From a virus: 63,314 nt of DNA. Below the pieces are notes generated by a model. It saw only the letters and a program-made list of their open reading frames with translations. It had not been told where the DNA came from and did no database searches. Both the position numbers and the translations under genes were made by a program. Positions 1 through 63,314 of the stretch are shown here, in pieces. The stretch lies in IMG/VR virus record IMGVR_UViG_3300029536_000008, positions 1 through 63,314 of that record, one strand, 5' to 3'. Position 1 is the first letter of the stretch, and every line of letters starts with the position of its first letter.

Positions 1-107
1 GGAAAAACTTCCCTACTCAATCCCCTGTTTGTAGCCGAGATGATGGGATTTCCACCAGATTGGACGGTATTGCCTTTTCAAAGTGGCGGCAGGAATCGAT
101 AAAGGCA
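1..107. repeat. Terminal overlap identical to 63208-63314; contig closes into a ~63,207-bp circle or is terminally redundant
   Basis: Direct reading: ggaaaaacttccctactcaatcccc...ggcaggaatcgataaaggca is present at both ends in the same orientation. Confidence 0.95.
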
Positions 108-194
108 TACGGCAATGCGATTTTACCACAGGTTATATATGAAATTTTTAGAGCAATAAATATTGTAGAAAATGGAAGAATGGAAAACTATTGA
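3..194 (+). CDS. 3' end of the C5-methyltransferase frame-A ORF that starts at 61788 and crosses the circular junction
   Basis: Same phase as 61788 (genome length 63207 is divisible by 3). Reads ...FSKWRQESIKAYGNAILPQVIYEIFRAI..., a motif X-like GNAI/VP element, with stop TGA at 192-194. Confidence 0.6.
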   Translation, partial: KNFPTQSPVCSRDDGISTRLDGIAFSKWRQESIKAYGNAILPQVIYEIFRAINIVENGRMENY

Positions 195-702
195 AGGTTA
201 TGATGGAAGATATGAAGTCAGTAGTCATGGACGTATTAGAAGCGTCAGTATGTTTTTAGGGAATCATATATATCATGGAAAGGTTTTATCTCCCACAATA
301 GCGACAAATGGATATTTAAAAGTTAATTTAATATTAAGAGGGAAAAAGAAGACTTGTTTGGTGCATAGGCTTGTCGCGAAAGCGTTTATAGAAAATAGAA
401 AAAATCTACCACAAGTAAACCATAAAGATGAAATAAAAACCAATAATAATGTTGACAATCTCGAATGGTGTAGCGAATCGTATAATTGTAACTACGGTAA
501 AAGGAATTTTTTATTGATAGAGAAAACAAGGAAGCCTGTATTGCAATTATCGGTTGATGGGAATTTGATAAACAGATTTGAAGTTTTAAATGACGCATCC
601 CGAATCACTGGGATAAATGCCGCACATATTTGTGATGTATGTAAAGGGAAAAGGAAATTAGCTGGTGGATATGTATGGAAATACGCCACAAGTAATGTAT
701 GA
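172..702 (+). CDS. HNH homing endonuclease (NUMOD4 / HNH_3 / IENR1-type modules)
   Basis: 176 aa. Contains WKTIEGYDGRYEVSSHGRIRS (NUMOD4-like), LVHRLVAKAF...VNHKDEIKTNNNVDNLEW (HNH core) and GINAAHICDVCKGKRKLAGGYVWKY (IENR1-like DNA-binding tail). Confidence 0.85.
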   Translation: MEEWKTIEGYDGRYEVSSHGRIRSVSMFLGNHIYHGKVLSPTIATNGYLKVNLILRGKKKTCLVHRLVAKAFIENRKNLPQVNHKDEIKTNNNVDNLEWCSESYNCNYGKRNFLLIEKTRKPVLQLSVDGNLINRFEVLNDASRITGINAAHICDVCKGKRKLAGGYVWKYATSNV

Positions 703-743
703 GATATTCCTGGCAATAGAATCTATAGAAAAAGGCAAATAGT

Positions 744-1067
744 ATGAACATCCATCAGACAGTCCCCCGCTCCGATTGCACCTCTTTCGCGAAATGTGGC
801 AAGCATTCCCTTGCCTATTGCCGGAAGTACGGTGCATCCGAATGCGGTCTGTGCGAGATAGTGAAGCGGAAACTGAGGAACCGGGTGATGGTGGACGGTG
901 TAGAACGCAAGGTATGTAGCCGCTGCAAAAGACCGCTTCTACTATTCTGCTTCTATGACAGGACAATCTATCGCAACGGAAAGGTGTATCACATCAAGAC
1001 ATCATGGTGCAAAATGTGTGTTTCGGAAGACAATCGGGAACGGAATAAAAGGAAGGAAAACAAATGA
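744..1067 (+). CDS. Cys-rich zinc-ribbon-like small protein
   Basis: 107 aa with paired CxxC motifs (CSRCKR...CKMC) and a basic C-terminus. Locally GC-rich. No family assignable by eye. Confidence 0.5.
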   Translation: MNIHQTVPRSDCTSFAKCGKHSLAYCRKYGASECGLCEIVKRKLRNRVMVDGVERKVCSRCKRPLLLFCFYDRTIYRNGKVYHIKTSWCKMCVSEDNRERNKRKENK

Positions 1068-1939
1068 ATATAAAAGACGGCTGGTTCGTAAGCTCGATGG
1101 AAATGACACGGCAGTACATTAAAGAAAAAACTGGGAAAAAGGTTGCGCAAATACCCATTCTCTTGGATTCTCCGAATAAGAGATATTATATAACTGATAG
1201 TGGCGATGTATTTTTTTGTAAAGAAATTGCTAATAAATGTTTTATAATTCCCAAACATCATGACAAAAGAAAGTTGTCAGAAAAGTTTGTAAGATTATCT
1301 ATCGGGGCAAAAAAAGAGATACATGTAACAGTAGCACAATGTGTGTATAATGCCTTTAAAGCTCACAAATGGTTAGATTTAAGGCCTAAATATAAAAACG
1401 GTAATAATGATGACTATACGTTATCTAATTTGTATATACCTAATGAAAAAAATGTCATTATAGATATAAGCGTAATGAACAGCTGTACTTCGCTATATAA
1501 GAGTTCTTTTAAACGTATATGTATCTATTTATCATTTAGTTATGGATTATCAATGCAGGATTCAGAAGATATAGTTCAGGATGCATTCGTCTTTGTGACT
1601 TGTAATAGAAGCAAGAGTGATATATTGGCTACTTGGGTATGGTATTGCAAAAAGAGAGCTGTGGATTATATTAACCATATAAAAAAGTTTTTTGAACTCA
1701 ATTTTGATATTTATTGTCAAAATAATGAATTTGAATTTCCAATATTCGGTTTGCTAAAAGTAAAAAAAGATAGAGACATAATGGCTATGCGATATAATGG
1801 TTATAGTAATGAGGAGATAGCAAAATCATTGAATATTAGCAAAGGAAATGTCGAAGCCAGGATTTCACGGTCTATCGCTTTGATAAGAAATATTTTAAAA
1901 AGAGATATAGCGTATTATGAAAAAAGAAGAAGTATTTAG
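1064..1939 (+). CDS. Sigma-70-like protein (region 2 + region 4 HTH) with a degenerate HNH/NUMOD4-like N-terminal extension
   Basis: DSEDIVQDAFVFV (region 2-like). DRDIMAMRYNGYSNEEIAKSLNISKGNVEARISRSIALIRNIL (region 4 HTH). N-terminus has RYYITDSGDVF...KYKNGNNDDYTLSNLYI, which resembles HNH_3 but lacks the catalytic His residues. Confidence 0.6.
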   Translation: MNIKDGWFVSSMEMTRQYIKEKTGKKVAQIPILLDSPNKRYYITDSGDVFFCKEIANKCFIIPKHHDKRKLSEKFVRLSIGAKKEIHVTVAQCVYNAFKAHKWLDLRPKYKNGNNDDYTLSNLYIPNEKNVIIDISVMNSCTSLYKSSFKRICIYLSFSYGLSMQDSEDIVQDAFVFVTCNRSKSDILATWVWYCKKRAVDYINHIKKFFELNFDIYCQNNEFEFPIFGLLKVKKDRDIMAMRYNGYSNEEIAKSLNISKGNVEARISRSIALIRNILKRDIAYYEKRRSI

Positions 1940-2513
1940 TCTTTTCAAGATAGAGGATTTGAACGAGTTACCCAATGCAGTAATGCGCATTATCGAAGGA
2001 GATATTAGAGAGCGTAATATAATCTATCACGAGTTAATGCGAATGAATGGTTATGATATGTCGTATGATTGGTTTCAAGAATTGTATGAAAACGAATTAT
2101 CGGAGCGAAAACAAAAGAAACAGGATTTTACGCCGAATACTCTTGGAGTTTTGTGTTCCAAACTCACAGGGCAATTAGGTTCAATTCACGAACCGACCGC
2201 CGGCAATGGCTCTATGATTATTGCAGATTGGTGGCAGCGTTGTCGCAAATTTCTTCCATATGAGCATTTTCCATCTCAACACATAGTGACATGTTGGGAG
2301 TTATCATCACGTTCTATTCCAATACTACTATTAAACCTTTCCATTCGTGGAATAATGGGATATGTGTATCATGGAGATGTGCTTGAAAATATTGTAAAGC
2401 AGAAATATATACTACTGAATGCCCACGATGACACATTGGGATTTTCGGATATAATAAAAGCTAATATAAATGATAAAATAGTATGCAATAATGAAATTGA
2501 AAGAAGTATATGA
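1917..2513 (+). CDS. N6-adenine DNA methyltransferase-like protein, N-terminal part only (HsdM-like, no NPPF/Y motif)
   Basis: QDFTPNTLGVL...IHEPTAGNGSMII (AdoMet motif X/I) and TCWELSSRSIPILLLNLSIRG...GDVLE (HsdM-like). The ORF stops after 198 aa, before any NPP[FY] catalytic motif, and overlaps the next gene by 23 nt. Confidence 0.55.
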   Translation: MKKEEVFSLFKIEDLNELPNAVMRIIEGDIRERNIIYHELMRMNGYDMSYDWFQELYENELSERKQKKQDFTPNTLGVLCSKLTGQLGSIHEPTAGNGSMIIADWWQRCRKFLPYEHFPSQHIVTCWELSSRSIPILLLNLSIRGIMGYVYHGDVLENIVKQKYILLNAHDDTLGFSDIIKANINDKIVCNNEIERSI

Positions 2514-3429
2514 GGCTTGGTTACCTATAAAAGAGAGACAAGTGAAAGCGTCTACATTGTCTGTTTATAAGATGATATATACAAATATCTTAAATCCGAT
2601 AATGGGCAATGAAGATGTTGAAAATCTCAATAAAAAAACTATTGTTCCATTTATTTACAAATTGATGGAGAAGGACGGGCAATCGTCAAAATACTGCAAT
2701 GATATTTTAATTGTATTAAAAATGCTCATACATTTCGCTTCCGAAGAATTTGAAATAAATGTACCAGATACTCGCTGGAAAATGACGTGGCCTACTAAAG
2801 CTAAAACAGGCGTATCTAAAATAGAAAGGTATACAAATGCTGAATACAAGAGAATAGTAGATTATGCCATAGAGAACCCGTCACCTCGCAATCTTGGAAT
2901 ACTGCTTACTATCTGCACAGGAATGAGAATAGGCGAAGTATGTGCTTTGCAATGGAAAGATGTTGATTTAGACTGCAAAATGATTCATGTAAATAAAACA
3001 ATGGAGCGTATTTATGACCCTGATACTAAAAAGACGTGGATTGAAATAGGCACTCCTAAAACCACATCATCTGATAGGTACATTCCTATTATGAAAGGTA
3101 TTCTTTCGATAGTGAAAAGGTTTAAATCGGTAAGTAATGATGATTATTATGTCTGCACCTGTTCGGATGCTCCTATTGAGCCTCGTACATTTCGGAATTA
3201 TTACAAAGCTTATATACTTGAAAAAGTCAAATTAGACCACTGTATTAAGTTTCATGGACTAAGACACACATTTGCTACAACTCTCATTGAAAATAAGGTG
3301 GATATAAAAACGACATCATCTATTTTGGGGCATTCAGATGTTAGTACAACTCTTAATATATATGTTCACCCTTCAGACGAAGCTAAGAGAGATGCTATGA
3401 ATGTGGGGCTGAAAAGAATCTTTAAATGA
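2491..3429 (+). CDS. Tyrosine recombinase (XerC/D-like, second integrase-family gene)
   Basis: 312 aa. Contains MRIGEVCALQWKDVDL and HGLRHTFATTLIENKVDIKTTSSILGHSDVSTTLNIYVH (R-H-R-Y catalytic signature). Confidence 0.9.
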   Translation: MKLKEVYEAWLPIKERQVKASTLSVYKMIYTNILNPIMGNEDVENLNKKTIVPFIYKLMEKDGQSSKYCNDILIVLKMLIHFASEEFEINVPDTRWKMTWPTKAKTGVSKIERYTNAEYKRIVDYAIENPSPRNLGILLTICTGMRIGEVCALQWKDVDLDCKMIHVNKTMERIYDPDTKKTWIEIGTPKTTSSDRYIPIMKGILSIVKRFKSVSNDDYYVCTCSDAPIEPRTFRNYYKAYILEKVKLDHCIKFHGLRHTFATTLIENKVDIKTTSSILGHSDVSTTLNIYVHPSDEAKRDAMNVGLKRIFK

Positions 3430-3476
3430 CTAACACAATAGAGATAATTCAAAACTGATTGGAAAGGGAATAAGAT

Positions 3477-3641
3477 ATGAAACAGACAATAAAAGAAGCA
3501 GCAAGGGAAGCAATTCATAAGCATTATAATTGTAATGGGACCTATCCATGTTCAGAACGTGAATATTGCGAACATTGTAACGGTCATAATACAGCATTCG
3601 ATTGTTGCGAATGTGGTGCAGATGAATTTATATTATCATAA
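3477..3641 (+). CDS. Small Cys-rich protein (54 aa, below the ORF-track cutoff)
   Basis: Manual translation: MKQTIKEAAREAIHKHYNCNGTYPCSEREYCEHCNGHNTAFDCCECGADEFILS. ATG at 3477, TAA at 3639-3641. Fills an otherwise empty gap. Confidence 0.45.
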   Translation: MKQTIKEAAREAIHKHYNCNGTYPCSEREYCEHCNGHNTAFDCCECGADEFILS

Positions 3642-3677
3642 GGCTACCGTAAACGAACTGATTGAGCACTTTAAAGT

Positions 3678-3869
3678 ATGAAGAAAATAATTATCCTTTT
3701 GGCAACAGTTGCACTATTCGGGTGCAATAACCCTAGAGAATACCCTATAGAACACCGTACAAGTGAGGGAAGCGTGACTTATCTCAATGATAGTATAGTG
3801 ATTATCCGTACCCATAAAAAGGGACTTGACAACTACGAAACGAAGATTATTAATTTGAAAAGACAATAG
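3678..3869 (+). CDS. Small lipoprotein
   Basis: MKKIIILLATVALFGC signal peptide with lipobox Cys. Confidence 0.6.
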   Translation: MKKIIILLATVALFGCNNPREYPIEHRTSEGSVTYLNDSIVIIRTHKKGLDNYETKIINLKRQ

Positions 3870-3871
3870 CC

Positions 3872-4252
3872 ATGACCGAAGAACTCGTAACATTAGAAAC
3901 AGCGAAGCTGCTGAAGGAGAAGGGGTTTGATTGGAAGTGTGAACACCTAATAGACCGTAATAAGGTTATTACAAAATATAACCTTCCGCAAAGTATGTCG
4001 TGTTGTATGGAAATAGATGACGAACCAGTTGAATTTTTGTGTCCAGTGTTGTATGTTGCCCAAAAGTGGCTTCGTGAAACCAAGAACTTGCATATTGAAG
4101 TATCTTATATGCATGAGGATTATTGGATATATGACATACTGACAATTCCGAACCATGATTTAGTGGGATTATCCGGCAGGCCTTTAGTGCATTATAAAAG
4201 CTATGAGGAAGCACTGGAAGCCGGAATACAAGAAGCATTAAAACTTATATAA
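3872..4252 (+). CDS. Hypothetical protein
   Basis: 126-aa ORF tightly packed in a co-directional operon. Confidence 0.6.
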   Translation: MTEELVTLETAKLLKEKGFDWKCEHLIDRNKVITKYNLPQSMSCCMEIDDEPVEFLCPVLYVAQKWLRETKNLHIEVSYMHEDYWIYDILTIPNHDLVGLSGRPLVHYKSYEEALEAGIQEALKLI

Positions 4253-4257
4253 CTATT

Positions 4258-4845
4258 ATGAAAAAAGGAATTTACACAAAAGAAAATGTAGGTAATGGTG
4301 TATTCATCTTTACTGCCAACAAGAGTTTTGTAGAACCTAAATTTTGGGGACTTCATGAAGAAAACGAACAGGCACAATGTGTAGTTATTATCCATGATGG
4401 CAATGCTTTATTCTTCTATCCGGAAGATATGGATAATGATACCCATATTCTTCTTGATTGGGAGAAAGAGCAAACAGGAAAGATATATCCAACCACAGAA
4501 GAAGGCATGAAGGATACCGATGGAATAGGCAATACCAAAGCATTGGCTGCATCCGGAAGCGAAATTGCTGAGAAAGTCATAGCATTGGACTTATGTGGAT
4601 TAAGTTGGCGCATTCCTACACTACAAGAGAGTGTCTTAGGGTATGAACATAAGGTTATGCTGAATGCAGCCTTAGCTATCTGCGGAAAACAACCAGTGAA
4701 AGATGACTGGTATTGGTGTTCTACGAGAAAAGGAAACAAACGCAATTTTATTCTCAGTTGGGGCGACGGTTTTAGATACGACAACATTCAGGACAGTGAC
4801 GATTGGGTTCGCCCCGTGTCCGCTGCCTCTCTTAATTCACTTTAA
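4258..4845 (+). CDS. DUF1566 (Lcl C-terminal domain)-like protein
   Basis: LCGLSWRIPTLQESV...DDWYWCSTRKG...SWGDGFRYDN...WVRPV matches the DUF1566 pattern from memory. Confidence 0.6.
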   Translation: MKKGIYTKENVGNGVFIFTANKSFVEPKFWGLHEENEQAQCVVIIHDGNALFFYPEDMDNDTHILLDWEKEQTGKIYPTTEEGMKDTDGIGNTKALAASGSEIAEKVIALDLCGLSWRIPTLQESVLGYEHKVMLNAALAICGKQPVKDDWYWCSTRKGNKRNFILSWGDGFRYDNIQDSDDWVRPVSAASLNSL

Positions 4846-4853
4846 CCTTATAA

Positions 4854-5126
4854 ATGATTACAACTATGGCAAAAGTATTTATAACAAAGTATGCCTTAAC
4901 AGAAGGTATTAAAGAGATAGAAACAGATATTATTAGAAGTAGATTTGAAGATAGAGAATATGTAAGGGATGGTTTATGTTCTTACTTCCGTATAGGGGAA
5001 AACGCATTCACCGATAAATCCGAAGCGTTGAAAAAGGCGGAAGAAATGAAGATTAGGAAAATCGCTTCTCTTCGTAAGCAGATGGAGAAACTTGAGAAAT
5101 TATCTTTTAAAGTAGAGGAGATTTGA
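4854..5126 (+). CDS. Hypothetical protein
   Basis: 90-aa ORF with a coiled-coil-like C-terminus. Confidence 0.55.
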   Translation: MITTMAKVFITKYALTEGIKEIETDIIRSRFEDREYVRDGLCSYFRIGENAFTDKSEALKKAEEMKIRKIASLRKQMEKLEKLSFKVEEI

Positions 5127-5128
5127 TT

Positions 5129-5323
5129 ATGGAACAAGAAAGAAAAATCGGAGAGGTATTTGAATATAATGGAGAAAAAATTATCGTGAAAAAAGATAGC
5201 GATTTTATATACGGATGCGATAAATGCGTCTTTAATGGTAGACCGGAATGCTGTAATTATTATTGCTTGTATTTTGAAAGACAAGATAAACAAGATGTGC
5301 ACTTTGAAAAAGTGGAGGATTGA
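5129..5323 (+). CDS. Small Cys-rich hypothetical protein
   Basis: ATG 3 nt after the upstream stop. The ORF track starts it at TTG 5123. Contains CDKCVFNGRPECCNYYC. Confidence 0.5.
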   Translation: MEQERKIGEVFEYNGEKIIVKKDSDFIYGCDKCVFNGRPECCNYYCLYFERQDKQDVHFEKVED

Positions 5324-5325
5324 TT

Positions 5326-5589
5326 ATGAAAGCAAACCTAATATTTTTTCTTGCGATATTCATCATATCAGCATTATTCATCGGTCATTTCCGACTGACA
5401 TTCTCACCGTTCAGTGTATCCTTTCTCTATTGGCATAGGACTGTAGGAGTTACTCTTATCGTTGCAGGATGCTTGGTTTACAACATAGGTGAGCATATAT
5501 CAGGCTACAAGAAAGGACTGGATGAAGGTATGGAGATTGTTTTGAAAGAGTTAAAAGAAAGATACAATGAAGAAGATAATGTTCAATGA
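5326..5589 (+). CDS. Small membrane protein
   Basis: Two hydrophobic segments (LIFFLAIFIISALFIG; VGVTLIVAGCLVY). The ORF track starts it at TTG 5320. Confidence 0.55.
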   Translation: MKANLIFFLAIFIISALFIGHFRLTFSPFSVSFLYWHRTVGVTLIVAGCLVYNIGEHISGYKKGLDEGMEIVLKELKERYNEEDNVQ

Positions 5590-6208
5590 TAAATATAGCC
5601 TAACCCAGGCTGTATTGGATGGTCGGAAGACTATGACGAGAAGGGTCTGCAAGTATGACAGACCAAATGAAACTTATGATATTGTATTCCCCGTTTTTGA
5701 ACCAAATGATTACGATAATGACGGGAACATAGTATCTCCATTAAATTATGCTTTTGGTTGGAAAAACGACAAAGGAGACTTTACGGGTTGGAATATTCCA
5801 AAATATAAAGTCGGTGAGGTTGTTGCCATTGCGCAAAACTATAGCGATTGTGGTAATATGCCTGATTACGAATTGGACGAAGATGGCTATCCTATAATGC
5901 CAAAGAGAAGCGGATTTTTTAATAAAATGTTTGTCCGCGCTGACCTCATGCCCCATCATATCCGTATTACCGACATCAAGGTTGAACGTTTACAGGACAT
6001 TAGCGATGAAGATTGCCTGAAAGAAGGAATTTTTAAATGGGATGCTGGACAAAAGGATATTCCTTTTTATTCATTCCATAATGCAGATATACCCGACTAC
6101 AATGATCCTCGTGACGCATTCGCAGAACTGATAGATAAAGTCTCCGGCAAAGGAACATGGGAAAGTAATCCCTATGTCTTCGTTTATGAATTTGAACTGA
6201 TTGATTAA
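5567..6208 (+). CDS. ASCH/PUA-like domain protein
   Basis: N-terminal MFNDKYSLTQAVLDGRKTMTRRV is typical of ASCH-domain proteins. Confidence 0.55.
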   Translation: MKKIMFNDKYSLTQAVLDGRKTMTRRVCKYDRPNETYDIVFPVFEPNDYDNDGNIVSPLNYAFGWKNDKGDFTGWNIPKYKVGEVVAIAQNYSDCGNMPDYELDEDGYPIMPKRSGFFNKMFVRADLMPHHIRITDIKVERLQDISDEDCLKEGIFKWDAGQKDIPFYSFHNADIPDYNDPRDAFAELIDKVSGKGTWESNPYVFVYEFELID

Positions 6209-6229
6209 AAACGAGAAAAGATATTGATT

Positions 6230-6658
6230 ATGAAGCGTGAAATAAAATTCAGAGGGAAAAGTGTTGATAATAATGAATGGGTGTATGGCGATTTAATTCA
6301 TATTGGAAATGGATGTATTATATATCAAGGCTCACAAAGTGATTATCAAATTACCAACAAGACGGGTGTAGCTATCGAATTATTCGATGATGAGGTTTCA
6401 GTTGTACGTCCAGAGACGTTAGGTCAGTTCACGGGCTTATGCGATAAGGATGAAAAGGAAATCTATGAAGACGACATACTTATGTGTGAGCAACATATAG
6501 CTCTTGTATTGTGGAACAAAGAACTTGCTACATACGCATTACAATTCGATTTTGAAAAAAAAGTCGGCATGAGACCTTTAGGAGAATGGCATGCTATGAC
6601 AGTCATTAGTAATATTCACGATAACCCGAATTTGTTGAAAGAAAACAACCATGAGTAA
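6230..6658 (+). CDS. YopX-family protein
   Basis: KREIKFRGKSVDNNEWVYGDL...LGQFTGLCDKDEKEIYEDDIL...ISNIHDNPNLL. Confidence 0.7.
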   Translation: MKREIKFRGKSVDNNEWVYGDLIHIGNGCIIYQGSQSDYQITNKTGVAIELFDDEVSVVRPETLGQFTGLCDKDEKEIYEDDILMCEQHIALVLWNKELATYALQFDFEKKVGMRPLGEWHAMTVISNIHDNPNLLKENNHE

Positions 6659-7127
6659 ATACATGAATTGGGAACTCTATGATAAACCGCCTGAAGGCTT
6701 CTCTATTGACAAGCATACTGGTTCTCCTTTGACCGGATACGACTTTTACACAAACGGGAAAAGCGCCTTAAACGGAGGAGTAAGAATTCTTGTAAAAGCT
6801 ATGAATGTTCATGTTAACAACATAACAGACAACCATCACCCCGTGAAAAAATCTATCCCCAATAGCAAAGAACCTAAACAAGACCCGATGATTAACCGTA
6901 ATGTGCGTCAACGGGTAAATGTCTTTGCACGCGAGAGGTTTAAAGTAAAGCTGCTACAAGAAATAGAATTTGATTTAATGGTGTGTCAACTCGAAGGCTG
7001 GAGCATGGAAAGCTACGTCAATGAGCTTAAGCAATTGATTGATGATGTTTATCGGAGAATGGTTAAGACAAAGAAAAGGAATATCGAGACTACCAGTAAC
7101 CCAAAACTTGAATTTAAAGATGAATGA
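6651..7127 (+). CDS. Hypothetical protein
   Basis: 158-aa ORF overlapping both neighbours by a few nt. Confidence 0.55.
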   Translation: MSKYMNWELYDKPPEGFSIDKHTGSPLTGYDFYTNGKSALNGGVRILVKAMNVHVNNITDNHHPVKKSIPNSKEPKQDPMINRNVRQRVNVFARERFKVKLLQEIEFDLMVCQLEGWSMESYVNELKQLIDDVYRRMVKTKKRNIETTSNPKLEFKDE

Positions 7128-7503
7128 ATTATATATACCTCCACAGCGATTAAACCGCAACCCTATTAACGGGCGGTTTTTGAAAGGAAGTATCCCCCAT
7201 AACAAGGGGAAGAAATGGGATGATTACATCCCTTCGCATAAAAGGGAAAGTATGATTAAAGGATTAGCTTTAGGGAGAACGGGAAACCCTAATATAGCGG
7301 GCTGCAATGCAAAGAAAGTAGTAGCTATAAAGAGCGGACGGTTACAAGGTGTTTTCCAGTCCTCTAACGATGCGGAACGAAAGACTGGCATTTGCGCCCG
7401 TAATATCAGGAATTGCTGTTCCGGAAAGCGTAAACACGCTGGCGGCTATCAATGGTTTTGGGAAAGCGATAATAGTTGGTGTGAATTAATTATAAATGAA
7501 TAA
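7120..7503 (+). CDS. Stand-alone NUMOD3/IENR1-like DNA-binding protein (homing-endonuclease DNA-binding module without a nuclease domain)
   Basis: The internal ATG overlaps the upstream stop (ATGAATGA). Contains NGRFLKGSIPHNKGKKW and GICARNIRNCCSGKRKHAGGYQWFW, the same C-terminal motif as ORF 172-702. Confidence 0.55.
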   Translation: MNELYIPPQRLNRNPINGRFLKGSIPHNKGKKWDDYIPSHKRESMIKGLALGRTGNPNIAGCNAKKVVAIKSGRLQGVFQSSNDAERKTGICARNIRNCCSGKRKHAGGYQWFWESDNSWCELIINE

Positions 7504-7771
7504 TATAACCATGAGTAAATTAGAGCACATCGCCACAATTGATTACTGCTACTGGCGATTGGAAAAGTTGAATGAGACTCTTTCCAAGCCTAAATCGACT
7601 ATGGAGCAGTTGGTTGATAAAGCCTGCGGTTATAATGAAGTAGAAGAAGTGAAAAAGGAAGCTATAACCCTTTTGGAACAGATTGTTGAAAGTAAAAAGG
7701 CTATCGGTGTGAATTATTCGGGAGATAGCAAGTTCCTTGATAAATTAAAGAACAAAGAAACGCATGAGTAA
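7496..7771 (+). CDS. Hypothetical protein
   Basis: 91-aa ORF. Confidence 0.5.
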   Translation: MNNITMSKLEHIATIDYCYWRLEKLNETLSKPKSTMEQLVDKACGYNEVEEVKKEAITLLEQIVESKKAIGVNYSGDSKFLDKLKNKETHE

Positions 7772-7864
7772 ACTATACAAAGCAACCCTCTTCGGCAAAT
7801 CATTCATTATAGGATGGTTCAGCCATGCGGACAGGTGGTATCATAAATTTAGTATAATAAAATA

Positions 7865-8089
7865 ATGGATATAACAGAATTAAAAATCGGTGACCGGGTG
7901 AGAATAAAACTCCCGTCACCACAAGGAGAAAGACTTTCCATACCCATGCAGGTAATAGGGATGCTTTCTAGTTTCAACAATCCAAGCCCTAAAGATACGG
8001 TATATCTTGACTTTGAAGGAAATGAGGGAGATATATGGGAAGAAGAAGTACAAAATTTAGTGTTTTCAGACAATGAAGAGAAGTCATGA
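7865..8089 (+). CDS. Hypothetical protein
   Basis: 74-aa ORF. Confidence 0.5.
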   Translation: MDITELKIGDRVRIKLPSPQGERLSIPMQVIGMLSSFNNPSPKDTVYLDFEGNEGDIWEEEVQNLVFSDNEEKS

Positions 8090-8484
8090 GAAGAGCAGAC
8101 AGAATAATCAGAGACAGACATTCCCGCATCCCGGACAAATACAAGAAGATTGACACTACGGTCAACGGGGATGTAGAAAGCCTTGCCGAACAACACAAGG
8201 AAGTGGAAAGAAGGCTATTTCCTCTACGCCTTAACAAGACCACTGTTATTTACGTCACAAAAGACAAACAGAATGAAGCATATGCAGCGAAAGCACGTAA
8301 ACGGATGGGGATAACAGAGCCTAAGAAACCTTTCGTTGACCCACTTTCGGAAGAAAACATTACCAAGTTGTACAAGGAAGAAAATATACAGCCCCGCAGA
8401 ATGGCAGAGATGTTGAATGTAAGTGTAAGGACGATATATCTAAGGTTGGCTAAGTATGGACTTACAAAAGTTAAATGCAGATAG
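8086..8484 (+). CDS. HTH DNA-binding protein
   Basis: C-terminal MAEMLNVSVRTIYLRLAKYGL helix-turn-helix. Last gene of the + strand arm. Confidence 0.55.
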   Translation: MRRADRIIRDRHSRIPDKYKKIDTTVNGDVESLAEQHKEVERRLFPLRLNKTTVIYVTKDKQNEAYAAKARKRMGITEPKKPFVDPLSEENITKLYKEENIQPRRMAEMLNVSVRTIYLRLAKYGLTKVKCR

Positions 8485-8639
8485 TAAACTTACAGGCATA
8501 CAGATATAACCCTCACCAAAACGGCAAGCGGTATAACCCAATGGAGAATCCGTTCAAAGCGTTCTAAACGTTCCATTGGATAACCCGGAAAAGGCGGCAA
8601 TAGTCCATGTAAAGGACATTGTCCGCCAATTCAAGCAGT

Positions 8640-8810
8640 TCATCTATGTAATCCCTTTTTCGCATCACGTTCAAGTTTTCTACGTTGTTGGCGGTTTATA
8701 CCATTTGCCGCGGCAAGGCTGTTCAGCGTCTCTTTCTGTTCGGGAGAAAGCATGTTATATACTTCTTCCCGGGATTTGCCTGATAAAATGGCTTGTACTA
8801 TTTTCCACAT
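8640..8810 (-). CDS. Small hypothetical protein (56 aa, below the ORF-track cutoff)
   Basis: Manual translation: MWKIVQAILSGKSREEVYNMLSPEQKETLNSLAAANGINRQQRRKLERDAKKGLHR. Its ATG overlaps the stop of the upstream gene. Confidence 0.35.
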   Translation of the reverse strand: MWKIVQAILSGKSREEVYNMLSPEQKETLNSLAAANGINRQQRRKLERDAKKGLHR

Positions 8811-9220
8811 AAGCTACGTCTGCAATGTTCACACAAAAATTTCTTCGCTACCGGGAACATCTTCTGTCCCACATATCCGCTAAGGTACTGCGCCTCTTCC
8901 CCGTATGGGTCGATGCCGAACGCCCGTGAGATATGCCGGCATAGATGCCCCTTTTCATGGTCGAAAGAGTTTTGAAACTCTGCCGGGGAAGAAGTAAGGG
9001 CTATAACCATTACGGTTTGCCTGTTTCGGATATTGGAGTAAGTGATACCCGTATTCAGATTGCAGGAGCGCATGTTCTTATAGGCATTCACCAAATCCAG
9101 CCCCCTGCATCCAACCCGCTGAAGGTCGGCGATGATACGGTCGGTATAATAGCAGTCCACCGCATAATATACCCTTACTTCCCAATCATAATCCGGTATG
9201 TAAAATTCCTGTATTATCAT
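8798..9220 (-). CDS. Putative HExxH zinc-metallopeptidase-like protein
   Basis: 140 aa with FDHEKGHLCRHI (H-E-x-x-H). Confidence 0.45.
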   Translation of the reverse strand: MIIQEFYIPDYDWEVRVYYAVDCYYTDRIIADLQRVGCRGLDLVNAYKNMRSCNLNTGITYSNIRNRQTVMVIALTSSPAEFQNSFDHEKGHLCRHISRAFGIDPYGEEAQYLSGYVGQKMFPVAKKFLCEHCRRSLCGK

Positions 9221-9223
9221 AGG

Positions 9224-9643
9224 CTACATCATCTGTTCCCACATGATAGGATTGCCGGAGCCTATGCAGTCGGCATAGAACCGAGTGAAAGGCATTCCAT
9301 TGTAAGCGTCCACATCATCTATGTAATCCTTAATGAACAATGCGAGATGGGCTTCGTCAGTGATAGAACTTTTGTAGTAATCCGACTTCGCCATGTTTGC
9401 CACGTAAACACTGTCGTACCCTGCATCCTTCTCCAGGTTTACACTGTACTTTTTCAGAAGCTCCTCTACCTGCTCTTTGCTGATTGGCTCCAGCTTTTCT
9501 TCTTTACCCGTAGATTTATTTTCCATCTTCATGCGGGAAACAGCCCATAGGCACATCTTCTTGCTGAAATGCCATCCGTACTGGCTGAGATAGTCAGCCA
9601 TTGCAGGCGGTATTCTGTCGTATGTATCTAATCTTTGTTTCAT
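9224..9643 (-). CDS. Hypothetical phage protein
   Basis: 139-aa ORF inside the GC-rich island. Confidence 0.55.
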   Translation of the reverse strand: MKQRLDTYDRIPPAMADYLSQYGWHFSKKMCLWAVSRMKMENKSTGKEEKLEPISKEQVEELLKKYSVNLEKDAGYDSVYVANMAKSDYYKSSITDEAHLALFIKDYIDDVDAYNGMPFTRFYADCIGSGNPIMWEQMM

Positions 9644-9694
9644 ATTTTCCTGATTTTAAGTGATTGGCAAAAGAGGGGAATAATCCCCTCTCCA

Positions 9695-10027
9695 TTACAT
9701 GAACTCTCCGTTGGCGCGTCTGCGTCTGCGTTCGCCCATATCATCACCGTAAGGCTGTGAATCGCGGCGTTCGTTGTAAACCGGATATTCCGGGAAGTAA
9801 CCCGGCATGCGGCGTTCGCCCATATCTGAGCCGCCGCTATAGCTTCCACCGCGTGAACCACCGCTGTTACGATAGCCCATTTCACCGCCCTGCATCTCAC
9901 GCATGGCTTTCTCGTAACCATAACGGCAACCCTCTCTATAGGCTTCTTCCATAGGATTACCGCCTCTCATACCGAAGTCACGGTCATATTCTCCGCGTCC
10001 TTCTTCCAATATTTCCCACATTCCCAT
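9695..10027 (-). CDS. Gly/Arg/Tyr-rich low-complexity protein
   Basis: Start moved to MGMWEIL, directly after the upstream stop at 10029. Contains DMGERR twice, GGSRGGSYSGGS and RRRRR. Confidence 0.45.
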   Translation of the reverse strand: MGMWEILEEGRGEYDRDFGMRGGNPMEEAYREGCRYGYEKAMREMQGGEMGYRNSGGSRGGSYSGGSDMGERRMPGYFPEYPVYNERRDSQPYGDDMGERRRRRANGEFM

Positions 10028-10028
10028 A

Positions 10029-10586
10029 TTATTTCTTTGTTTTAGATGTTTCAGCAACTCCGAGCTGTTCCATTAATTTCTGGTTTTGCGCAATGAGGTC
10101 AGCCATATTCCTGCTCATCTCCTGCATGTTCTTATCCATATTGGACATTTGCCCTTTCAATGCGGATATTTCTTGTTCCTGCTGTTGCTTGGCTGCAAAT
10201 TCCGGGTTAAGCGTGGCAAGCATCTGGTCACACACCCTAAGAAAGTTCTGATGATATTCCACGCTTTTTAGAACATCCTCGCTCTTCTGTTTCATAGTAA
10301 GGACCTCGGTGTTCATCTCGTCTCTTGAACCAGTAATCAGCATCCCCGTTTTAACATCATCGGCAATATTGGCATTAGCCGGTATTTCTTGCAAATTAAC
10401 ATTTTGCCCGTTTATATTCACGACAAAATCAATAACTTGGACCGGCTGTGGATAAGGCATGTTGGGAACAGTCTTATATATAGTTTTTATAGGGCTTGCA
10501 TTAACGACCTGCCCACATTCCAAACTTGGATTTGCCCCTCTGTGAAGAAGAAATAATGTACTGTTAACTCGTAGATTTTGAAACAT
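10029..10586 (-). CDS. Hypothetical protein with a C-terminal coiled coil
   Basis: 185-aa ORF with a Q/E/M-rich heptad-like C-terminal half. Confidence 0.55.
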   Translation of the reverse strand: MFQNLRVNSTLFLLHRGANPSLECGQVVNASPIKTIYKTVPNMPYPQPVQVIDFVVNINGQNVNLQEIPANANIADDVKTGMLITGSRDEMNTEVLTMKQKSEDVLKSVEYHQNFLRVCDQMLATLNPEFAAKQQQEQEISALKGQMSNMDKNMQEMSRNMADLIAQNQKLMEQLGVAETSKTKK

Positions 10587-10652
10587 ATTGGTTTGATTTT
10601 AAAGGGGTGTGGCTATTTCCTTTTTGGAAACAACCACAAAGCCCCATGTTAA

Positions 10653-11075
10653 CTACTTGCTCTTTTGAGCGGTTGCTTCTGCTGTCGGAGTCGGTGTCGA
10701 TGCGGTTGTCGGACGATACCCACCGTTAACAAGGAACAGTTCGTTGGTGTACTTGTTATAGTGAATTTCGTAGATACCCGTTCCGGCAAGGTTGCCGACA
10801 GTCACCGGCTCATTGTTGTAAGCCAGCAACGGTCTTGTATCCCCGTTAGTCCCTATCAGTATCGGGAGTGTAGCAGTCGTGCCGGCTGGTATCGCCTGGC
10901 GGAGACTGACATAGAAACCGCCTACATAGCTTCTGTTACGGAACGCATGGTTAGGAAGTTCCAAAGTCACGTTCTCCGTGCCGACCGTTACGGCTACTGT
11001 AGGAAGGGTATTGAAATTAGCCCTTCCAATAGTAGGAAACAAGAAAGGAAATCCTGTAAAAAAGTTAGGCCACAT
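10653..11075 (-). CDS. Hypothetical protein
   Basis: 140-aa ORF with a hydrophobic N-terminus (MWPNFFTGFPFLFPTIG) and a T/P/A-rich tail. Confidence 0.5.
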   Translation of the reverse strand: MWPNFFTGFPFLFPTIGRANFNTLPTVAVTVGTENVTLELPNHAFRNRSYVGGFYVSLRQAIPAGTTATLPILIGTNGDTRPLLAYNNEPVTVGNLAGTGIYEIHYNKYTNELFLVNGGYRPTTASTPTPTAEATAQKSK

Positions 11076-11098
11076 AATTACCCCCTTTCTTACCGGAA

Positions 11099-12082
11099 TT
11101 AACCCCAGTAGTTGTTACAACCACAACCGCCACGTCCATACATTGCATCACCGGCGTAAGCACCGAAAGCCGCAGCACGGAAACAATCTGTGTTGATGGC
11201 TTGAATATTAGGGTAAACAACCGGAACGGTGTTAGGCATCTTGCATTTTATTCCATCGACATCGGACTGCAATGCCTGCAAGCCTGCTGCCAAAGGAGCA
11301 ATCTGTTGTCCTACTGAATTCAGGATAGTAGCATTCTGGTTACGTTGGGAGATTTCAGCAGTCAAAGTGGCTTTTTCTGCGGTAAGAGCCGCAATCTTGT
11401 CCTGCAATGCCTGGTTCTGCATGGCGTCCAGCTTTGCAAGGATAGCATTGGTATTGGCAGTCGCACCGTCACGCAATGAAAGTGCATTCTGATTGGCTGT
11501 GTTGACAAGCGCGTTGGTCTGATTGCACATCGCAAGCTGGTTCTCATAGCCCATTGTGGTAATGGCGTTCTGAGTCTTGCAGCAGCAATCTGCAATCTGA
11601 GTAAGAACAGCCTGATTTCCGGACTGGAATGCGTTGATGATTTGCTGGCTTGACATGCCCACCTGATTTCCTACATTGGCGATAAGTCCCTGGATGTTGC
11701 ACAGGGCGCTCTGTAACTGTTGGGTAGAGCAGTTCAAAGAAGAAGCAAGCTGGTTGATGGCATTGCCATTGCCCTGAATGGCTGACATCAGGTATTCACG
11801 ACCGACATCACCGTTAAGCTCGGCAGGCAGACCGCCACCATTGCCAAAGCGGTTGCCAAAGCCGTTGCCGCCCCAACAGAACCACAAAAGGATAATCCAG
11901 ATGAACCACCACGAGCCGCCCCATTGGTCTTGGCTGCCACGTCCCTGGTTCAGTAAAGCGAGAAGTCCGGGGTCTACACCCTTGCTTCCCATCAAGTTGG
12001 GCAACATAGCCATGATGTCGAATTTGCTTCCGCCACCATTTCCGTTGTTCCCGTCTTGATTGAAGACATACGTTCTTTCCAT
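11099..12082 (-). CDS. Gly/Asn/Gln/Cys-rich membrane-anchored coiled-coil protein
   Basis: 327 aa. Has an N-terminal G/N run, a Trp-rich TM segment (WWFIWIILLWFCWGG), a long Q/N/A-rich region with CCC and CxC motifs, and a C-terminal GRGGCGCNNYWG. Confidence 0.55.
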   Translation of the reverse strand: MERTYVFNQDGNNGNGGGSKFDIMAMLPNLMGSKGVDPGLLALLNQGRGSQDQWGGSWWFIWIILLWFCWGGNGFGNRFGNGGGLPAELNGDVGREYLMSAIQGNGNAINQLASSLNCSTQQLQSALCNIQGLIANVGNQVGMSSQQIINAFQSGNQAVLTQIADCCCKTQNAITTMGYENQLAMCNQTNALVNTANQNALSLRDGATANTNAILAKLDAMQNQALQDKIAALTAEKATLTAEISQRNQNATILNSVGQQIAPLAAGLQALQSDVDGIKCKMPNTVPVVYPNIQAINTDCFRAAAFGAYAGDAMYGRGGCGCNNYWG

Positions 12083-12155
12083 AGAGATTTATATTTTGTA
12101 TTACGGTCAAAATCAACCGCATCACAAAAGTATAAATACCGATACTGCCATGAAA

Positions 12156-12449
12156 TCAGTTGTTTCCCAACGCTTTCCTAATGTTTTCCCAATATATTCT
12201 CAACATTTTCCCGCCTTCCATACGTTCTTGAAAATTGGAAATCATGTAGTTTATCGCGCGTTTGGTCTTGTGAATTTTAGGGGCTATCTGTGAAGGATAC
12301 ATTCCCCTTTCGACAAGCAACTGTACAAGCAAATAGCGGGCGTCTACGGTTTCCGTATCCTTATCCGAAGATAGTATTCGGCTGGCGGGTATTTCGGTCT
12401 CCTGCGCCACGAGATTAATTGTTTCGGCAAAGATTTCTGACTTACACAT
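12156..12449 (-). CDS. DnaA-domain-IV-like HTH protein
   Basis: ILSSDKDTETVDARYLLVQLLVERGMYPSQIAPKIHKTKRAINYMI resembles the DnaA C-terminal DNA-binding fold. Confidence 0.45.
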   Translation of the reverse strand: MCKSEIFAETINLVAQETEIPASRILSSDKDTETVDARYLLVQLLVERGMYPSQIAPKIHKTKRAINYMISNFQERMEGGKMLRIYWENIRKALGNN

Positions 12450-12470
12450 AGTTTTTCTGAATTTTATATT

Positions 12471-12587
12471 TATCTTTGCCCTGCCACATAAAACATGAGA
12501 TTAAATGAACAAAGCATAAGATAATGCGTTGAAGATATTAAAGCCTCCAACGTGCATTGTCTTATGCTTATCATGTTTTTATGTGGC
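12471..12587 (+). promoter_or_regulatory. TATCTTTG -7 box followed by a ~105-nt imperfect long hairpin (candidate small RNA or regulatory element)
   Basis: TAnnTTTG at 12471-12478. Arms gccacataaaacatga (12483-12498) and tcatgtttttatgtggc (12571-12587), plus inner pairing aagcataagataatgc / gcattgtcttatgctt. Confidence 0.35.
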
Positions 12588-12606
12588 AATATTAACGTGA
12601 AACGTT

Positions 12607-12634
12607 GGGGGCTTTCTTTATACTCTAAGCCCCC
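12607..12634 (-). terminator. GC-rich hairpin downstream of the spanin-like gene
   Basis: gggggctt-12 nt-aagccccc. No strong U-tract. Confidence 0.35.
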
Positions 12635-12661
12635 GAAAGAGTGTCAGCTACAAGCCAACTT

Positions 12662-13126
12662 CTACATCGTTAATTTCTTTCTTATCTTTATGGTGAGCCA
12701 AACAATTACGAACAAAACACATGTCAGATTTATCGAAATGCTGACACCACCGTAATTGATTTTAAATTTTTCCCACCATGACAGTTCCCTCTCTACCGGA
12801 TAAGGTTTGGGCACTTCAATCCTTCTTATCTTTTCGATAAAATACGGCATTTTGACCGTTACCGTAGCATGAGGATAAATACCCAATGAATGGTTCAATA
12901 TCCCGTTGCTAAATGAAGCATAGCTGTAGGCATACGGATTGCGAAGGAATGACGTTGTATCGGCAACAGATACGCTGTCCTTGTACGGTATCAGCTTCTC
13001 TTGAAATGTAGTATCATGGAAAACCACACTGTCAAGAACCTTTGTCTCAACCGGCATATAAACAGTCCTCGTCCTACAGGAATACACCGTCAACGCAAGA
13101 AATACTATATACACTAACTTCTTCAT
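12662..13126 (-). CDS. Unimolecular-spanin-like lipoprotein (N-terminal lipobox + C-terminal TM)
   Basis: MKKLVYIVFLALTVYSC lipoprotein signal. C-terminal TM VSISINLTCVLFVIVWLTI followed by KIRKK. Confidence 0.5.
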   Translation of the reverse strand: MKKLVYIVFLALTVYSCRTRTVYMPVETKVLDSVVFHDTTFQEKLIPYKDSVSVADTTSFLRNPYAYSYASFSNGILNHSLGIYPHATVTVKMPYFIEKIRRIEVPKPYPVERELSWWEKFKINYGGVSISINLTCVLFVIVWLTIKIRKKLTM

Positions 13127-13329
13127 AACTTCAACAGATAATGATTAACAACCATGCCTGCACATATTGCAGCAACTCCACACAGCAAGTCTATTTTGCT
13201 CCACTTGCCGTTATAGTAGTGGCAACGGTCGCTGTTCTCCTTGATGAAGAGCATCAGCAGTGCAGTACTGCTACCGAATACTATGGCGGTGGATAGATAG
13301 ACCACCGCACCTAAGATGTTATTTCTCAT
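13123..13329 (-). CDS. Small two-TM protein (holin-like)
   Basis: 68 aa with two hydrophobic helices. Overlaps the spanin-like gene by 4 nt. Confidence 0.45.
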   Translation of the reverse strand: MRNNILGAVVYLSTAIVFGSSTALLMLFIKENSDRCHYYNGKWSKIDLLCGVAAICAGMVVNHYLLKL

Positions 13330-13491
13330 AACTAATTAGTATATATTTATGATATTAATTTCATCCCGGACTGTGAAGTGCCGGGATGAATACTGTTCAG
13401 GATATTCCTCAATCGTTTTTACTCTTCATCAGAAACGGATTGAATGGGACTACAACTTGTGAATAGGTAATAACTCCAATGATGTTGTTTC

Positions 13492-14985
13492 TCATTCTTT
13501 TACATTATTGAATTGCATAACAGTTGCATTAGCGAATACGTTGTCTTCCTTATGGCTGTTATTCGTGAATAGAACATTGCATTTCGTAACATCAGAATCG
13601 AAAGAGAATCTACAATTAAAACGGTTACCCGTTATTGTAAATTTACAATTTGCATTATTAGGAAAATGCCAACTAACATCGGATACATTTTCCTTACCAT
13701 TTTTAAAAATACAATTCTTTATAATAATATCTGCGTGTAAATTACTGCCACCGCCTAAAGGCTTGGAAAGATATTGTGTATGCTCGCCTTTAATATATTC
13801 TACAATCAAATTGTCATACACGTGTTTACAATAAGAATCTTCACCTGAACCTTCATCGTGAATAGCATAAATATTATCATATTGAATAAGATGTCCATCA
13901 TGTAACTCGTAGTTAGAATTAAAGCCAATTCTTTGAGTCCCGAATAAAGATTGGTTACTATATACTATTTCAGAAGTACTATCACATTTAGAAATAAGAG
14001 TAGATTTATTAAAAAAATATCTACAATTACCACCGATTGGTAATTCGACAGCAGTTCTAAAATCATATTTAGTGTTCATCAAATCAAATATCTTTATAAA
14101 AGTATATTCACCAGTTTCAAAATAGACATCACAATCCTGAGTAATATAAGCGGAAGCTAATTTAAGAAAAATCTCTTCCTCACTATCACTAAGATTGATA
14201 TTGACAACAGGTCGAGTTCCTTTCTTTTTAAGAATAGTGGACTGACATCGTTTCAAATTATAATTATTCTTAGCAGAAGCAAAGAATTTATCAGTAATTA
14301 CACTGTCTCTATAATATGTAAATGCAACTAATTCGGCGTTTTCAGGAAAATTTTCTTTAAGAACCGGTTTGTTATTATAAAAATTAAGCGTAGAAATGTA
14401 TTTACCGTCTTTATCAAAGAAAACAACGTCAGCATTTCCACTTGTATTTGTATAAATATTATTATTTCTATCAAGAGGAACAATAGATGTACAATTTCTT
14501 TGTAGTATACTATCATGTACAATTGCACCATTTAGCCAAACTTTATTTTCGTAAGTGTCAAACAATAAATTGTAATCTGTGATTTCTATATCATTTTCAA
14601 CCATAGCAAACACAGTTTTGTTTAGCCATCTACCGACTTCGGTAAATGTCTCGCCCTGGAACTCCCACGTTTCTACTTTTCCATCCGAATTGATGAACGA
14701 CACTTTCAGTCCGATATTTCTAAGTTCCTGCGGAACTTGGGCAATGGCGCCTTCCAGACTGTACTTGTTACTCCCGCCAATTCCCGAAGTAGGATGCTGG
14801 ACGGAAACATTATACTCGGTGATGTAGTTCATATAGTCAGTGCTGCCACCACCAGTGCCGATGTATTTCTTCAATGCCGCGGTACTCATTGAACCGTTGC
14901 TACTTCCTTGCTGAAAAGGTATCAGCTCGTTTCCTGTTAAGCTCTCCTTTTGAGGGAGTTGTCCTATTTGTAATCCTTCTGCCAT
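13492..14985 (-). CDS. Tail fibre / receptor-binding protein with a beta-helix-like C-terminal domain
   Basis: 497 aa. The N-terminus (LQIGQLPQKESLTGNELIPFQQGS...) is typical of a tail-fibre anchor. The AT-rich C-terminal half has N-x-I/F-x-N repeat patterns. Confidence 0.6.
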   Translation of the reverse strand: MAEGLQIGQLPQKESLTGNELIPFQQGSSNGSMSTAALKKYIGTGGGSTDYMNYITEYNVSVQHPTSGIGGSNKYSLEGAIAQVPQELRNIGLKVSFINSDGKVETWEFQGETFTEVGRWLNKTVFAMVENDIEITDYNLLFDTYENKVWLNGAIVHDSILQRNCTSIVPLDRNNNIYTNTSGNADVVFFDKDGKYISTLNFYNNKPVLKENFPENAELVAFTYYRDSVITDKFFASAKNNYNLKRCQSTILKKKGTRPVVNINLSDSEEEIFLKLASAYITQDCDVYFETGEYTFIKIFDLMNTKYDFRTAVELPIGGNCRYFFNKSTLISKCDSTSEIVYSNQSLFGTQRIGFNSNYELHDGHLIQYDNIYAIHDEGSGEDSYCKHVYDNLIVEYIKGEHTQYLSKPLGGGSNLHADIIIKNCIFKNGKENVSDVSWHFPNNANCKFTITGNRFNCRFSFDSDVTKCNVLFTNNSHKEDNVFANATVMQFNNVKE

Positions 14986-15006
14986 ATCTTTTTATTTTTT
15001 ATCATT

Positions 15007-15213
15007 TTATTTTTTGTTATCTGCAAGTAATATCGGCTCTTCGTTAGCCAACAATAACGGAGTGCCATCCGATAATAATAAATACCTTCCATCAGGGGGT
15101 GGGTTTGGTCTCGGTTTATTATCCTTGATATATGAATACCCTATAGTAAGTATCCCAATAGTAGGAATACCGATTGTCGGAATGCTGATGTTGGGGATAG
15201 TGATTGGTTTCAT
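15007..15213 (-). CDS. Small ORF with IPTIG repeats; its C-terminus duplicates a segment of tail-fibre gene 17595-18728 (possible gene remnant)
   Basis: DGRYLLLSDGTPLLLANEEPILLAD is encoded by the 91-bp repeat 15018-15108. Confidence 0.35.
   Translation of the reverse strand: MKPITIPNISIPTIGIPTIGILTIGYSYIKDNKPRPNPPPDGRYLLLSDGTPLLLANEEPILLADNKK
15018..15108. repeat. 91-bp direct repeat, copy 1 (2 mismatches to 18269-18359)
   Basis: Manual alignment: tatctgcaagtaatatcggctcttcgttagccaacaataacggagtgccatccgataataataaatac[c/t]ttccatcagggg[g/a]tgggtttgg. Confidence 0.9.
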
Positions 15214-15216
15214 AGG

Positions 15217-15507
15217 CTATCCCTCTTTAATCATTTTGGCTTCCAATACTTCGGTAGCACTCTTGATTGTGACGTTTATGCCATTTGCTATCCCTACGAT
15301 ACGGAAAATCGTATTGGACGCACCGTTATATTGGGATGCGTTGGGATAAAGCGGAACGGGTTCCAAATCATCAATTCCTGCGAAAGCGGTTACATATCCG
15401 CCCTTGTTCTTTATCTGTATGGTAACGGGATTACCGTCACTGACAAACGTTGCGTAATACGCTGTTTTGCCTTCTTCTTTTTGAAATGATAAAACTTCTG
15501 CTGCCAT
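15217..15507 (-). CDS. Hypothetical protein
   Basis: 96-aa ORF. Confidence 0.5.
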   Translation of the reverse strand: MAAEVLSFQKEEGKTAYYATFVSDGNPVTIQIKNKGGYVTAFAGIDDLEPVPLYPNASQYNGASNTIFRIVGIANGINVTIKSATEVLEAKMIKEG

Positions 15508-15519
15508 GATGTTTACTTT

Positions 15520-15924
15520 TTAGAGTTTCAATACTTGGTTTCTGTTGCCCTCTCTTCGGTGGCTGACGTGTACCCATGAGAAGTTTTTCTCATCAATGAC
15601 TTGGTCAAAGGGAAGCTTCAATTCTTGTATAAGATTAAACAGTCTTTTGTTCTCTTTCGGGGTATTCGGAGTGCCGACAATATCGGCAGCACACCCGTTC
15701 ATGTGGTCGCTCGTTTTAGAGCCGCCTACCGCTTTATTCAGAACAGGGCAACGGTATCCGCTTGTCACTGTGATAGGTTTTCCGTAAGCCTCTCTTAACG
15801 GGTCGAGGACATTGTCAACCAACGCTTGCGCATTGGGAAGCAGTTCTTGCGGCAATCTGTTGTCTATAGCTTTCTTATCAGCCGTTTCGCTTTTAACCAG
15901 TTCTGCAATTGTAAAGTATCTCAT
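15520..15924 (-). CDS. Endolysin, peptidase M15 (D-Ala-D-Ala carboxypeptidase-like) family
   Basis: Start set to ATG 15924, preceded by aggagg. Contains ITVTSGYRCPVLNKAVGGSKTSDHMNGCAADI...FSWVHVS (H/D/H zinc-ligand pattern). Confidence 0.8.
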   Translation of the reverse strand: MRYFTIAELVKSETADKKAIDNRLPQELLPNAQALVDNVLDPLREAYGKPITVTSGYRCPVLNKAVGGSKTSDHMNGCAADIVGTPNTPKENKRLFNLIQELKLPFDQVIDEKNFSWVHVSHRREGNRNQVLKL

Positions 15925-15925
15925 G

Positions 15926-16105
15926 CTATTCCTCCTTTCTAAAATATTTGTCATAAACCACACGAACCACCCATCCGGCAACAACACCGACACCGAATGA
16001 TGCAACAGTAGTCAGGTTCACCCAAAACGGTGTGTAGTGCATGTAAAGCATAACTCCCACGATGATAGCGATAACAATCGCTGCGATAATCAGTTTCTTT
16101 TTCAT
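15926..16105 (-). CDS. Small membrane protein in the lysis cassette (59 aa, below the ORF-track cutoff)
   Basis: Manual translation: MKKKLIIAAIVIAIIVGVMLYMHYTPFWVNLTTVASFGVGVVAGWVVRVVYDKYFRKEE. Two TM segments. Its stop abuts the endolysin ATG. Confidence 0.5.
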   Translation of the reverse strand: MKKKLIIAAIVIAIIVGVMLYMHYTPFWVNLTTVASFGVGVVAGWVVRVVYDKYFRKEE

Positions 16106-16109
16106 TTTG

Positions 16110-16586
16110 TTACTCCTTATCTTTAGTTATTATTTCACTCATATCTTCTTTCTCGACATCGAGCACTTTCTTTCCGAACAATCCCAACGCTTTCAGCAAG
16201 TTAAAATTATATCCCTTTGGCTTCAAGATATTGCTTATGATAGAGCAGAACTCTATGAAGCAGACAAACAAGCATGAATACACATCAATATTCCATTTAT
16301 TGCCGGAAGCAATATTTATCATCACCACCATACAAACAAAGGCAAAGTATGTCACCATTTTACCCATAGTACGGCGCACAGCACTTGAAAACCGAAATTC
16401 TTCACCCAATAGCAGGCATTTCCTTATCCCGAACATCAAATCGCATACAACGACTGAAAATGTTACTATCAGCCACGGTATCATGTGTTCCAATGACTGT
16501 GCAATAAAACTGCTTGCTATTACCGAGAAACCACCCGGTATGCTTTGGGTAATAATGTTATTCTTCATCTTATCGTTATTTGTCAA
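16110..16586 (-). CDS. Holin (phage_holin_4-like, multi-TM)
   Basis: 158 aa with 3-4 TM segments, immediately upstream of the endolysin. FIEFCSIISNILKPKG-type motif. Confidence 0.65.
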   Translation of the reverse strand: MTNNDKMKNNIITQSIPGGFSVIASSFIAQSLEHMIPWLIVTFSVVVCDLMFGIRKCLLLGEEFRFSSAVRRTMGKMVTYFAFVCMVVMINIASGNKWNIDVYSCLFVCFIEFCSIISNILKPKGYNFNLLKALGLFGKKVLDVEKEDMSEIITKDKE

Positions 16587-16665
16587 TTATTCCTATCTTT
16601 GTGTCTCTTATCAAATAAGCTAACTACTGTCATTCCGTTTTGCTCGTGAGAGTAGGACGGGATTT

Positions 16666-17127
16666 TCATATCTTGCCGTAGTATCTGAACCATGCACCCC
16701 ATTTACGTTCTTTCAAGTAGTTCGGATTATCCTGGTTGAGTTTGGCTTCCATTTCAAATGCGCTCGCACGGTAAGCGTTTTTATTGACCTTACCGTCCCC
16801 AATCTTGCTGTCTGTAAACAGGTGGTACACGAAGCTCACAAACCATTCTGTCAAATACAAAATGTAGTAGAATAGCAGGATAAGTAACAGCCACCATGCA
16901 CTGACATGGAACGCCAGCAATACGGATGGGATAGCCGCTATCTCCATACACTCGAAGAACTGTTTCTGATGTGTCCGTTCATGGCGTATGGTTGTTTCGG
17001 ACAACTCTTTCAGCTTCGTAAGGATGAAGCCGAAGAGCATGATTGTTGTGTAGCCGCCAAAGAGGATAAGTTTGGCAAACCAGTTTTCATAAAATACTTT
17101 TACTCTCATAATCAAAAAAGTAAACAC
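16666..17127 (-). CDS. Membrane protein with an HExxH motif
   Basis: 153 aa with several TM segments and TTIRHERTHQKQ (H-E-R-T-H). AT-rich. Confidence 0.45.
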   Translation of the reverse strand: MFTFLIMRVKVFYENWFAKLILFGGYTTIMLFGFILTKLKELSETTIRHERTHQKQFFECMEIAAIPSVLLAFHVSAWWLLLILLFYYILYLTEWFVSFVYHLFTDSKIGDGKVNKNAYRASAFEMEAKLNQDNPNYLKERKWGAWFRYYGKI

Positions 17128-17153
17128 TTTGTTATTTTATTAATATTATTGTT

Positions 17154-17588
17154 TTACGCATTCATTAGAACACAACCCAAACCGAAAATCCCTGTACTAT
17201 CTGCAATATTAAATACACTATCGCCATTATTAACGACAGAATCAGTTATTTCTGTAACAAAATTATTGGATATAGACTCCTTTTGTGTAATAGCTCTTAT
17301 TGGAGTATTATCTTCATTAAAAAGACTAATAGCGGTAGGTGCTATAAATGAATACCATTCGATATGTTGTTTTTTTATTTCAGTTCTTACTGAATCTCGA
17401 TATAAATAAATAGGGATACTACTAAGATTGCAAATAAGAACAAGTTGTGTATTAATTTCTTCATGTACTAAATCATCTGCAAATGTAATATTATCAACAA
17501 GTTGTTTAATATCAAATTCTTTGCCTGCAATCAGCTTATCTCCAGCAAATAGCCCTGAGGTCAATTCTCCTATTTTTAACATAATCAT
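17154..17588 (-). CDS. Hypothetical protein (AT-rich)
   Basis: 144-aa ORF. Confidence 0.45.
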   Translation of the reverse strand: MIMLKIGELTSGLFAGDKLIAGKEFDIKQLVDNITFADDLVHEEINTQLVLICNLSSIPIYLYRDSVRTEIKKQHIEWYSFIAPTAISLFNEDNTPIRAITQKESISNNFVTEITDSVVNNGDSVFNIADSTGIFGLGCVLMNA

Positions 17589-17594
17589 TATCCT

Positions 17595-18728
17595 TTAAAC
17601 GGTTACACAATATGCTGTATTGTCATCCTTAGAGCCAATAGCCTCGTACTCGGCAGCGGTTTTCTTGGTGAGGGTGGTGAGGTTGTCGGAAACGAGTATA
17701 TCTTTTACTACGAAAAAATTTGTAGCATTTGAATTCAATGCAATAAAAATTCTTTTTGTAACTAAGCTAATATTATTTGCATCGGCAATAGAAGTATAAG
17801 TATAAATAAACGAAAGTTCATAAGCTCCATTATCGGGATTGCAATATGTGTGACTCGTACTTACTTTAAAGATTTCTTTTTCTGTAATTTTTAGGAATAA
17901 AATATTATCACTTAATAATCTCTGTATAATATTTTTAAAATTATCAATGCTTCCAAATACAAGATTTATTTTTGATTCGGCTTCTCCTGCTTTAACTTCT
18001 TGATTTGAAATTAACTGTTGGTGAGCTTCATCTGTAATCGTAAGCAAAATGTGTTTATCATCCACATACTTCTTCGTTGCAGGCTGGTAATCGCCCGTAG
18101 GGGTGAATGATGAAGTGTTGGTCTTGGTGAGAACGTCAGATTTTGCAGGAACTTCCGCCCAATCCCCATTCTTACGACCGTATGCCTTGCCATCAGTTGG
18201 CGCTTCGTCTATACCGCCAATCTTCCCCTGGCTTACCCATTCACCATTACTTGCAACCCGTTCCCCGCTATCTGCAAGTAATATCGGCTCTTCGTTAGCC
18301 AACAATAACGGAGTGCCATCCGATAATAATAAATACTTTCCATCAGGGGATGGGTTTGGGTTATTTCCGCCAGCAGAACTTACCCATGCGTAGTAATCAT
18401 AAGGGGCTTCCGTACCTACAGCCATGAACCCGTCAACTGCCGAACCGTCGGGAACAGCGGATTTCAAGGCTTCAAGGGTGGCGTATTCGCCGGCTACCTT
18501 AAATGACTTCCCAGGTTCGCCTTGTATACCTGGCTCGCCTTGTTCTCCTTTCAAAAATTCTAAAGGATAATTGACCACAGAAGCTTTACTGTTGCTTCCT
18601 GAAGGTTTAAATGCAGGCAATGATGTTACATCATCCGCTTTGTCCGCATTCGGTACTTCATTAACCCCTATGGAGTTAGCCATAAGGCGGGCAACTATTT
18701 CTTGATAATCCTGTTCTGTCCAAGCCAT
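17595..18728 (-). CDS. Tail fibre protein with a short collagen-like segment
   Basis: GEQGEPGIQGEPGKS and DGKAYGRKNGDWAEV, a common tail-fibre motif. Contains repeat copy 2. Confidence 0.65.
   Translation of the reverse strand: MAWTEQDYQEIVARLMANSIGVNEVPNADKADDVTSLPAFKPSGSNSKASVVNYPLEFLKGEQGEPGIQGEPGKSFKVAGEYATLEALKSAVPDGSAVDGFMAVGTEAPYDYYAWVSSAGGNNPNPSPDGKYLLLSDGTPLLLANEEPILLADSGERVASNGEWVSQGKIGGIDEAPTDGKAYGRKNGDWAEVPAKSDVLTKTNTSSFTPTGDYQPATKKYVDDKHILLTITDEAHQQLISNQEVKAGEAESKINLVFGSIDNFKNIIQRLLSDNILFLKITEKEIFKVSTSHTYCNPDNGAYELSFIYTYTSIADANNISLVTKRIFIALNSNATNFFVVKDILVSDNLTTLTKKTAAEYEAIGSKDDNTAYCVTV
18269..18359. repeat. 91-bp direct repeat, copy 2
   Basis: See 15018-15108. Confidence 0.9.
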
Positions 18729-18730
18729 AA

Positions 18731-19027
18731 TTATTCCTGTTTATCGGTTACTTCTTCCGGTTGATTGTTGATAGCACGATTGAGCGCGTCAATGAAGAAA
18801 GGTTTGCAAAAAGCATTTGCATGCTCTTGTATCAGGGACACTTCTTCATCACTATACTCTGTCTCTTCATTGGAGTTGTATATCTTCAAAGCGAGTGCAT
18901 GCGATGCGATACCGTTACCGTTCCGGTATAATACATTCGCAAAATTCTCTCTACAATCTATATTTTCACAATGCTTACGGGTAATGTCCGTAGCAATCAG
19001 TAATTGTTTAAAATTTATCTTTTTCAT
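18731..19027 (-). CDS. Hypothetical protein (tail module)
   Basis: 98-aa ORF. Confidence 0.5.
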   Translation of the reverse strand: MKKINFKQLLIATDITRKHCENIDCRENFANVLYRNGNGIASHALALKIYNSNEETEYSDEEVSLIQEHANAFCKPFFIDALNRAINNQPEEVTDKQE

Positions 19028-19045
19028 GAGTTATAATTATTAGTA

Positions 19046-21484
19046 TTATCCACAGTAAAAATGAACCCAATAACTGCCGTCAAAAACGAAAAAGCAGGAT
19101 ATTTGATTGATTAAAGAAGCGTTCGTTGTGCCTCTGTTATTGGCATTCATTAGGTTTCCTTTTACCCAAACATTCCGGTTCAATTGGTTCTTCAAATATA
19201 CAATCCGACCCGTAACAGCCGAACTTGGAAGAAACAGGGTAGGGTCAAAGCTTATATCCGGTCCTCCATATATGATAATATCATCGGTATCACTGACTGT
19301 ATAGCTCGGTGGGGCAGACATTATACTGCTGCCTAAATTGCGGACGCCCGCAGCAAATCCGGAAGCCTGCAATCTGTTTATTCTTACCGATTCACCGCTC
19401 CTGGCATTTAATTCTACATTGCCCAATGCTTCTATCGCACAAGTATCATATCCAGCCTGAGCCATTACTCTTACACCGATTGAATGGTCACCGTAGGCAC
19501 TCAGACTAAGTGCCGTAATCCCATCTCCACGAATACCGCACATTGCCCCGGAAGAGACATTCACTTCAAAAAATTTTCCACCATTCTTGCCTATCCTCAA
19601 TGTCGCAGTCGGATTTTCCTTTTCGTTTTCAAGTCCTCTGTCGGTTATTTTGAATGCACCGATATACCCGCTATCTGCTGTTATATCTCCCGTAAAAGAG
19701 CCATTATGACATTCGATAGAGCCATCTTCGTGTATCTTGATATTTCCATTGGCGGTAATTATACCTTCCAACTTAATATGTTGCGACTTTAACGTTATAC
19801 TTTCCGCCGACACATTAAACAAGGACGAAGCTTTTACTCCATTTTCAAACTCCGCAGCAGCCCAAATCTTGACACCATCCGCAGTGGTTAACCATCCCGC
19901 GCTTTTGCTTTCAAGATTGGATGTTCTTTTTGCCACAGCTTCAATCTTTTCATTGGTTTGGCTTAGCTGGGTCTCGAACTTTGTTATCATATCCTCGTAG
20001 GCATTATCGGTCAATGCCAGCGAATGTATGTATATATCCCCCGTAAACTTCAACTCGAAATCACCCGTTCCGTCCCATGTGCCGGAATACTCCTTCATTG
20101 CGTATTCCTCGCCCGGTTCAAGACGTTCGGTGAAATGTAGGTTCTGACCGGGAAATCCTATTGTCAGCGTTCCGGCTGTAGCTACCTTATACCGGAAAGA
20201 GATAAAGAACTTTCCCGGTTCTTCCCCTTCCTCATAGGTCGGTTTATTGGCTAAATCAGCATTTGACTGTTTAATTCCGGAAGAAAGAATACGAAGCGCG
20301 TTTCTATCTCCGTCTCTAATAATAGCAGCCATGGCATCCTTACGGGAATAGAACTTGTCGTTAACCAATAAGAACTTTCCGTTTACAGTAAAGAAACGAA
20401 CATCGTTCTTTGTCTCCCAACCGTTCGTATTGCTTGCAAATGATGCGTTATACAGATAATTATCCTTTGCCTGTACCTCGTCAAGCACTTTGGAGATTTC
20501 AGAGTAAATCAAGTCTTCCAATATCTTGAACTGGGTAAGGATATTCACACCCGTTTTCAGGATAAAGTCACCAGTAACTTTATTTCCATTAGGACTGAAA
20601 GCTGTCACTTCTTTACCAGCCAAAGAATAAGAATCAATCCCTGCATACTGACGGAAGCTCGGAGTATCATTCCCGTATGCTGCCAATACGATGGCGTTCT
20701 GTCTGGTCTTATCCGTCCGGTTACCTAACTGTACAATGTCATCGCCTGCTTGTGGTACGGCAGACCCCGTGTCACAGTCGCTCTTCGAAAGGTCTATGTA
20801 ATTGTCACCTACGCTTGTCACCAGCCGCCAATAGTAGGTATTAGAGACGTTCTCATGTACGCCTGGCTTGATGTTGAATGTCTGGCTGCGGGCTTGGTCT
20901 CCTATTACAAATTCCTGAACAATGGTCTTTTCCCCGTCTGTGTTCTCGAAGTAACAGCGGTAAAAGGTATCGTATTCCTCTACCTTAGAACATGACATGG
21001 ATGCGGGAGAAAGTATTATCTGACCGCCAACCTGGCGTAATCGCTGTATCAGTAACTCAATAAATGTGGCGCTCTTGCGTGCCAGCATATGGTCTACTTC
21101 CAAATAGCTGTCGCCCGTCTTGCTGTCTACTTTAATAACAAAGCCTTCACCGAGAGCACCGGAAGAAAAGTTCATGGACTGGATGTAGTCTGAAAACAAT
21201 CCACCTAAGAACTTTATTAAAAATCCAGCTTCGTCCGGTCTGTCTTTTCTTATAAAGAACTTGGATAAAGCCTCTATATCAAGAGCCTTAAAGTAGACAA
21301 TTCGGTCGGCGGAAGTCCTGATGAACAGTGCTGGGTCGGCATCTGCGACGCATATATATATTTCCCCGAGATTCAGACCTTGTAAATGCTCTTCATCACT
21401 CGGAGATAAAGCAGGGGGAGCTGCCTGATTGTTTTCATTAAGAGCATCACCAAACCATAATATTTTACTAAGCCTTTTTTTCAT
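19046..21484 (-). CDS. Large tail/baseplate protein (host-specificity type)
   Basis: 812-aa ORF positioned after distal tail genes. Confidence 0.6.
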   Translation of the reverse strand: MKKRLSKILWFGDALNENNQAAPPALSPSDEEHLQGLNLGEIYICVADADPALFIRTSADRIVYFKALDIEALSKFFIRKDRPDEAGFLIKFLGGLFSDYIQSMNFSSGALGEGFVIKVDSKTGDSYLEVDHMLARKSATFIELLIQRLRQVGGQIILSPASMSCSKVEEYDTFYRCYFENTDGEKTIVQEFVIGDQARSQTFNIKPGVHENVSNTYYWRLVTSVGDNYIDLSKSDCDTGSAVPQAGDDIVQLGNRTDKTRQNAIVLAAYGNDTPSFRQYAGIDSYSLAGKEVTAFSPNGNKVTGDFILKTGVNILTQFKILEDLIYSEISKVLDEVQAKDNYLYNASFASNTNGWETKNDVRFFTVNGKFLLVNDKFYSRKDAMAAIIRDGDRNALRILSSGIKQSNADLANKPTYEEGEEPGKFFISFRYKVATAGTLTIGFPGQNLHFTERLEPGEEYAMKEYSGTWDGTGDFELKFTGDIYIHSLALTDNAYEDMITKFETQLSQTNEKIEAVAKRTSNLESKSAGWLTTADGVKIWAAAEFENGVKASSLFNVSAESITLKSQHIKLEGIITANGNIKIHEDGSIECHNGSFTGDITADSGYIGAFKITDRGLENEKENPTATLRIGKNGGKFFEVNVSSGAMCGIRGDGITALSLSAYGDHSIGVRVMAQAGYDTCAIEALGNVELNARSGESVRINRLQASGFAAGVRNLGSSIMSAPPSYTVSDTDDIIIYGGPDISFDPTLFLPSSAVTGRIVYLKNQLNRNVWVKGNLMNANNRGTTNASLINQISCFFVFDGSYWVHFYCG

Positions 21485-22359
21485 ACCTCAACCTTATCAA
21501 CATTAGTAAATGCAGCTTTTTCTGCGCTGAATTGCAACATCTCTCCATCTTTGGCGTGGTCTATCAGGAATGCAGGGAAAGAGGCGGAAGAGCCAGCTTC
21601 CGGAGAGCCGCCAATACCTGCAATATCGTTATTCTGTAATTCAAGAGCCATATTTATATGGAACAACTGGCTATCTTCAATAACTTGCGTCATTTCCGGA
21701 ACAGAACTTTCCGAACGGACATATCTTGTCCCGTCAATTTCCACCATAGAAAGGCATAAAATGCGGTTTATGTGTTTTGCAAACCAATAAGGGACGCCGT
21801 TTGAATTTCCTATTGTAAGATTATATACATCATAAGGTACTGCGTATAATTCTTCTATCTCTTGCATTTGGTTGCGATATTGCTCATTATCTATTCGAGG
21901 GGAATATCCTCCAGGTTTAAATCCTGCTTCCACACGAAAATTAAATACTTGCTGAATATCATCTACCCAAAATATGTTATCAAAAGCGGAGTTATTGCTT
22001 TTATGGGAATAACGGATAAGCACAGTTTCCTCTAACAAGTCGTCAGAGGAGCATACGATAAAAGGTTCTGATGTATCTTCGTTGATTGTAACCGTATATA
22101 CGGCATCCTCCAAGTCTCGAAGAATGGCGTAATACATCACTACATTGTCATTATGATTATATGTGGAAAGTGATATTGGTGTAGAATTTCCTGCGGCAAG
22201 ATTGTTCAGGCTCGCTGAAACTTCCTCAGAAGCATTAGTGAATACCTGTATATGGATTTTATCAGAAGCGTGGAACTTCTGAATATAGTCCATATCAAGC
22301 CCAAACTTATCTTTTACAGGTGAGAAAAAAAGAGGGCAAACATCACCAACTTTTACCAT
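21481..22359 (-). CDS. Tail/baseplate protein
   Basis: The ORF track begins at GTG 22395 inside the conserved leader. ATG 22359 (MVKVGDV...) is preferred. Confidence 0.55.
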   Translation of the reverse strand: MVKVGDVCPLFFSPVKDKFGLDMDYIQKFHASDKIHIQVFTNASEEVSASLNNLAAGNSTPISLSTYNHNDNVVMYYAILRDLEDAVYTVTINEDTSEPFIVCSSDDLLEETVLIRYSHKSNNSAFDNIFWVDDIQQVFNFRVEAGFKPGGYSPRIDNEQYRNQMQEIEELYAVPYDVYNLTIGNSNGVPYWFAKHINRILCLSMVEIDGTRYVRSESSVPEMTQVIEDSQLFHINMALELQNNDIAGIGGSPEAGSSASFPAFLIDHAKDGEMLQFSAEKAAFTNVDKVEV

Positions 22360-22383
22360 GTCTTTTCGTCCTTTTATAGTGAT

Positions 22384-22440
22384 GTGCAACTTCACACATC
22401 ATGCGCAAATATACATACTATTTAGACCAATTCCAAATAA
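22384..22440 (-). promoter_or_regulatory. Bacteroides-type promoter (-33 TTTG / -7 TAnnTTTG, 20-nt spacer) plus conserved leader; paralogous to 38793-38868
   Basis: On the - strand: TTTG = rc of 22434-22437, TATATTTG = rc of 22406-22413. Leader gtgtgaagttgcac = rc of 22384-22397. Spacer carries the 13-mer atttagaccaatt. Confidence 0.5.
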
Positions 22441-22493
22441 TACCTTATAAAATAACGAGTGCCTGATAGACTTATATGGAATCTCCTCATCTA

Positions 22494-24464
22494 TTAATCT
22501 ACACTCTTGACTATCAAAGAATATTTTACCGCTTCCGGTCGTCCATAATTATAGCTTGCACTTTTTACGTAGCCTTTATAAATATGCCCGTTCCTTTCCA
22601 CCCGAATGTAACCCTTCAAGTCTGACGGTATTTCCAAATCTCCGGTCTTGACGGAAAGTTCTCCTACTGTGAACAGTTTGTTTCCCAATACAATACTCGA
22701 CCTTTCGCTAACTCCATTGATTGTCACATCACTGTTACCGTCAGATGATGTAAACTCCAACGCGTTGGCAAAAACACCTATATACCTTGCGTTTGCTTCA
22801 ATCATAAACCTTTGGGAATACATGGCATTGAACATAGTAGAAGGAGATATGACACCGGATATTATATATCCATCCCTTACAAGCTTGTATTTTTCTTCGT
22901 CAAGTGATGCTCCAACAAAGAATATATCATTATCACTGTCGCTGTCAGTCGTATCTTCACCTCTTTTTCCCGCAAGAAATTCCATACCATAAGCATCGGC
23001 TCTATATGGGCTAACTAATTCCAATACGTTATCTGTCAATGTAATGCCGGTGGTGTATTCATTGGTAAAGCGGAATTCATCGCGACCATTCACACTGTCG
23101 TAATCCTGTTTGTCATACCCGACTTTTACCCCCGAATAAACCAGTCCGGCATTCACATTGTATTCCAAATCGGAAGTGCTGTCCTGCAAGTCCTTTATTT
23201 CTGTATCTTGGAATAAAGTATCACGATGAACAAATGTCACCTTCTCGTCACCGATTACAGGGACAAACCCAAATTCCGCGCTCATCCAATTGGCGAATTT
23301 GGTATAAGATGTATATATTTTGGCATTGGGAAGTCCTCGTATGCTTTCTGCCGGAACTATCATCGCCATGTCTAAACGCTCATCTACTCCGGTGGCGATT
23401 TCACCCGTTACATTGTTCTTATCAGTTATAGACCTCAGTAAACGGTTAAGCAATATTTTAGGACTGATACAATCTATTTTTACAGATTTTCCACGCTCGG
23501 AAAAACTTATATTTAACGGTGTGTCAAGACTGTTGAATTTAAAATTAACGGGAAAATTTTGATATATAGGGTCAGATTTTGCAAGTGCTATATTGAAATT
23601 AATCATCTCACCTGGAGATATTGTCAAATTCTCATCAATATCGACAGTGTATGTATTAAATGTTTGAATTGTAGCAGATTGATAATATATTTTAAGTTCT
23701 TTACTATTTTCATTATAAGAGGAAAGCCGTATATATATTGGGAAGGATACGCCCGGTCTCTGATACGTAATGAATATACTGAATTTTACTTTTATCCGTA
23801 TGGTCAAATCCCTGTCAGATATATTTTTGAACAGATATTCTCCGAATAGACTTTCCGTACTTTCAAATCGGTTTTCAGCTGTATCAAAAACCTCTACAAT
23901 GTCCTTTGTCGCAATTTCCGGTTGTCCTAACATATAAAAAGGAATAGTATAATAAGCATTAGGATAAGCAGTCATTACATGGGAAACATTAGGCTCTTCC
24001 GCGTCACTTGGTATAGACCATTTTATATCACTGTTCATCAACAATCTGTCATAATCCAAAGGCTGGGACTCCTTTATTTCTTTTACCGGATATTCATACT
24101 GCGTGCCTTTCTTTGCCTTAATCAAGCTTGCGAGACTGTTGTCGACGGCATTTATTTCGCACGTCGTATCATTGTAGGAAAATGTGGAGTAGTCCAAAGC
24201 GCATCTGAACTTTTCATTTAACAGCCATGAGTTATTCCGGGTATAAAACACGAGTGTTGCGGATGAGTTCAGGTAATTCGACAAATATTCTTTCAGCAAT
24301 AGCGAATAAGCACCGTTGGCAAACTCAAATTTTGTGGAAAAACTACGAACAACTCCGTCATAATCCCCTCTCTTGAAAGACATCTCTACATCGTCCCAAT
24401 TAACAAGCTCATTTGTGGCGTCATATGTCATTCCGCCTATCAACAGTTCACATCTGTAATACAT
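22494..24464 (-). CDS. Tail protein (distal tail / tail-tip type)
   Basis: 656-aa ORF two genes downstream of the tape measure. Confidence 0.55.
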   Translation of the reverse strand: MYYRCELLIGGMTYDATNELVNWDDVEMSFKRGDYDGVVRSFSTKFEFANGAYSLLLKEYLSNYLNSSATLVFYTRNNSWLLNEKFRCALDYSTFSYNDTTCEINAVDNSLASLIKAKKGTQYEYPVKEIKESQPLDYDRLLMNSDIKWSIPSDAEEPNVSHVMTAYPNAYYTIPFYMLGQPEIATKDIVEVFDTAENRFESTESLFGEYLFKNISDRDLTIRIKVKFSIFITYQRPGVSFPIYIRLSSYNENSKELKIYYQSATIQTFNTYTVDIDENLTISPGEMINFNIALAKSDPIYQNFPVNFKFNSLDTPLNISFSERGKSVKIDCISPKILLNRLLRSITDKNNVTGEIATGVDERLDMAMIVPAESIRGLPNAKIYTSYTKFANWMSAEFGFVPVIGDEKVTFVHRDTLFQDTEIKDLQDSTSDLEYNVNAGLVYSGVKVGYDKQDYDSVNGRDEFRFTNEYTTGITLTDNVLELVSPYRADAYGMEFLAGKRGEDTTDSDSDNDIFFVGASLDEEKYKLVRDGYIISGVISPSTMFNAMYSQRFMIEANARYIGVFANALEFTSSDGNSDVTINGVSERSSIVLGNKLFTVGELSVKTGDLEIPSDLKGYIRVERNGHIYKGYVKSASYNYGRPEAVKYSLIVKSVD

Positions 24465-24466
24465 AT

Positions 24467-25045
24467 CTATTTCTTTTTTGAAGTTGAACGTATCATAGCA
24501 TCTATGTCATCACACATACGCCTGACCATATAGGCATATTCTTTGGCGGAGAACGTGTTTTCATCAATGTGCATTTTTACATGAGACATTAAAGAAACGC
24601 GTTCTTTGGTAAAATATTCCCTATCCATTTTTATTTTCCCTATATCAGGAGATGTTTCCTGCAATTTTGCAAGGCGGTAGTTGTCAGAAGCGGAAACGCT
24701 GCTTATCCGGTTCTTTATCTTATCATGTTCGCCCTCTCTGAATTTATAACCCAAAGCAGACATGACTTCTACAGCATCACTCCAGTTTCCGGAAGAAATG
24801 AGTTCCTGACATATGGCAAGGCAATTTAATCGGATTTGAATTTTCAGCACTTCATTTTTCCGGTTTATTTGGGCGGAAACAGACTTTCCCCCTATTATTG
24901 ATAAGTATTCATTGCATAGCTTCTCGGCCGCCAAAGCCTTTTCTCTGATACTATATCTTCCGCCTTGAACAACCTTATCAATATCCCCCAGGAATATGTC
25001 TATAAAGCGGGAAAGGCATATTTTGTTTAAGTCATTATATATCAT
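24467..25045 (-). CDS. Hypothetical tail-module protein
   Basis: 192-aa ORF immediately after the tape measure. Confidence 0.5.
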   Translation of the reverse strand: MIYNDLNKICLSRFIDIFLGDIDKVVQGGRYSIREKALAAEKLCNEYLSIIGGKSVSAQINRKNEVLKIQIRLNCLAICQELISSGNWSDAVEVMSALGYKFREGEHDKIKNRISSVSASDNYRLAKLQETSPDIGKIKMDREYFTKERVSLMSHVKMHIDENTFSAKEYAYMVRRMCDDIDAMIRSTSKKK

Positions 25046-25048
25046 ATC

Positions 25049-28000
25049 TTATACTCTGCTTGAAATCCAATTATAATCCGCGATATGGTTGGCTTTCTTC
25101 ATAATCCGACCAATGTTCTGCAATTGTTTGGTATTGCTTTCCATCTTTCTTTCAAGTCGGCTGTAATCGTTGTTTACATTAACAACAATCCCCTCTTCTC
25201 TCATATTCTTTAGCTTTTGTTCCAATAAACCATAATCCGATGTAAGCCCTCTACGGTCATAGATATATGACAAATCAGGGATTACCTGCGCATGCGCCGG
25301 AAGGTCTACCAATGTCGGCTTATCAGGAGTGATAAAAAGCCCGTTATTAGTTACGATACCCTCTTTCTTGCCGCCATCACCTACTATTGCCAAACCGCCG
25401 GGATGGTCTTTTGTTCCTTTGGCGTATTTGGGAATGGGTTGGGCTGCTATTAGGGCTACTTGTGCGGCTCCCATAGCACCGACTAATGCAGCAAGAACAA
25501 GGTTGGGCAACGCTTCTGTTATAGCTAAAGCGGTAAATATTCCTGCCTGAATAATGGAGTTTGCCTTATTCCATTTAGCCTGCTTCTCTTGTAATGCAGC
25601 TTTTTTCTTTTCAAGCTCTGCATTTTTGGCGGCTGTCTTATCTTCGGCTGCACGTTTGCGAGCTTCTGCCTCTTCGGTAGAAATTGCACCATTTTCTTCA
25701 AGGGCTTCTATACGTTCTATTTCTTTATCGTATGCTTCATCGTTGGCTTCTTGTTCTTTTTCAATATTTTCTATCTGGGCGTCATATATATCTGTCATTA
25801 ACGAGGTGATGCCTGATACTATCTTTCCTACGGCTTGCGCCATGTTTTCAAAACTTAACTTTCCATCCTCTGCTACGTCAACCATTATATCAGATAACCC
25901 CTCGAATATTCCTGCCGTTTCACCAAGCGCATCCCTTGCGGCGGAGTTCATCCCTGACAAACCCTCTTTAAACTTGCCTATCCATTCTTCCCGTTTCTTG
26001 GTAGCATCATCATAATTTATTCCGTTTATCTGTGCTTGAAGGTTGGCTAACCTGTCTTCCAACTCTTGATACTTTTCACTATTTGGGTCAAGAAGGGACA
26101 TTTCAGCCTCCGCCTCTTTCATAAGTGTTTCAAGACGCGCCTTAGCATACTTAACCCCAATATCATATAATTTCTTTTCGTAATCCTCTTTGCTGATTTC
26201 GCCATTTGCATATTGTTTTTTTATGATATTAGCTTCTTTCAAAGCGGATGTTTCCTGCTCGTTTACCACCTTATCAGTATTTGCCTCAATCAACCCAATT
26301 CTTTCTTGGAGGTTTCGCATTATGAGAGAATTTTCCCGTTGCATATACTTCATGCGTATCGCCACAACATCCTCTCCATTCTTTTCAGCGTCCTTTATTT
26401 CCGCATCACGCATCATATTATTGAGTTGTATTTGGAGATTAAGCCTTTTGTCTAATTCTTCATTCGAGTTTTCCCCAATGGAAGCCAATCTGTTTTCAAG
26501 ATTTGTTTTTTCTATTTCAAGCAGTTCCTTATCGTATTTATCGTTTATTTCCGCAATGGCTTTTCCTTTCAGCGTTTCAAGATTTTTCCGAAGCTCTATT
26601 TCTTCGTCTGTCCTACCCTTTATCTCTTTAATCCTATCATAGTATTCCTTACTGATTTCAGCTATTTCTCTTTCTCTACCGTCAGCTATCAATTCTATTT
26701 TAGATTTGGATAAATCCTCTGTTATCTTCTTGATATATTCAGCGTATTCTTCCACTTTCTTTTTTTCATCGTCATAAGCTTTATTATTTTTACCTGGGTC
26801 ATTAACCAATGCTTTTACATCTACTAATTTTCCCAAATCATTCATTTGGTTCTTATACTGAATACCTTGCTCTTTTAAGGCTTTCAAAGTTGCTTCTTCC
26901 GCTTCAAGTTTCTTTTTTGCATCTATACCTGCTTCTGTTCTCGATAATCCCGTATCTACAAACTTTTGATATTCTGCACGTGCTTTTTCGACAGTATAAA
27001 CTTGATTAAGCCGTTTAAACTCGGTTTCCTCGTAATTTGTTGCGGCTTTTGTCACTTCATTCATTACCCGTTTAGCTTTGGCAGTAGCGATAATCTGTGC
27101 TGTTAATAATCTATATGCGTCTTTTGCATTCCCCGTCATTATTTGTTCTTTTGTATAATTATCAAATAATTTAGGGAAAGTACTTTTTAATTCATTTGCG
27201 GCTACGATACGCTCTTCCATAGCTTTTTTATTGTCGGTAGCAGCCTTATATAATAGTTCTAATTTGATACGTTCTTCTATTGTATCACGAATAGCTCCTT
27301 TTTGAGCTATCCTTAATTTGTCTTGAACGGAAATTATTCCATCCAATGCCTTCTTTCCTCTAAACAAACTCGCAACCCAATCTGATATTTCATTTCTATA
27401 AGCCGTCAAAATTGTAATACCGACAACTACTGCTGTTTGCCAAGAAAATACAGCCCCCATTAATTGTTTCCAAACAGAAACCGTTTTTTGCCCTTCCATT
27501 CTTAGCCTTTGGACTTCATCAGACGTTCTTTTTATTTCATCTATCAACATGGGCAAGTTGTTAGATATAGCGATAATAAACATATTAAGTCCTAATGCCG
27601 CATTAGGAAGTTCACGGGCTATTTGTTGAACTTGCATCTGCAAACCATTCCAAGAGGACGCATAATTACCTACATTCCTTTGATAATTCCCAAATTGAGA
27701 GTCAATTTCTTTCAACTTATTATTCAAAGCATTGGCTTGCGCTATCAAATTCTTCCCGACACTACTTTCCCGGTCAGCTTCACTCAACGCCTTATACCTT
27801 TTCTGCAATTCAAGCATGGCGGCATTCATTTCATAATAGCTGCCGGAAGCTGAAATAATTGCCGTGGAATGATTTTTTATCAAAGCCGAATATTGCTGAT
27901 TTTGCGCCATCAGTTCCGTATGCCTTTGTTTTAATAGCGAAGACTGCCTTATATATTCAGACAAAGTAATTTCCCCGTCTTTATAAGATTTTCCAAGAGC

Positions 28001-28594
28001 TTTAATATCTGCATCAATCTTTTTCATAGCCTCTTTATTGGCTATGGTATCAGCCGTTAACTTAGTAACTTCGCCATCATATGCCTGTACGGTGTCGATT
28101 ATGGCGGCATAGTTCATATTTGCCGCCTGCAATTGAGTGGATGCCTGGCTTATTATATTACTTGCTGTTTGGGTACTTTTAGCCGCATTATCCTGCGCCG
28201 AAGACACCTGGTTGGATGCGGAAGATAATCCGGCAAGCATATCACTTGCATTCTTGATATTTTTAGCGAACTGTTCAAACAGAAGGTTTAACTTTTGCAA
28301 AGATGACATTGAATTTAGTTGCTGGGATACTTGACGTAGCACGGTAAGTTGTTTTGCCTGAATAGATGCCATATTTTCTTGCGTCTTATTCAATTTCTCC
28401 AACAGCGAGGTATAATTACGTGCTTTTTGGGAAAGTTCATCAAATGTTTTGGGATTAGTTTTTACTCCTTGCGCCAACTCCTTAGCAAGCTCCACATAAG
28501 ACCCTTTTGTACTATCAAATTCAAGACGGAGTTCCTTTAATTGTTGTACGGCTTTTTTGTCGACTAAATCGGTAATTATAAATTCGTTTGCCAT
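25049..28594 (-). CDS. Tail tape measure protein
   Basis: 1181 aa. Long coiled-coil, A/Q/K/E-rich, with internal hydrophobic segments (VVVGITILTAY; ALAITEALPNLVLAALVGAMGAAQVALIAA). Confidence 0.85.
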   Translation of the reverse strand: MANEFIITDLVDKKAVQQLKELRLEFDSTKGSYVELAKELAQGVKTNPKTFDELSQKARNYTSLLEKLNKTQENMASIQAKQLTVLRQVSQQLNSMSSLQKLNLLFEQFAKNIKNASDMLAGLSSASNQVSSAQDNAAKSTQTASNIISQASTQLQAANMNYAAIIDTVQAYDGEVTKLTADTIANKEAMKKIDADIKALGKSYKDGEITLSEYIRQSSLLKQRHTELMAQNQQYSALIKNHSTAIISASGSYYEMNAAMLELQKRYKALSEADRESSVGKNLIAQANALNNKLKEIDSQFGNYQRNVGNYASSWNGLQMQVQQIARELPNAALGLNMFIIAISNNLPMLIDEIKRTSDEVQRLRMEGQKTVSVWKQLMGAVFSWQTAVVVGITILTAYRNEISDWVASLFRGKKALDGIISVQDKLRIAQKGAIRDTIEERIKLELLYKAATDNKKAMEERIVAANELKSTFPKLFDNYTKEQIMTGNAKDAYRLLTAQIIATAKAKRVMNEVTKAATNYEETEFKRLNQVYTVEKARAEYQKFVDTGLSRTEAGIDAKKKLEAEEATLKALKEQGIQYKNQMNDLGKLVDVKALVNDPGKNNKAYDDEKKKVEEYAEYIKKITEDLSKSKIELIADGREREIAEISKEYYDRIKEIKGRTDEEIELRKNLETLKGKAIAEINDKYDKELLEIEKTNLENRLASIGENSNEELDKRLNLQIQLNNMMRDAEIKDAEKNGEDVVAIRMKYMQRENSLIMRNLQERIGLIEANTDKVVNEQETSALKEANIIKKQYANGEISKEDYEKKLYDIGVKYAKARLETLMKEAEAEMSLLDPNSEKYQELEDRLANLQAQINGINYDDATKKREEWIGKFKEGLSGMNSAARDALGETAGIFEGLSDIMVDVAEDGKLSFENMAQAVGKIVSGITSLMTDIYDAQIENIEKEQEANDEAYDKEIERIEALEENGAISTEEAEARKRAAEDKTAAKNAELEKKKAALQEKQAKWNKANSIIQAGIFTALAITEALPNLVLAALVGAMGAAQVALIAAQPIPKYAKGTKDHPGGLAIVGDGGKKEGIVTNNGLFITPDKPTLVDLPAHAQVIPDLSYIYDRRGLTSDYGLLEQKLKNMREEGIVVNVNNDYSRLERKMESNTKQLQNIGRIMKKANHIADYNWISSRV

Positions 28595-28635
28595 AAGTCC
28601 TAATATTGGGTGTCATGCAACATCACATGGTGATA

Positions 28636-28643
28636 CAAAGATA
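28636..28643 (-). promoter_or_regulatory. -7 box TATCTTTG upstream of the tape measure gene
   Basis: rc of caaagata, 42 nt upstream of ATG 28594 and downstream of the terminator at 28706-28735. Confidence 0.35.
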
Positions 28644-28705
28644 TTGAATTATTTATAATTTTCTAAATAAGAAAGGCAAAAATGAAAATCATAAAAGGGA
28701 AGAGA

Positions 28706-28735
28706 AAAAGAAAAAGCCAGACATTACATCTGGCT
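28706..28735 (-). terminator. Rho-independent terminator ending the moron cassette
   Basis: - strand reads agccaga-tgtaatg-tctggc followed by tttttcttttt. Confidence 0.6.
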
Positions 28736-28766
28736 TTATTATTTGGAAATAATCTTAAGAATACAA

Positions 28767-29180
28767 TTAGTATATCACTGCATTTCCACTGATTATATAT
28801 ACCGGTAAATTAGACCTACCCTTTTCTATTTTTTCAATACTAAACGAAATAATCCCATTTGCGCCCATCTCTTTGGCTTTATTAACTGCGGATGAAATCA
28901 TTCTTTCATAAGTAGGGACATAATATTTTCCAATAGATATGCTTCTTTTTTCATGCACATAGTTTCTATCTTCTTTTTTTACTTTATTTCCTGAATGAAA
29001 CTCCAAATATATTGGACCTACGGGAGTAAAATCCTTATTCCCAATTTCAGTAGGATTAATTACAAAGTTAGGGTCTTTGACATATTCTCTATAATCAAGG
29101 GAATATCCTATTTCATAATAAGTGCTCTTACATGATGTTACTGATAGCAAAATCAGAAACAAAAATAATAGTTTTTTCAT
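28767..29180 (-). CDS. Lipoprotein with a YbjQ/UPF0145-like C-terminal domain
   Basis: MKKLLFLFLILLSVTSC lipobox. Contains MGANGIISFSIE...ISGNAVIY. Confidence 0.55.
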   Translation of the reverse strand: MKKLLFLFLILLSVTSCKSTYYEIGYSLDYREYVKDPNFVINPTEIGNKDFTPVGPIYLEFHSGNKVKKEDRNYVHEKRSISIGKYYVPTYERMISSAVNKAKEMGANGIISFSIEKIEKGRSNLPVYIISGNAVIY

Positions 29181-29324
29181 AAGCCTTTAAATGTTATCAG
29201 ATTTTTTTATGTTACATAAAAGATATTTGTTTTAAGTTTTGTTTGCAAAGTAATTCCTAATAAATCATTTTGACAATATTTTTAACGGAAATCTTTGTAA
29301 TTTAGACTGATTATAAATAGTTTA

Positions 29325-29606
29325 TCACTTCTTTTTCCCAAATAGTTCAGAGTGGCTTCCAAGCCTAAGGACTTCAATAACATCGCTCCCCTCATCAAAC
29401 CATATAAGGAGAAAATCTCCTTCGATATGGCATTCCATGCAATCCTTGTACTCACCAATCAGGACATGAGCCTTATATTTCTCCGGAAGTTCTATTTCAT
29501 TCTCCAACATACGAAACACTTCCAGTAACTTGCTCAATTTGGATGGGTTGTTCCGGTATCGCTTAAAATCTTTTTTATACTGTGTCGAATAGTGCAACTG
29601 CTTCAT
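29325..29606 (-). CDS. yafQ: Type II toxin, YafQ/RelE family mRNA interferase
   Basis: 93 aa. Contains YSTQYKKDFKRY...L...PEKYKAHVLIGEYKDCMECHIEGDFLLIW...VLRLGSHSELF. Confidence 0.8.
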   Translation of the reverse strand: MKQLHYSTQYKKDFKRYRNNPSKLSKLLEVFRMLENEIELPEKYKAHVLIGEYKDCMECHIEGDFLLIWFDEGSDVIEVLRLGSHSELFGKKK

Positions 29607-29852
29607 CTACTCACAAGATTTTATAAAGGCTTCCATACTACTGGTATCAATAACCCCGGCATATTTACCGGAACGCGCCTCGTTTATGGCTGCAACCGTC
29701 TCTTCATTAGGTTCTGAATACATTGCATCCATCAAGGTGCTTTCTACAAAATTATTCAAACTCCTGTTTGCTTTTTTGGCCTGTTCCTGCAAGATTTGCA
29801 ATAAATCCTCACGCAAGCGGAACGAAGTTTGTTTTCTTACTACTGCTTCCAT
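29607..29852 (-). CDS. Cognate RHH-type antitoxin
   Basis: Start at internal ATG (MEAVVRKQTSFRLREDLLQILQEQAKKANRSLNNFVESTL). Its stop abuts the toxin ATG. Confidence 0.7.
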   Translation of the reverse strand: MEAVVRKQTSFRLREDLLQILQEQAKKANRSLNNFVESTLMDAMYSEPNEETVAAINEARSGKYAGVIDTSSMEAFIKSCE

Positions 29853-29982
29853 ATTATTATTTGCATTACATTGTATTATATTGTACAGCAAATATAATAC
29901 ATTATATACCAAGAAGCAAACCTTTCTCTGATTTTCTTTGCACAAAAAAAGCCCCGAACCATAAGGAACGGGGCTGGAATGG

Positions 29983-30549
29983 TTATTTACTGTATTTATT
30001 CTTTAATTCTTCAATTTTAGATTGTGCATCTTTTAATGCAGTTGTCACGACTTCTGCATTTTTAACAAATACTGTGCTAGCAGAATATCTTTCAAGTTTC
30101 ATAAACCAATTGGCTTTTCCTTTTGAAACATAATAGCCAATCTGAAATCCGTCTTCTGTTATGAATTTATTTTCTAAATAGTCAGGATTACTTTGAATGT
30201 CCGAATCAACTTCACTTACTAACCTATCAAGTGCTTTATTAATTTCAACTAAATCAGAATATTCTATCATTGCAATATGAGATACACTTCTTGATGTTTC
30301 AGGTTCTTCAATGCGGTAGAAATACGCATTATTTTGACTTCCTATAATTGTTCTAATTCCTGCTTCTAAAGAACCCATAAAACTTTTGGGAATATTAGAC
30401 ATTGTAACATCTACAAACTTTGTTATAGACCCTGTCTTAGAGGAAAATTCCTCAAATTTAGTTAATTTTTTAGATTCTTCATTGTTTTGCGAATAGCATA
30501 CAAAGGGAATTATCAGCATTAAGATTATTAATACTTTTTTCATAATCAT
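29983..30549 (-). CDS. Secreted / lipoprotein-like hypothetical protein
   Basis: MIMKKVLIILMLIIPFVCYS signal sequence. 188 aa. Confidence 0.55.
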   Translation of the reverse strand: MIMKKVLIILMLIIPFVCYSQNNEESKKLTKFEEFSSKTGSITKFVDVTMSNIPKSFMGSLEAGIRTIIGSQNNAYFYRIEEPETSRSVSHIAMIEYSDLVEINKALDRLVSEVDSDIQSNPDYLENKFITEDGFQIGYYVSKGKANWFMKLERYSASTVFVKNAEVVTTALKDAQSKIEELKNKYSK

Positions 30550-30888
30550 GTATAATTTTAATGTTAAACAATGTTATTTATATAATGGCAGCAAAATAAC
30601 TGATAACTGTTTACAAATCCAAATAAATCCACATGTATCTTTACTTTGAAGGTAAAAAAGTTGTTTCCCCTTGCTTTTTTCAAAAATAGTTTGTATGTTT
30701 GTAACGTCAAAACATTCATAGGGGCGGCAAACTCCTATGGCTTCAATCATTGGAGTTGTTTTTTTGCCAATACATACCAAGTAGTATCATAAATTTAAGA
30801 TATTGCACCTACCGAGTGGGGTAACGGAAACGTCCCCAAAATAATCCTATGGATGTTTTGACAGCTCGTAGTAGGTGCATTTTTTGTT

Positions 30889-31758
30889 ATGTCAAAACAT
30901 CCTATTCAAGTCCTAAGCGAAACAGAGCTGCTGGGGCACAAATTCACGGTTTACGGAACTGCCGAAAATCCGTTGTTTCTTGCTAAAGAAGTGGCAGAGT
31001 GCATTGATTATGCGAAAACATCGCAAGGTTATTATGATGTATCAAGAATGGTAGGCACTGTAGATGAGGAAGAAAAACATCTACGAACAATCTTCGTAGA
31101 TGGTAGAAATTACGAAATGTGGTTCTTAACCGAAGATGGTTTGTATGAGGTCTTATTCCAATCCCGCAAACCAATCGCCAAAGAATTTAAGAAAGGCGTA
31201 AAGGAGATTCTAAAGACAATCCGCAAGACTGGCGGCTACATTGCCACCAAGCAGGACGACACTCCCGAAGAAATCATGGCACGTGCTCTAACCATCGCAC
31301 AAGCCACCCTTGCCAAGAGAGAGGAACGGTTAAAGCAGCTTGAAGCCCAAACGGAGCAACAGCAAGCCACCATTAAACTGCAAGACAAGGAAATCAAGGA
31401 GGCTGCTCCGAAAGTCAGCTACTACGACAACCATCTGTTGAGCGTCAATGCCATGACAACCACTCAAATCTCAAAAGAGATAGGGATGTCGGCAGAAAAA
31501 CTGAACAACAAACTGAAAGAACTTGGAATACAGTTCAAACAGTCGGGGCAGTGGCTCTTAAAATCACCATACGACAAATGGGGTATGCATGAAACGAGAA
31601 CCAATATTTTCACAAGTGAAAGAGGTAATACCCATACCAACACATATACTGTATGGACGCAGAAAGGTAGACGCTTCATTATTGCTCTATATGAAAATGA
31701 TTGGGACGTGAAGAAAGCCATTAAGCAGATAAAAGGAGAATTAGAACCCGCTGCGTAA
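30889..31758 (+). CDS. Antirepressor (BRO-N domain + KilA-C domain)
   Basis: N-terminus FTVYGTAENPLFLAKEVAECIDY...EDGLYEVLFQSRKPIAKEFKKGV. C-terminus YYDNHLLSVNAMTTTQISKEIGMSAEKLNNKLKELGIQFK. Confidence 0.8.
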   Translation: MSKHPIQVLSETELLGHKFTVYGTAENPLFLAKEVAECIDYAKTSQGYYDVSRMVGTVDEEEKHLRTIFVDGRNYEMWFLTEDGLYEVLFQSRKPIAKEFKKGVKEILKTIRKTGGYIATKQDDTPEEIMARALTIAQATLAKREERLKQLEAQTEQQQATIKLQDKEIKEAAPKVSYYDNHLLSVNAMTTTQISKEIGMSAEKLNNKLKELGIQFKQSGQWLLKSPYDKWGMHETRTNIFTSERGNTHTNTYTVWTQKGRRFIIALYENDWDVKKAIKQIKGELEPAA

Positions 31759-31880
31759 TCTAAAGTTTATAAACCAACTACTTGTGTTATCCGCATTTAT
31801 GCGGACGGATACAACTATACCCAAAAATATATTGCCACATAACCAAGCATAGATGCACGTTGAGGTTTCGACCAACGTAA

Positions 31881-31916
31881 ACGTTGTGATACCCCGCCAG
31901 CAATACGGCTGGCGGG
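31881..31916 (+). repeat. Conserved motif acgttRtgataccccgccag plus GC-rich hairpin, copy A
   Basis: cccgccagc-aatacg-gctggcggg (9-bp stem). Second copy at 43959-43995. Confidence 0.7.
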
Positions 31917-31957
31917 CAGATGGCAGGAATAACGACTAAAACAAATATTCATCTATT

Positions 31958-32137
31958 ATGGAAATCAGCACAGCAATGATGCAACACATCCTCCGATTGA
32001 CGGAAGGATATACGGATTTATTGAACGAACTTAAGGAAGTCAAGGCGGAACTTGCAGAACTCAAAGGAGAAAAGCCCAAGAAGCCGACAATTCATGAAAC
32101 CAAATACCCACACATGAGTATAATAACCAGGAAATGA
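31958..32137 (+). CDS. 59-aa coiled-coil protein, paralogue of 44063-44242
   Basis: Manual translation: MEISTAMMQHILRLTEGYTDLLNELKEVKAELAELKGEKPKKPTIHETKYPHMSIITRK. Confidence 0.5.
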   Translation: MEISTAMMQHILRLTEGYTDLLNELKEVKAELAELKGEKPKKPTIHETKYPHMSIITRK

Positions 32138-32143
32138 TTGTAT

Positions 32144-32177
32144 AAGGCGGGATAACTCCCGCCTTTGTTCTGTTTTT
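32144..32177 (+). terminator. Rho-independent terminator
   Basis: aaggcggga-taac-tcccgcctt followed by tgttctgttttt. Confidence 0.7.
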
Positions 32178-32245
32178 AATATTTTTCAATTTAAAGGCAG
32201 AAAAATTACGGGGGTTATACAAAAAACAGTGTTCTTTTTTTAATA

Positions 32246-32428
32246 TCAGAACCAAACATATTCAATCAGTTTCCCGTTGAACATTTCGCCTCTCGGGCAA
32301 AAATTGAAAACCCCGTCTTTCTCATAAAGGATATATACTTTCCCCTCCATCTTTGCGGCTTTTCTTGCAAGCGAACGCATCTTAGCTATATCTGCCATTC
32401 TCTTTTTGTTTTCACACGCACATCCCAT
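32246..32428 (-). CDS. Hypothetical small protein
   Basis: 60-aa ORF. Start overlaps the upstream stop. Confidence 0.45.
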   Translation of the reverse strand: MGCACENKKRMADIAKMRSLARKAAKMEGKVYILYEKDGVFNFCPRGEMFNGKLIEYVWF

Positions 32429-32958
32429 TATAAACCGAATTTTCTAAAATAATCCGCAATGCCTTGCTTTATATGCCTTTCCATGAATGCCTTTCTCGCA
32501 TAAGAACCGACCTTGTAAATCGCCTGTCCGTATTTCTTTTCTATATCACCGCTAAAGCTTATCCCCACACTTTCAATCCTTAGCCCCTTATCTATCGGTA
32601 CGGCTGTAATAGAATCGTGAAATTCACCCGTAATTATCAGGTTTGGCGTCCCTTTTGAACTTACAGGAGCGTTTATCAGCGAAGAATACATAAGCGGGGC
32701 TACCCTTTGCTTGAAAGCAGCATAGCCTTTGGCGTTCTTATACCAATACCCCGCTTCTTTGGTATTGAAATACGGGTCATTAAAGTAAGTAGGGCGTAAC
32801 GGTTTGTCATTTCCGTTAATACCTGACCATAGTTGTTCTACAATATATTGGGAAACTTCTTCTCTGTTTTTTACCATAATATCCCGTATCATCGGTTCAA
32901 ATCCGGTAGCAAACCGTCTGAAATTTTCTTCTGCTTCAATAATGTTAGCCATAGTCAA
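32428..32958 (-). CDS. Hypothetical head-tail/tail-module protein
   Basis: 176-aa ORF downstream of the putative major tail protein. Confidence 0.5.
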   Translation of the reverse strand: MTMANIIEAEENFRRFATGFEPMIRDIMVKNREEVSQYIVEQLWSGINGNDKPLRPTYFNDPYFNTKEAGYWYKNAKGYAAFKQRVAPLMYSSLINAPVSSKGTPNLIITGEFHDSITAVPIDKGLRIESVGISFSGDIEKKYGQAIYKVGSYARKAFMERHIKQGIADYFRKFGL

Positions 32959-33004
32959 GACAATTTAGGGGCGAATGAACGCCCCTAATTAAACGATACC
33001 ACCA

Positions 33005-33205
33005 TCATAATATACAATCATCTTTTTTCTGTCTTGCCGCACCGGAAGATGCTATATCATCGTAGATGGACGAAAGGGTTTTCTCCCTTTCTTCGGGCGG
33101 TCGGTCAAGAAAAAACACATTCTTATGTGTGTTTATGAAGTCCCTCTTCTTCATATTTCTCACCCTCTCTTCATTGAATGTTACACCTTCTACTATCATG
33201 TCCAA
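33005..33205 (-). CDS. Hypothetical small protein
   Basis: 66-aa ORF. Confidence 0.45.
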   Translation of the reverse strand: MDMIVEGVTFNEERVRNMKKRDFINTHKNVFFLDRPPEEREKTLSSIYDDIASSGAARQKKDDCIL

Positions 33206-34032
33206 GCCTCAATACCCGTAATTCCGGCTTCTTGCAATACAGAGGGAGATGCAAGGGTAACGGGGTCCTCGCCAACGGTAGTAATGACTCCGTTAGCATA
33301 AGAAGCACTTGTCGCCCCGTCCAACGCTTTTTCTGCATTCTTTGCCAGTAATTCACCGTAATACTCCGTAATATCCAAATTTCCGAAGTGCTCAATCAAT
33401 TTATACTTGTTTGATTCCGTTGATACCAAATCAACATAAACCAACCCTTTCAATGCATCAACGACATCAAAATCATAGGCTCTCACATCCGCGTTCTTGA
33501 TATATTTCTCGTAATCCTTGAACATGGTTGCGATAGTCAAGTTGGCTTCTGTGCCAGAAGAATCCCAGTCCTGACCGCCCGGATAAACGCCGGACAGTGG
33601 AATGCCCGCCAAATCTTTCGTACCGTCATTCATTCCGTAAATGACGTTGTTCTCATCTACAAAATAAGCATCAAATGCCACATTCTTTGCCACCATGATG
33701 TTTGCTTTCAAGCTGGCGTCGTAGTCCTGCAAAGTCCATACATCATTTTTAGCTGAATAGCTTGTGATTTTAGTAGGGCCGTATCCCGTAGCAGAAGTTT
33801 GAGCCTCTCCACCGGAAGGTGCATATTCCACAATCGTTTTGATAGGGAATATTCTTCCCGGACGGTCTGCATGGCAAGCCTTTTCAAAGGCTTCCGCTGT
33901 TTTCTCTGTAGGTATCTTATGACCGTGAATAGTCAGTATGATAGCTTTTATTTTACCGGGGTCAAGCACACACACGGAACTACCTGTATTAAAAGTTGCA
34001 ACGCCCGGACACTTTCTATAATCTGTTGCCAT
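33196..34032 (-). CDS. Putative major tail protein
   Basis: 278 aa. Assigned by position, after the head-tail adaptors and before the tape measure region. Confidence 0.5.
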   Translation of the reverse strand: MATDYRKCPGVATFNTGSSVCVLDPGKIKAIILTIHGHKIPTEKTAEAFEKACHADRPGRIFPIKTIVEYAPSGGEAQTSATGYGPTKITSYSAKNDVWTLQDYDASLKANIMVAKNVAFDAYFVDENNVIYGMNDGTKDLAGIPLSGVYPGGQDWDSSGTEANLTIATMFKDYEKYIKNADVRAYDFDVVDALKGLVYVDLVSTESNKYKLIEHFGNLDITEYYGELLAKNAEKALDGATSASYANGVITTVGEDPVTLASPSVLQEAGITGIEAWT

Positions 34033-34537
34033 AACATTTTACTTCTTTAATGGTTAAATTTACATTTTTCATCTCGATAGCATCAATAAAATCACTGAAT
34101 GGCTTCCCGTCTTCTCCTATAACTCCAACCCTGCCATATCTGTAGTTTTCAATGTAGGAATGTGGAACCACATCATTGTAACTACGGACAATGTTTATGT
34201 CTTTCTTGATTTCATCCAAGAAAAGATTGTATATAGGTCGCAATACCTGCTCAAAGGAAGTTTTTTGCCGGTCTTCATTCGAATACCCTTTCAAAGTGTT
34301 TACCATAATAATAAACTCCAGGCTAACCTCTGTCTCGGCAGAACTTCTATCTTCCGTGAACGGAGAATAAAGACATATTATAGGAAACTTCAATTTACTT
34401 GTCTTGGGGCTTTTACCCCATAAAGTTAATTGATTGCTTATGTAGGCCCAGTCTCCGAATAAAAACGACACATTGCTTCCGTATCTTTTCGATACCTTTT
34501 TTACAATGTCCGCAAATATATCATTTACCGGCTTCAT
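34016..34537 (-). CDS. Head-tail joining / tail terminator-type protein
   Basis: 173 aa. Assigned by position. Confidence 0.45.
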   Translation of the reverse strand: MKPVNDIFADIVKKVSKRYGSNVSFLFGDWAYISNQLTLWGKSPKTSKLKFPIICLYSPFTEDRSSAETEVSLEFIIMVNTLKGYSNEDRQKTSFEQVLRPIYNLFLDEIKKDINIVRSYNDVVPHSYIENYRYGRVGVIGEDGKPFSDFIDAIEMKNVNLTIKEVKCYGNRL

Positions 34538-35040
34538 ATTCCCATACAGTTTATTTTACGCAACATACATGGATTGAAACATACACCAGCATATTCCTTT
34601 CCTTGCAAAAGTTTATAAACACGCTTGTTCATATTTACCATATCATTCCATGCCCTAATTTGCAAAACTTGTGGAGAAACAGCATCTCCATCGGCAGAAG
34701 TTACTGTTCCCACATTTGTTACGCTGTAATTACCGTCCGCTATATACTTGAAAAATATATAGCAAGCAATAGGGCTGTATTTTTCTGATAAAATAGCAAG
34801 CAGCCTATCCCATTTATCATCAACGCTATCTTCTTTTGAATCTTCTTTTGAGTTAAGATAATCGGTAAAAGCCTTACACATATCCTCACCAAGTATACGA
34901 ATCAAATATTCCTGTTCATATACGGAAATATATGATTCTATTTTGCCCAACTCCGCATCTCTTGTTATAGAGGGAGCGCCAGTGTCAGGATTTATCCCGA
35001 CACTCAGCAACCCGGTGAAAGATTCGTAGTCAATTATCAT
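34534..35040 (-). CDS. Head-tail connector-type protein
   Basis: 168 aa. Assigned by position. Confidence 0.45.
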   Translation of the reverse strand: MIIDYESFTGLLSVGINPDTGAPSITRDAELGKIESYISVYEQEYLIRILGEDMCKAFTDYLNSKEDSKEDSVDDKWDRLLAILSEKYSPIACYIFFKYIADGNYSVTNVGTVTSADGDAVSPQVLQIRAWNDMVNMNKRVYKLLQGKEYAGVCFNPCMLRKINCMGI

Positions 35041-35267
35041 ACCGTATCTTTTTCCGCAGATTTACGTTTAGTGAACAACTCCTCGCAACCCAACGCTCTG
35101 GCATCATTAATCAGTTCGTTTGTCGCTTCAATTTTACCCTCGGCATAAAACTTGCTCGCAAGAGCCATTCCGACTGAAACTTCATCGCCTGTTTTATACT
35201 TCACACCATCCTTGACAAATGTTACGTTATAACGCTTAGTCAGGTTTATTCTATATTCTTTTCCCAT
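35037..35267 (-). CDS. Small head-associated protein
   Basis: 76 aa, directly after the capsid gene. Confidence 0.45.
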   Translation of the reverse strand: MGKEYRINLTKRYNVTFVKDGVKYKTGDEVSVGMALASKFYAEGKIEATNELINDARALGCEELFTKRKSAEKDTV

Positions 35268-35278
35268 AATTATTCTCC

Positions 35279-36616
35279 TTATGCTTCTTGAGTGATACCT
35301 TCTATTACAGTAGAGAATGTGTCCTTTACAAATGCGGTCTTATATTGCGACTTGATATAACACATCAGCCTCTTCTCTGCGATTACAGTCACGATATTCT
35401 GGCGGAAATCGTCATTCTCCCATCCTAAGGTAATAGACAATACCCACAAGTCACGAATATTCAAGTATGAGAAATCACCCATGATGAAATCTCCTTGTTT
35501 TACTGCTGTGGTCGTTTCTACACGCAATCCCTGAATCAATTCATCTCCATATCGGAATGGGCGGAGATATTGACCGTTAGCATCCTTAGCCAACTGCATG
35601 GACGCGTAATCCAATGGGTTCATCAGTACAAGGTTCGGACGATAAGCCATTTCGCTGGTGGATACAATTTGCGAATATGCAGCCACAAGAGCATCAAACA
35701 TATTTGGCTTCTCAACATAGAAAGTAGAGAGAGAGAATGCCGGCATATCCGATGCAACGCCTTTTATTTCTCCACTAGAGCCATTGCCTGACAAAATTCC
35801 CTGCTCTTCTTTGATTCCAAGTTTATTTACCATTTCCGTTTCAACTTCATTGACGAAGCTGGGAAAATCCGACAGCGTTTCCTCTGTAAATTTAGCAGCA
35901 ATAGCCACTTTGGCAGCGGTTATTGTTTTTTCTGTCAATGTCGCATCCATCAAAGGCTTTAGCCCACCTTCAGGAACCCATGCAGCATCTCCGTCCTTGC
36001 TTGTATATTCCGCATAAACCAAAGCCCTATTATTTGTGCTTGATACATTTGCATATTTTCTAATGACGGTTTGCACTCTCGGATTAACTGATAAATTTGG
36101 GTCAACCTCAAGTCCGTAATGCGGAGCAAGGGCCCCGGAAGTAATAGTTGCAGCGTCTTTCTTTTCCAGCACAAGATTTAATCCCAACTTATTGCCGGGA
36201 GCCGACTGACAAGCCGATTTCAAATCAAGAGACATAACGCCCTTCTTGTCCGCGGCAATATACTCCTTGAGCTGTTCGTGTAGCTGCTCATAAACAGATT
36301 TAATCTTTACCTCCCCGTTTTTACCTACTTCGGTAGAAGCCTTTACACGTAAAATGGCATTCTCCAATTCATTAACCTTCTCCTCAAAAGTCTTTTTGTC
36401 AATGCCGGCAAAATCCTTTTCCTTGATGTCATTTATGGAATCAGCGGCATCCTTTATGGATTTACGCAAATCTTCCAATTTCACTTCATCCGCAAGATAG
36501 CCTTTCACTAGTTTTTCAAAGGCTTCTCCCATTTTTTCGTCCAAAGATTCAAAAAACTTCTTGTTTTCTTCGGACAAGCCGGATGTGTCCATAAGTTCTA
36601 AAAATCCTAATTTCAT
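35279..36616 (-). CDS. Major capsid protein (HK97 fold) with an N-terminal delta/scaffold-like coiled coil
   Basis: 445 aa. Follows the prohead protease. N-terminal ~110 aa helical, remainder typical phage_capsid-like. Confidence 0.8.
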   Translation of the reverse strand: MKLGFLELMDTSGLSEENKKFFESLDEKMGEAFEKLVKGYLADEVKLEDLRKSIKDAADSINDIKEKDFAGIDKKTFEEKVNELENAILRVKASTEVGKNGEVKIKSVYEQLHEQLKEYIAADKKGVMSLDLKSACQSAPGNKLGLNLVLEKKDAATITSGALAPHYGLEVDPNLSVNPRVQTVIRKYANVSSTNNRALVYAEYTSKDGDAAWVPEGGLKPLMDATLTEKTITAAKVAIAAKFTEETLSDFPSFVNEVETEMVNKLGIKEEQGILSGNGSSGEIKGVASDMPAFSLSTFYVEKPNMFDALVAAYSQIVSTSEMAYRPNLVLMNPLDYASMQLAKDANGQYLRPFRYGDELIQGLRVETTTAVKQGDFIMGDFSYLNIRDLWVLSITLGWENDDFRQNIVTVIAEKRLMCYIKSQYKTAFVKDTFSTVIEGITQEA

Positions 36617-37371
36617 ACCGATTTTAGTTTTAATAAATTACATAATGATTTTTCTTCCGTTTTGCCATTACTGCCGGCTTCCATCCCTTTGGGTGGAGCA
36701 GGTATAACACCGTCCGGCCTAAAAGATGCAAGTGACATTGCTTTGGCTATAATTTTTAGCAAACGCTGTTGCTTGGTTGTACTCATATTTTTACATAACA
36801 AGGAAATTTCACCGCTTAAATCCTTATAAGCGTTTTCGTAGTCTTCAATTGACTTCAATCCCAAATACTCGGTTTCTCCATTACAGCCAATTGATACCAC
36901 CGATATTTCATACAGCTTAACCTCTCTAACAATCAGGGCTTCTTTTTCGTAATCCCATTCGCAATTCTCCCATACATACTCATAACCAATAGAGAATTGA
37001 TTAAGCGTGCCTGACTCAAGTTGTTTTATGGCCCTATCTCCAAGTTCAATCTCATCAATGCGCGCCTCAAAATAAAGCCCTCTATCATCTTCTTTCAATT
37101 CTGTAATAAATCCCAAAGGCTCTGACATGTCGTGCATCCAAAGGAGTATAATTTTGTCATTTGCCTGGCTTTGCGGCCCTCTTTCATTGATACTTTTTGA
37201 AAAGCAACCTTTCAATAGAATATCATGAGCCTTATCCATGTTTCCGAATACAGCAGCGTATCCGCTGATAGTCCGGCTTTCGGGGCTATATTGGACATCC
37301 TTCGAGTTTATGGAGAACAATTTATACTGCATCCCCATCTTATCTTTGTATTTATTTGTCATTGTTTCCAT
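36613..37371 (-). CDS. Prohead protease (HK97/S78 family)
   Basis: ISGYAAVFGNMDKAHDILLKGCFSKSI...ILLWMHD..EPLG. The ORF track extends to 37458; the start is probably ATG 37371 or 37362, overlapping the portal stop. Confidence 0.75.
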   Translation of the reverse strand: METMTNKYKDKMGMQYKLFSINSKDVQYSPESRTISGYAAVFGNMDKAHDILLKGCFSKSINERGPQSQANDKIILLWMHDMSEPLGFITELKEDDRGLYFEARIDEIELGDRAIKQLESGTLNQFSIGYEYVWENCEWDYEKEALIVREVKLYEISVVSIGCNGETEYLGLKSIEDYENAYKDLSGEISLLCKNMSTTKQQRLLKIIAKAMSLASFRPDGVIPAPPKGMEAGSNGKTEEKSLCNLLKLKSV

Positions 37372-38722
37372 TTTCCTTACTGTTATTGACGTTATTTTCA
37401 ACAGATGCACTGCTTGCTGCATTGCTATCAAAATCTCCTTTTGGATTATCCGGGTCAATATCTATGTATCTTGCAACTTCTATACGTGCCTCATCATGTG
37501 TTATCAAAGACTTATCTATCAATCTCTGTAAGGCATCAGCAACTTTAACCAATGTATTGGCTTCTGTCTCCTTATTGGTTTGAAGGCATTCAACATCTGT
37601 AAAATCAATCTTAATAAAAACACCTTCCGGACATATGGCTTTTGAAAGACATTCTGCTATCTTTCGGCTATCTGGAATGATTACGTCCTGATAAGCCTTT
37701 TTCCCAGCACTTTCAAGGTTGTCGTATTTGGCATCCGTAAAAAGATTGGCATTTATGCCCATTGCATTGGCAATCTTATCTGTACACCTCTTATCCTCTT
37801 CATGAAGTTTTAATTCATCAGCATTAAAATCAAGAGGAAGCCATCCTAATTTGTAACGTGTCACCAAAATGGGATATTCCTTGTTTACTAAGCCATAATC
37901 ACGTTTAAATCTGTCCTTTATATCCTTTTCATCTTCCGAGGAAAGGGCAACATTTCCCATCTGGTCAGTATAATCATTATAGAGCACGCCTTTAGGACCA
38001 CCATTTACAAGCAATGTATGGCTTGCAGACATAGAAGCTACCCAGTTTGATATAGGCTGGGAAAGGCTATCTGAAACGGACTCAAATTTGACATCAGCAG
38101 TCGCACCGCTATTTATTACTATATTGCTGTCATATATTACAAGATATTCATAGTCCTCCAACTCTAATCGAGTTCCGTTACAGTCTATATATACACTTGA
38201 TATAATATTTTTCAGTTCGTATTGGCGAAACACCTTACCGGTTCCTTCCATATGGAAAATCTCAGGTGGAATTATCCACATTGCCTTAGGAGTGCTTGTT
38301 TTTGTCGCTCTAACAAGAACAATTGGACAATAGCCGAATACCTTAAGACATATTTCAATTTGCTTTACAAATGAAGAGAATGTTTGCAGCGGATTGGGAG
38401 CGTTGAGTATATTACGTATATCGGCAAATGTCCTTTTTTCATTTCCATCCTTATCTACCACATAAGGAATACCACGGGACATCATAGAACCGATTTTATC
38501 AACTACAGTGAAGAAAGGCGTACAGGAAACAAGCGCTCCGGCTTTATCCAAATTGTCAGTCATGTCATAATATACTTTCCATTTGGAACGCCTTCCAAAC
38601 AAATCGGACAAAAACCAGTAGTTTCCTGCTGCATCTCTTTCTACCCGATTTACATTATCATACATCGGAATAGACTTTTTATTCTCTGGCTTCCAAAATT
38701 TAGTAAATATGCCCATATACAA
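37352..38722 (-). CDS. Portal protein
   Basis: 456 aa, between terminase and protease. Confidence 0.75.
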   Translation of the reverse strand: MYMGIFTKFWKPENKKSIPMYDNVNRVERDAAGNYWFLSDLFGRRSKWKVYYDMTDNLDKAGALVSCTPFFTVVDKIGSMMSRGIPYVVDKDGNEKRTFADIRNILNAPNPLQTFSSFVKQIEICLKVFGYCPIVLVRATKTSTPKAMWIIPPEIFHMEGTGKVFRQYELKNIISSVYIDCNGTRLELEDYEYLVIYDSNIVINSGATADVKFESVSDSLSQPISNWVASMSASHTLLVNGGPKGVLYNDYTDQMGNVALSSEDEKDIKDRFKRDYGLVNKEYPILVTRYKLGWLPLDFNADELKLHEEDKRCTDKIANAMGINANLFTDAKYDNLESAGKKAYQDVIIPDSRKIAECLSKAICPEGVFIKIDFTDVECLQTNKETEANTLVKVADALQRLIDKSLITHDEARIEVARYIDIDPDNPKGDFDSNAASSASVENNVNNSKENGNNDK

Positions 38723-38792
38723 AGCAGGAGTGACAGCAAATAAATGCGGCCACTCCCATATATTTAGTGTTTTAGTCCATTAATACGGTTGC

Positions 38793-38868
38793 GTGCAACT
38801 TCACACGCTTGTAGTGACCCTACGTGTGCAAATATATATATTATTTAGACTAATTCCAAATAACAAAC
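38793..38868 (-). promoter_or_regulatory. Bacteroides-type promoter plus conserved leader upstream of portal; paralogous to 22384-22440
   Basis: - strand TTTG = rc of 38857-38860 and TATATTTG = rc of 38829-38836, with a 20-nt spacer containing atttagactaatt. Leader gtgtgaagttgcac = rc of 38793-38806. Confidence 0.5.
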
Positions 38869-38881
38869 AGCATTTTTATGA

Positions 38882-40762
38882 TTATTTTTTTGATTTTCTT
38901 TTTACTCTATCTGCTATACAACACAATACATACATTGCTTCATAGACATCTTTGCCGTCATAGTCCATTAGATTACGCATAAATAAGGACATTTTATTAT
39001 CTCTCTTGAATTTAAAATCTCGAATTAGCCCCTTAAATGCTTCAATATAAGAAAGTTTCCCTGTATTTTCTTGCCTTGCCCACACATCACCTATTTCAGC
39101 CCTATAATCGCGTATATAATGAAGCATCGCCTGCGAAGTCTCAATGTTTACATCGGCACCAGCGACCAGCGCGGCGATTTCTTTGATGGGAATCAATTCT
39201 CCTATATACGCATCGTCCACATATATTGTATCATGTACAACATACGCTTTCGCATACAGAAAACGCCCATTAAGCAGTGGATGTATTTCTACAATTGGAA
39301 TGCCGGAAAATGCGACTGTCGCAGCCTCATAGCTGTCATATTCAAAATCTCCGCGTTTTTCTACGGTTCCGGTAAGAGCATCTGCCCCATCATCATGTGC
39401 GTTTTTTCCGAACTTCCTAAAAGATTTTATCTCTGCATGAAATTCAGGAAAGAGTACTTCCCAACCTTCCGGCATATATGTAAGATTCATAACCTCAGCG
39501 GAGCGGGTAAATATTCGAACTTCCTTATTCCCCGACTGATGAAACCATTTTATTTCTGTTTCATTATTGCCCATTATCCGTGATTGTCGCTCTACGTTTC
39601 GGGCAAAACCACGTCCACCGTTATTGCTTTCAATGTTAGCTATGGTTACTCTATCTTTGGCAAGCAAAGCTGCAACTTGCGGTTCCGTAACCTCCATAGG
39701 AGCGTCCGTATATAGTATGCTTAAAATAAAGTTGCCTATTTCTGTATCCACATAATCTATGGAACATAATCTGTCACTGCCCGTATCTGCGGTATCGGTA
39801 TAATTTTTCCGAATGGCACGGTTGGTATATGGTATTTCCCTATAAGTCTTGAATGTACCGTACATGAGACCTTCTATAGGTGTAGGGTTCTGCATATATT
39901 GTGTTTCAAAGACGAATGGATTTATTCTATTGAGATTATGCAATTCATCCAATGTGTGTTTAAATTCCCACAAAGGAAATTCTTTCCCGTCCGCTTCTTT
40001 TTCTATGACCGGCAATGAAAGAACAGTCCATTGCCCTGGCTCTGTTTTCATAAGATAGCCGCACAAATCATTCTCATGCAGGCGCTGCATGATTATTACA
40101 ATCGGGGTGTTTCGGCTGTTCACTCGGTTACGGATAGTAGTTTCAAAGCGTTGGTTAACCTTTTCCCTTTTCACGTCAGACAAAGCGTCCTCCGGCTTAA
40201 TAGGGTCGTCTATGACAATGGCGCCGGAAAACCTTGCCCCCTTTAATATGCTATCTATTTCTTTTTCTGTTTCTTTATCATCTATATCGTCCACCTCTCC
40301 AGCGCCAAATCCCGTTATCTGTCCACCTGTTGATACCGCATATACACCACCGCCAGCAGTGGTACTCCACTTCTTTTTGCTGTCTGTGCCTCTCTTTATC
40401 TGGACATACGGGAACAGCTGTTGATACTCTTCTGATTTAACTATGTCTCTAATCTCTTCTGAATTATCGTGAGCCAAATCGTCAGAATATGAGAGATGGA
40501 CAAACTTTGAGGAAGGGTTGAGTGCCAATCCGTATGATATAAAGTTCTTTACGGCTAATTCGGTCTTTCCATATCGTGGTGCAATATTGATTATCAGTTT
40601 TTGAATTTTTCCGGAAATAACATCATCCAACGCATTACATATGCGTTCATGGTGTCTGCTCACCACAAATTTGCGCCCTGTTTTACTTTTAAAGAAAAAT
40701 TTTGTGTAATTGAGAACGCCCGACATACAAAATGCTTGTAGATACCGCACACCGTCCATCAT
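38882..40762 (-). CDS. terL: Terminase large subunit
   Basis: 626 aa. Follows the small subunit with a 4-nt overlap. ATPase-like INIAPRYGKTE and VIDDP motifs. Confidence 0.8.
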   Translation of the reverse strand: MMDGVRYLQAFCMSGVLNYTKFFFKSKTGRKFVVSRHHERICNALDDVISGKIQKLIINIAPRYGKTELAVKNFISYGLALNPSSKFVHLSYSDDLAHDNSEEIRDIVKSEEYQQLFPYVQIKRGTDSKKKWSTTAGGGVYAVSTGGQITGFGAGEVDDIDDKETEKEIDSILKGARFSGAIVIDDPIKPEDALSDVKREKVNQRFETTIRNRVNSRNTPIVIIMQRLHENDLCGYLMKTEPGQWTVLSLPVIEKEADGKEFPLWEFKHTLDELHNLNRINPFVFETQYMQNPTPIEGLMYGTFKTYREIPYTNRAIRKNYTDTADTGSDRLCSIDYVDTEIGNFILSILYTDAPMEVTEPQVAALLAKDRVTIANIESNNGGRGFARNVERQSRIMGNNETEIKWFHQSGNKEVRIFTRSAEVMNLTYMPEGWEVLFPEFHAEIKSFRKFGKNAHDDGADALTGTVEKRGDFEYDSYEAATVAFSGIPIVEIHPLLNGRFLYAKAYVVHDTIYVDDAYIGELIPIKEIAALVAGADVNIETSQAMLHYIRDYRAEIGDVWARQENTGKLSYIEAFKGLIRDFKFKRDNKMSLFMRNLMDYDGKDVYEAMYVLCCIADRVKRKSKK

Positions 40763-41307
40763 AGCCTTTCTATCAGTTTCTTTGCTTCCTCGACACTTAT
40801 GGGTTTGCTGGTATTCATCTCTATTTCGGTAGGCTCATCAAACCCAAGCATTTTACATATACGCTCAATAGCCTTTATCTTATCATAAAGTTCTATCTTC
40901 ACATATTCAACATCTACAATTTCCGGAGCATCACTTGTTCCGATATTTTTTTTCAATATCTTGGTAGATATACTTTTTATTGCTGATTTCTCTTTGTCAG
41001 AGAGCTCATCAAATTCTTTACGCTCTATCCATGTGTTGTGCATGCTGGCAATGGATGAGAAAGCTATACCGGACAATTCTTGTAGAATGCGTTCTTTAGT
41101 TATATCCGATTTGTTTTTTTGTTCCTCCTGCAACTCTTTAACCCTTTGGGCTACATTTGGGTTAGACAACAATTTGCAAGATTCTTCCCACACTTGTTTG
41201 TCTCTCATCTTCTCGCACGAATAGGCACGACGATAAGCATCGGAAGCATTGCCGCTTTCGATGTAGTAGTTGCAAAAATTCTCTTGTTTGATTGTAAGTT
41301 TTTTCAT
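40759..41307 (-). CDS. terS: Terminase small subunit
   Basis: MKKLTIKQENFCNYYIESGNASDAYRRAY (Terminase_2-type N-terminus). Confidence 0.8.
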   Translation of the reverse strand: MKKLTIKQENFCNYYIESGNASDAYRRAYSCEKMRDKQVWEESCKLLSNPNVAQRVKELQEEQKNKSDITKERILQELSGIAFSSIASMHNTWIERKEFDELSDKEKSAIKSISTKILKKNIGTSDAPEIVDVEYVKIELYDKIKAIERICKMLGFDEPTEIEMNTSKPISVEEAKKLIERL

Positions 41308-41440
41308 GTCTTTTCGTCAGTATGGGAAGCATGCCACTTGACATGCTTTCGCAAAGATATGTAATTATTTGGAATATCATACCTATCTATCCGAAATAAC
41401 TGGTATAATTATCGAAAATATTTATCTCCCCACTTCCTTA

Positions 41441-42646
41441 TTACTTCTTAAAAACATTTACATAATCGATAACTTTCCGATTAGCTTTATCTACTTTTCG
41501 CATGTCAAAATGGATATAGATGTCAGTCGTTGTGCTGTTCGCCCAACTATGCCCAAGCGCGTGGGCGATTACCTCTTTGGGGACATCGAGTTCTGCCGCT
41601 ACCGTGGCCCATGTGTGGCGCGCCCAATATGAGGACAAATCAGGAAATAAAGGATTTCTACTCTTTTTCCCTCCCAATCCCTTCCTTTCTGTCTCTCCAA
41701 TCTGTTTTAACCCTATTCCCATACGATGCAGGAAATCCTTGTAATTTCCGTATTCATCCATTATATTAAGAAGATAATCCTTCCCTTTGTATTTCTCAAT
41801 TATAGCCTGCGCTTCCGGTTCTACTTTAATACTGTATAATTTCCCCGTCTTAGCTCTTTTATATTCAAAACGACCATTTACCAATGCAGAATGTTTTGCG
41901 TTAAACAAATCGGCTGCATTTACTCCTATGAGATAGAACATGAGCATGAACATATCCCTATATCTAATCTGGTATTCCTCACATGGATAATCTCTCAATA
42001 ACCTAAGTTGTTCTGCTGTAAGACTACGTTTCCGGGTTTCCTCTTTCTTTATTGAAAACCTTCTGAATGGATACAATGTTGTGTACTCCTCATCAATGGC
42101 GTAGTTGAATACACTACGTATGTTCCGTAAATGAATAGCATAGGCATTAACCTTCATCGTCTTTGCCATCCACGCTTCAAAGTTTTCCAGCCATGACTTA
42201 TCCATGCTCTCAAAAGTACAATGACTATCGTATTCCTCAATCTTGTTTCTTGTGGTTGTATATATAGACTTAGTTCCCTGATTGGTTTTCTTGGAAACGA
42301 ATTCATCAAGATAATAGAGAAACGTCTTTTGGTTTTCAACCTTGCTACTTATAGCGTCCTCTATCAACTTCTTCAAAGCTTTGTCTGTAGTTGATTTCAA
42401 CTTTTCTTGTTGCTCTAAAGTAAATATTACTGTTTCCGCCTTGTTTATTATTCCACGGGCAACTATATTCCTCGGCTTGTAATTTTGTGCACGCACAGAA
42501 TATTCATTCCCATTCCATTCTTTTTCCGATGCACTTAGCTGCGTAGCTATCATTATTTGTTTGTTGTGGAATACATTCAACTTTATCGGATAAGTGCCAT
42601 CTTTTTTTTGCCTTCTTTTATCAAGGTAGAATTTAACCGTTGCCAT
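41441..42646 (-). CDS. int: Tyrosine integrase (Bacteroidetes arm-binding type)
   Basis: MATVKFYLDKRRQKKDGTYPIKL arm-binding N-terminus. ARHTWATVAAELDVPKEVIAHALGH...TTDIYIH catalytic region. Confidence 0.9.
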   Translation of the reverse strand: MATVKFYLDKRRQKKDGTYPIKLNVFHNKQIMIATQLSASEKEWNGNEYSVRAQNYKPRNIVARGIINKAETVIFTLEQQEKLKSTTDKALKKLIEDAISSKVENQKTFLYYLDEFVSKKTNQGTKSIYTTTRNKIEEYDSHCTFESMDKSWLENFEAWMAKTMKVNAYAIHLRNIRSVFNYAIDEEYTTLYPFRRFSIKKEETRKRSLTAEQLRLLRDYPCEEYQIRYRDMFMLMFYLIGVNAADLFNAKHSALVNGRFEYKRAKTGKLYSIKVEPEAQAIIEKYKGKDYLLNIMDEYGNYKDFLHRMGIGLKQIGETERKGLGGKKSRNPLFPDLSSYWARHTWATVAAELDVPKEVIAHALGHSWANSTTTDIYIHFDMRKVDKANRKVIDYVNVFKK

Positions 42647-42664
42647 ATATCTATGTTTTTAGTT

Positions 42665-42928
42665 TATGCAAATCTGAAAATTTGCATAGAATTTGCATAC
42701 AAAGATAAGATTAAAGGGGTTTAAAAGGGTCTAAAAGCGGAATGTTATTCAGCATACATAAAAAAATAAGCAGCTACTTTATTTGTAACTGCTTGATTTT
42801 CAAGAGAGCGGCAAGCGAGGCTCGAACTCGTGACCCTCAGCTTGGGAAGCTCTTTTTTAGTGCATCTATAATATTATATATCAAATATTTATTTTACATA
42901 CAAAAACAATTTGCATACAATTTGCATA
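42665..42928. other. attP region: tRNA-derived core flanked by five copies of ATTTGCATA (arm-type sites)
   Basis: tatgcaaat at 42665-42673 (inverted). aatttgcata at 42679-42688, 42690-42699, 42908-42917 and 42919-42928. Confidence 0.6.
42807..42850 (-). other. 3' ~44 nt of a tRNA-Gly(CCC)-like gene (anticodon loop to acceptor end) = probable attP core
   Basis: - strand: gc-TTCCCAA-gctga-gggtc-acgag-TTCGAGC-ctcgc-ttgccgc-t. Resembles E. coli tRNA-Gly from the anticodon loop onward. Similarity stops 5' of the anticodon stem. Confidence 0.6.
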
Positions 42929-42963
42929 CATTCTATTTTTAACCCTATTCAACAATGCTAATT

Positions 42964-43527
42964 CTACCCTTCAAATCCTCTGCTAAAAAACATTTCTTTA
43001 ATACATTCCGCCTTCTCTTGAACATCTTGGCAGCTCTTCCTATTTACAAGAATGTAGGAGCTTACATTCTTATATTCAATGTGTTCAAACATTTTCCTTC
43101 CGAATAAGTTCAAAGCTATATTTTTATATATTCTGAATCTTTGATTGTTTGCTCTCCCTTCCACTTTATCACTTTCCATATCCATACTTTCTGCTCCATT
43201 TACAGCAAAAGAAGCATTAGGATATTTTTTGATTATCATAGGAATTACTGAAGCACAGGTAATAAATATTCCCATTGCTCCCTTGTAGCCGTGAGCTTTA
43301 ATAATCCTATTATATTTATTATCTAATTTCCTATCTCTTGCAGCATAGAATTTTATTGCAAAAACATCATCATAAGATTCTGCTCGGATTATATATTTTA
43401 ATCTCTGATACTCTTCCGTCTTGTCCGTATAAAATTTATATATTAACGAGAAATCAAAAGCGTCCCCCTCTTTAGGAGACGCTTTCTGTATATATTTTAA
43501 TTCAAACGGCTGTACCCTATCGAACAT
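42964..43527 (-). CDS. Hypothetical protein (attP-proximal cargo)
   Basis: 187-aa ORF. Its start codon immediately follows the stop of 43528-43722. Confidence 0.5.
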   Translation of the reverse strand: MFDRVQPFELKYIQKASPKEGDAFDFSLIYKFYTDKTEEYQRLKYIIRAESYDDVFAIKFYAARDRKLDNKYNRIIKAHGYKGAMGIFITCASVIPMIIKKYPNASFAVNGAESMDMESDKVEGRANNQRFRIYKNIALNLFGRKMFEHIEYKNVSSYILVNRKSCQDVQEKAECIKEMFFSRGFEG

Positions 43528-43722
43528 TTACATAATCATTTTTGCAGTGGTTGAAATAAAACAGCACGTTTCACTAACAATTCTTCCTCTACCAACTACT
43601 CCGCGTAAAGGAACATGCTTAACTTCACTCCTTAAAGTCCATCCTAACCTATCGCCTTTAGTTTTTACCTGACGATTTTTTGTAATAACATTAACTTTCT
43701 TGTTTTCTATAACACTTCCCAT
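43528..43722 (-). CDS. Small basic hypothetical protein
   Basis: 64-aa ORF apparently translationally coupled to the next gene (TAAATG). Confidence 0.4.
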   Translation of the reverse strand: MGSVIENKKVNVITKNRQVKTKGDRLGWTLRSEVKHVPLRGVVGRGRIVSETCCFISTTAKMIM

Positions 43723-43920
43723 ATCCTTTTGATACTATGATACTATAATATAAGAAAGAACGAACGAACAACATATCTTAAACACAACACCATTAACAAC
43801 GCTATAAACATTGTTAATAACATCACAATTACAGCACTATTTTTGTATTATACTTCGTAATACAATATTTCGCTACAAAATAAGACATAAATAAGGATGT
43901 AACCAAAATGTGAGACAGAT

Positions 43921-43950
43921 TTATTTATAATTTAGACTAATTATAAATAA
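43921..43950. repeat. Perfect 12-bp inverted repeat with a 6-bp spacer (candidate protein-binding site)
   Basis: ttatttataatt-tagact-aattataaataa. Confidence 0.7.
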
Positions 43951-43958
43951 CAACATTT

Positions 43959-43995
43959 ACGTTATGATACCCCGCCAGTAATACGGCGGGCGGGG
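43959..43995 (+). repeat. Conserved motif acgttRtgataccccgccag plus GC-rich hairpin, copy B
   Basis: ccccgcc...ggcgggg. Shares a 20-nt motif with 31881-31900. Confidence 0.7.
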
Positions 43996-44062
43996 TAAAT
44001 AAACTATTTGTTTATTCTATTTTACATAAACCAAATGATGAAGCACATTTCCGCTTTTTGTA

Positions 44063-44242
44063 TCAACTTCCGCCAACCTGACTGCCTAAAATCTTCATAT
44101 TATAAATTTTCTTTTCCTTTACCTTTCCGCCTTTCAGTATTGTGACTTCCTGCCTCAGTTGTGCAACTTCTTTAAGTAATTTCTCATACGCTTCTGCAAG
44201 ACGGAGCATGTGCTTCATCATTAGATTTACATTTTCATTCAT
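44063..44242 (-). CDS. 59-aa coiled-coil protein, paralogue of 31958-32137
   Basis: Manual translation: MNENVNLMMKHMLRLAEAYEKLLKEVAQLRQEVTILKGGKVKEKKIYNMKILGSQVGGS. Confidence 0.5.
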   Translation of the reverse strand: MNENVNLMMKHMLRLAEAYEKLLKEVAQLRQEVTILKGGKVKEKKIYNMKILGSQVGGS

Positions 44243-44341
44243 TATATTTCAAATTAATAATTTGTGTCTTGTCGAAATAAAATATCAACAAATTTTATAT
44301 TGAAAAAGTTTTATTTCAAAACATGTTTGTAAACATATATA

Positions 44342-45037
44342 TTAAACAGCCTTTCTTCTCACACTGAATAGGTCTTGTATTTCTTCCACAGATTTGTTCA
44401 GAGCGTTAAATCGCCTTTGTAAATCCTCAAATTGCGCTTCATACATGACTACTGTCGTTTCATACATTCGCTTCCAGTATTCAGCAGTTTCCGGAGATGG
44501 CAAATCTTCCACATCTTTTTCAGACAAAGACGAATGTGAAGTTTCATTGTCAAGGAACATTGGACCTTTGCCGGTGAGGATGTAGTTGGCGTTGACTTTA
44601 TACATTTGACAAAACTCTTGCAACGTGTTCATAGACACACCGCATATTCCACGTCTTATTTTAGACATGGTGGCCTTTGATAAATTTTCTAAAGTGTTCC
44701 ACACCTTATAATCGGTAAGTTCCAACTTTTCTATCGTCTCTAAAAAACGATAAGTATAATCATTAAACGCTTCATTATTAATATCATGTTCGGCATTATT
44801 TTTTTCATTGCCCAAATAGATATATTTCATATTTGCATCTGGAAAACATTCTGCAAACTTAGATAAGAACTTCTTGCTTGGCTCTTGTATCCCCCTTTTT
44901 ATTTTAGTGAACATAGCCTCTTTAACCCCAGTGCTCTTCGCTATATTATAGAAAGATACTCCCATCCTTTCGACTTCTTCTAGAAATCTTTTTGTTAAAT
45001 CACTAAGATTTGCTTCGTTTTTATTTTTACTTTCCAT
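44342..45037 (-). CDS. CI-like repressor with two tandem HTH domains and a C-terminal coiled coil
   Basis: FLEEVERMGVSFYNIAKSTGVKEAMFTKIKRG...MKYIYLG and a second unit FLETIEKLELTDYKVWNTLENLSKATMSKIRRG...ANYILTGKGPMFL. Confidence 0.75.
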   Translation of the reverse strand: MESKNKNEANLSDLTKRFLEEVERMGVSFYNIAKSTGVKEAMFTKIKRGIQEPSKKFLSKFAECFPDANMKYIYLGNEKNNAEHDINNEAFNDYTYRFLETIEKLELTDYKVWNTLENLSKATMSKIRRGICGVSMNTLQEFCQMYKVNANYILTGKGPMFLDNETSHSSLSEKDVEDLPSPETAEYWKRMYETTVVMYEAQFEDLQRRFNALNKSVEEIQDLFSVRRKAV

Positions 45038-45039
45038 TT

Positions 45040-45056
45040 TAGATAGTATCTTTGCA
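45040..45056 (+). promoter_or_regulatory. Early promoter element tagatagtatctttgca (contains TAnnTTTG); exact 17-nt repeat of 47482-47498
   Basis: TATCTTTG at 45047-45054, 3 nt from the divergent repressor ATG. Confidence 0.55.
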
Positions 45057-45167
45057 TCCGTTGCTAAAGTAGAGCGGCAACAGACACATGATTATACGAT
45101 CGCCCTAGCGTGGGCTTTTCTATATGGAAATCCGTTGCCGCTCTACTTTAGCAACGGATTTTTTTTA
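45056..45167 (+). terminator. 26-bp perfect inverted repeat (52-nt loop) followed by T8: promoter-proximal terminator/attenuator or ~105-nt small RNA
   Basis: atccgttgctaaagtagagcggcaac (45056-45081) pairs with gttgccgctctactttagcaacggat (45134-45159), then tttttttt. Confidence 0.6.
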
Positions 45168-45177
45168 TTTCAATTAT

Positions 45178-45999
45178 ATGAAGCAAACGTTATATTTAAA
45201 CATCGGACTTGCAGAGCAGGCGGTCAATGATAAACGGTTCATTGAAGCGCTTGCTTTTTCTGTTCTCGTCAAACTGACGTTTGTTTCATCAAGAATACAA
45301 TCGGCTACTGTTAGCAAGTGCAAGGATTTATTCGGCATTGGGTCAACAAGGATGTGCCGTATAATCAATAGCGGCATCGAATACGGATTACTGAAACGAG
45401 ACAGTAAAGACCTTGTATCCACATCACTTAAAAGGGAAAAATCATACCATATAAGGTTAGACTTTGAATGCAAGACATACAGTCGGACAAAAGCTTTGAT
45501 GAACAATAAACCGAAATCAGAGCAGGAGCCGGTTATATGCCAATACTCATTAAAAGATATTATAGACATTATCAGGAAGTCTGTATTGCTGAACCATATA
45601 AGCAAGCAATCGGACTGCGAAGATACCATTAACATAGCAAAGGGTAATACTAAGTCTGTGAACCAGCTTCGGAAAGCCCGCAAAAAATGTAAGCGTATGC
45701 TACGTACAGATAATGCCTTTACCGGATTGAGCAGAAAGCGTATCATGGATATAACCAAGGCATGCAAAAATAAAGCCAAACACCTTATTGACGATTTGTG
45801 TAAAAGCGGACTTGTAAACAGAGTCGAACAGTCCGTTCGTGTATTCTTAAACTATTCAGACTTTTCTCCAAAGTTGGCAAACAGCTTTTTCAGAGAAACA
45901 GGGCTGAATGGTTACTTATACAGGAGTGGCAGTGAGATTCGTTTGCACTGCTCAAACAAGTATGTTTATTCTTGCGATTTGATAACGTTTAAACTTTAA
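45178..45999 (+). CDS. First early-operon protein, winged-helix-like
   Basis: Start moved to ATG 45178, after the hairpin. Contains CKDLFGIGSTRMCRIINSGIEYGLLKRD. Confidence 0.5.
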   Translation: MKQTLYLNIGLAEQAVNDKRFIEALAFSVLVKLTFVSSRIQSATVSKCKDLFGIGSTRMCRIINSGIEYGLLKRDSKDLVSTSLKREKSYHIRLDFECKTYSRTKALMNNKPKSEQEPVICQYSLKDIIDIIRKSVLLNHISKQSDCEDTINIAKGNTKSVNQLRKARKKCKRMLRTDNAFTGLSRKRIMDITKACKNKAKHLIDDLCKSGLVNRVEQSVRVFLNYSDFSPKLANSFFRETGLNGYLYRSGSEIRLHCSNKYVYSCDLITFKL

Positions 46000-46118
46000 T
46001 TTTTATGCCATATTCCCCAAAAAGACCACTAAAAACATAGCGTAGCGTATGCACACGTGACGCGATACGCATGATGCACATGATTATATAATTATAATTT
46101 AATATACACACTAAGACA

Positions 46119-46592
46119 ATGAGTAAATATATAGCTTATACAGACGGTGGATGTCAGAACACTTCGGTTTATGGCGAAGGTGGTTCTGCATACCTAATAA
46201 TCCATAACGGAGAAGTGATAAAAACCGCTTCTAAGGGATTTCTTAATACGACTAACAATCGTATGGAGATGCTTGCTATCCTAAGTGCCGTATTTTCCGT
46301 TCTGGATGGTTCTGATTTGGTCGTTTTTTCGGACAGCCAATATGCTATCAATGTTTTTTCAGGAGCATGGAAGGCTACTAAAAACAGAGACCTAATCATA
46401 AAATACACAGAACGAATCAAAAGCCTTAGCTCCGTGTCCTTCCGTTGGGTCAAAGGTCACAACGGAGACAGATACAACGAAATGGTTGATTCCATGTGTA
46501 CTAACTCCATCAAAGAGATAGTCAGTATGCACAGCTTACCAAAAGACCGTTTCAAGAAAAAGAAAATACAGCTATCCATCGAATTTGAATAA
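46119..46592 (+). CDS. rnhA: Ribonuclease HI
   Basis: AYTDGGC...NNRMEMLAIL...VFSDSQYAINV...WVKGHNGDRYNEMVDSM (DEDD catalytic pattern). Confidence 0.85.
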   Translation: MSKYIAYTDGGCQNTSVYGEGGSAYLIIHNGEVIKTASKGFLNTTNNRMEMLAILSAVFSVLDGSDLVVFSDSQYAINVFSGAWKATKNRDLIIKYTERIKSLSSVSFRWVKGHNGDRYNEMVDSMCTNSIKEIVSMHSLPKDRFKKKKIQLSIEFE

Positions 46593-46625
46593 TAACCGAT
46601 TGTACAATAAATCAAAGAACGAATT

Positions 46626-46925
46626 ATGAATTACAAAGACTTTAAAGACCCCTTAAATATTGAGGTGGCAAAGAGAATAAGACATGCAGCGGAAAAGCAT
46701 TATCTGCAATGGTCAGCAAGTTTTCCAAATGGTTTAGGAGACAGTCTCAAGTTTCTTAAATCCCTTTCCTCTCAAATCGCACAAGGAGAAATAACCTTTT
46801 CGGAAGAATATAAAGATACTCCATCTGCTTTAAAGGCTAATATGTCAATGTACGCATCTGAACTAATGAGAATTGCCTCACTTTTTGAGTTTCTCCTTAT
46901 TGAGACGGGAGAGAATGACGAATAA
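46626..46925 (+). CDS. Hypothetical helical protein
   Basis: 99-aa ORF. Confidence 0.5.
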   Translation: MNYKDFKDPLNIEVAKRIRHAAEKHYLQWSASFPNGLGDSLKFLKSLSSQIAQGEITFSEEYKDTPSALKANMSMYASELMRIASLFEFLLIETGENDE

Positions 46926-47388
46926 TATCCAATATCTTCCCTATGTTAGAAGTTAAATCGGATATATTGTTTATCCCACTTATCACACTATTTATCTTGC
47001 TGATTGTAGTTTGGGACAGTTCTTTTTGAACTTTTTCAAGCTGCAATTGCAAGTTTTGAAGCCCAGTCATATAAGCATCCCTTTCTATGCAATATCCACC
47101 TCTTTCTTTTTTAGATTGTATTCCATCGAGAAGTCTAAATTTAAATCCATAATTACCACTTTTACTTCCATACCTTTCTATTAATTCGTCTTTAATAAAT
47201 CCTCTTATTATAGCCTCATATTGTCCGCTACTGATATTAACCGAGTTCTTAATCATCTTATAATCAAGATATACAATTCCGTCTTCTCTGACGTTTTTAA
47301 GCATCAAATCAATCACAGCATCCTTATCTTCTGATGTAATGAACATAGGATACTCCTCCTTTTTTGGTATTGTTCTAAATTCAATCAT
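46897..47388 (-). CDS. Hypothetical protein encoded antisense to the early operon (AT-rich)
   Basis: 163-aa ORF. The only - strand gene in the 45-63 kb arm. Confidence 0.45.
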   Translation of the reverse strand: MIEFRTIPKKEEYPMFITSEDKDAVIDLMLKNVREDGIVYLDYKMIKNSVNISSGQYEAIIRGFIKDELIERYGSKSGNYGFKFRLLDGIQSKKERGGYCIERDAYMTGLQNLQLQLEKVQKELSQTTISKINSVISGINNISDLTSNIGKILDIIRHSLPSQ

Positions 47389-47465
47389 ATCTATTTAATA
47401 ATCAACCAACTACGAAAAACGTGTTTTATAACATATAAAATACTAACTAAAAAAGAAAGTATTTC

Positions 47466-47498
47466 TTTGTGCTTTCTAAAATAGATAGTATCTTTGCA
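47466..47498 (+). promoter_or_regulatory. Bacteroides-type promoter: TTTG (47466-47469), 19-nt spacer, TATCTTTG (47489-47496)
   Basis: Contains the same 17-mer tagatagtatctttgca as 45040-45056. Followed by the short hairpin gttgtt-aatc-aacaac and a T-run. Confidence 0.55.
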
Positions 47499-47568
47499 CT
47501 GTTGTTAATCAACAACGTTATTTTTTAAAGTAAATACAAAGATAAGAAAATAAATAAAGAAAGCAAAT

Positions 47569-47880
47569 ATGAAGTACGATTTATCAGACATAATGAAAAA
47601 GGCTCACAACTTCTACAAGACCGGAAAATATACCTGGTCTGAAAGTTTGAAGAAGTCTTGGAAGATGGCAAAGTTTGCTGTTCGTACAAGAGAGGATATA
47701 GCCAATATGGTAGACTATAAGGCTGCTGATGATAAAGCGTTCGCTGATAGACTGAGAAAAGAAAACGAAGGTTACAAGCCGGCAAAAAGAAGCGCCTATG
47801 ATAATTTCAACGCTCCGGCTTCCGTCTATTACACTTCTAACAACAGAGGTCGTTTTGGCTCTTGCTTCGTGGGTGATTAA
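47569..47880 (+). CDS. Hypothetical protein
   Basis: 103-aa ORF. Confidence 0.5.
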   Translation: MKYDLSDIMKKAHNFYKTGKYTWSESLKKSWKMAKFAVRTREDIANMVDYKAADDKAFADRLRKENEGYKPAKRSAYDNFNAPASVYYTSNNRGRFGSCFVGD

Positions 47881-47898
47881 TACAATTGACATATAAAT

Positions 47899-48105
47899 AT
47901 GAATGACATCAAGACAATAGCAGTAAAGAAAATATCTCCATCCGACACATTAAAAAGTATAAAAGTCGGTGATACAGTGATTATAAAGGACAAGCATATA
48001 AAATCTAATGTAGCTCGCTCTACCATGTCAAGATTGGCTAAAAAGGGCTATGGTTTTTATTCAACAAGCTGTCCTGAAGGTTTAATAGTAAAAAGACTTA
48101 AATAA
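47899..48105 (+). CDS. Hypothetical protein
   Basis: 68-aa ORF. Confidence 0.45.
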   Translation: MNDIKTIAVKKISPSDTLKSIKVGDTVIIKDKHIKSNVARSTMSRLAKKGYGFYSTSCPEGLIVKRLK

Positions 48106-48112
48106 TTTCCTT

Positions 48113-48346
48113 ATGAATATCAACAGAATATCCAAACAGATAGCCGTGTTTGCAATAGGATTTACAGGATTCTTATTCCTTCTCGGAGTTGTCGGCAAAT
48201 CAGATTATAATCAGGAAGTCATATACAACATGACGGAAACGGCTTACAATGTTATTGTAGATTCTCTCGGCGAAGGTTGTAGCGATACTCAAATCGTAAA
48301 GACTTATTTAAATAACAAAGAATATTACGACAGTTTAAGTTGGTAG
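48113..48346 (+). CDS. Small membrane protein
   Basis: TM segment IAVFAIGFTGFLFLLGVVG. Confidence 0.45.
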   Translation: MNINRISKQIAVFAIGFTGFLFLLGVVGKSDYNQEVIYNMTETAYNVIVDSLGEGCSDTQIVKTYLNNKEYYDSLSW

Positions 48347-48349
48347 GTT

Positions 48350-48562
48350 ATGGGAAGAACGAAATCTGTAGGAAAGGTAGAGCCGGTCAACAAACTATGG
48401 CTTTCCGCTAAGGAAGCAATGGCATACTTAGGATGCAGTGATAAACTGTTGGAAAAACTAAGGAACAATGCCGAAATATCATTTTCCCAATATAACAAAC
48501 GTACCATTTGGTACGACTTGAAAAGCATTGAAAGGTTCATAGAAAGAAACCGCGTTGTGTGA
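48350..48562 (+). CDS. Excisionase-like HTH protein (HTH_17/MerR-like)
   Basis: KLWLSAKEAMAYLGCSDKLLEKLRNNAEISFSQYNKRTIWYDLKSIERFI. Confidence 0.6.
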   Translation: MGRTKSVGKVEPVNKLWLSAKEAMAYLGCSDKLLEKLRNNAEISFSQYNKRTIWYDLKSIERFIERNRVV

Positions 48563-48572
48563 ACAACGCTCC

Positions 48573-48682
48573 TTCCTCTTAGCTCAGCCAGGCAGAGCAT
48601 CGCTATGGTTACTTGTTCGAAGGTTTAGTATCCGGTAATTTCCGGTTAGCGAAGGTCGCACGTTCGAGTCGTGCAGAGGGAG
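48573..48682 (+). tRNA. tRNA gene with 43 nt in place of the 7-nt anticodon loop (a 36-nt excess)
   Basis: Acceptor ttcctct/agaggga. D arm gctc-agccaggca-gagc. Anticodon stem tcgct (48600-48604) / agcga (48648-48652) enclosing 43 nt. Variable loop aggtc. T arm gcacg-ttcgagt-cgtgc. Confidence 0.6.
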
Positions 48683-48684
48683 CA

Positions 48685-49072
48685 TTATAGGCGAAACCGA
48701 TGAGCCAAACATTCGGGATGGGAGACTTAACCCTCAAAAATGAAGTCGTGTTCAGGGCACGTAAAATTAGCCTGCGCTGATAAGCAGTATATCTATATAT
48801 ACACATAGCTGAGGCGATGTATAGCGTGCAAGCAACCGATTGCGAAGACTGTTCATTGAGAGGTGAATACGAGCATAAGGCAGCAGCGTGATTAAGTTAA
48901 TGAACATACTACAATAGTAGTCTATGTATCAGCGCGGAAAATCGTCCGTTGACCGTTAAAGTATGATGTTTGGGCGTCATTATCGCTGGTACTATTATAT
49001 ACTCCCTTCCCGTCAAATTCGGGCACGCTGAAAGCTAAACACGTATTGTTGCGTTGAAGGGAGCAATGCTTA
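48685..49072 (+). ncRNA. ~390-nt ORF-free region with nested long-range helices (candidate structured RNA / leader)
   Basis: gcgctgata (~48771-48785) pairs with tatcagcgc (~48927-48940). Nested gttcatt / aatgaac. ctcccttc (~49003) pairs with gaagggag (~49047), overlapping the GGAG before ATG 49073. Confidence 0.35.
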
Positions 49073-49399
49073 ATGAATAATGATATGAGAAAGGTAAAAA
49101 CATTTACGGATTTGGTATTTAATCCACATGCTCTTAGCAAGGAGGCACGTTATCTTCCTTCTCCGCTTCGTGAGGAATACATGGAGGCAAAACACGCTGT
49201 AATGCGGTTTGATAATGGCTATGGAATAAGTGTTGTAAAAGGAGATATGTTCTATTCTAACGGTATAGATACTTATGAGGTTGCTGTCCTTAAAGATGGT
49301 GCTATTTGTTATGATACCTCAATTACAGATGATGTAATTGGTTATGTAAATGCAGATGAGGTATCTAATATAATGAAACAAATTCAAGAATTAAAATAG
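49073..49399 (+). CDS. Hypothetical protein
   Basis: 108-aa ORF lying between the two tRNA genes. Confidence 0.55.
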   Translation: MNNDMRKVKTFTDLVFNPHALSKEARYLPSPLREEYMEAKHAVMRFDNGYGISVVKGDMFYSNGIDTYEVAVLKDGAICYDTSITDDVIGYVNADEVSNIMKQIQELK

Positions 49400-49543
49400 A
49401 GAATTCCCGTGGCTCTCAATAGATGCTTGAGAGTAGTAAGGCAACCATCGGAACGCTCACGGGAACAAAAGCCTGTAAGGGTGAATAATTCATGATAGCT
49501 TTTTAATGTAAACAGTCCCGTCCACGTGCTGGTCGGGAAACAC

Positions 49544-49647
49544 TGCGACATGGCGGAATGGTAGACGTAGCACTCTATGATAGGAATGTCAAACCTTAGA
49601 TGTGCGGAGCTTGACAACTCGTCCCGGTTCGAGTCCGGGTGTCGCAA
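49544..49647 (+). tRNA. Type II (Leu-like) tRNA gene with 28 nt between the anticodon-stem halves
   Basis: Acceptor tgcgaca/tgtcgca. D region gcggaatggtagacgt (close to E. coli tRNA-Leu). Stem gcac (49570-49573) / gtgc (49602-49605) enclosing 28 nt. Long variable arm ggagcttgacaactcgt. T arm cccgg-ttcgagt-ccggg. Confidence 0.6.
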
Positions 49648-49740
49648 CATCTTCACTACAGATGAAGTATTTGTTTAGTCGTAGCCGGGCGGTCTGTGAA
49701 GATAGTCCGGTTTTTCTTGAAACCAATTAATAACAATCAT

Positions 49741-50217
49741 ATGAAAACATTACAATTAAGTGAACAAAAAGCCCGTGAACTATATCGGAGCGGTTCAAAA
49801 GAATTAAAAACAGTATTGGAAGAATCTTTTGGAAAGGATTTCTTTTCACAAGACGTTACAGAAAGAGTGAAAACCTACCTTGATGCTTGCCACGAGTTGG
49901 GAAGGGAGCCACTCGATGAGAAAAAGCTATTGGAGTTAGGCTTGACGGAACACGATATTGCTTATCAAAAGCTGGCTATCGTTACGGAAGCTCTAAATGA
50001 AGGTCAGAAACTTAATGTATGCGATGCTAACGTGAAACGCTGGTATCCGTGGTTCAAGCCTAATGGGTCTCCTTCCTCTTTCGCTTTCTACGATTCGTTT
50101 TGCGTTTGTGCGTGTGCGGGTGCGGGTAGCGGGTCTCGCCTTTGTTTGAAAAGCGAAAAGCTTTCCAATTATTGCGGGAAACAATTCATTGATTTGTGGA
50201 AACAATTTATTCTATAA
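49741..50217 (+). CDS. DGR target protein 1 (VR1 at C-terminus)
   Basis: 158 aa from ATG 49741 (the ORF track starts at GTG 49696). Paralogue of 50236-50709. C-terminus ...SPSSFAFYDSFCVCACAGAGSGSRLC. Confidence 0.75.
   Translation: MKTLQLSEQKARELYRSGSKELKTVLEESFGKDFFSQDVTERVKTYLDACHELGREPLDEKKLLELGLTEHDIAYQKLAIVTEALNEGQKLNVCDANVKRWYPWFKPNGSPSSFAFYDSFCVCACAGAGSGSRLCLKSEKLSNYCGKQFIDLWKQFIL
50067..50146 (+). repeat. DGR variable repeat VR1
   Basis: 80-nt alignment to the TR. 14 mismatches, all at TR adenines. Confidence 0.85.
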
Positions 50218-50235
50218 CCCTATAAACTTACAATT

Positions 50236-50709
50236 ATGACTTTAAATGTAGATAAAAAGAACGCTTTAAAGGCTTGGAGAGAAGCGGACAATAAAGGAAA
50301 GCAGATGCTTGAAAATCTATACGGCAAAGAAATATTTGCCAATCAAAACGTAATGGATAGAATCAAAACGTTTGAAGACGCAATGGAAGAAACAGGAAGA
50401 AAAGGTGTCCCTGATTTTTCAGATTTACCCAAAGACATGCGCAGGCATTTCATTGCGTTATATAAAATGGAAGTTATTACGGAAGCTCTGAATGAAGGCT
50501 GGAAAGCAGACTGGGATAACTCGGATGAGAACAAGTATTATCCCTATTTCATTATGTCTCCTTCCTCTTTCGCTTTCTACGATTCGTATTACGTTCTTGC
50601 GTTTGCGGATGCGGGTAGCTGGTCTCGCCTTTGTTATAAAACACGCGGACTTGCGGAATATTCGGCAAAAAAATTTATTGACATTTGGAAAGACATCCAG
50701 ATAGGATAA
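50236..50709 (+). CDS. DGR target protein 2 (VR2 at C-terminus)
   Basis: 157 aa. C-terminus ...SPSSFAFYDSYYVLAFADAGSWSRLC. Confidence 0.75.
   Translation: MTLNVDKKNALKAWREADNKGKQMLENLYGKEIFANQNVMDRIKTFEDAMEETGRKGVPDFSDLPKDMRRHFIALYKMEVITEALNEGWKADWDNSDENKYYPYFIMSPSSFAFYDSYYVLAFADAGSWSRLCYKTRGLAEYSAKKFIDIWKDIQIG
50556..50635 (+). repeat. DGR variable repeat VR2
   Basis: 80-nt alignment to the TR. 11 mismatches, all at TR adenines. Confidence 0.85.
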
Positions 50710-50732
50710 GCATACAAAGGTCGTCTGCCCTT

Positions 50733-50812
50733 GTCTCCTTCCTCTTTCGCTTTCAACGATTCGAATTACGATAATGCGTATGCGAATGCAGGTAGCAGGT
50801 CTCACCTATGTT
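50733..50812 (+). repeat. DGR template repeat (TR)
   Basis: Non-coding copy of the VRs with 17 adenines, mostly in AAC/AAT/TAC/TAT-type codon positions (SPSSFAFNDSNYDNAYANAGSRSHLC). Lies between target 2 and the RT. Confidence 0.85.
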
Positions 50813-50914
50813 GTAAAACTTCAAAGGGCAGAAACCTCACCTCTTGGTGGAAAACAACAATTCAAACGGTGTTGGTAGGTTTAACCCGAAAACTCTTATT
50901 AGAAAACAAAGGCT

Positions 50915-51901
50915 ATGAAACGCTTTGGGAATTTATATCATCGCATCTATGATATAGATAATCTTTATCTTGCTTATTCTAAAGCTAAAAAGGGCAAAGG
51001 AAAAACGTATGGAGTTATTCAGTTTGAGAAAGATTTGGATAACAACATACTTTCCTTGCACAAAGAATTGTCGGAAAGAAGCTATATCACTTCTCAATAC
51101 ACGACTTTCATTATACATGACCCAAAGGAGCGTGAGATATACAGGCTACCATTTCGTGACCGTGTTGTGCATCACGCTATAATGAACATCCTTGAAGATA
51201 TATGGACACCGATTTTCATTTCACACACTTATTCCTGTATCAAAGGAAAAGGCATTCATGGAGTGGTTAAACATTTGAAGAAAGACCTGAAAGATGCTGA
51301 TGGAACAAAATATTGTCTGAAAATGGATATTCGCAAATATTATCCGTCAATAGACCACTCCATACTGAAACGTATCATACGTAAGAAAATAAAAGACATA
51401 AAGGTGCTTGCCCTTCTGGATGGTATTATAGATTCAGCACCGGGTGTTCCTATCGGTAACTATCTTTCCCAATTCTTTGCGAATCTATATCTTTCTTATT
51501 TCGACCATTGGATTAAGGAAGAAAAGCGAATGCCATATTATTACAGATATGCCGATGACATGGTGATACTTTCCAGCAGCAAGAAAGAGTTACACAGTAT
51601 TCTTCTTGAAATCAACTCATATCTTAATGAGAAACTGCACCTGCAATTAAAGGGCAACTATCAGTTTTTTCCGGTAGATAGCAGGGGAATAGATTTCGTG
51701 GGATACGTATTTTTTCATACGCATACATTGATGCGGAAATCCATAAAGAAAAACTTTTGCCGTAAAGTATCTGCATTAAACAAAAAGAATATAACCCCGC
51801 ATGATTACAAAATGGCAATCTGTTCATGGCTGGGTTGGGCGAAGCATTGTAATTCTAAGCACCTTATTAAAAAGATTATTAAGAATGAAAAGATTCAGTG
51901 A
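50915..51901 (+). CDS. DGR reverse transcriptase
   Basis: 328 aa. Contains IYRLPFRDRVVHHAI, KMDIRKYYPSI, PIGNYLSQFFANLYL (DGR-type motif 4) and YYRYADDMVIL (YADD). Confidence 0.9.
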   Translation: MKRFGNLYHRIYDIDNLYLAYSKAKKGKGKTYGVIQFEKDLDNNILSLHKELSERSYITSQYTTFIIHDPKEREIYRLPFRDRVVHHAIMNILEDIWTPIFISHTYSCIKGKGIHGVVKHLKKDLKDADGTKYCLKMDIRKYYPSIDHSILKRIIRKKIKDIKVLALLDGIIDSAPGVPIGNYLSQFFANLYLSYFDHWIKEEKRMPYYYRYADDMVILSSSKKELHSILLEINSYLNEKLHLQLKGNYQFFPVDSRGIDFVGYVFFHTHTLMRKSIKKNFCRKVSALNKKNITPHDYKMAICSWLGWAKHCNSKHLIKKIIKNEKIQ

Positions 51902-52202
51902 ATTAGGAATTGAAATTGATGCAGACCGACATATATTTCCAGTTCCGCAGGTTTCAATAACCGATATTCTTAACTGTGAAATTGAAATACTTGATTTTGA
52001 ATCGGGTGTAAAAACACAGCATGGTTCAGACAGATATGTAGTAAAAATAAAACATGAAGGTACGGAATGCAAGTTCTTTACAAACTCCACTCCTATTAAA
52101 GAAGCCCTAAGCAAGATTTCCAAAAAAGACTTTCCGTTCATTACAACTATCAGAGTGAAGAAGTTGGGAGTTGGGAACAGCAAGATATACTATTTTACTT
52201 AA
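51885..52202 (+). CDS. Hypothetical 105-aa protein overlapping the RT stop (not Avd-like by eye)
   Basis: Internal ATG 51885. MKRFSELGIEIDADRHIFPV...; the sequence looks beta-rich. Confidence 0.5.
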   Translation: MKRFSELGIEIDADRHIFPVPQVSITDILNCEIEILDFESGVKTQHGSDRYVVKIKHEGTECKFFTNSTPIKEALSKISKKDFPFITTIRVKKLGVGNSKIYYFT

Positions 52203-52316
52203 CCAAATTCAGCCGCAGAAAAGGTCAGAGCTATTACCGTACTAAAAGCCGTGAGAGAAGCGAAGTGCGCACCGCTTCCCTTTAACCTTGTACGGGCGGT
52301 TTAAAAACACAATACA

Positions 52317-52502
52317 ATGGAAAATAAAGTGAAACAGTCTTCAAAGAATAAAGAGGAAAACCTCTTGAATGAAGATAGAAAAGCCTCTAATAAAAGGCTG
52401 AAACAATATTCCGCTCGTATTTCATTGGGATATACAGAAAAGAGCTTGGAAGAAGAAAGAACCAACATCTGCCTTAGTCAAGGCTTATCAAGGTATTGTT
52501 GA
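52317..52502 (+). CDS. Small hypothetical protein
   Basis: 61-aa ORF, lysine-rich. Confidence 0.3.
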   Translation: MENKVKQSSKNKEENLLNEDRKASNKRLKQYSARISLGYTEKSLEEERTNICLSQGLSRYC

Positions 52503-52519
52503 ATTTAAAATTATATATT

Positions 52520-53452
52520 ATGCCACTTATTAAAAAAACAAACGAATTGGTAATACCGACTACTATCAAAATGATGGTGTACGGTCAAGCGGGTATGAGA
52601 AAAACAACAACCGCTTTGAGTGCCCCCAAACCTTTATTACTGGACTTCGATAACGGTGTGAAGCGTGTGAACATGTCCCACTTGGATGGAGTTGATATTG
52701 TACAGATAACATCGTGGACGGACGCCCAGCAGGTTCTGCAAGAAGATTTGTCCAGTTATCAGACAATAGTAATAGACACCATCGGCAAGATGATGGATTA
52801 TATCATTTCTTACAAATGCGGCACAAGGCAACCACAGATAAGAGATTGGGGTGGCATTAACCAAGAGTTTAGCGGATTTGTACGTAATTTATCCAATTTG
52901 AACAAAAATATCATCTTCGTTGCCCACCGTGATACACGGAAAGAAGGTGACGATACAGTATTTATTCCGGCTTTGCGTGAGAAGTCCTACAACTCTATTG
53001 TTACCGAACTTGACTTATTGGGCTACATGGAAGCCAAGAACGAGAATGGTAGAGTTAAGTGTACAATCACTTTTGACCCGACCAACAGAAATGACGGAAA
53101 GAACACCTGTAACCTGCCAAGTGTGATGGAAGTTCCCACAAATTTGGATGCCAACGGTAATCCGACTGCAAAGAATGATTTTATCACCACACAAGTGATT
53201 AATCCTTATCTTGCAATGCTGCAAGTAAAGAAAGCCGAGATTGACAAATACAACAAGGTGATAGAGGAAATCAAAGAAAGTATCGAATTTATAACTGATG
53301 CTAAGTCCGCTAATGAGTTCGCCTCTCATATTAATGAGTTTGAACACGTTGGTAGTTCTTTGATGATGGCGAGAAGTTTGTTTGCTGCAAAGGTAAAGGC
53401 CTTGGGACTGATATTCAATAAGGAAACTAAAATCTACTCAGATGCAGCCTAA
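52520..53452 (+). CDS. AAA_24 / Sak4-like recombination ATPase
   Basis: KMMVYGQAGMRKTTTA (Walker A), LLLDFDNG, TIVIDTIGKM (Walker B-like). Confidence 0.7.
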   Translation: MPLIKKTNELVIPTTIKMMVYGQAGMRKTTTALSAPKPLLLDFDNGVKRVNMSHLDGVDIVQITSWTDAQQVLQEDLSSYQTIVIDTIGKMMDYIISYKCGTRQPQIRDWGGINQEFSGFVRNLSNLNKNIIFVAHRDTRKEGDDTVFIPALREKSYNSIVTELDLLGYMEAKNENGRVKCTITFDPTNRNDGKNTCNLPSVMEVPTNLDANGNPTAKNDFITTQVINPYLAMLQVKKAEIDKYNKVIEEIKESIEFITDAKSANEFASHINEFEHVGSSLMMARSLFAAKVKALGLIFNKETKIYSDAA

Positions 53453-54209
53453 CTATCGTATATATGCAACATTATTGGATTCTTACTTCAATTACCTTAA
53501 TAGCGATGTCATATATGAGCGTTATTATGGGTGGAGTGAGAATCCACCATGTACGGAAGAAGAGTTTCGGCAGAAGCAGTTTCAAGAACTGATAGACCGT
53601 ATTAACCGCAAACCGTTTGATAGTGAAGCGGCAGACCGTGGCACGGCTTTCAATGAAATCATTGATTGTATGATTGAGAACCGTAAATCTTCTATAATGG
53701 AAATTAGCAAGGCATATCACGATGACGGAACACTTTACGGAATAAAAGCTGTTTACAACAATCGCACTTTCACTTTTCACATTGACCTTTGCCGCGAGTT
53801 TGCCAACTACTACAAAGGGGCATTAACCCAACAAAGAGTAGAAGCCATCTTGCCTACTGCATACGGTAGTGTATTGGTTTATGGTCTGATTGACGAACTG
53901 ATGCCTACCAGTGTTCACGACATCAAAACAACTGGAAGCTATACCGTAGGGAAGTTCAAAGACCACCACCAACATTTGGTTTATCCATACGCTTTGATGA
54001 AGAACGGTTCGGATGTGCGGACGTTTGAATACAACATTGTAGAGTTCAACAAAGGCGGTTATGTGGTAGATACCTATACAGAAACATACGTTTTCAATCC
54101 TGAACGTGATATTCCTATTCTTACTAATCATTGTGAGGAGTTTATCCGGTTCTTGGAAGAAAACAGAGAACTTATAACCGATAAAAAGATATTTGGAGGA
54201 GAAAATTAA
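53442..54209 (+). CDS. PD-(D/E)XK family nuclease
   Basis: VYGLIDELMPTSVHDIKTTGSY (D...D-x-K) followed by HQHLVYPY. Confidence 0.6.
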   Translation: MQPNYRIYATLLDSYFNYLNSDVIYERYYGWSENPPCTEEEFRQKQFQELIDRINRKPFDSEAADRGTAFNEIIDCMIENRKSSIMEISKAYHDDGTLYGIKAVYNNRTFTFHIDLCREFANYYKGALTQQRVEAILPTAYGSVLVYGLIDELMPTSVHDIKTTGSYTVGKFKDHHQHLVYPYALMKNGSDVRTFEYNIVEFNKGGYVVDTYTETYVFNPERDIPILTNHCEEFIRFLEENRELITDKKIFGGEN

Positions 54210-54661
54210 TGGCAAACCAAATAACCGGACGGATAATCGAAATCGGACAAACTGTTCAAATACCATCCAAAAACGGTGGTTCCTCGTTTACAAAACGGGA
54301 GTTCATTTTAGATGCTACCACTTACGACCCTTATACGGGAGAGCGTAGCGAGTATGAGAACATTATTCCCTTAGAGTTTTCAGGCGATAAGTGTGCAGAA
54401 CTTGACCGCTTTAATCAGGGTGATGTTGTTACTGTATCATTTGTTTTACAAGGACATTCTTGGACGAATCAAGACGGAGAACTCAAACGTATGGCATCTA
54501 TTCGGTGCTACAAAATAGATGCGCGTGGTGGTGTATCGCAATCCCAACAAACAACATCGGTACAACAGCCAGCGCCACAGTCGACCTATCAGCAACAGCC
54601 GCAGAATTTCCCGCCTCCGGTTGATGCTAATGGCAATGTAAAGGACGATTTGCCTTTTTAG
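54209..54661 (+). CDS. ssb: Single-stranded DNA-binding protein (DUF3127-type OB fold with an acidic DDLPF tail)
   Basis: N-terminal OB-like domain, Q/P-rich linker, C-terminal DDLPF tip. Confidence 0.7.
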   Translation: MANQITGRIIEIGQTVQIPSKNGGSSFTKREFILDATTYDPYTGERSEYENIIPLEFSGDKCAELDRFNQGDVVTVSFVLQGHSWTNQDGELKRMASIRCYKIDARGGVSQSQQTTSVQQPAPQSTYQQQPQNFPPPVDANGNVKDDLPF

Positions 54662-54664
54662 CGT

Positions 54665-55102
54665 ATGTTGTTCGACTTGAAGAATGAATATCAAATACCC
54701 AAGTTCAAGGAGTATGTAAACAAGCTGTTTAGTGAACGTGCGGTGGTGGAAGTGAAAAAGAAACTACCTAACCGCACGCTTGCCCAAAACAGCTACTTGC
54801 ATCTTCTTTTAGGGTATTTCGGTAGTGAGTACGGTTGCAGTCTCGACGAAGCAAAAATTGATTTTTATAAGAGGACTTGCAACCGTGATTTGTTTGAACG
54901 TAAGATGGTCAACAAGAAAGGCAATGAAGTAACCTATTTGCGCAGTTCTGCCGAGCTGACAACAGGTGAAATGACTTTAAGCATTGACCGTTTCCGAAAT
55001 TGGTCGGCATCAGTAGCTGGCATTTACTTACCTGCCGCAAATGAACAGCAGATGCTTATCTACGCACAACAAGAAATTGAACGTAATAAAGAATTTATTT
55101 AA
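54665..55102 (+). CDS. ninB: NinB/Orf-family recombination mediator
   Basis: NRTLAQNSYLHLLLGYF and SSAELTTGEMTLSIDRFRNW resemble lambda Orf (RSLDQN...; TS.M...EF). Confidence 0.55.
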   Translation: MLFDLKNEYQIPKFKEYVNKLFSERAVVEVKKKLPNRTLAQNSYLHLLLGYFGSEYGCSLDEAKIDFYKRTCNRDLFERKMVNKKGNEVTYLRSSAELTTGEMTLSIDRFRNWSASVAGIYLPAANEQQMLIYAQQEIERNKEFI

Positions 55103-55114
55103 AATATTGAGATT

Positions 55115-55816
55115 ATGAAGAATATTAGCGAAATGACAGAGCAAGAAATAATCGCTTTGTCGGACGAAGATGTCCAAAAAATGATAAAACTCCGCATGAT
55201 GGAGGAAGGCATTAAACTTTTAGATAAACCGAAAGTTCCAGAATTGTTCGAGATTGAACCTGCCGACACACAGTATTTCTCTATCCCACTTTTGGATGGT
55301 TTTGCTTTTACTGACATTGAGGAAGCTACTAAGGTTGCGGAAATCCTGAAAAGTGCAAAGTCTTTACGAAAAGTTGATTACGATTGGAATAGACTTGGAA
55401 GTGAATACAAGTACCTTAAAAAGAGTGAACGATACAAGTTCAACGGGAACTCAGATTTTGATATTCTTTCAGGCTGGGCTTACTCCAATGAACTATATGC
55501 TAAGATTTCAAATTTTGCCGCACAGAACAAGGTAATGAAAGAACAAGCGGAGAAAGATAAAAAGGAATACGAAAAGCAACTTTCCGAATCGGCTGAATTA
55601 GTACAGGAGATAACAGAACGTGTTCGTGAGGTTCGCAACAAATACGACCGTCTTGAAACGCTTTCTTGCAAGTTTGCCACTGATTACTATCCGTTGTCCG
55701 ACAATAACGAAGATATGGCAATGAAGTTCATGGTAAAGGCATACTCTTTAAATGACGAAGAACAATCGTTTGTACGCTCTAATTACAAGAAGCACTTGTT
55801 AAACAATGTACAATAA
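55115..55816 (+). CDS. Hypothetical protein
   Basis: 233-aa ORF. Confidence 0.55.
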   Translation: MKNISEMTEQEIIALSDEDVQKMIKLRMMEEGIKLLDKPKVPELFEIEPADTQYFSIPLLDGFAFTDIEEATKVAEILKSAKSLRKVDYDWNRLGSEYKYLKKSERYKFNGNSDFDILSGWAYSNELYAKISNFAAQNKVMKEQAEKDKKEYEKQLSESAELVQEITERVREVRNKYDRLETLSCKFATDYYPLSDNNEDMAMKFMVKAYSLNDEEQSFVRSNYKKHLLNNVQ

Positions 55817-55825
55817 AGAATTTCT

Positions 55826-56686
55826 ATGATAGAAACAAGAAAAACAGAAATCAGGTATGTGACATCTGACCCGAAAAAGATGCTCAACATGTACCTTGCA
55901 AAACGTGTCCTCAAAACATGGGAGGAGTCTTTCATTGATGAAGATACAGGTGAAACAGTAATCATCGAACGGAATGAAATTCTTTTTGACCGTGGCACGC
56001 TGATAGACCAAGACACTTTGGCGAAAATTCGTTTCAGTATGGAAGCTGACGGCATCAAGGAAGTGGAAGTCAGCAACCAGAACCGCTTGGCATTCGAGAA
56101 CGAGAACAAATTCTTATATCCCTATCTTGCACAGGCACAAATAGGGGACAAGAAACATAAGTTCCTGCTGTATGCCACCGGATTGGAGAATTCTTGTAGT
56201 ATCTTGAAAGATTACATCGAACTAAACTATATGTTCGGATTCACCTTGACAATGGTCAAGGAATTCGATTCTTGCGTGATTCTTACTGACAATTTGAAAG
56301 AACGCAAGATAGATGATGCCACCCTCGAAGAATTAAAAGATACATTCCTTTTAAACGATTCTGTAACGGAAGAAGATGAAGAAGAGGGAGATTCCAAGCC
56401 CAATGAAAAGAAATTCTATCAGATTGAGACGAAAATCACATTCACGGAAGGGGAGAATGAAGACGAAAGAGTCCAAACCTTTGTCGTGAACACCTTCAAC
56501 GTTGACAGAGCGATGATGCTTATTACCCACTATCTCAAAAACAAAGAGGAAGAATGTGAGAAACAAGCCAAAGAAAAGGGACATGAGTTCAGAAAGAGGG
56601 AAATCCATACAGCCATTGAATCTGCTAAACCTATCCCGGTCGGGCGGTTTATTCCGAAAGAGTTTTCAATGGCTTATATGGAATAA
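55826..56686 (+). CDS. Hypothetical protein
   Basis: 286-aa ORF. Confidence 0.55.
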   Translation: MIETRKTEIRYVTSDPKKMLNMYLAKRVLKTWEESFIDEDTGETVIIERNEILFDRGTLIDQDTLAKIRFSMEADGIKEVEVSNQNRLAFENENKFLYPYLAQAQIGDKKHKFLLYATGLENSCSILKDYIELNYMFGFTLTMVKEFDSCVILTDNLKERKIDDATLEELKDTFLLNDSVTEEDEEEGDSKPNEKKFYQIETKITFTEGENEDERVQTFVVNTFNVDRAMMLITHYLKNKEEECEKQAKEKGHEFRKREIHTAIESAKPIPVGRFIPKEFSMAYME

Positions 56687-56713
56687 CTTTGTTAACCTGC
56701 CTGTCCGGTCTGT

Positions 56714-56877
56714 GAAGATGGGGCGGGCGAAAATGGGGGTGCGCAGTGGAGTGCTTTTGACTTTCGAGAGGTGCACATGGTAGAAAGTACGGTACGTGAG
56801 ATATAAGGAGTAATTAACCTTAGAAGTAGCGCAAAAGGATAAGTCCTTAATTGGGTGTTCGAATCGCCCCATCTCCA
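56714..56877 (+). ncRNA. tRNA-like element: acceptor-like helix, variable-arm hairpin and T arm, but no D stem and an 84-nt internal segment
   Basis: gaagatg/catctcc (one A-C mismatch). tgcgc (56740-56744) / gcgca (56829-56833). aagga-taag-tcctt. gggtg-ttcgaat-cgccc. Confidence 0.35.
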
Positions 56878-56927
56878 CATAAATGTGAGCCACACATAAA
56901 TGGCAAGGGTTAGTAAATAATGGTTGT

Positions 56928-56954
56928 GCCCCGGAGAATACGCTTCGGGGCTTT
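56928..56954 (+). terminator. Hairpin terminator after the tRNA-like element
   Basis: gccccgga-gaatacgc-ttcggggc followed by ttt. Confidence 0.45.
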
Positions 56955-56967
56955 AATAAAAAACAGC

Positions 56968-57423
56968 ATGGAAACAAAAGAAATTACCAAGACTATTTAC
57001 ATTGCAAATGACGGGAAAGAGTTCTTAACGAAAGAAGATTGCGAAAAGCATGAAAGGTTTGTTGAAGAAATACTTTCACGTATTAAGTATTTCTGTATCA
57101 GATGTAATCCTGACTTAACAGAAACAGGAAATTTCTCTCATAAAATATATGTGGCTGTGTTTTCTAAACATTACCTATATAAAGATATTGCATTTCAATG
57201 GGCTTTAAAGAAGTTTGGTACTTACTTAGGGGAAAGCGTAATGGGATATGGCTTCCAACCCCATTTTAATGTAAGTGAAGTTTCTAAAGAAGAATATGAA
57301 GAATGCCCTGCTACTGTTTGGGGAGGCACTCCATTGAAGAGTGAGAAAATATTCCTTAGTCCTAAATCAGTAGAGGGATTTCCTGAAAACATTGACTACA
57401 TGAAAGAATGGGGATTTAAATAA
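56968..57423 (+). CDS. Hypothetical protein
   Basis: Start moved to ATG 56968, downstream of the terminator hairpin. Confidence 0.5.
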   Translation: METKEITKTIYIANDGKEFLTKEDCEKHERFVEEILSRIKYFCIRCNPDLTETGNFSHKIYVAVFSKHYLYKDIAFQWALKKFGTYLGESVMGYGFQPHFNVSEVSKEEYEECPATVWGGTPLKSEKIFLSPKSVEGFPENIDYMKEWGFK

Positions 57424-57902
57424 TGCCATACTACATAAAACGAACAAAGGCCAAGAAGAAAGACAAGCCTTTACCTCCGTTTGATAAAGCAGGGATAACA
57501 ATAAAGAAGAAGCCGGATTTGAAAGCTAAGCTCGACAAGGAGTTTTCCCTTTTTATCCGGCTTCGTGATGCAATGCCAAACGGGTATTTTAGATGTATCT
57601 CGTGCGGACAGATAAAGCCGTTTACACAAGCGGACTGCGGGCACTATTTCAGTCGTACACATTTGGCGACACGGTTTGATGAGAATAATTGCCATGCCGA
57701 ATGTCGACACTGCAACAGATTCAAAGCTGACCATTTGGAAGGCTATCGGGTGAATCTAATTGCTAAAATAGGTCAACAGAAATTTGATTTGCTGAAGGTG
57801 AAAGCTGCCGGCACTTCCAAAATGACTGATTTTGAGTATGAACAGCTAATCAAGTATTACAAAGCACTTAATAAAAAGTTACGAAAGGAGAAAGGGCTAT
57901 GA
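57423..57902 (+). CDS. ninG: NinG/Rap-family recombination protein
   Basis: FSLFIRLRDA...FRCISCGQ...ADCGHYFSR...TRFDENNCHAECRHCNRF. Confidence 0.7.
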   Translation: MPYYIKRTKAKKKDKPLPPFDKAGITIKKKPDLKAKLDKEFSLFIRLRDAMPNGYFRCISCGQIKPFTQADCGHYFSRTHLATRFDENNCHAECRHCNRFKADHLEGYRVNLIAKIGQQKFDLLKVKAAGTSKMTDFEYEQLIKYYKALNKKLRKEKGL

Positions 57903-59071
57903 GTTATGTATTACGAGATTACCAACAGAAGGCCTCTGATGCTGCTATTTCTTTCTTCAATAACAAGGCAAAGAAAACAAATGCCATTATGGTGTTACCT
58001 ACGGGCAGCGGAAAGTCGCTTATCATAGCGGATATAGCCGCAAGGCTTGACGGTCATACCTTGGTGTTCCAGCCCTCGAAGGAAATACTCGAACAGAATT
58101 TCAAGAAACTCTGTTCATACGGTATTCTTGATTGCAGCATCTATTCGGCTTCCTTCAACTCAAAAGAAATAAGCCGGATAACATTCGCCACCATCGGCAG
58201 TGTGAAGAATCATCCCGAACTGTTCACCCACTTCAAGAACATCATCGTGGACGAATGCCACCTTGTTAACCCTAAAGAGGGTATGTACAAAGATTTTTTT
58301 GATGCGGTGAAGTGTAAGGTTCTTGGGCTGACAGCTACACCGTATCGTTTAAGTTCCAGCCGTGACTTTGGTTCTATGCTGAAATTTATCACCCGGACAA
58401 AGCCTCATGTCTTTTCAGAGGTCATTTATCATGTACAGGTATCAACCCTATTGGATATGGGCTATTTGGCGAAGTTGAATTACTATCCAATGAATCCTTC
58501 GGGATGGAACGAACTTAACTTGAAAGTAAATACTACTGGTGCCGACTATACAGATAGGTCAGTTCAAAGAGAATATGAACGGATAGACTTTTACGGCTAT
58601 CTCGTTCATATTGTCCAAAGGCTGATGAATCCCAAAGCCGGAGGAAAACGGAAAGGTATTTTGGTATTTACCCGTTTTCTGAAAGAAGCGGAGCGGCTCA
58701 CCTGGTCTATACCCGGAGCCGCAATCGTTTCGGGTGATACCCCAAAAGGTGAGCGCGAAAGGATACTTGAAGCGTTCAAGGCTGGTGAAATTTCGGTAGT
58801 GGCGAATGTCGGGGTATTAACCACCGGCTTTGACTATCCGGAACTTGATACAGTCGTTATGGCACGTCCTACAATGTCACTTGCTATGTGGTATCAGATA
58901 GTCGGTCGTGCCATCCGCCCGCATCCTTCCAAAGAATGTGGATGGATTGTGGATTTATGCGGTAATATCAAACGTTTCGGAGAGGTGTCGGACTTACGGT
59001 TGTTTGATGGCGGAAATGGGAAATGGGCAGTTTACTCGAAAGAAAGGCAATTAACAAACGTGAGATTCTAA
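57899..59071 (+). CDS. SF2 DEAD/DEAH-box DNA helicase
   Basis: VLPTGSGKS (motif I), IIVDECH (motif II), LGLTATP (III), ARPT...QIVGRAIR (VI). Confidence 0.85.
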   Translation: MSYVLRDYQQKASDAAISFFNNKAKKTNAIMVLPTGSGKSLIIADIAARLDGHTLVFQPSKEILEQNFKKLCSYGILDCSIYSASFNSKEISRITFATIGSVKNHPELFTHFKNIIVDECHLVNPKEGMYKDFFDAVKCKVLGLTATPYRLSSSRDFGSMLKFITRTKPHVFSEVIYHVQVSTLLDMGYLAKLNYYPMNPSGWNELNLKVNTTGADYTDRSVQREYERIDFYGYLVHIVQRLMNPKAGGKRKGILVFTRFLKEAERLTWSIPGAAIVSGDTPKGERERILEAFKAGEISVVANVGVLTTGFDYPELDTVVMARPTMSLAMWYQIVGRAIRPHPSKECGWIVDLCGNIKRFGEVSDLRLFDGGNGKWAVYSKERQLTNVRF

Positions 59072-59075
59072 AACT

Positions 59076-60092
59076 ATGGACGAAGGATTTTTGAGGCTAA
59101 GCCGCAGGTTTTTCTCGAATGAAATGTGGAATGAAGCCCGTACTTTTAGCAGTTGTGAAGCGTGGTTAGACTTAATCCAGTCTGCACGATTTGAGGCAAC
59201 GCCCCGAAAGGAGAGTATCGGAGGTCGAGAAATCTCTTATTCAAGAGGTCAATATCCTGCATCCATAAGATTTTTATCTCAACGCTGGAAATGGTCTGAA
59301 AAGAAAGTGCGTTCCTTTCTTGTGCATCTTAAGAAAAAAGGTATGATAACTGTTGAGTGCAATCAGGGAATGAACCTTATAACCCTATGTAAATATGAAG
59401 AATATAATCCAATGGGCACAAGTAAGGGCACATGCAAGGGCACAGATATTGAAAAGAAAATCAAAGAATTACAGTCCGAATGGGCACAGCTAAGGGCACA
59501 ACTTGGGGCACAGTATGTGAACAATAATCTGCCGCAATCCGAACTTTTACAAAAATCAGGGCACACGGAGGGCACAAATACAAAGAAAGAAGAAGAAAGA
59601 GAGTATATAGATATATCTTCCCAGCAAAAGAAAGAAAATACTCCTGACGGAGTATCAAAGAAAGACAAGCTTTCTTCGCCCTCTCTTTCTGAAAAGATTG
59701 ATTACAGCGGATTGATGGAATACTATAATTCCACATTCAAAGATAGACTCCAGCAGATAAAATCAATGACCGATGTGAGAAAAAAGGCTGTAAAAGCCCG
59801 GATAGCCCAATATGGAAAAGAGTCAGTGAGAACTGTTTTCAATCTCATTCTTCAATCCCCATTTCTGCTGGGAGCTAATGACCGCAATTGGAAATGTGAC
59901 TTTGATTGGATTTTCAAACAGGCAAACTTTACTAAAATATTGGAAGGAAACTATAATGGGACAAGACTTAGTAAAAATCAACAGGATAGCGAGCAGCGAA
60001 AACGTGATTCAGTTCTTGCAGTCGCTACAACAGTCAGAGAAGCTGCCGCAAAAAAAAGAAAGGAACTTGAAGCAGAGGGCGTTATTGAATAA
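59076..60092 (+). CDS. Replication initiation / replisome-organiser-like protein (N-terminal winged helix)
   Basis: GFLRLSRRFFSNEMWNE...EAWLDLIQSARF...KKVRSFLVHLKKKGMI. Conserved C-terminal DFDWIFKQANFTKILEGNY. Confidence 0.55.
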   Translation: MDEGFLRLSRRFFSNEMWNEARTFSSCEAWLDLIQSARFEATPRKESIGGREISYSRGQYPASIRFLSQRWKWSEKKVRSFLVHLKKKGMITVECNQGMNLITLCKYEEYNPMGTSKGTCKGTDIEKKIKELQSEWAQLRAQLGAQYVNNNLPQSELLQKSGHTEGTNTKKEEEREYIDISSQQKKENTPDGVSKKDKLSSPSLSEKIDYSGLMEYYNSTFKDRLQQIKSMTDVRKKAVKARIAQYGKESVRTVFNLILQSPFLLGANDRNWKCDFDWIFKQANFTKILEGNYNGTRLSKNQQDSEQRKRDSVLAVATTVREAAAKKRKELEAEGVIE

Positions 60093-60675
60093 ATATCCTG
60101 ACCCTGCACAATTCATACTTGATTACAATCCAGATTTGCAGTTCAAAATTGTTAGGTGTAAGGCGACTCACTCCGATTTAGCCATGAATTTTTCCATACC
60201 TACATTAGGGCTATTGGCTTCGACTTATGGAGATGAGACCCCTTTGGAATGGTTGAAAATTCAATTCGGTACACTCAATGACTTCGCAGAGGTATCTACC
60301 AAGATTGCTAAGGAGCAGCTTAATGAGTTAGCAGAGATATTTATTTCTGAGTATTATTACATCAATGCAGCTGAGATATGCTTTTTCATTGCACGGTTTA
60401 AGTCTGGGAAATACGGACGATTCTATGGAGCTATAGACCCGATGAAGATTACAAACGCTATGCTTGACTATATCAAGGAACGCCGCATTGACATTGAGCG
60501 TTACGAACGTGAGCAATACCGACTACAGCGCCAAAAGGAGATAGAAGAGCGCGGTAGCAACGGAATTTCCTATGTCGAGTATCTTGAACGTGAACGTAAG
60601 CTTGTGGAAAGTGGAGATGCAGAAGCCATGAAACGAGCGGCAAATCGTGTATGTAGTATCAGTTTACGTAAGTAG
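59956..60675 (+). CDS. Hypothetical protein (start uncertain; overlaps the previous gene)
   Basis: The ORF track frame is open from 59878. ATG 59956 or ATG 60185 are possible starts. Confidence 0.45.
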   Translation: MGQDLVKINRIASSENVIQFLQSLQQSEKLPQKKERNLKQRALLNKYPDPAQFILDYNPDLQFKIVRCKATHSDLAMNFSIPTLGLLASTYGDETPLEWLKIQFGTLNDFAEVSTKIAKEQLNELAEIFISEYYYINAAEICFFIARFKSGKYGRFYGAIDPMKITNAMLDYIKERRIDIERYEREQYRLQRQKEIEERGSNGISYVEYLERERKLVESGDAEAMKRAANRVCSISLRK

Positions 60676-60704
60676 TGGCGAAAGCATAAATTTGACAATA
60701 AAGT

Positions 60705-60896
60705 ATGAGACTTACAATATGTTGGACGACAAGAGGCAGGCAAAGACGCTTTTACTATGATATATGCAAAAAGTTTGGCATATCGGATTACATGAGTGTT
60801 AATCATGAGACGCCATGTGATATAAGGGATGAAGATATGGAACTGTTGAAGGAATGCGAAAAACGAGGGTTTATCCAAATAAGAAACAAACGGTAA
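60705..60896 (+). CDS. Small hypothetical protein
   Basis: 63-aa ORF. Confidence 0.4.
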   Translation: MRLTICWTTRGRQRRFYYDICKKFGISDYMSVNHETPCDIRDEDMELLKECEKRGFIQIRNKR

Positions 60897-60902
60897 ATAA
60901 TC

Positions 60903-61070
60903 ATGGACATAGAGATTGAAAAGAAAATCGAACAATTGGAGTGGCAGCGTGACAATGCAATGCGCATACGCTGCCCGTTGGTGGCAAGGAAGTATCAGCG
61001 CATGATTGATGAACTTGCAAAAGAGAGCAGAAACAAGAATATGAACAAGGCAGAACAGACAAGGCAATGA
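60903..61070 (+). CDS. Small hypothetical protein (55 aa, below the ORF-track cutoff)
   Basis: Manual translation: MDIEIEKKIEQLEWQRDNAMRIRCPLVARKYQRMIDELAKESRNKNMNKAEQTRQ. ATGA overlap with the next gene. Confidence 0.4.
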   Translation: MDIEIEKKIEQLEWQRDNAMRIRCPLVARKYQRMIDELAKESRNKNMNKAEQTRQ

Positions 61071-61699
61071 CTACCGACACGGCAAATCAGATAATCAACA
61101 AGTATGAGAGCCTTGTAGTTCTGTGCACCTACAACATATTGCTCACGAACGACATCTGTTGTGGGCAGGTTATCGAGTGTCTGCATGCGATGAAGAGAAC
61201 GCCTTATTACAAACAGGCATTCAAGCGGTATTTGAATGATGCCGATAAGGCAAGAAAGGAATACGAGCGTACTGTAAACAGCGTTATCGGTTCAGACCGG
61301 AGCGAGTTTTTCGCCGACTGCAACGACAAGTATACGGAAGAAGTGAACAAGCACGTGGATATGTTGTATTGGCAATTCAAGCAGGTTCTTGACGATAACG
61401 GCATATCCCATTCCGCAGAGATTGCAAGGTTCGAGCTTGCAAGGACATTGTGTGATTACGCCTGCATCCAGTTTGACGAAAGGATTAAAGAACTTCGGAA
61501 GAAAGATGCACGGTTCAACGGGTTTACGTTGGAATATTTGAAGCTTTCCAATGTAGCAAGGGTGATGAACCTTGCTTCCGACAGTTTGAAAATCGGGAAA
61601 ACGGTCAATATGAACACAGAGCGGTGTACAGCAGCGTTTGATGTGCTGGTAAGAAAGCTGTCGGATGCGGATAATATTGCCAACGCAATAAAAGTTTAG
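61067..61699 (+). CDS. Hypothetical protein
   Basis: 210-aa ORF. Confidence 0.55.
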   Translation: MTTDTANQIINKYESLVVLCTYNILLTNDICCGQVIECLHAMKRTPYYKQAFKRYLNDADKARKEYERTVNSVIGSDRSEFFADCNDKYTEEVNKHVDMLYWQFKQVLDDNGISHSAEIARFELARTLCDYACIQFDERIKELRKKDARFNGFTLEYLKLSNVARVMNLASDSLKIGKTVNMNTERCTAAFDVLVRKLSDADNIANAIKV

Positions 61700-61787
61700 T
61701 GAGATGAAACCTATTTATAACCTTATAACCCTCCTCATGGACTGGCTTTCGGTAGAGGTCGGAGTGGATGAAGAGTGGTTCTGAATT

Positions 61788-63314
61788 ATGGAAATGAAGA
61801 AAAGCGAATTGACACACGGCTCTCTGTTCAGCGGCATCGGTGGCCCGGAAATAGCTGCCGAGATAATGGGCTGGAAAAACGTGTTCCATTGTGAAATAAA
61901 CCCGTTCGGGAGAAAAATACTTGATTATTGGTTTCCAAACAGCAAAAGTTATGAAGACATCACGAAAACAGATTTTACAGAGTGGCGGGGAAAAATCAAT
62001 GTCCTCACCGGAGGGTTCCCCTGCCAGCCTTTTTCTTGTGCCGGACAGAGAAAGGGAGCGGAAGATGACCGCTACCTCTGGCCGGAAATGCTACGAGCGA
62101 TACGGGAGATTCAGCCCGATTGGGTTGTTGGTGAAAACGTTGCTGGAATCCTCTCGATGGTACAACCCGGCAGTGAAACTGCGTTGGGACGTGAAAAATC
62201 TCTGTTCGGAGAGGTTGACCGAAAAAGAATATTGCATCGGCAGGAATACGTCGTCGAAACAGTGTGTAACGACCTTGAACGTGAAGGATATTCCGTCCAA
62301 CCGGTTGTTATTCCGGCTTGTGCCGTCGGAGCGCCGCACAGAAGGGACCGTGTCTTCTTTATTGCGAGAAGAATACAAGACAATAACAACAACATCGGGA
62401 GTGGATATACTTGTAGATTCGGAAGATTTTCCGTTTCTGAATCAATGGAAATGGAAGATAAACAATTCAGGGTATGTTTACAGAACAATCAGAGCGAAAG
62501 AAGATGGAAAGAAATGGAAGACTATCTTGATGCACAGATTGATTTGCTGTCCGAAGGAAAACGAGGAAGTGGACCATATCAACAGATGCAAAACGGACAA
62601 CAGAAAGCAAAATCTTCGGATATTAGCTCATTGGGAAAATCTTCACAATCGGAAGAAAGGTTCAGGAGTAAGGAAACCGAAGGGACGGAACAAATGGCAT
62701 GCGATAATCTATGTGAACAGGAAAAGGATTCACCTCGGATTTTTCGATACAAAAGAGGAGGCGATGAATGCAAGGTTGAATGCGGAGAGAAAATTGTTGC
62801 CCACCGTGCAGACGCAGGGGTTGAAGGTATGCAACGAAAATGGGAAGACAACATTCTATCCGGTAGAACTGCTCCCGACACCGACAGCCATAGATGGAGG
62901 AACGGGAAGAATCAACAAGTCACTATCGCCGAACGCAAAGGAACGGCCAACATTGGCACTTTCCGCGAAGATGGGACTTCTTCCTACTCCCAATGCTCGG
63001 GAAGCGGACAAATATACAAAGAAGTACAATCCGAACAGCCAAATGGGCACAGCTTTGACAGCAATGGCGGTAAACGGAATGTTGCCTACTCCAAGAGCCA
63101 ACAAAGTGAACGATATAAATCTGAACAACCTACATCTGGCACAACGGAACAAAGGGAACTTGGAAGAAGCTGTTGCGAAAATAATTCAAAATACGCCATT
63201 AGGGAATGGAAAAACTTCCCTACTCAATCCCCTGTTTGTAGCCGAGATGATGGGATTTCCACCAGATTGGACGGTATTGCCTTTTCAAAGTGGCGGCAGG
63301 AATCGATAAAGGCA
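61788..63314 (+). CDS. DNA (cytosine-5)-methyltransferase, frame-A ORF (runs off the window end and continues at 3-194)
   Basis: Absent from the ORF track because it has no stop inside the window. Manual translation: MEMKKSELTHGSLFSGIGG (motif I), LTGGFPCQPFS (IV), VVGENVAG (VI), APHRRDRVFFIA (VIII), all before 62367. Afterwards the sequence is hydrophilic and low-information until KAYGNAILPQV after the junction. Confidence 0.7.
   Translation, partial: MEMKKSELTHGSLFSGIGGPEIAAEIMGWKNVFHCEINPFGRKILDYWFPNSKSYEDITKTDFTEWRGKINVLTGGFPCQPFSCAGQRKGAEDDRYLWPEMLRAIREIQPDWVVGENVAGILSMVQPGSETALGREKSLFGEVDRKRILHRQEYVVETVCNDLEREGYSVQPVVIPACAVGAPHRRDRVFFIARRIQDNNNNIGSGYTCRFGRFSVSESMEMEDKQFRVCLQNNQSERRWKEMEDYLDAQIDLLSEGKRGSGPYQQMQNGQQKAKSSDISSLGKSSQSEERFRSKETEGTEQMACDNLCEQEKDSPRIFRYKRGGDECKVECGEKIVAHRADAGVEGMQRKWEDNILSGRTAPDTDSHRWRNGKNQQVTIAERKGTANIGTFREDGTSSYSQCSGSGQIYKEVQSEQPNGHSFDSNGGKRNVAYSKSQQSERYKSEQPTSGTTEQRELGRSCCENNSKYAIREWKNFPTQSPVCSRDDGISTRLDGIAFSKWRQESIKA
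61921..63309 (+). CDS. Frame-B ORF (+1 relative to frame A): HNH-AP2 module fused to MTase target-recognition / motif IX-like region
   Basis: ORF track 462 aa. VDSEDFPFLNQWKW...LMHRLI...VDHINRCKTDNRKQNLR (HNH), KWHAIIYVNRKRIHLGFFDTKEEAMNA (AP2), LLPTPTAIDGG / LLPTPNAREA / MLPTPRANK, NPLFVAEMMGFPPDWT. Confidence 0.65.
   Translation: MIIGFQTAKVMKTSRKQILQSGGEKSMSSPEGSPASLFLVPDRERERKMTATSGRKCYERYGRFSPIGLLVKTLLESSRWYNPAVKLRWDVKNLCSERLTEKEYCIGRNTSSKQCVTTLNVKDIPSNRLLFRLVPSERRTEGTVSSLLREEYKTITTTSGVDILVDSEDFPFLNQWKWKINNSGYVYRTIRAKEDGKKWKTILMHRLICCPKENEEVDHINRCKTDNRKQNLRILAHWENLHNRKKGSGVRKPKGRNKWHAIIYVNRKRIHLGFFDTKEEAMNARLNAERKLLPTVQTQGLKVCNENGKTTFYPVELLPTPTAIDGGTGRINKSLSPNAKERPTLALSAKMGLLPTPNAREADKYTKKYNPNSQMGTALTAMAVNGMLPTPRANKVNDINLNNLHLAQRNKGNLEEAVAKIIQNTPLGNGKTSLLNPLFVAEMMGFPPDWTVLPFQSGGRNR
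62401..62796 (+). mobile_element. HNH-AP2 homing-endonuclease-like module embedded in the MTase locus (frame B)
   Basis: Possible GTG start at 62401. HNH_3 plus AP2 domain signatures as above. Confidence 0.55.
63208..63314. repeat. Second copy of the 107-bp terminal overlap (= 1-107)
   Basis: Same 107 nt as the window start. Confidence 0.95.

Follow-up and report, generated by a model that had tools for sequence, protein, structure and literature searches.

What is the function of a gene that folds as a tRNA and hosts 43 nt in place of the anticodon loop? The element, called E1, resides in a viral DNA of 63,314 nt (IMG/VR record IMGVR_UViG_3300029536_000008; this whole stretch is the window), which corresponds to a ~63-kb temperate phage very common in gut Bacteroides. 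To our knowledge, the only introns interrupting tRNA genes of bacteria and phages are self-splicing group I introns. E1 is one of a family of tRNA look-alikes of phages which, most likely, are not used for decoding, and we do not think that it is an interrupted tRNA awaiting splicing. The specific reading preferred here, to which we assign a probability of about 0.5, is that E1 is a tRNA-derived non-decoding RNA, in which the frame would be kept for tRNA-processing enzymes, as a punctuation signal and/or as a stable mimic, and the anticodon arm would be an expansion segment. E1 is made of the following parts.

48573..48684, + strand: E1, cloverleaf derived from tRNA-Arg, its anticodon arm expanded, delimited by direct reading and ARAGORN -i
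48573-48579 and 48675-48681, + strand: acceptor stem, ttcctct/agaggga, 7 bp, one U-G at 2:71
48582-48598, + strand: D arm, gctc/agccaggca/gagc, with A14, G18, G19 and A21 present
48600..48652, + strand: anticodon arm, stem halves tcgct (48600-48604) and agcga (48648-48652)
48606..48639, + strand: insert as bounded by ARAGORN, 34 nt, tggttac...ggtaat
48640..48646, + strand: loop UUCCGGU, canonical-looking (U33, CCG, G37), anticodon CCG, Arg
48658-48674, + strand: T arm, gcacg-TTCGAGT-cgtgc

The acceptor, D and T stems have the canonical lengths of 7, 4 and 5 bp, and the signature bases U8, A14, G18G19, A21, G53, T54, Psi55, C56, A58 and C61 are all in place. A9 is also present, position 26 is a, the variable loop is aggtc with C48 facing G15, the 3:70 pair is C-G, and the discriminator G48682 is followed by CA. 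The preliminary description of a gene shaped as a tRNA, in which the variable loop and the acceptor, D and T arms are all canonical, matches the sequence in every detail, and the 43 nt that it placed between the anticodon-stem halves are exactly there (48605-48647). An a-t pair (48605:48647) lengthens the anticodon stem, so that 41–43 nt are enclosed. The internal hairpins of the enclosed segment are also as described, the first (ggttact/agtatcc) forming 6 pairs out of 7, the remaining position being a U-U mismatch, the other (ccgg/ccgg) pairing as well. The minimum-free-energy fold of the 113-nt E1 RNA is the cloverleaf, the z-score of the fold against shuffled sequences being only -1.4.

No tRNA is reported by default ARAGORN in the whole window, and no match of E1 to the Rfam tRNA family (RF00005) was obtained even at E<=10. 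Run with intron detection at default stringency, ARAGORN calls a tRNA-Arg(CCG) with a 34-nt insert at 48606-48639. A frame-only covariance model gives E1 68.9 bits, a score expected by construction and not independent evidence, since E1 is one of the 11 sequences from which the model was built. Insert-bearing E1 is present in all 96 IMG/VR stretches which share its 3' half, and, as judged from this and from the frame kept in diverged homologues, the element exceeds chance. The randomly decayed copy considered in the preliminary description is at odds with an insert which is identical in ~90 of 100 related contigs. An uninterrupted allele was sought in viral, genome and metagenome collections, and none was found; the sole genome matches in that search were to tRNA-Arg(CCU) genes from Planctomycetota and other taxa, which are unrelated. 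Since these genes share the D arm and the anticodon stem of E1, the body of E1 is, by sequence, of Arg type.

The 5' flank of the enclosed segment, AUGGUUA, had been read as a GGU (Thr) anticodon loop. This assignment is not supported, as the body is Arg-type, and a canonical UUCCGGU (Arg CCG), previously missed, makes the 3' end of the insert region, where it occupies the 7 nt immediately preceding the extended stem. On sequence grounds UUCCGGU agrees with an Arg-type body far better than AUGGUUA does. The insert junctions are cgcta/tggtt and ggtaat/ttccgg. The CCGG of the loop may pair with CCGG at 48632-48635. The 34-nt insert contains a TTCGAA palindrome, the first of two TCCGGT copies, and a near-duplicate of the loop (TATCCGGTAA beside TTTCCGGTTA). 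In the dominant allele (A) UUCCGGU is one bp out of register: removal of the insert leaves a 6-bp anticodon stem, and on a 5-bp stem the loop gets C33 or U37. No combination of the two ends gives E1 both a 5-bp stem and a canonical 7-nt loop (U33, purine 37).

The one element described previously is joined by a second of the E1 kind 0.9 kb downstream, and related phages host an entire family.

49544..49649, + strand: E2, Leu-type class II body, A73

E2 is called at default stringency by ARAGORN -i. Its anticodon stem, GCAC/GUGC, encloses 28 nt ending with CUUAGAU (Leu UAG). In relatives of E2 the middle (anticodon arm plus variable arm) measures 140 nt versus 56 nt here on an identical scaffold, which thus carries two unrelated middles; the long form features GAA heptamers (Phe anticodon) on the Leu-type body. 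In some E2 relatives (e.g. L319 4022-4176, L326-L328) a nested tRNA-like T arm is found within the insert.

Diverged E1 homologues occupy the same site in related Bacteroides phages, 3' of a small HTH gene and 5' of an AAA_24 recombination module, and several paralogous elements are found per phage. Arg, Leu and Val-like tRNA types have all been remodelled in the same way at equivalent genome positions. Middles vary from 12 to 53 nt in the class-I-type elements parsed, and are longer, up to ~190 nt in ARAGORN calls, in Leu-type elements; nearly all start with AUGRYUA and end with RGU. Covariation was analyzed among the homologous phages, and the frame turned out to be maintained through compensatory changes. 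Paired cells make up 96.5% of the frame alignment, and double changes occur at 16 of the 21 pairs, a count to be read knowing that sequences were in part chosen for their ability to pair. Two-sided changes are found at 4:69, 5:68 and 29:41 within the Val-type lineage alone, and the 31:39 pair is changed from U-A to C-G in subfamily B. Compensatory changes keep the frame also in homologues C, D, L194 and L296-298, which have no usable anticodon loop beside the stem. Defects are found in some homologues; B, for example, has a U10-U25 mismatch, and L352 has C1-A72.

The UUCCGGU loop is kept in subfamilies A and B only. Their inserts are homologous (~60% identity by our own count from the alignment), and, because they have sequence blocks in common, including the two TCCGGT copies, the insert of E1 is not merely drifting. 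RNAalifold detected no consensus structure of the A and B inserts beyond the stem. The A-type element and its neighbour gene are nearly invariant across thousands of samples, and conservation within A therefore says little. The flanks are mosaic, and homology stops exactly after ...GAGGGAGCA.

E1 is located among small early genes with no assigned function, next to the following features.

48350..48562, + strand: HTH_17 (excisionase-like) gene, last ORF of a small early operon that ends in E1
48552..48569, + strand: stable hairpin gcgttg-tgtgaa-caacgc, spanning the stop codon of the upstream gene and ending 3 nt before E1
47466..47496, + strand: match to the Bacteroides-type promoter TTTG ... 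TAnnTTTG, the nearest upstream of E1

The exact HTH_17 protein is found in 5385 blocks of the assembly index. Hairpins comparable to the one at 48552-48569 precede 10 of 15 element subfamilies, ending 3–10 nt ahead of the element 5' end, versus 11% of background windows (P ~5e-7). Matches to the Bacteroides-type promoter number 10 in the window, against 3.9 expected, and none lies between 47466-47496 and E1. Scans for sigma-70 promoters and terminators were uninformative for a Bacteroides phage. All 48 covariance-model matches (81 sources) lie on the early-gene strand.

In a first rival explanation E1 is a real intron-containing gene, in which the insert between positions 31 and 32 is spliced by a protein-dependent pathway, involving an endonuclease and a host ligase such as RtcB, to produce tRNA-Arg(CCG); E2 would likewise give tRNA-Leu(UAG). 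The E1 product would measure ~77 nt, with the junction ...GCAUCGCUA/UUCCGGUUAGCG (GCUA/UUCCGG). That both elements are called by ARAGORN -i at default stringency is in line with this idea, and so is the agreement between anticodon and body in three independent elements, E1 (Arg/CCG), E2 (Leu/UAG) and the Val-like L281 (UAC), the matching loop being in each directly 5' of the 3' stem strand. Taking the 43 nt out of subfamily B leaves a 5-bp stem and a 7-nt loop which are both fully canonical, and the CCGG of the insert may pair with that of the anticodon in both A and B, as in archaeal and eukaryal pre-tRNA introns. Codon usage points in the same direction: CGG makes 10–14% of the phage Arg codons versus 5% in the host flank, and, CGG and CUA being about twice as frequent in the phage as in adjacent host genes (a small host sample), the cognate tRNAs would help the phage. 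Unexplained tRNA introns have a precedent in Lak megaphages, which also have Bacteroidota hosts (PMC6784885). Against splicing stand the 6-bp stem left in the abundant allele A, or the C33 or U37 on a 5-bp stem, the homologues C, D, L194 and L296-298 with no usable anticodon loop, and the Phe anticodon on the Leu body of long E2 forms. No intron of the bulge-helix-bulge (BHB) type, whose junctions lie in 3-nt bulges 4 bp apart, is recognized: the 3 strict motifs detected are at the level of shuffled sequences (3.2), none spans 48605/48639, and the same holds for E2. The preliminary description was correct in holding the segment too short for a group I intron (the insert is 34–43 nt, no Intron_gpI match is found in Rfam, and the group I core is absent); the intron to be spliced out which it implied is, as to splicing, opposed by the family evidence. 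Scans of 40 window ORFs (Pfam/PHROGs) yielded no splicing endonuclease (EndA/Sen) or RNA ligase, and the collections searched hold no intron-less allele. Finally, the D loop of E1 lacks A20, which is the chief ArgRS determinant in E. coli. Splicing of E1 is thus regarded as unlikely, and little credit is given to the broader proposal of a tRNA splicing route of Bacteroidota and their phages, neither group I nor BHB, which removes short lineage-specific inserts 5' of the anticodon loop. If true, short tRNA introns removed by splicing would be new to the bacterial world, and the route would account for the introns of Lak megaphages and for many interrupted tRNA genes in IMG/VR.

E1 may alternatively be a trans-acting tRNA mimic in which the expanded arm is the effector and function lies in the insert. 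Such an RNA could be a decoy for host defence systems acting on tRNAs, as nucleotidyltransferase toxins targeting acceptor ends or anticodon nucleases, or an immunity or regulatory RNA freed by RNase P, like P1 c4 or P4 CI; variation of the arm would be the trace of an arms race, or would determine specificity, a view which overlaps the preferred reading. Hypervariable middles on conserved frames are what a mimic would feature, and the blocks common to A and B inserts, the AUGRYUA and RGU ends, the several paralogues per phage and the location among early genes of no assigned function are all in keeping with it. It is nonetheless improbable, as the A and B inserts have no common consensus structure, no match to known RNA families and no partner protein were found, and the longest complement to the E1 and E2 inserts measures 11 nt in the 63-kb window, within the range of shuffled sequences, on which ground a c4-like cis-antisense RNA was also rejected. 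Alternatively, E1 could be a dead tRNA gene, disrupted when its anticodon loop took up an insertion or underwent a duplication, and persisting because the phage group is young and because the conserved tRNA sequence is a joint for homologous recombination between modules. The near-invariance of A-type elements, which deprives conservation within A of weight, fits a relic, as do the mosaic flanks with the homology break right after ...GAGGGAGCA, the loop near-duplicate, which slippage or duplication would leave, and the defects in B and L352. A relic would not be expected to undergo compensatory frame changes in lineages which lost the anticodon loop long ago, to lie on the early-gene strand in 48 of 48 matches, to be non-randomly tied to upstream hairpins, or to be remodelled alike in Arg, Leu and Val-like types at equivalent positions. 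Decay predicts deletions and broken stems, not 190-nt expansions which leave the acceptor, D and T arms intact, and the odds of this explanation are accordingly rated as low. It is very hard to credit that E1 acts as a site at the DNA level, whether as the phage attachment site (attP), as a duplicate of a tRNA targeted for integration in the host, or as an operator to which the adjacent HTH protein binds. Many integrases cross over in tRNA anticodon loops, with the symmetric stem on either side, E1 comes after an excisionase-like gene, and 10 bp separate the two TCCGGT direct repeats of allele A; their spacing is, however, 14 bp in allele B. An attP or integration scar is largely refuted by eight integrated prophages (contigs of 0.2–1.2 Mb) in which E1 is intact ~5 kb inside, with no tRNA gene at the prophage-host junction. 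The int gene is 6 kb off, and attP is placed at ~42647-42963 beside int, because the host junction adjoins a 187-aa gene. T-loop and D-loop signatures, as the strand bias, indicate RNA.

According to the preferred reading, that of a non-decoding tRNA-derived RNA, the ancestor of E1 would have been a tRNA-Arg(CCG) gene. Selection would have retained the parts read by enzymes, namely the acceptor/T-arm stack, the D/T elbow, the discriminator and the proximal anticodon stem, and the distal anticodon arm, freed of the decoding constraint, would have become a lineage-specific expansion segment. E1 would be transcribed as the 3' part of an operon starting at ~47466. A cut by RNase P at 48572/48573 would leave an upstream mRNA ending in the hairpin 48552-48569, and RNase Z and the CCA-adding enzyme would complete the 3' end after G48682. 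A punctuated transcript and a stable tRNA-like RNA of ~110 nt would result, and the latter may play a role in trans, for example as a decoy for enzymes or toxins acting on tRNA acceptor ends. Processing by RNase P and RNase Z is predicted from the fold only. The association with upstream hairpins is only suggestive of processing, and the hairpin 48552-48569, instead of protecting a 3' end, could be a terminator.

As a punctuation element should, E1 has an intact RNase P/RNase Z substrate half, an operon context and an anticodon region which homologues dispense with. The frame is intact, and the signatures of the tertiary L-shape are all present. Sequence comparison provides further likely support for a non-decoding RNA, in the homologues that combine a constant phage location and compensatory changes with an unconserved middle, in those that have no anticodon loop, in the 6-bp stem of allele A, and in the E2 scaffold with two unrelated middles and GAA on a Leu body. 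The strand bias, the lack of a nearer promoter, the upstream hairpins and the lack of a splicing enzyme among the 40 ORFs scanned point the same way. Evidence against this reading is given by the body-matching loops (Arg/CCG, Leu/UAG, Val-like/UAC), which are expected of a spliced tRNA and would here be only vestiges, by the usage of CGG and CUA, and by the blocks common to A and B inserts.

Among known systems, the closest are the tRNAs of Lak megaphages, which host unexplained 'enigmatic introns' (Devoto et al. 2019, PMC6784885). As E1, these are found in phages of Bacteroidota hosts, in tRNA genes missed by standard bacterial finders, and consist of a non-group-I insert in the anticodon arm, identical across related genomes; like some E2 relatives, they feature a nested tRNA-like T arm inside the insert. 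Lak inserts measure 79–114 nt, carry a small 5' hairpin, AAAUUAAAC and a nested tRNA-like module, and are placed at 37/38 (PMC6784885). In contrast, the E1 insert measures 34–43 nt, has no mini-hairpin, AAAUUAAAC or nested module, and lies 5' of the loop (31/32). Lak alleles exist with and without the insert, whereas an insert-free E1 was not found, and a ~63-kb temperate phage differs from a 540-kb megaphage. No account of E1-type elements besides the Lak paper was found in the literature. Archaeal tRNA introns (BHB, processed by EndA and RtcB) resemble E1 as inserts of tens of nt away from 37/38, possibly paired with the anticodon; E1 differs in having no BHB at the junctions, a bacterial host, no endonuclease gene seen, and a common allele which is not canonical after removal. 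Bacterial group I tRNA introns (Leu UAA, fMet, Arg CCU, Ile) also interrupt the anticodon-loop region, and an Arg isoacceptor is among their hosts, but they measure at least 200 nt and have a catalytic core (P3-P9), whereas the E1 insert is 34–43 nt, its 5' junction is not preceded by U, and it does not end with G.

tRNA-like structures are used as processing signals in mitochondrial tRNA punctuation, at the 3' end of MALAT1 (mascRNA), and in the RNase P-processed P1 c4 and P4 CI RNAs. E1 would share with them a tRNA-shaped module within a longer transcript, in which the acceptor/T half is decisive, and a protective structure just upstream. In these systems cleavage by RNase P sets the end of the neighbour RNA and frees a small stable RNA, an outcome which is predicted for E1. 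None of them has a complete, canonical D arm and at the same time an expanded anticodon arm, and no antisense target was found for E1. tmRNA and YrlA also have an acceptor/T domain and a large non-tRNA part at the site of the anticodon arm. An Ala-type acceptor (G3-U70), a reading frame for the tag and pseudoknots are required of a tmRNA, whereas 3:70 is C-G in E1; ARAGORN -m gave only a permuted minus-strand call at the 70% threshold, which is not credible. YrlA ends in a Ro-binding stem and its gene adjoins rsr, whereas E1 ends in the acceptor stem and has no YrlA match in Rfam at E<=10.

Short tRNA inserts have been reported once, in Lak megaphages, and E1 shows them beyond megaphages, in an extremely common temperate Bacteroides phage, and as a family with a comparative signal. 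Spliced inserts would mean that bacteria own a tRNA splicing route hitherto unrecognised, and unspliced ones that phages have repeatedly turned tRNA genes into non-decoding mimics or punctuation elements, which standard annotation misses altogether. As related phages stem from Bacteroides isolates, lysogens are culturable.

A neighbouring DGR was rejected as a necessary link, syntenic homologues being found in DGR-less phages and the insert being unrelated to TR/VR. A K-turn (C/D-like) fold, absent from E1, is possible on paper in E2. Most inserts begin with AUG and may be viewed as mini-ORFs which stop within 3–12 codons; this reading was judged insufficient, because subfamily B has no AUG and stops are common in AU-rich sequences. 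In L298, +1/-1 indels keep the mini-ORF frame.

E1, a cloverleaf with an expanded anticodon arm, begins 10 nt past the stop codon that closes a 70-aa HTH_17 gene. This gene is the final ORF of a small upstream operon, whose head carries the only nearby Bacteroides-type promoter match (47466-47496); in the assembly index, 5385 blocks contain exactly this HTH protein. The preliminary description had presented E1 as a tRNA gene, and on re-reading the sequence matched it in every detail:

48573-48682 (+), whole element: acceptor stem ttcctct/agaggga, 7 bp with one U-G pair; U8 and A9 present; D arm gctc-agccaggca-gagc
48600-48604 and 48648-48652 (+), anticodon-stem halves tcgct and agcga, separated by 43 nt
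3' part: variable loop aggtc, T arm gcacg-TTCGAGT-cgtgc, discriminator G, then CA

The cloverleaf is the minimum-free-energy fold of E1. Default ARAGORN finds no tRNA in the whole window, and Rfam yields no tRNA match at E1 even at E<=10. The suggested intron-aware check gave a call, tRNA-Arg(CCG), at default ARAGORN stringency. The insert measures 34 nt (48606-48639), between the 5' stem strand and a canonical loop, UUCCGGU (48640-48646), limits that are those of ARAGORN placement. Other bacteria have tRNA-Arg(CCU) genes with this D-arm end and anticodon stem; the Arg assignment thus fits the body, and the GGU (Thr) anticodon formerly read in the 5' flank is the weaker reading. An uninterrupted E1 was not found in viral, species-representative genome and JGI metagenome collections.

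The same insert is present in 96 of 96 IMG/VR stretches sharing the E1 3' half, in which E1 is near-invariant and the flanks are mosaic; homology among carriers ends directly after ...GAGGGAGCA. Related phages, gathered via the AAA_24 ATPase and scanned for elements, carry diverged homologues at the equivalent genome position, sorted as follows relative to the dominant allele of the window (subfamily A):

Subfamily B: 14 loci, insert of 49-50 nt, stem UCGCC/GGUGA
Subfamily C: L302, middle of 28 nt
Subfamily D: L272/L273, middle of 29 nt
Val-like lineage: L194/L173, L281, L296-L301
Further homologues: L305, L288, L278 and more

Nearly all family members end in the discriminator followed by CA (G-CA or A-CA; 48682-48684, 49647-49649 and 56877-56879 in the window), never in an encoded CCA, and homology between mosaic phages ends right after this motif.

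The frame, made by the acceptor, D and T arms and the proximal anticodon stem, is kept by compensatory changes in homologous phages, the covariation being that which the preliminary description had named as a check. In an alignment of 11 sequences, a set partly chosen for ability to pair, 96.5% of the cells are paired, against 39-51% in slid controls, and both-sided changes occur at 16 of 21 pairs. Compensation within lineages is cleaner evidence: pair 31:39 is U-A in subfamily A and C-G in B, and the Val-like lineage features both-sided changes at 4:69, 5:68 and 29:41. All 48 matches to a frame-only covariance model (81 sources) are on the early-gene strand. The predicted L-shaped frame is shown by these comparisons to be maintained.

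Middles are not conserved: class-I-type elements have 12 to 53 nt there, whereas Leu-type ones reach ~190 nt (ARAGORN calls). The A and B inserts have in common the blocks GGUUA, UUCG, GUUUAGU and two UCCGGU copies, are roughly 60% identical by our own count from the alignment, and have no common fold; the C and D middles are alike only in how they start (AUGRYUA) and end (RGU). The stem is adjoined by a canonical anticodon heptamer in four places only: subfamily A (provided that 6 bp are counted as stem), subfamily B, L281 (UAC on a Val-like body) and the second element of the window, E2 (UAG on a Leu body). None is found next to the stem in C, D, L194 and L296-298. The three matches of anticodon to body identity are too specific for chance, and the ancestors were therefore real tRNA-Arg, tRNA-Leu and tRNA-Val genes; since the anticodon is lost in sister lineages still keeping the frame, it is not the target of selection. 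Most inserts open with AUG right after the stem (48605-48628; L302, L272, L194, L296-L298), with an in-frame stop after 3-12 codons; +1 and -1 indels restore the frame between L298 and L297, and subfamily B has no AUG. This pattern may be chance in AU-rich sequence.

The window holds two more tRNA-like elements:

49544-49649 (+), E2, interrupted, with a class II body of Leu type: D arm GGCGGAAUGGUAGACG, A73 and a long variable arm
56735-56878 (+), third, weaker element, called by ARAGORN at relaxed threshold only: acceptor gggggtg/catctcc, T arm gggtg-TTCGAAT-cgccc, discriminator A then CA, middle of ~100 nt

The E2 stem GCAC/GUGC holds 28 nt, starting with CUAUGAU and ending with CUUAGAU, the Leu UAG loop. 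Its acceptor/D/T scaffold recurs, identical, around an unrelated 140-nt middle in about a dozen related phages (e.g. L012 5962-6150).

Strong hairpins (-10 kcal/mol or lower) end 3-10 nt 5' of the element in 10 of 15 subfamilies, compared with 11% of random 45-nt windows at the same loci (P about 5e-7, the subfamilies not being fully independent). That of E1 (48552-48569) spans the HTH stop codon. Many have GGUCUGUGAAGAU(A/G)G at the apex, a sequence with 2 copies in the window against 0.64 expected (up to 2 mismatches). These conserved hairpins, with a GNRA-type apical loop and usually a U-rich run on the 3' side, reside at 49684-49712 and 56696-56729, the latter, with apical sequence GGTCTGTGAAGATGG, directly 5' of the third element. 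They recur 5' of elements in L173, L269, L278, L281, L288 and L296, and could be terminators, boxB-like antitermination sites or 3'-end protectors. The association seems to point to processing of the elements.

We give a probability of about 0.5 to E1 being a tRNA-derived, non-decoding element. The frame would be retained because RNase P, RNase Z and the CCA-adding enzyme act on it; the early transcript would be cut at the element, leaving the upstream mRNA with a protective 3' hairpin and releasing a stable tRNA-like RNA of ~110 nt. The anticodon arm, irrelevant to these enzymes, may have turned into an expansion segment. The released RNA could also act in trans as decoy or regulator, a reading kept separate because it places the function in the insert; complementarity within the phage no higher than chance speaks against an antisense regulator there.

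The main competitor, true splicing to tRNA-Arg(CCG), appears unlikely, even if the anticodon loops are position-specific and identity-matched, the subfamily B product is canonical, CCGG-CCGG pairing joins insert and anticodon, and the phage uses CGG and CUA twice as often as the host genes next to it (a small host sample). Against it, the dominant allele yields a 6-bp stem, homologues without anticodon exist, long E2 forms put Phe-type heptamers on a Leu scaffold, and no known splicing signal was found. No splicing endonuclease or RNA ligase occurs among 40 ORFs scanned. A group I intron is excluded by size, junction bases and the absent Rfam match, in agreement with the earlier remark that the segment is too short; bulge-helix-bulge motifs number 3 versus 3.2 in shuffles, none at the junctions. 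tmRNA and YrlA gave no match. That E1 is a neutral relic is improbable, and that it is a DNA-level site highly so.

Short inserts other than group I introns have been described in phage tRNA genes as the 'enigmatic introns' of Lak megaphages. These measure 79-114 nt, include a nested tRNA-like module, were placed at 37/38, and are present in some alleles and absent from others (PMC6784885). E1 shares with them host phylum and puzzle, but not insert type, position or presence/absence polymorphism. In Leu-type scaffolds of L319 (4022-4176), L326 (4523-4706), L327 (5195-5379) and L334 (7775-7929) a long anticodon helix carries at its tip a miniature tRNA-like module that has acceptor, D and T arms of its own; the Lak megaphage introns show this 'tRNA inside a tRNA' design too. 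Our literature search found no other account of such inserts, no later work on those of Lak, and nothing on temperate phages of Bacteroides. IMG/VR is rich in interrupted tRNA-like genes: a generic scan gave >120 loci for one D-arm type. In tandem tRNA arrays of other gut phage contigs a recurrent insert of 45-62 nt, 'A-rich + hairpin + (U)ACAGCAA(U)', resides in the anticodon region of tRNA-like genes, at 26/27 or 38/39 (L183 6304-6877; also L155, L177, L193, L212, L231, L238, L245, L256, L259, L264); the motif recurs 3' of these genes, which score 42-47 bits against the Rfam tRNA model, with a local gap.

The window is a temperate Bacteroides-type phage, partially matched by Bacteroides phages BS-TP2 and BS-TP4, and appears to be all phage DNA, without host flanks. 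Its other features are:

172-702 and 61921-63309, two HNH/NUMOD homing-endonuclease-like genes at the window ends
2491-3429 (+), second tyrosine recombinase, XerC-like
30803-30882 (+), Rfam c4-2 RNA (P1 c4 antisense clan), 53.5 bits, directly 5' of ORF 30889-31758
41441-42646 (-), tyrosine integrase
44342-45037 (-), repressor-like gene
46119-46592, RNase H
49696-51901 (+), complete diversity-generating retroelement (DGR) downstream of E1
50067-50152 and 50556-50641, DGR VR in two paralogous target genes
50733-50818, DGR TR
50833-50909, Rfam RT-17 RNA, between TR and RT gene
50915-51901, RT gene

In 8 long contigs (0.2-1.2 Mb) the prophage adjoins host genes for a TonB-dependent receptor, FecR, a sigma factor, ProRS and a HEPN/MNT pair. 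About 5 kb into each prophage, E1 and E2 are found intact, which rules out E1 as attP. The junction (L360-L367, around 4900-5400) has on one side the HEPN/MNT toxin-antitoxin genes of the host, neighbours of ProRS, and on the other a phage 187-aa gene; attP must therefore lie beside int, at ~42647-42963. The integration target is no tRNA gene. VR/TR differences fall at TR adenines, and a recombination/replication module follows 3' of the DGR. Judging by the c4-2 RNA, this Bacteroides phage may have an antisense immunity module of the P1 type.

Follow-up and report, generated by a model that had tools for sequence, protein, structure and literature searches.

Two nested reading frames under selection in a viral cytosine-5 methyltransferase locus probably encode separate catalytic and recognition chains

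The cytosine-5 methyltransferases (C5-MTases) of the Bacillus phages SPR, phi3T and rho11s act in anti-restriction and carry several recognition modules in tandem in their variable region, all within single polypeptides. Two-chain C5-MTases have also been described. M.EcoHK31I requires two chains, the gene for beta sitting within that for alpha in a different frame, with alpha contributing motifs I–VIII, motif X and the TRD, and beta motif IX only (PMC2836561, PMC3404938). M.AquI is a natural two-subunit enzyme that is split within the variable region (PMC3404938), and fragments of M.HhaI, M.BspRI, M.BsuRI and M.SssI show complementation in trans (PMC2836561, PMC3404938). Apart from EcoHK31I and AquI, our literature search returned no account of a nested gene. 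Here, we analyzed a locus in viral DNA of 63,314 nucleotides (IMG/VR record IMGVR_UViG_3300029536_000008, positions 1 to 63,314; hereafter, the window) that, judged from its sequence and that of its relatives, likely specifies a two-subunit C5-MTase from two nested genes, the catalytic and recognition parts probably being produced as distinct polypeptides.

The assembly of the window is circular, its ends overlapping by 107 bp (1–107 = 63208–63314), and has a unique length of 63207, which is divisible by 3. Frame A (coordinate mod 3 = 0) is stop-free from 61785 across the junction to TGA 192–194, giving 537 codons counted from ATG 61788, and frame B (+1; mod 3 = 1) is stop-free from 61900 to TAA 63307–63309, a run of 469 codons (Table 1). 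A first-pass annotation, made from the letters alone, had pointed out that both frames stay open over ~1.4 kb, and shuffling and the comparison with relatives described below show this to be real and far above chance expectation. Its figure of roughly twenty stops in the third frame was too low; we count 35 within 61892–63248.

Table 1. Coordinates of the nested C5-MTase locus in the window.
Feature	Position	Strand	Content or basis
Alpha ORF (frame A)	61788..63314, then across junction 108-194, TGA 192-194	+	Motifs I-VIII, shadow-frame linker, motif X
Alpha catalytic half	61827..62366	+	Motif coordinates; purifying selection; aligns to gp71 4-155
Beta ORF (frame B, +1)	61951..63309	+	452 codons + TAA; wholly nested in alpha
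Dual-constrained stretch	62077..62349	+	Beta N-terminal domain over alpha motifs VI-VIII; substitution partition
HNH-AP2 insertion	62366..62800	+	435 bp, 145 codons; alignment to BS-TP4
Beta recognition region	62801..63285	+	Module cores + LNPLFVAEMMGFPPDWTVLPF; frame-A reading = hydrophilic linker
Start of alpha motif X region KWRQESIKAYGNAILPQV	63288..63314, continuing 108-134	+	Selection flip from B to A

The C5-MTase motif set I, IV, VI, VIII and X is present in its entirety in frame A, the product of which we refer to as alpha. Motifs I (FSGIGG, 61827–61844), IV (GFPCQPFS, 62013–62036), VI (GENV, 62130–62141) and VIII (PHRRDRVFFIA, 62334–62366) precede the overlap's recognition region, and the motif X region, with KAYGNAILPQV, runs from 63288 through the junction to 134, KAYGNAILPQV itself lying 3′ of the beta stop. 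Alpha matches PF00145 above its gathering score (E=1e-37), phrog_363, and TIGR00675 (dcm; 115 bits against a cutoff of 100.65), the last covering 12–380 of the insert-free protein and including both ends; in relatives, alpha is annotated as a single CDS in frame A. The TRD and motif IX, which in one polypeptide would stand between VIII and X, both lie in frame B. As the first-pass annotation had described, the motifs are therefore split, with the HNH-AP2 module, the LLPTP cores and the IX-like motif in frame B. The linker that alpha carries in their place has a hydropathy of -1.48 and 20% hydrophobic residues, and is probably disordered.

Frame B provides a candidate second chain, beta, which lies at 61951–63309 inside alpha in the +1 frame, starts at a conserved ATG and is under purifying selection. 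The ATG at 61951 is kept in 152/152 distinct genes, and the alpha Tyr codon lying over it is always TAT, compared with TAT 353 : TAC 313 elsewhere. Every frame-B stop falls upstream of the position of this ATG in the same 152-gene set, which was pre-filtered for both frames being long, such that its absence of stops is partly circular. Beta comprises an N-terminal domain (SGRKCYERYGRF...IGLLVKTLLESSRW...IPSNRLLFRLVPSERRTEGT) encoded over alpha motifs VI–VIII, module cores (one LLPTV and three LLPTP/MLPTP) at 62794, 62869, 62977 and 63079, and the IX-like motif LNPLFVAEMMGFPPDWTVLPF at 63223–63285. It matches phrog_1008 (E=3e-26) and has 3826 homologues, with 9439 matching representative clusters. 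To our knowledge, strong Shine-Dalgarno signals are absent from Bacteroidota, and the predicted beta start at 61951 is thus beyond checking by sequence. An AlphaFold model built on a deeper alignment reached a pLDDT of 79–92 over residues 31–130, which makes the N-terminal part of beta a confident predicted fold, with the recognition part only moderately confident; an earlier model from 49 sequences had been uninformative (pLDDT 48.7). Foldseek searches of the beta model against PDB and BFVD gave no significant match, and a sequence search of PDB gave no match. Cross-phylum similarity of the beta N-terminal part was considered as independent proof of coding and set aside, because its +1 identity (30–33%) is barely above that of the +2 frame (24–31%), with alpha at ~50%, and can be explained by hitch-hiking on alpha conservation.

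We used synonymous-codon shuffling to ask how many stops composition would yield. Over the B-coded stretch 62365–63306 (314 codons), shuffling frame B led us to expect 18.5 frame-A stops; none is seen, and not one of 3000 shuffles had fewer than 10. For the TRD alone, 8.4 frame-A stops were expected. This check, which the first-pass annotation had suggested, shows that composition does not yield a stop-free frame A here. The annotation had seen stop avoidance in both directions, and this is borne out for the B-coded part; in the A-coded catalytic half only 2.9 frame-B stops are expected against 0 seen (P about 0.02), leaving the A-side claim weak in a single sequence. The codon context that it had singled out was also right: codons beginning with AA, AG or GA come after 0/62 of the T-ending frame-B codons, compared with 106/251 for other codons (Fisher P = 2e-13) and with 29% for the same T-ending context in the genome's other long ORFs. 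The 15 AAT codons for asparagine in frame B all stand ahead of a safe codon; AAC precedes a dangerous codon in 13 cases and a safe one in 4. Of the 65 ORFs in the genome with 150 codons or more, this locus has the longest open run in an alternate frame (469 codons), the runner-up reaching 102. Chance or base composition is ruled out as the cause by the synonymous shuffles, the third-frame control and the genome-wide ORF control.

Comparison with homologues, likewise proposed in the first-pass annotation, found both frames open in 154/166 non-truncated distinct viral genes, covering many different recognition-module combinations, and in 59/75 Bacteroidota chromosomal copies; these counts are the unbiased figures for the layout. 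Frame C of the genes with this layout holds 10–34 stops. About a dozen chromosomal copies have 1–2 frame-A stops, and frameshift mutants occur among the relatives (L003, L037 and L064), L003 having one G deleted relative to BS-TP4. Cultured phages in which both frames are open include BS-TP4 and BKO1-TP3 (Bacteroides), Rani and R23.9, and the number and type of recognition modules differ between phages. In the Paenibacillus phage Rani, the nested pair is gp50/gp51, with the inner ORF in the +1 frame and annotated 'g50 Internal gene'; an SD-like GGGAGG precedes the inner ATG by 12 nt, and the alpha frame has 0 stops vs 8.6 expected. The Lacticaseibacillus phage R23.9 has the same layout as Rani. 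Papers on Paenibacillus larvae phage genomics give two C5-MTase genes without comment (PMC6070908, PMC5056774).

Next to the number of stops, the partition of substitutions between the frames was analyzed in the 152-gene set. Over alpha codons 1–100, frame A is under purifying selection (dNN/dSN 0.15–0.20). In the dual-constrained stretch, A-synonymous divergence falls from 0.6–0.8 to 0.10–0.16 beneath the beta motifs. Across alpha codons 101–140, A-synonymous change is down 2.5-fold and lies below B-synonymous change (dNS 0.32 > dSN 0.25), with a B dNN/dNS = 0.40 (0.27–0.56). Positions 62077–62349 (~90 codons) are truly constrained in both frames; constraint on the first ~35 beta codons is no higher than baseline. 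In the recognition region, frame B is under purifying selection (dNN/dNS 0.19–0.60, about 0.47) and frame A evolves neutrally (dNN/dSN about 1), yet remains stop-free over 82–294 codons. Selection flips back to frame A at KWRQES, a few codons 5′ of the beta TAA: just upstream the ratios are 0.7–0.8 for A and 0.2 for B, and in the block from 63288 onward they are 0.06 and 1.33, respectively. Frame A is thus selected for motifs I–VIII as well as X, and frame B for the recognition modules, the IX-like motif and ~90 codons over the A catalytic domain. The shuffling, the genome-wide control and the recurrence of the layout in hundreds of independent assemblies give strong support to the earlier suggestion of selection for two open frames.

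Relative to BS-TP4, which lacks it, the HNH-AP2 module is a cleanly bounded insertion of 435 bp. It is in frame in B and without stops in A (9.6 expected by shuffling, 0 seen), and is flanked by alpha motif VIII or, in beta, ...SSLL on one side and beta PTVQTQGLK on the other, the insert-free junction reading TTTATTGC|CCACCGTG. About 30/80 close loci contain the insertion and the others do not, a presence/absence polymorphism at a precise site in a conserved gene, as expected of an HNH homing endonuclease; the module does belong to the frame-B protein, as first proposed, but only in some relatives. Pfam similarity is weak and under the gathering score for both HNH_3 (19.0 bits against a cutoff of 24.8) and AP2 (18.7 bits against 33.3), and the insertion has just 12 variable columns, too few for inference of selection.

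In the arrangement that we favor, translation of alpha would begin at ATG 61788 and run in frame A to the TGA at 192, yielding a chain with motifs I–VIII plus a distal motif X, and these catalytic elements would be joined by a long hydrophilic linker, which is what the recognition region encodes when read in frame A. The need for ribosomes to reach motif X would explain why frame A is stop-free there without amino-acid constraint. Beta would be initiated independently in the +1 frame at the internal ATG 61951 and end at TAA 63307, comprising the N-terminal domain over VI–VIII, tandem LLPTPxAxD modules and LNPLFVxEMMGFPxxW, a type of motif that sits before motif X in single-chain relatives. It would then dock on alpha in trans to give a complete, active enzyme, comparable to M.EcoHK31I and to artificial C5-MTase fragment complementation.

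Single-chain relatives offer a direct comparison for both products. Mycobacterium phage IrishSherpFalk gp71 and Microscilla L323 have motifs I–VIII, LLPTPxxxDG modules, LNPAFPEWMMGWPTGW and then GNGVVPQQ, ordered like their counterparts here but, unlike them, in a single frame and a single polypeptide; gp71 is without the ~27-aa insert between VI and VIII, where the beta N-terminal part is most constrained. Alpha 11–192 aligns to gp71 4–155 and beta 160–295 to gp71 195–352, and the earlier statement that a canonical enzyme would have to be read A -> B -> A is right in this sense of colinearity. Such colinearity with a single-frame mycobacteriophage methylase would also be expected if one polypeptide arose through two programmed frameshifts, a +1 shift following motif VIII and a -1 shift just ahead of the B stop, with the open shadow frames being incidental. 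We regard this as unlikely, even though it fits the sharp switch of selection at both boundaries and a 3′ end nearly without functional overlap, as one frameshifted polypeptide gives, and even though 78/152 genes have a CCCTTTG/A heptamer, in frame B, within GFPLMW. That heptamer is missing from the window's clade, neither boundary has a conserved slippery sequence, and the recoding review that we searched contains no such case. Under double frameshifting there would be no need for frame A to lack stops over its neutral codons, for a frame-B ATG to be conserved 138 codons upstream of the putative switch, or for B to be constrained in the catalytic domain; frame A does not terminate soon after the supposed shift but stays open for ~340 codons further. 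Dual coding and a two-subunit enzyme are thus favored among the mechanisms first put forward for the locus, and programmed frameshifting, with no conserved slippery site, is unsupported.

A mixed decoding scheme, in which full alpha is made and some ribosomes shift +1, either inside the catalytic region or past motif VIII, appears improbable; the recognition domain would then come from an alpha(N)-beta fusion and not from a beta initiated at its own ATG. It would agree with frame B being open from alpha codon 38 on, with the unconstrained start of beta and with natural 1-nt deletion variants that create such fusions in several assemblies. However, these fusions come from DNA deletions at differing positions with no common site, a synonymous choice at the alpha codon keeps the beta ATG 100% conserved, and in Rani the SD-like sequence precedes the inner start. 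The A->B proteins found in databases (P0003, P0010, P0011, P0015, P0017, P0037 and P0049) were likewise rejected as evidence for recoding, their DNA having 1-nt deletions at differing positions; they are mutants. Finally, a decaying or mis-sequenced MTase with one functional frame per part, its openness owed to two indel errors or composition, could draw on the frameshift mutants and the stop-bearing chromosomal copies but is very improbable, as hundreds of independent assemblies and all four cultured phages have these same two frames open (which excludes the two-indel error raised in the first-pass annotation), shuffles never reproduce the openness, the third frame is stop-rich and no other gene of the genome is alike.

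By extension, there is a somewhat better than even case for a widespread phage and prophage C5-MTase family, occurring across Bacteroidota and in Firmicutes phages, in which a recognition subunit of 265–476 codons would be read in the +1 frame from within the catalytic gene; two folded domains would share about 100 codons, the remainder would be a stop-free spacer in alpha, and modules and the HNH insert would be exchanged under two-frame constraint. Such pairs would rank with the longest cases of nested same-strand coding known from prokaryotic viruses. Should both alpha and beta be produced, the locus represents natural, large-scale dual coding on one strand, with a clear functional logic in that the split falls exactly at the boundary between the large and small domains of C5-MTases. 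It is a tractable setting for two-frame co-evolution, module shuffling under double-frame constraint and endonuclease insertion that spares both frames, and experiments are feasible because BS-TP4 and BKO1-TP3 are cultured Bacteroides phages. What gene callers currently report is alpha, beta or a chimera due to a 1-nt deletion, and thousands of entries are therefore labelled 'hypothetical protein' or incomplete methyltransferase, and predictions of methylation specificity in gut phages would miss the recognition-domain subunit.

Among known systems, the Rani-type pair shares an outer C5-MTase comprising I–VIII, low-complexity sequence and X, together with an inner ORF in the +1 frame that has ...MT.TSG.K..., LFRLVPS, TPTASD modules and LNP.WVE.LMG.PIGWT; beta residues 20–296 match it at 28–29% identity. 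It differs in its Firmicutes hosts, a shorter beta (234 aa) and other modules, and is known from GenBank annotation only. M.AquI, which the first-pass annotation had named as precedent, is a valid example of a two-chain C5-MTase, but its small subunit contains the distal variable region, IX and X and is not nested, whereas here beta is nested and X (KAYGNAILPQV) belongs to alpha in frame A. M.EcoHK31I, with its nested beta, is closer: the nested gene geometry and the presence of I–VIII and X in the outer gene are the same. In M.EcoHK31I the TRD is in alpha and beta is small; here the TRD modules, together with a ~100-aa N-terminal domain, are in a beta of about 300–450 aa, the overlap extends over 265–476 codons, and the alpha reading of that overlap is a neutral spacer.

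A 107-bp exact terminal repeat (window 1–107 = 63208–63314) identifies the contig as circularly assembled; because of it, the ORF studied here and the beta stop region each occur twice in the window. As the unique length of 63207 is divisible by three, the reading frames are continuous across the circular junction. Frame A encodes alpha, which matches C5-methyltransferase models end to end (PF00145, E=1e-37; TIGR00675). Frame B encodes beta, nested in the alpha gene, which contains LLPTP-type repeats, LNPLFVAEMMGFPPDWTVLPF and weak HNH_3 and AP2 matches, and is matched by phrog_1008 'DNA methyltransferase' (E=3e-26). The third frame holds 35 stops over the dual-open stretch, rather than the roughly twenty given in the first-pass annotation.

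Features of the nested methyltransferase locus, in window coordinates
Feature	Position	Strand	Remarks
Frame A ORF (alpha)	ATG 61788 to TGA 192–194, across junction	+	537 codons
Frame B ORF (+1; beta)	open from 61900 to TAA 63307–63309	+	469 codons
Frame A motifs	I 61827; IV 62013; VI 62130; VIII 62334; X region from 63288 across junction	+	
HNH-AP2-like insertion	62366–62800	+	435 bp; clean insertion relative to BS-TP4; module in frame B

The proposal that selection keeps both frames open was borne out most clearly for frame A. Permuting the synonymous codons of frame B and counting frame-A stops over the B-coded part (62365–63306; 3000 trials) gave a mean of 18.5 and a minimum of 10, compared to 0 observed. 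The codon-context rule noticed by hand was upheld: a codon starting AA, AG or GA follows 0/62 T-ending frame-B codons, compared to 106/251 frame-B codons with another ending (P=2e-13); in the remainder of the genome, such a codon follows 29% of T-ending codons. Across 65 long ORFs of the genome, the longest alternate-frame open run was 469 codons at this locus and at most 102 elsewhere. Frame B is likewise stop-free over the catalytic half of A, which for one sequence taken alone is only mildly unusual (2.9 stops expected, P about 0.02).

The Bacteroides phages BS-TP4 (96% identity) and BKO1-TP3 (about 81%) each have a single methyltransferase CDS annotated in frame A, together with a +1 frame free of stops for 379 and 329 codons, respectively, and 23–28 third-frame stops. 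From about 240 retrieved IMG/VR loci we evaluated 166 distinct non-truncated genes; both frames were long in 154, in which the frame-A stop lies 40–120 nt 3' of the frame-B stop. Among 75 evaluable Bacteroidota chromosomal loci, surveyed at one genome per species, 59 had the nested layout and no frame-A stop across the B-coded part, another dozen or so had one or two, and one (Microscilla, L323) had a single-frame form. A frame-B protein profile search of 1.84 billion proteins matched 9439 representative clusters. This conservation in relatives rules out sequencing error as the cause of the layout.

Ten Bacteroides/Parabacteroides chromosomal copies (L290, L292, L294, L299–L302, L291, L268, L277) carry 1–2 frame-A stops in the recognition region between motifs VIII and X, fewer than the expected 3–10, with beta intact. 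Either they are prophage genes that decayed recently, or they represent a variant with alpha truncated after motif VIII. Seven near-identical relatives (P0003, P0010, P0011, P0015, P0017, P0037, P0049) have the alpha N-terminus fused to beta, at a length of 414 aa in 5/7, through single-base deletions at varied positions in the catalytic half. In L003 (GCA_024181985.1, contig BRDB01000436.1, 2501–3745), the one case inspected as DNA, a single G outside any homopolymer is missing. These fusions may reflect errors of assembly, knock-outs that are neutral, or a loss of methylation favoured by selection.

To assess selection, we aligned 152 distinct genes with codons kept intact and scored every difference for synonymy in each of the two frames, after OLGenie logic. 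Alpha codons 1–100 are ordinary coding in A only (A dNN/dSN 0.15–0.20; B ratio at baseline, about 0.6). Over codons 101–186, A-synonymous divergence falls from about 0.63 to 0.25–0.33, with minima of 0.10–0.16 coinciding with the frame-B motifs PIGLLVKTLL, SERLTEKEY and IPSNRLLFRL, and at codons 101–140 B-synonymous changes exceed A-synonymous ones, the opposite of the normal pattern. In the recognition region, purifying selection acts on B (ratio 0.19–0.60) and A is neutral (0.6–1.7, about 1.0 overall), so that frame A residues between motifs VIII and X are unconstrained yet stop-free. At KWRQES-IKAYGNA, a few codons ahead of the B stop, A becomes the selected frame (ratios of 0.06 in A and 1.33 in B). 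The first frame-B ATG (window 61951) is kept in 152/152 genes because alpha encodes the Tyr of YEDITK with TAT in every one, the remaining Tyr codons of that region being TAT 353 and TAC 313 times; all frame-B stops in the family lie upstream of this ATG.

Given 81 diverse sequences as input, AlphaFold predicts two helices and a long hairpin for beta residues 31–130, encoded over alpha motifs IV–VIII (pLDDT 79–92), and gives 41–82 for the recognition modules; Foldseek structure and PDB sequence searches returned no significant match. The alpha linker (82–294 aa) is S/R/G/E/Q-rich, with hydropathy of -1.48 and 20% hydrophobic residues, a composition as expected for a disordered spacer.

The HNH-AP2-like insertion, carried by about 30/80 close loci, lies exactly where alpha motif VIII meets the first recognition core of beta. 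It contains 0 frame-A stops (9.6 expected), which fits a requirement that both frames stay translatable; its diversity is too low for a selection test. A second homing-endonuclease-like gene (window 172–702; NUMOD4 E=1e-14, HNH_3 and I-HmuI NUMOD-like matches) lies just 3' of alpha motif X, with a copy of the methyltransferase 3' end on either side. The one upstream (87–171) is recoded and completes alpha (...PQVIYEIFRAINIVENG...), and the downstream remnant (674–724) retains 25 nt identical to BS-TP4 (CCACAAGTAATGTATGAGATATTCC); the gene looks like an endonuclease cassette supplying its own replacement exon end. The beta recognition region is a mosaic of swappable LLPTP-led modules (for example NAREADKY...NPNSQMG, TAIDGGTGRINKSLSPNAKERPT, MASDATTGAIIGKNDQF and RANKVNDINLNN), reminiscent of multispecific phage methylases; module number differs among phages, and both frames are open in every combination (loci L001–L241, proteins P0001–P0120). 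A PAPS-reductase-family gene 3' of the methyltransferase in BS-TP4 (L001, 4232–5104) and BKO1-TP3 (L002, 3999–4904), and an N6-adenine methyltransferase farther downstream in BKO1-TP3, suggest a DNA-modification gene cluster in these relatives.

Mycobacteriophage IrishSherpFalk gp71 differs in having motifs I–VIII, LLPTP modules, LNPAFPEWMMGWPTGW and GNGVVPQQ all in one frame. Alpha 11–192 aligns to its residues 4–155 and beta 160–295 to residues 195–352, in order, so the nested pair amounts to a canonical enzyme split colinearly at the two hinges of its small domain. Relative to gp71, alpha has an insert of ~27 aa between motifs VI and VIII, where constraint on the beta N-part is strongest. 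In the gp71 locus itself (L243, 1148–1681), the +1 frame stays open for 177 codons across the catalytic half (2.8 stops expected, P about 0.02) and ends as an LLPTP-type module (SLLPTPETGMSPNGHGRRGG...) just 5' of the frame-0 LLPTP modules. This open frame may be a remnant of the nested layout or a variant form of it.

Of the dual-coding, frameshifting and two-subunit readings first proposed, two polypeptides from nested genes are best supported; their expression, assembly and activity we infer. Alpha would provide the large domain, with a spacer replacing the small domain, and beta an N-domain, the recognition modules and the IX-like motif. Programmed double frameshifting into one polypeptide would fit the colinearity with a single-chain enzyme, but a conserved slippery site is absent. 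A canonical -1 slippery heptamer (CCCTTTG or CCCTTTA) occurs in frame B within GFPLMW, some 15 codons 5' of the beta stop, in 78/152 genes; the window lacks it, reading GGATTTCCACCAGATTGG at about 63256–63273, and because it is not conserved across clades we do not read it as a signal for frameshifting. Double frameshifting also leaves unexplained what two polypeptides would account for, namely stop avoidance in A without sequence constraint, the conserved frame-B ATG, constraint on B far 5' of motif VIII and the exact placement of the boundaries.

In the searchable literature we found no description of this family, its breadth or its selection pattern, or of a recognition domain placed in the inner gene. 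The nested geometry itself has a precedent in print (M.EcoHK31I), and Paenibacillus phage records already annotate the inner ORF. The architecture recurs outside Bacteroidota. In Paenibacillus phage Rani, gp51, annotated 'g50 Internal gene', lies +1 within the gene of methyltransferase gp50; the outer frame has 0 stops (8.6 expected), and GGGAGG stands 12 nt 5' of the inner ATG. Lacticaseibacillus phage R23.9 has the same architecture. An enzyme of two polypeptides also has precedents: the gene for M.EcoHK31I beta lies within that for alpha in another frame, with both chains needed, M.AquI is a two-chain C5-methyltransferase, and fragments of several monomeric C5-methyltransferases complement in trans (PMC2836561, PMC3404938).
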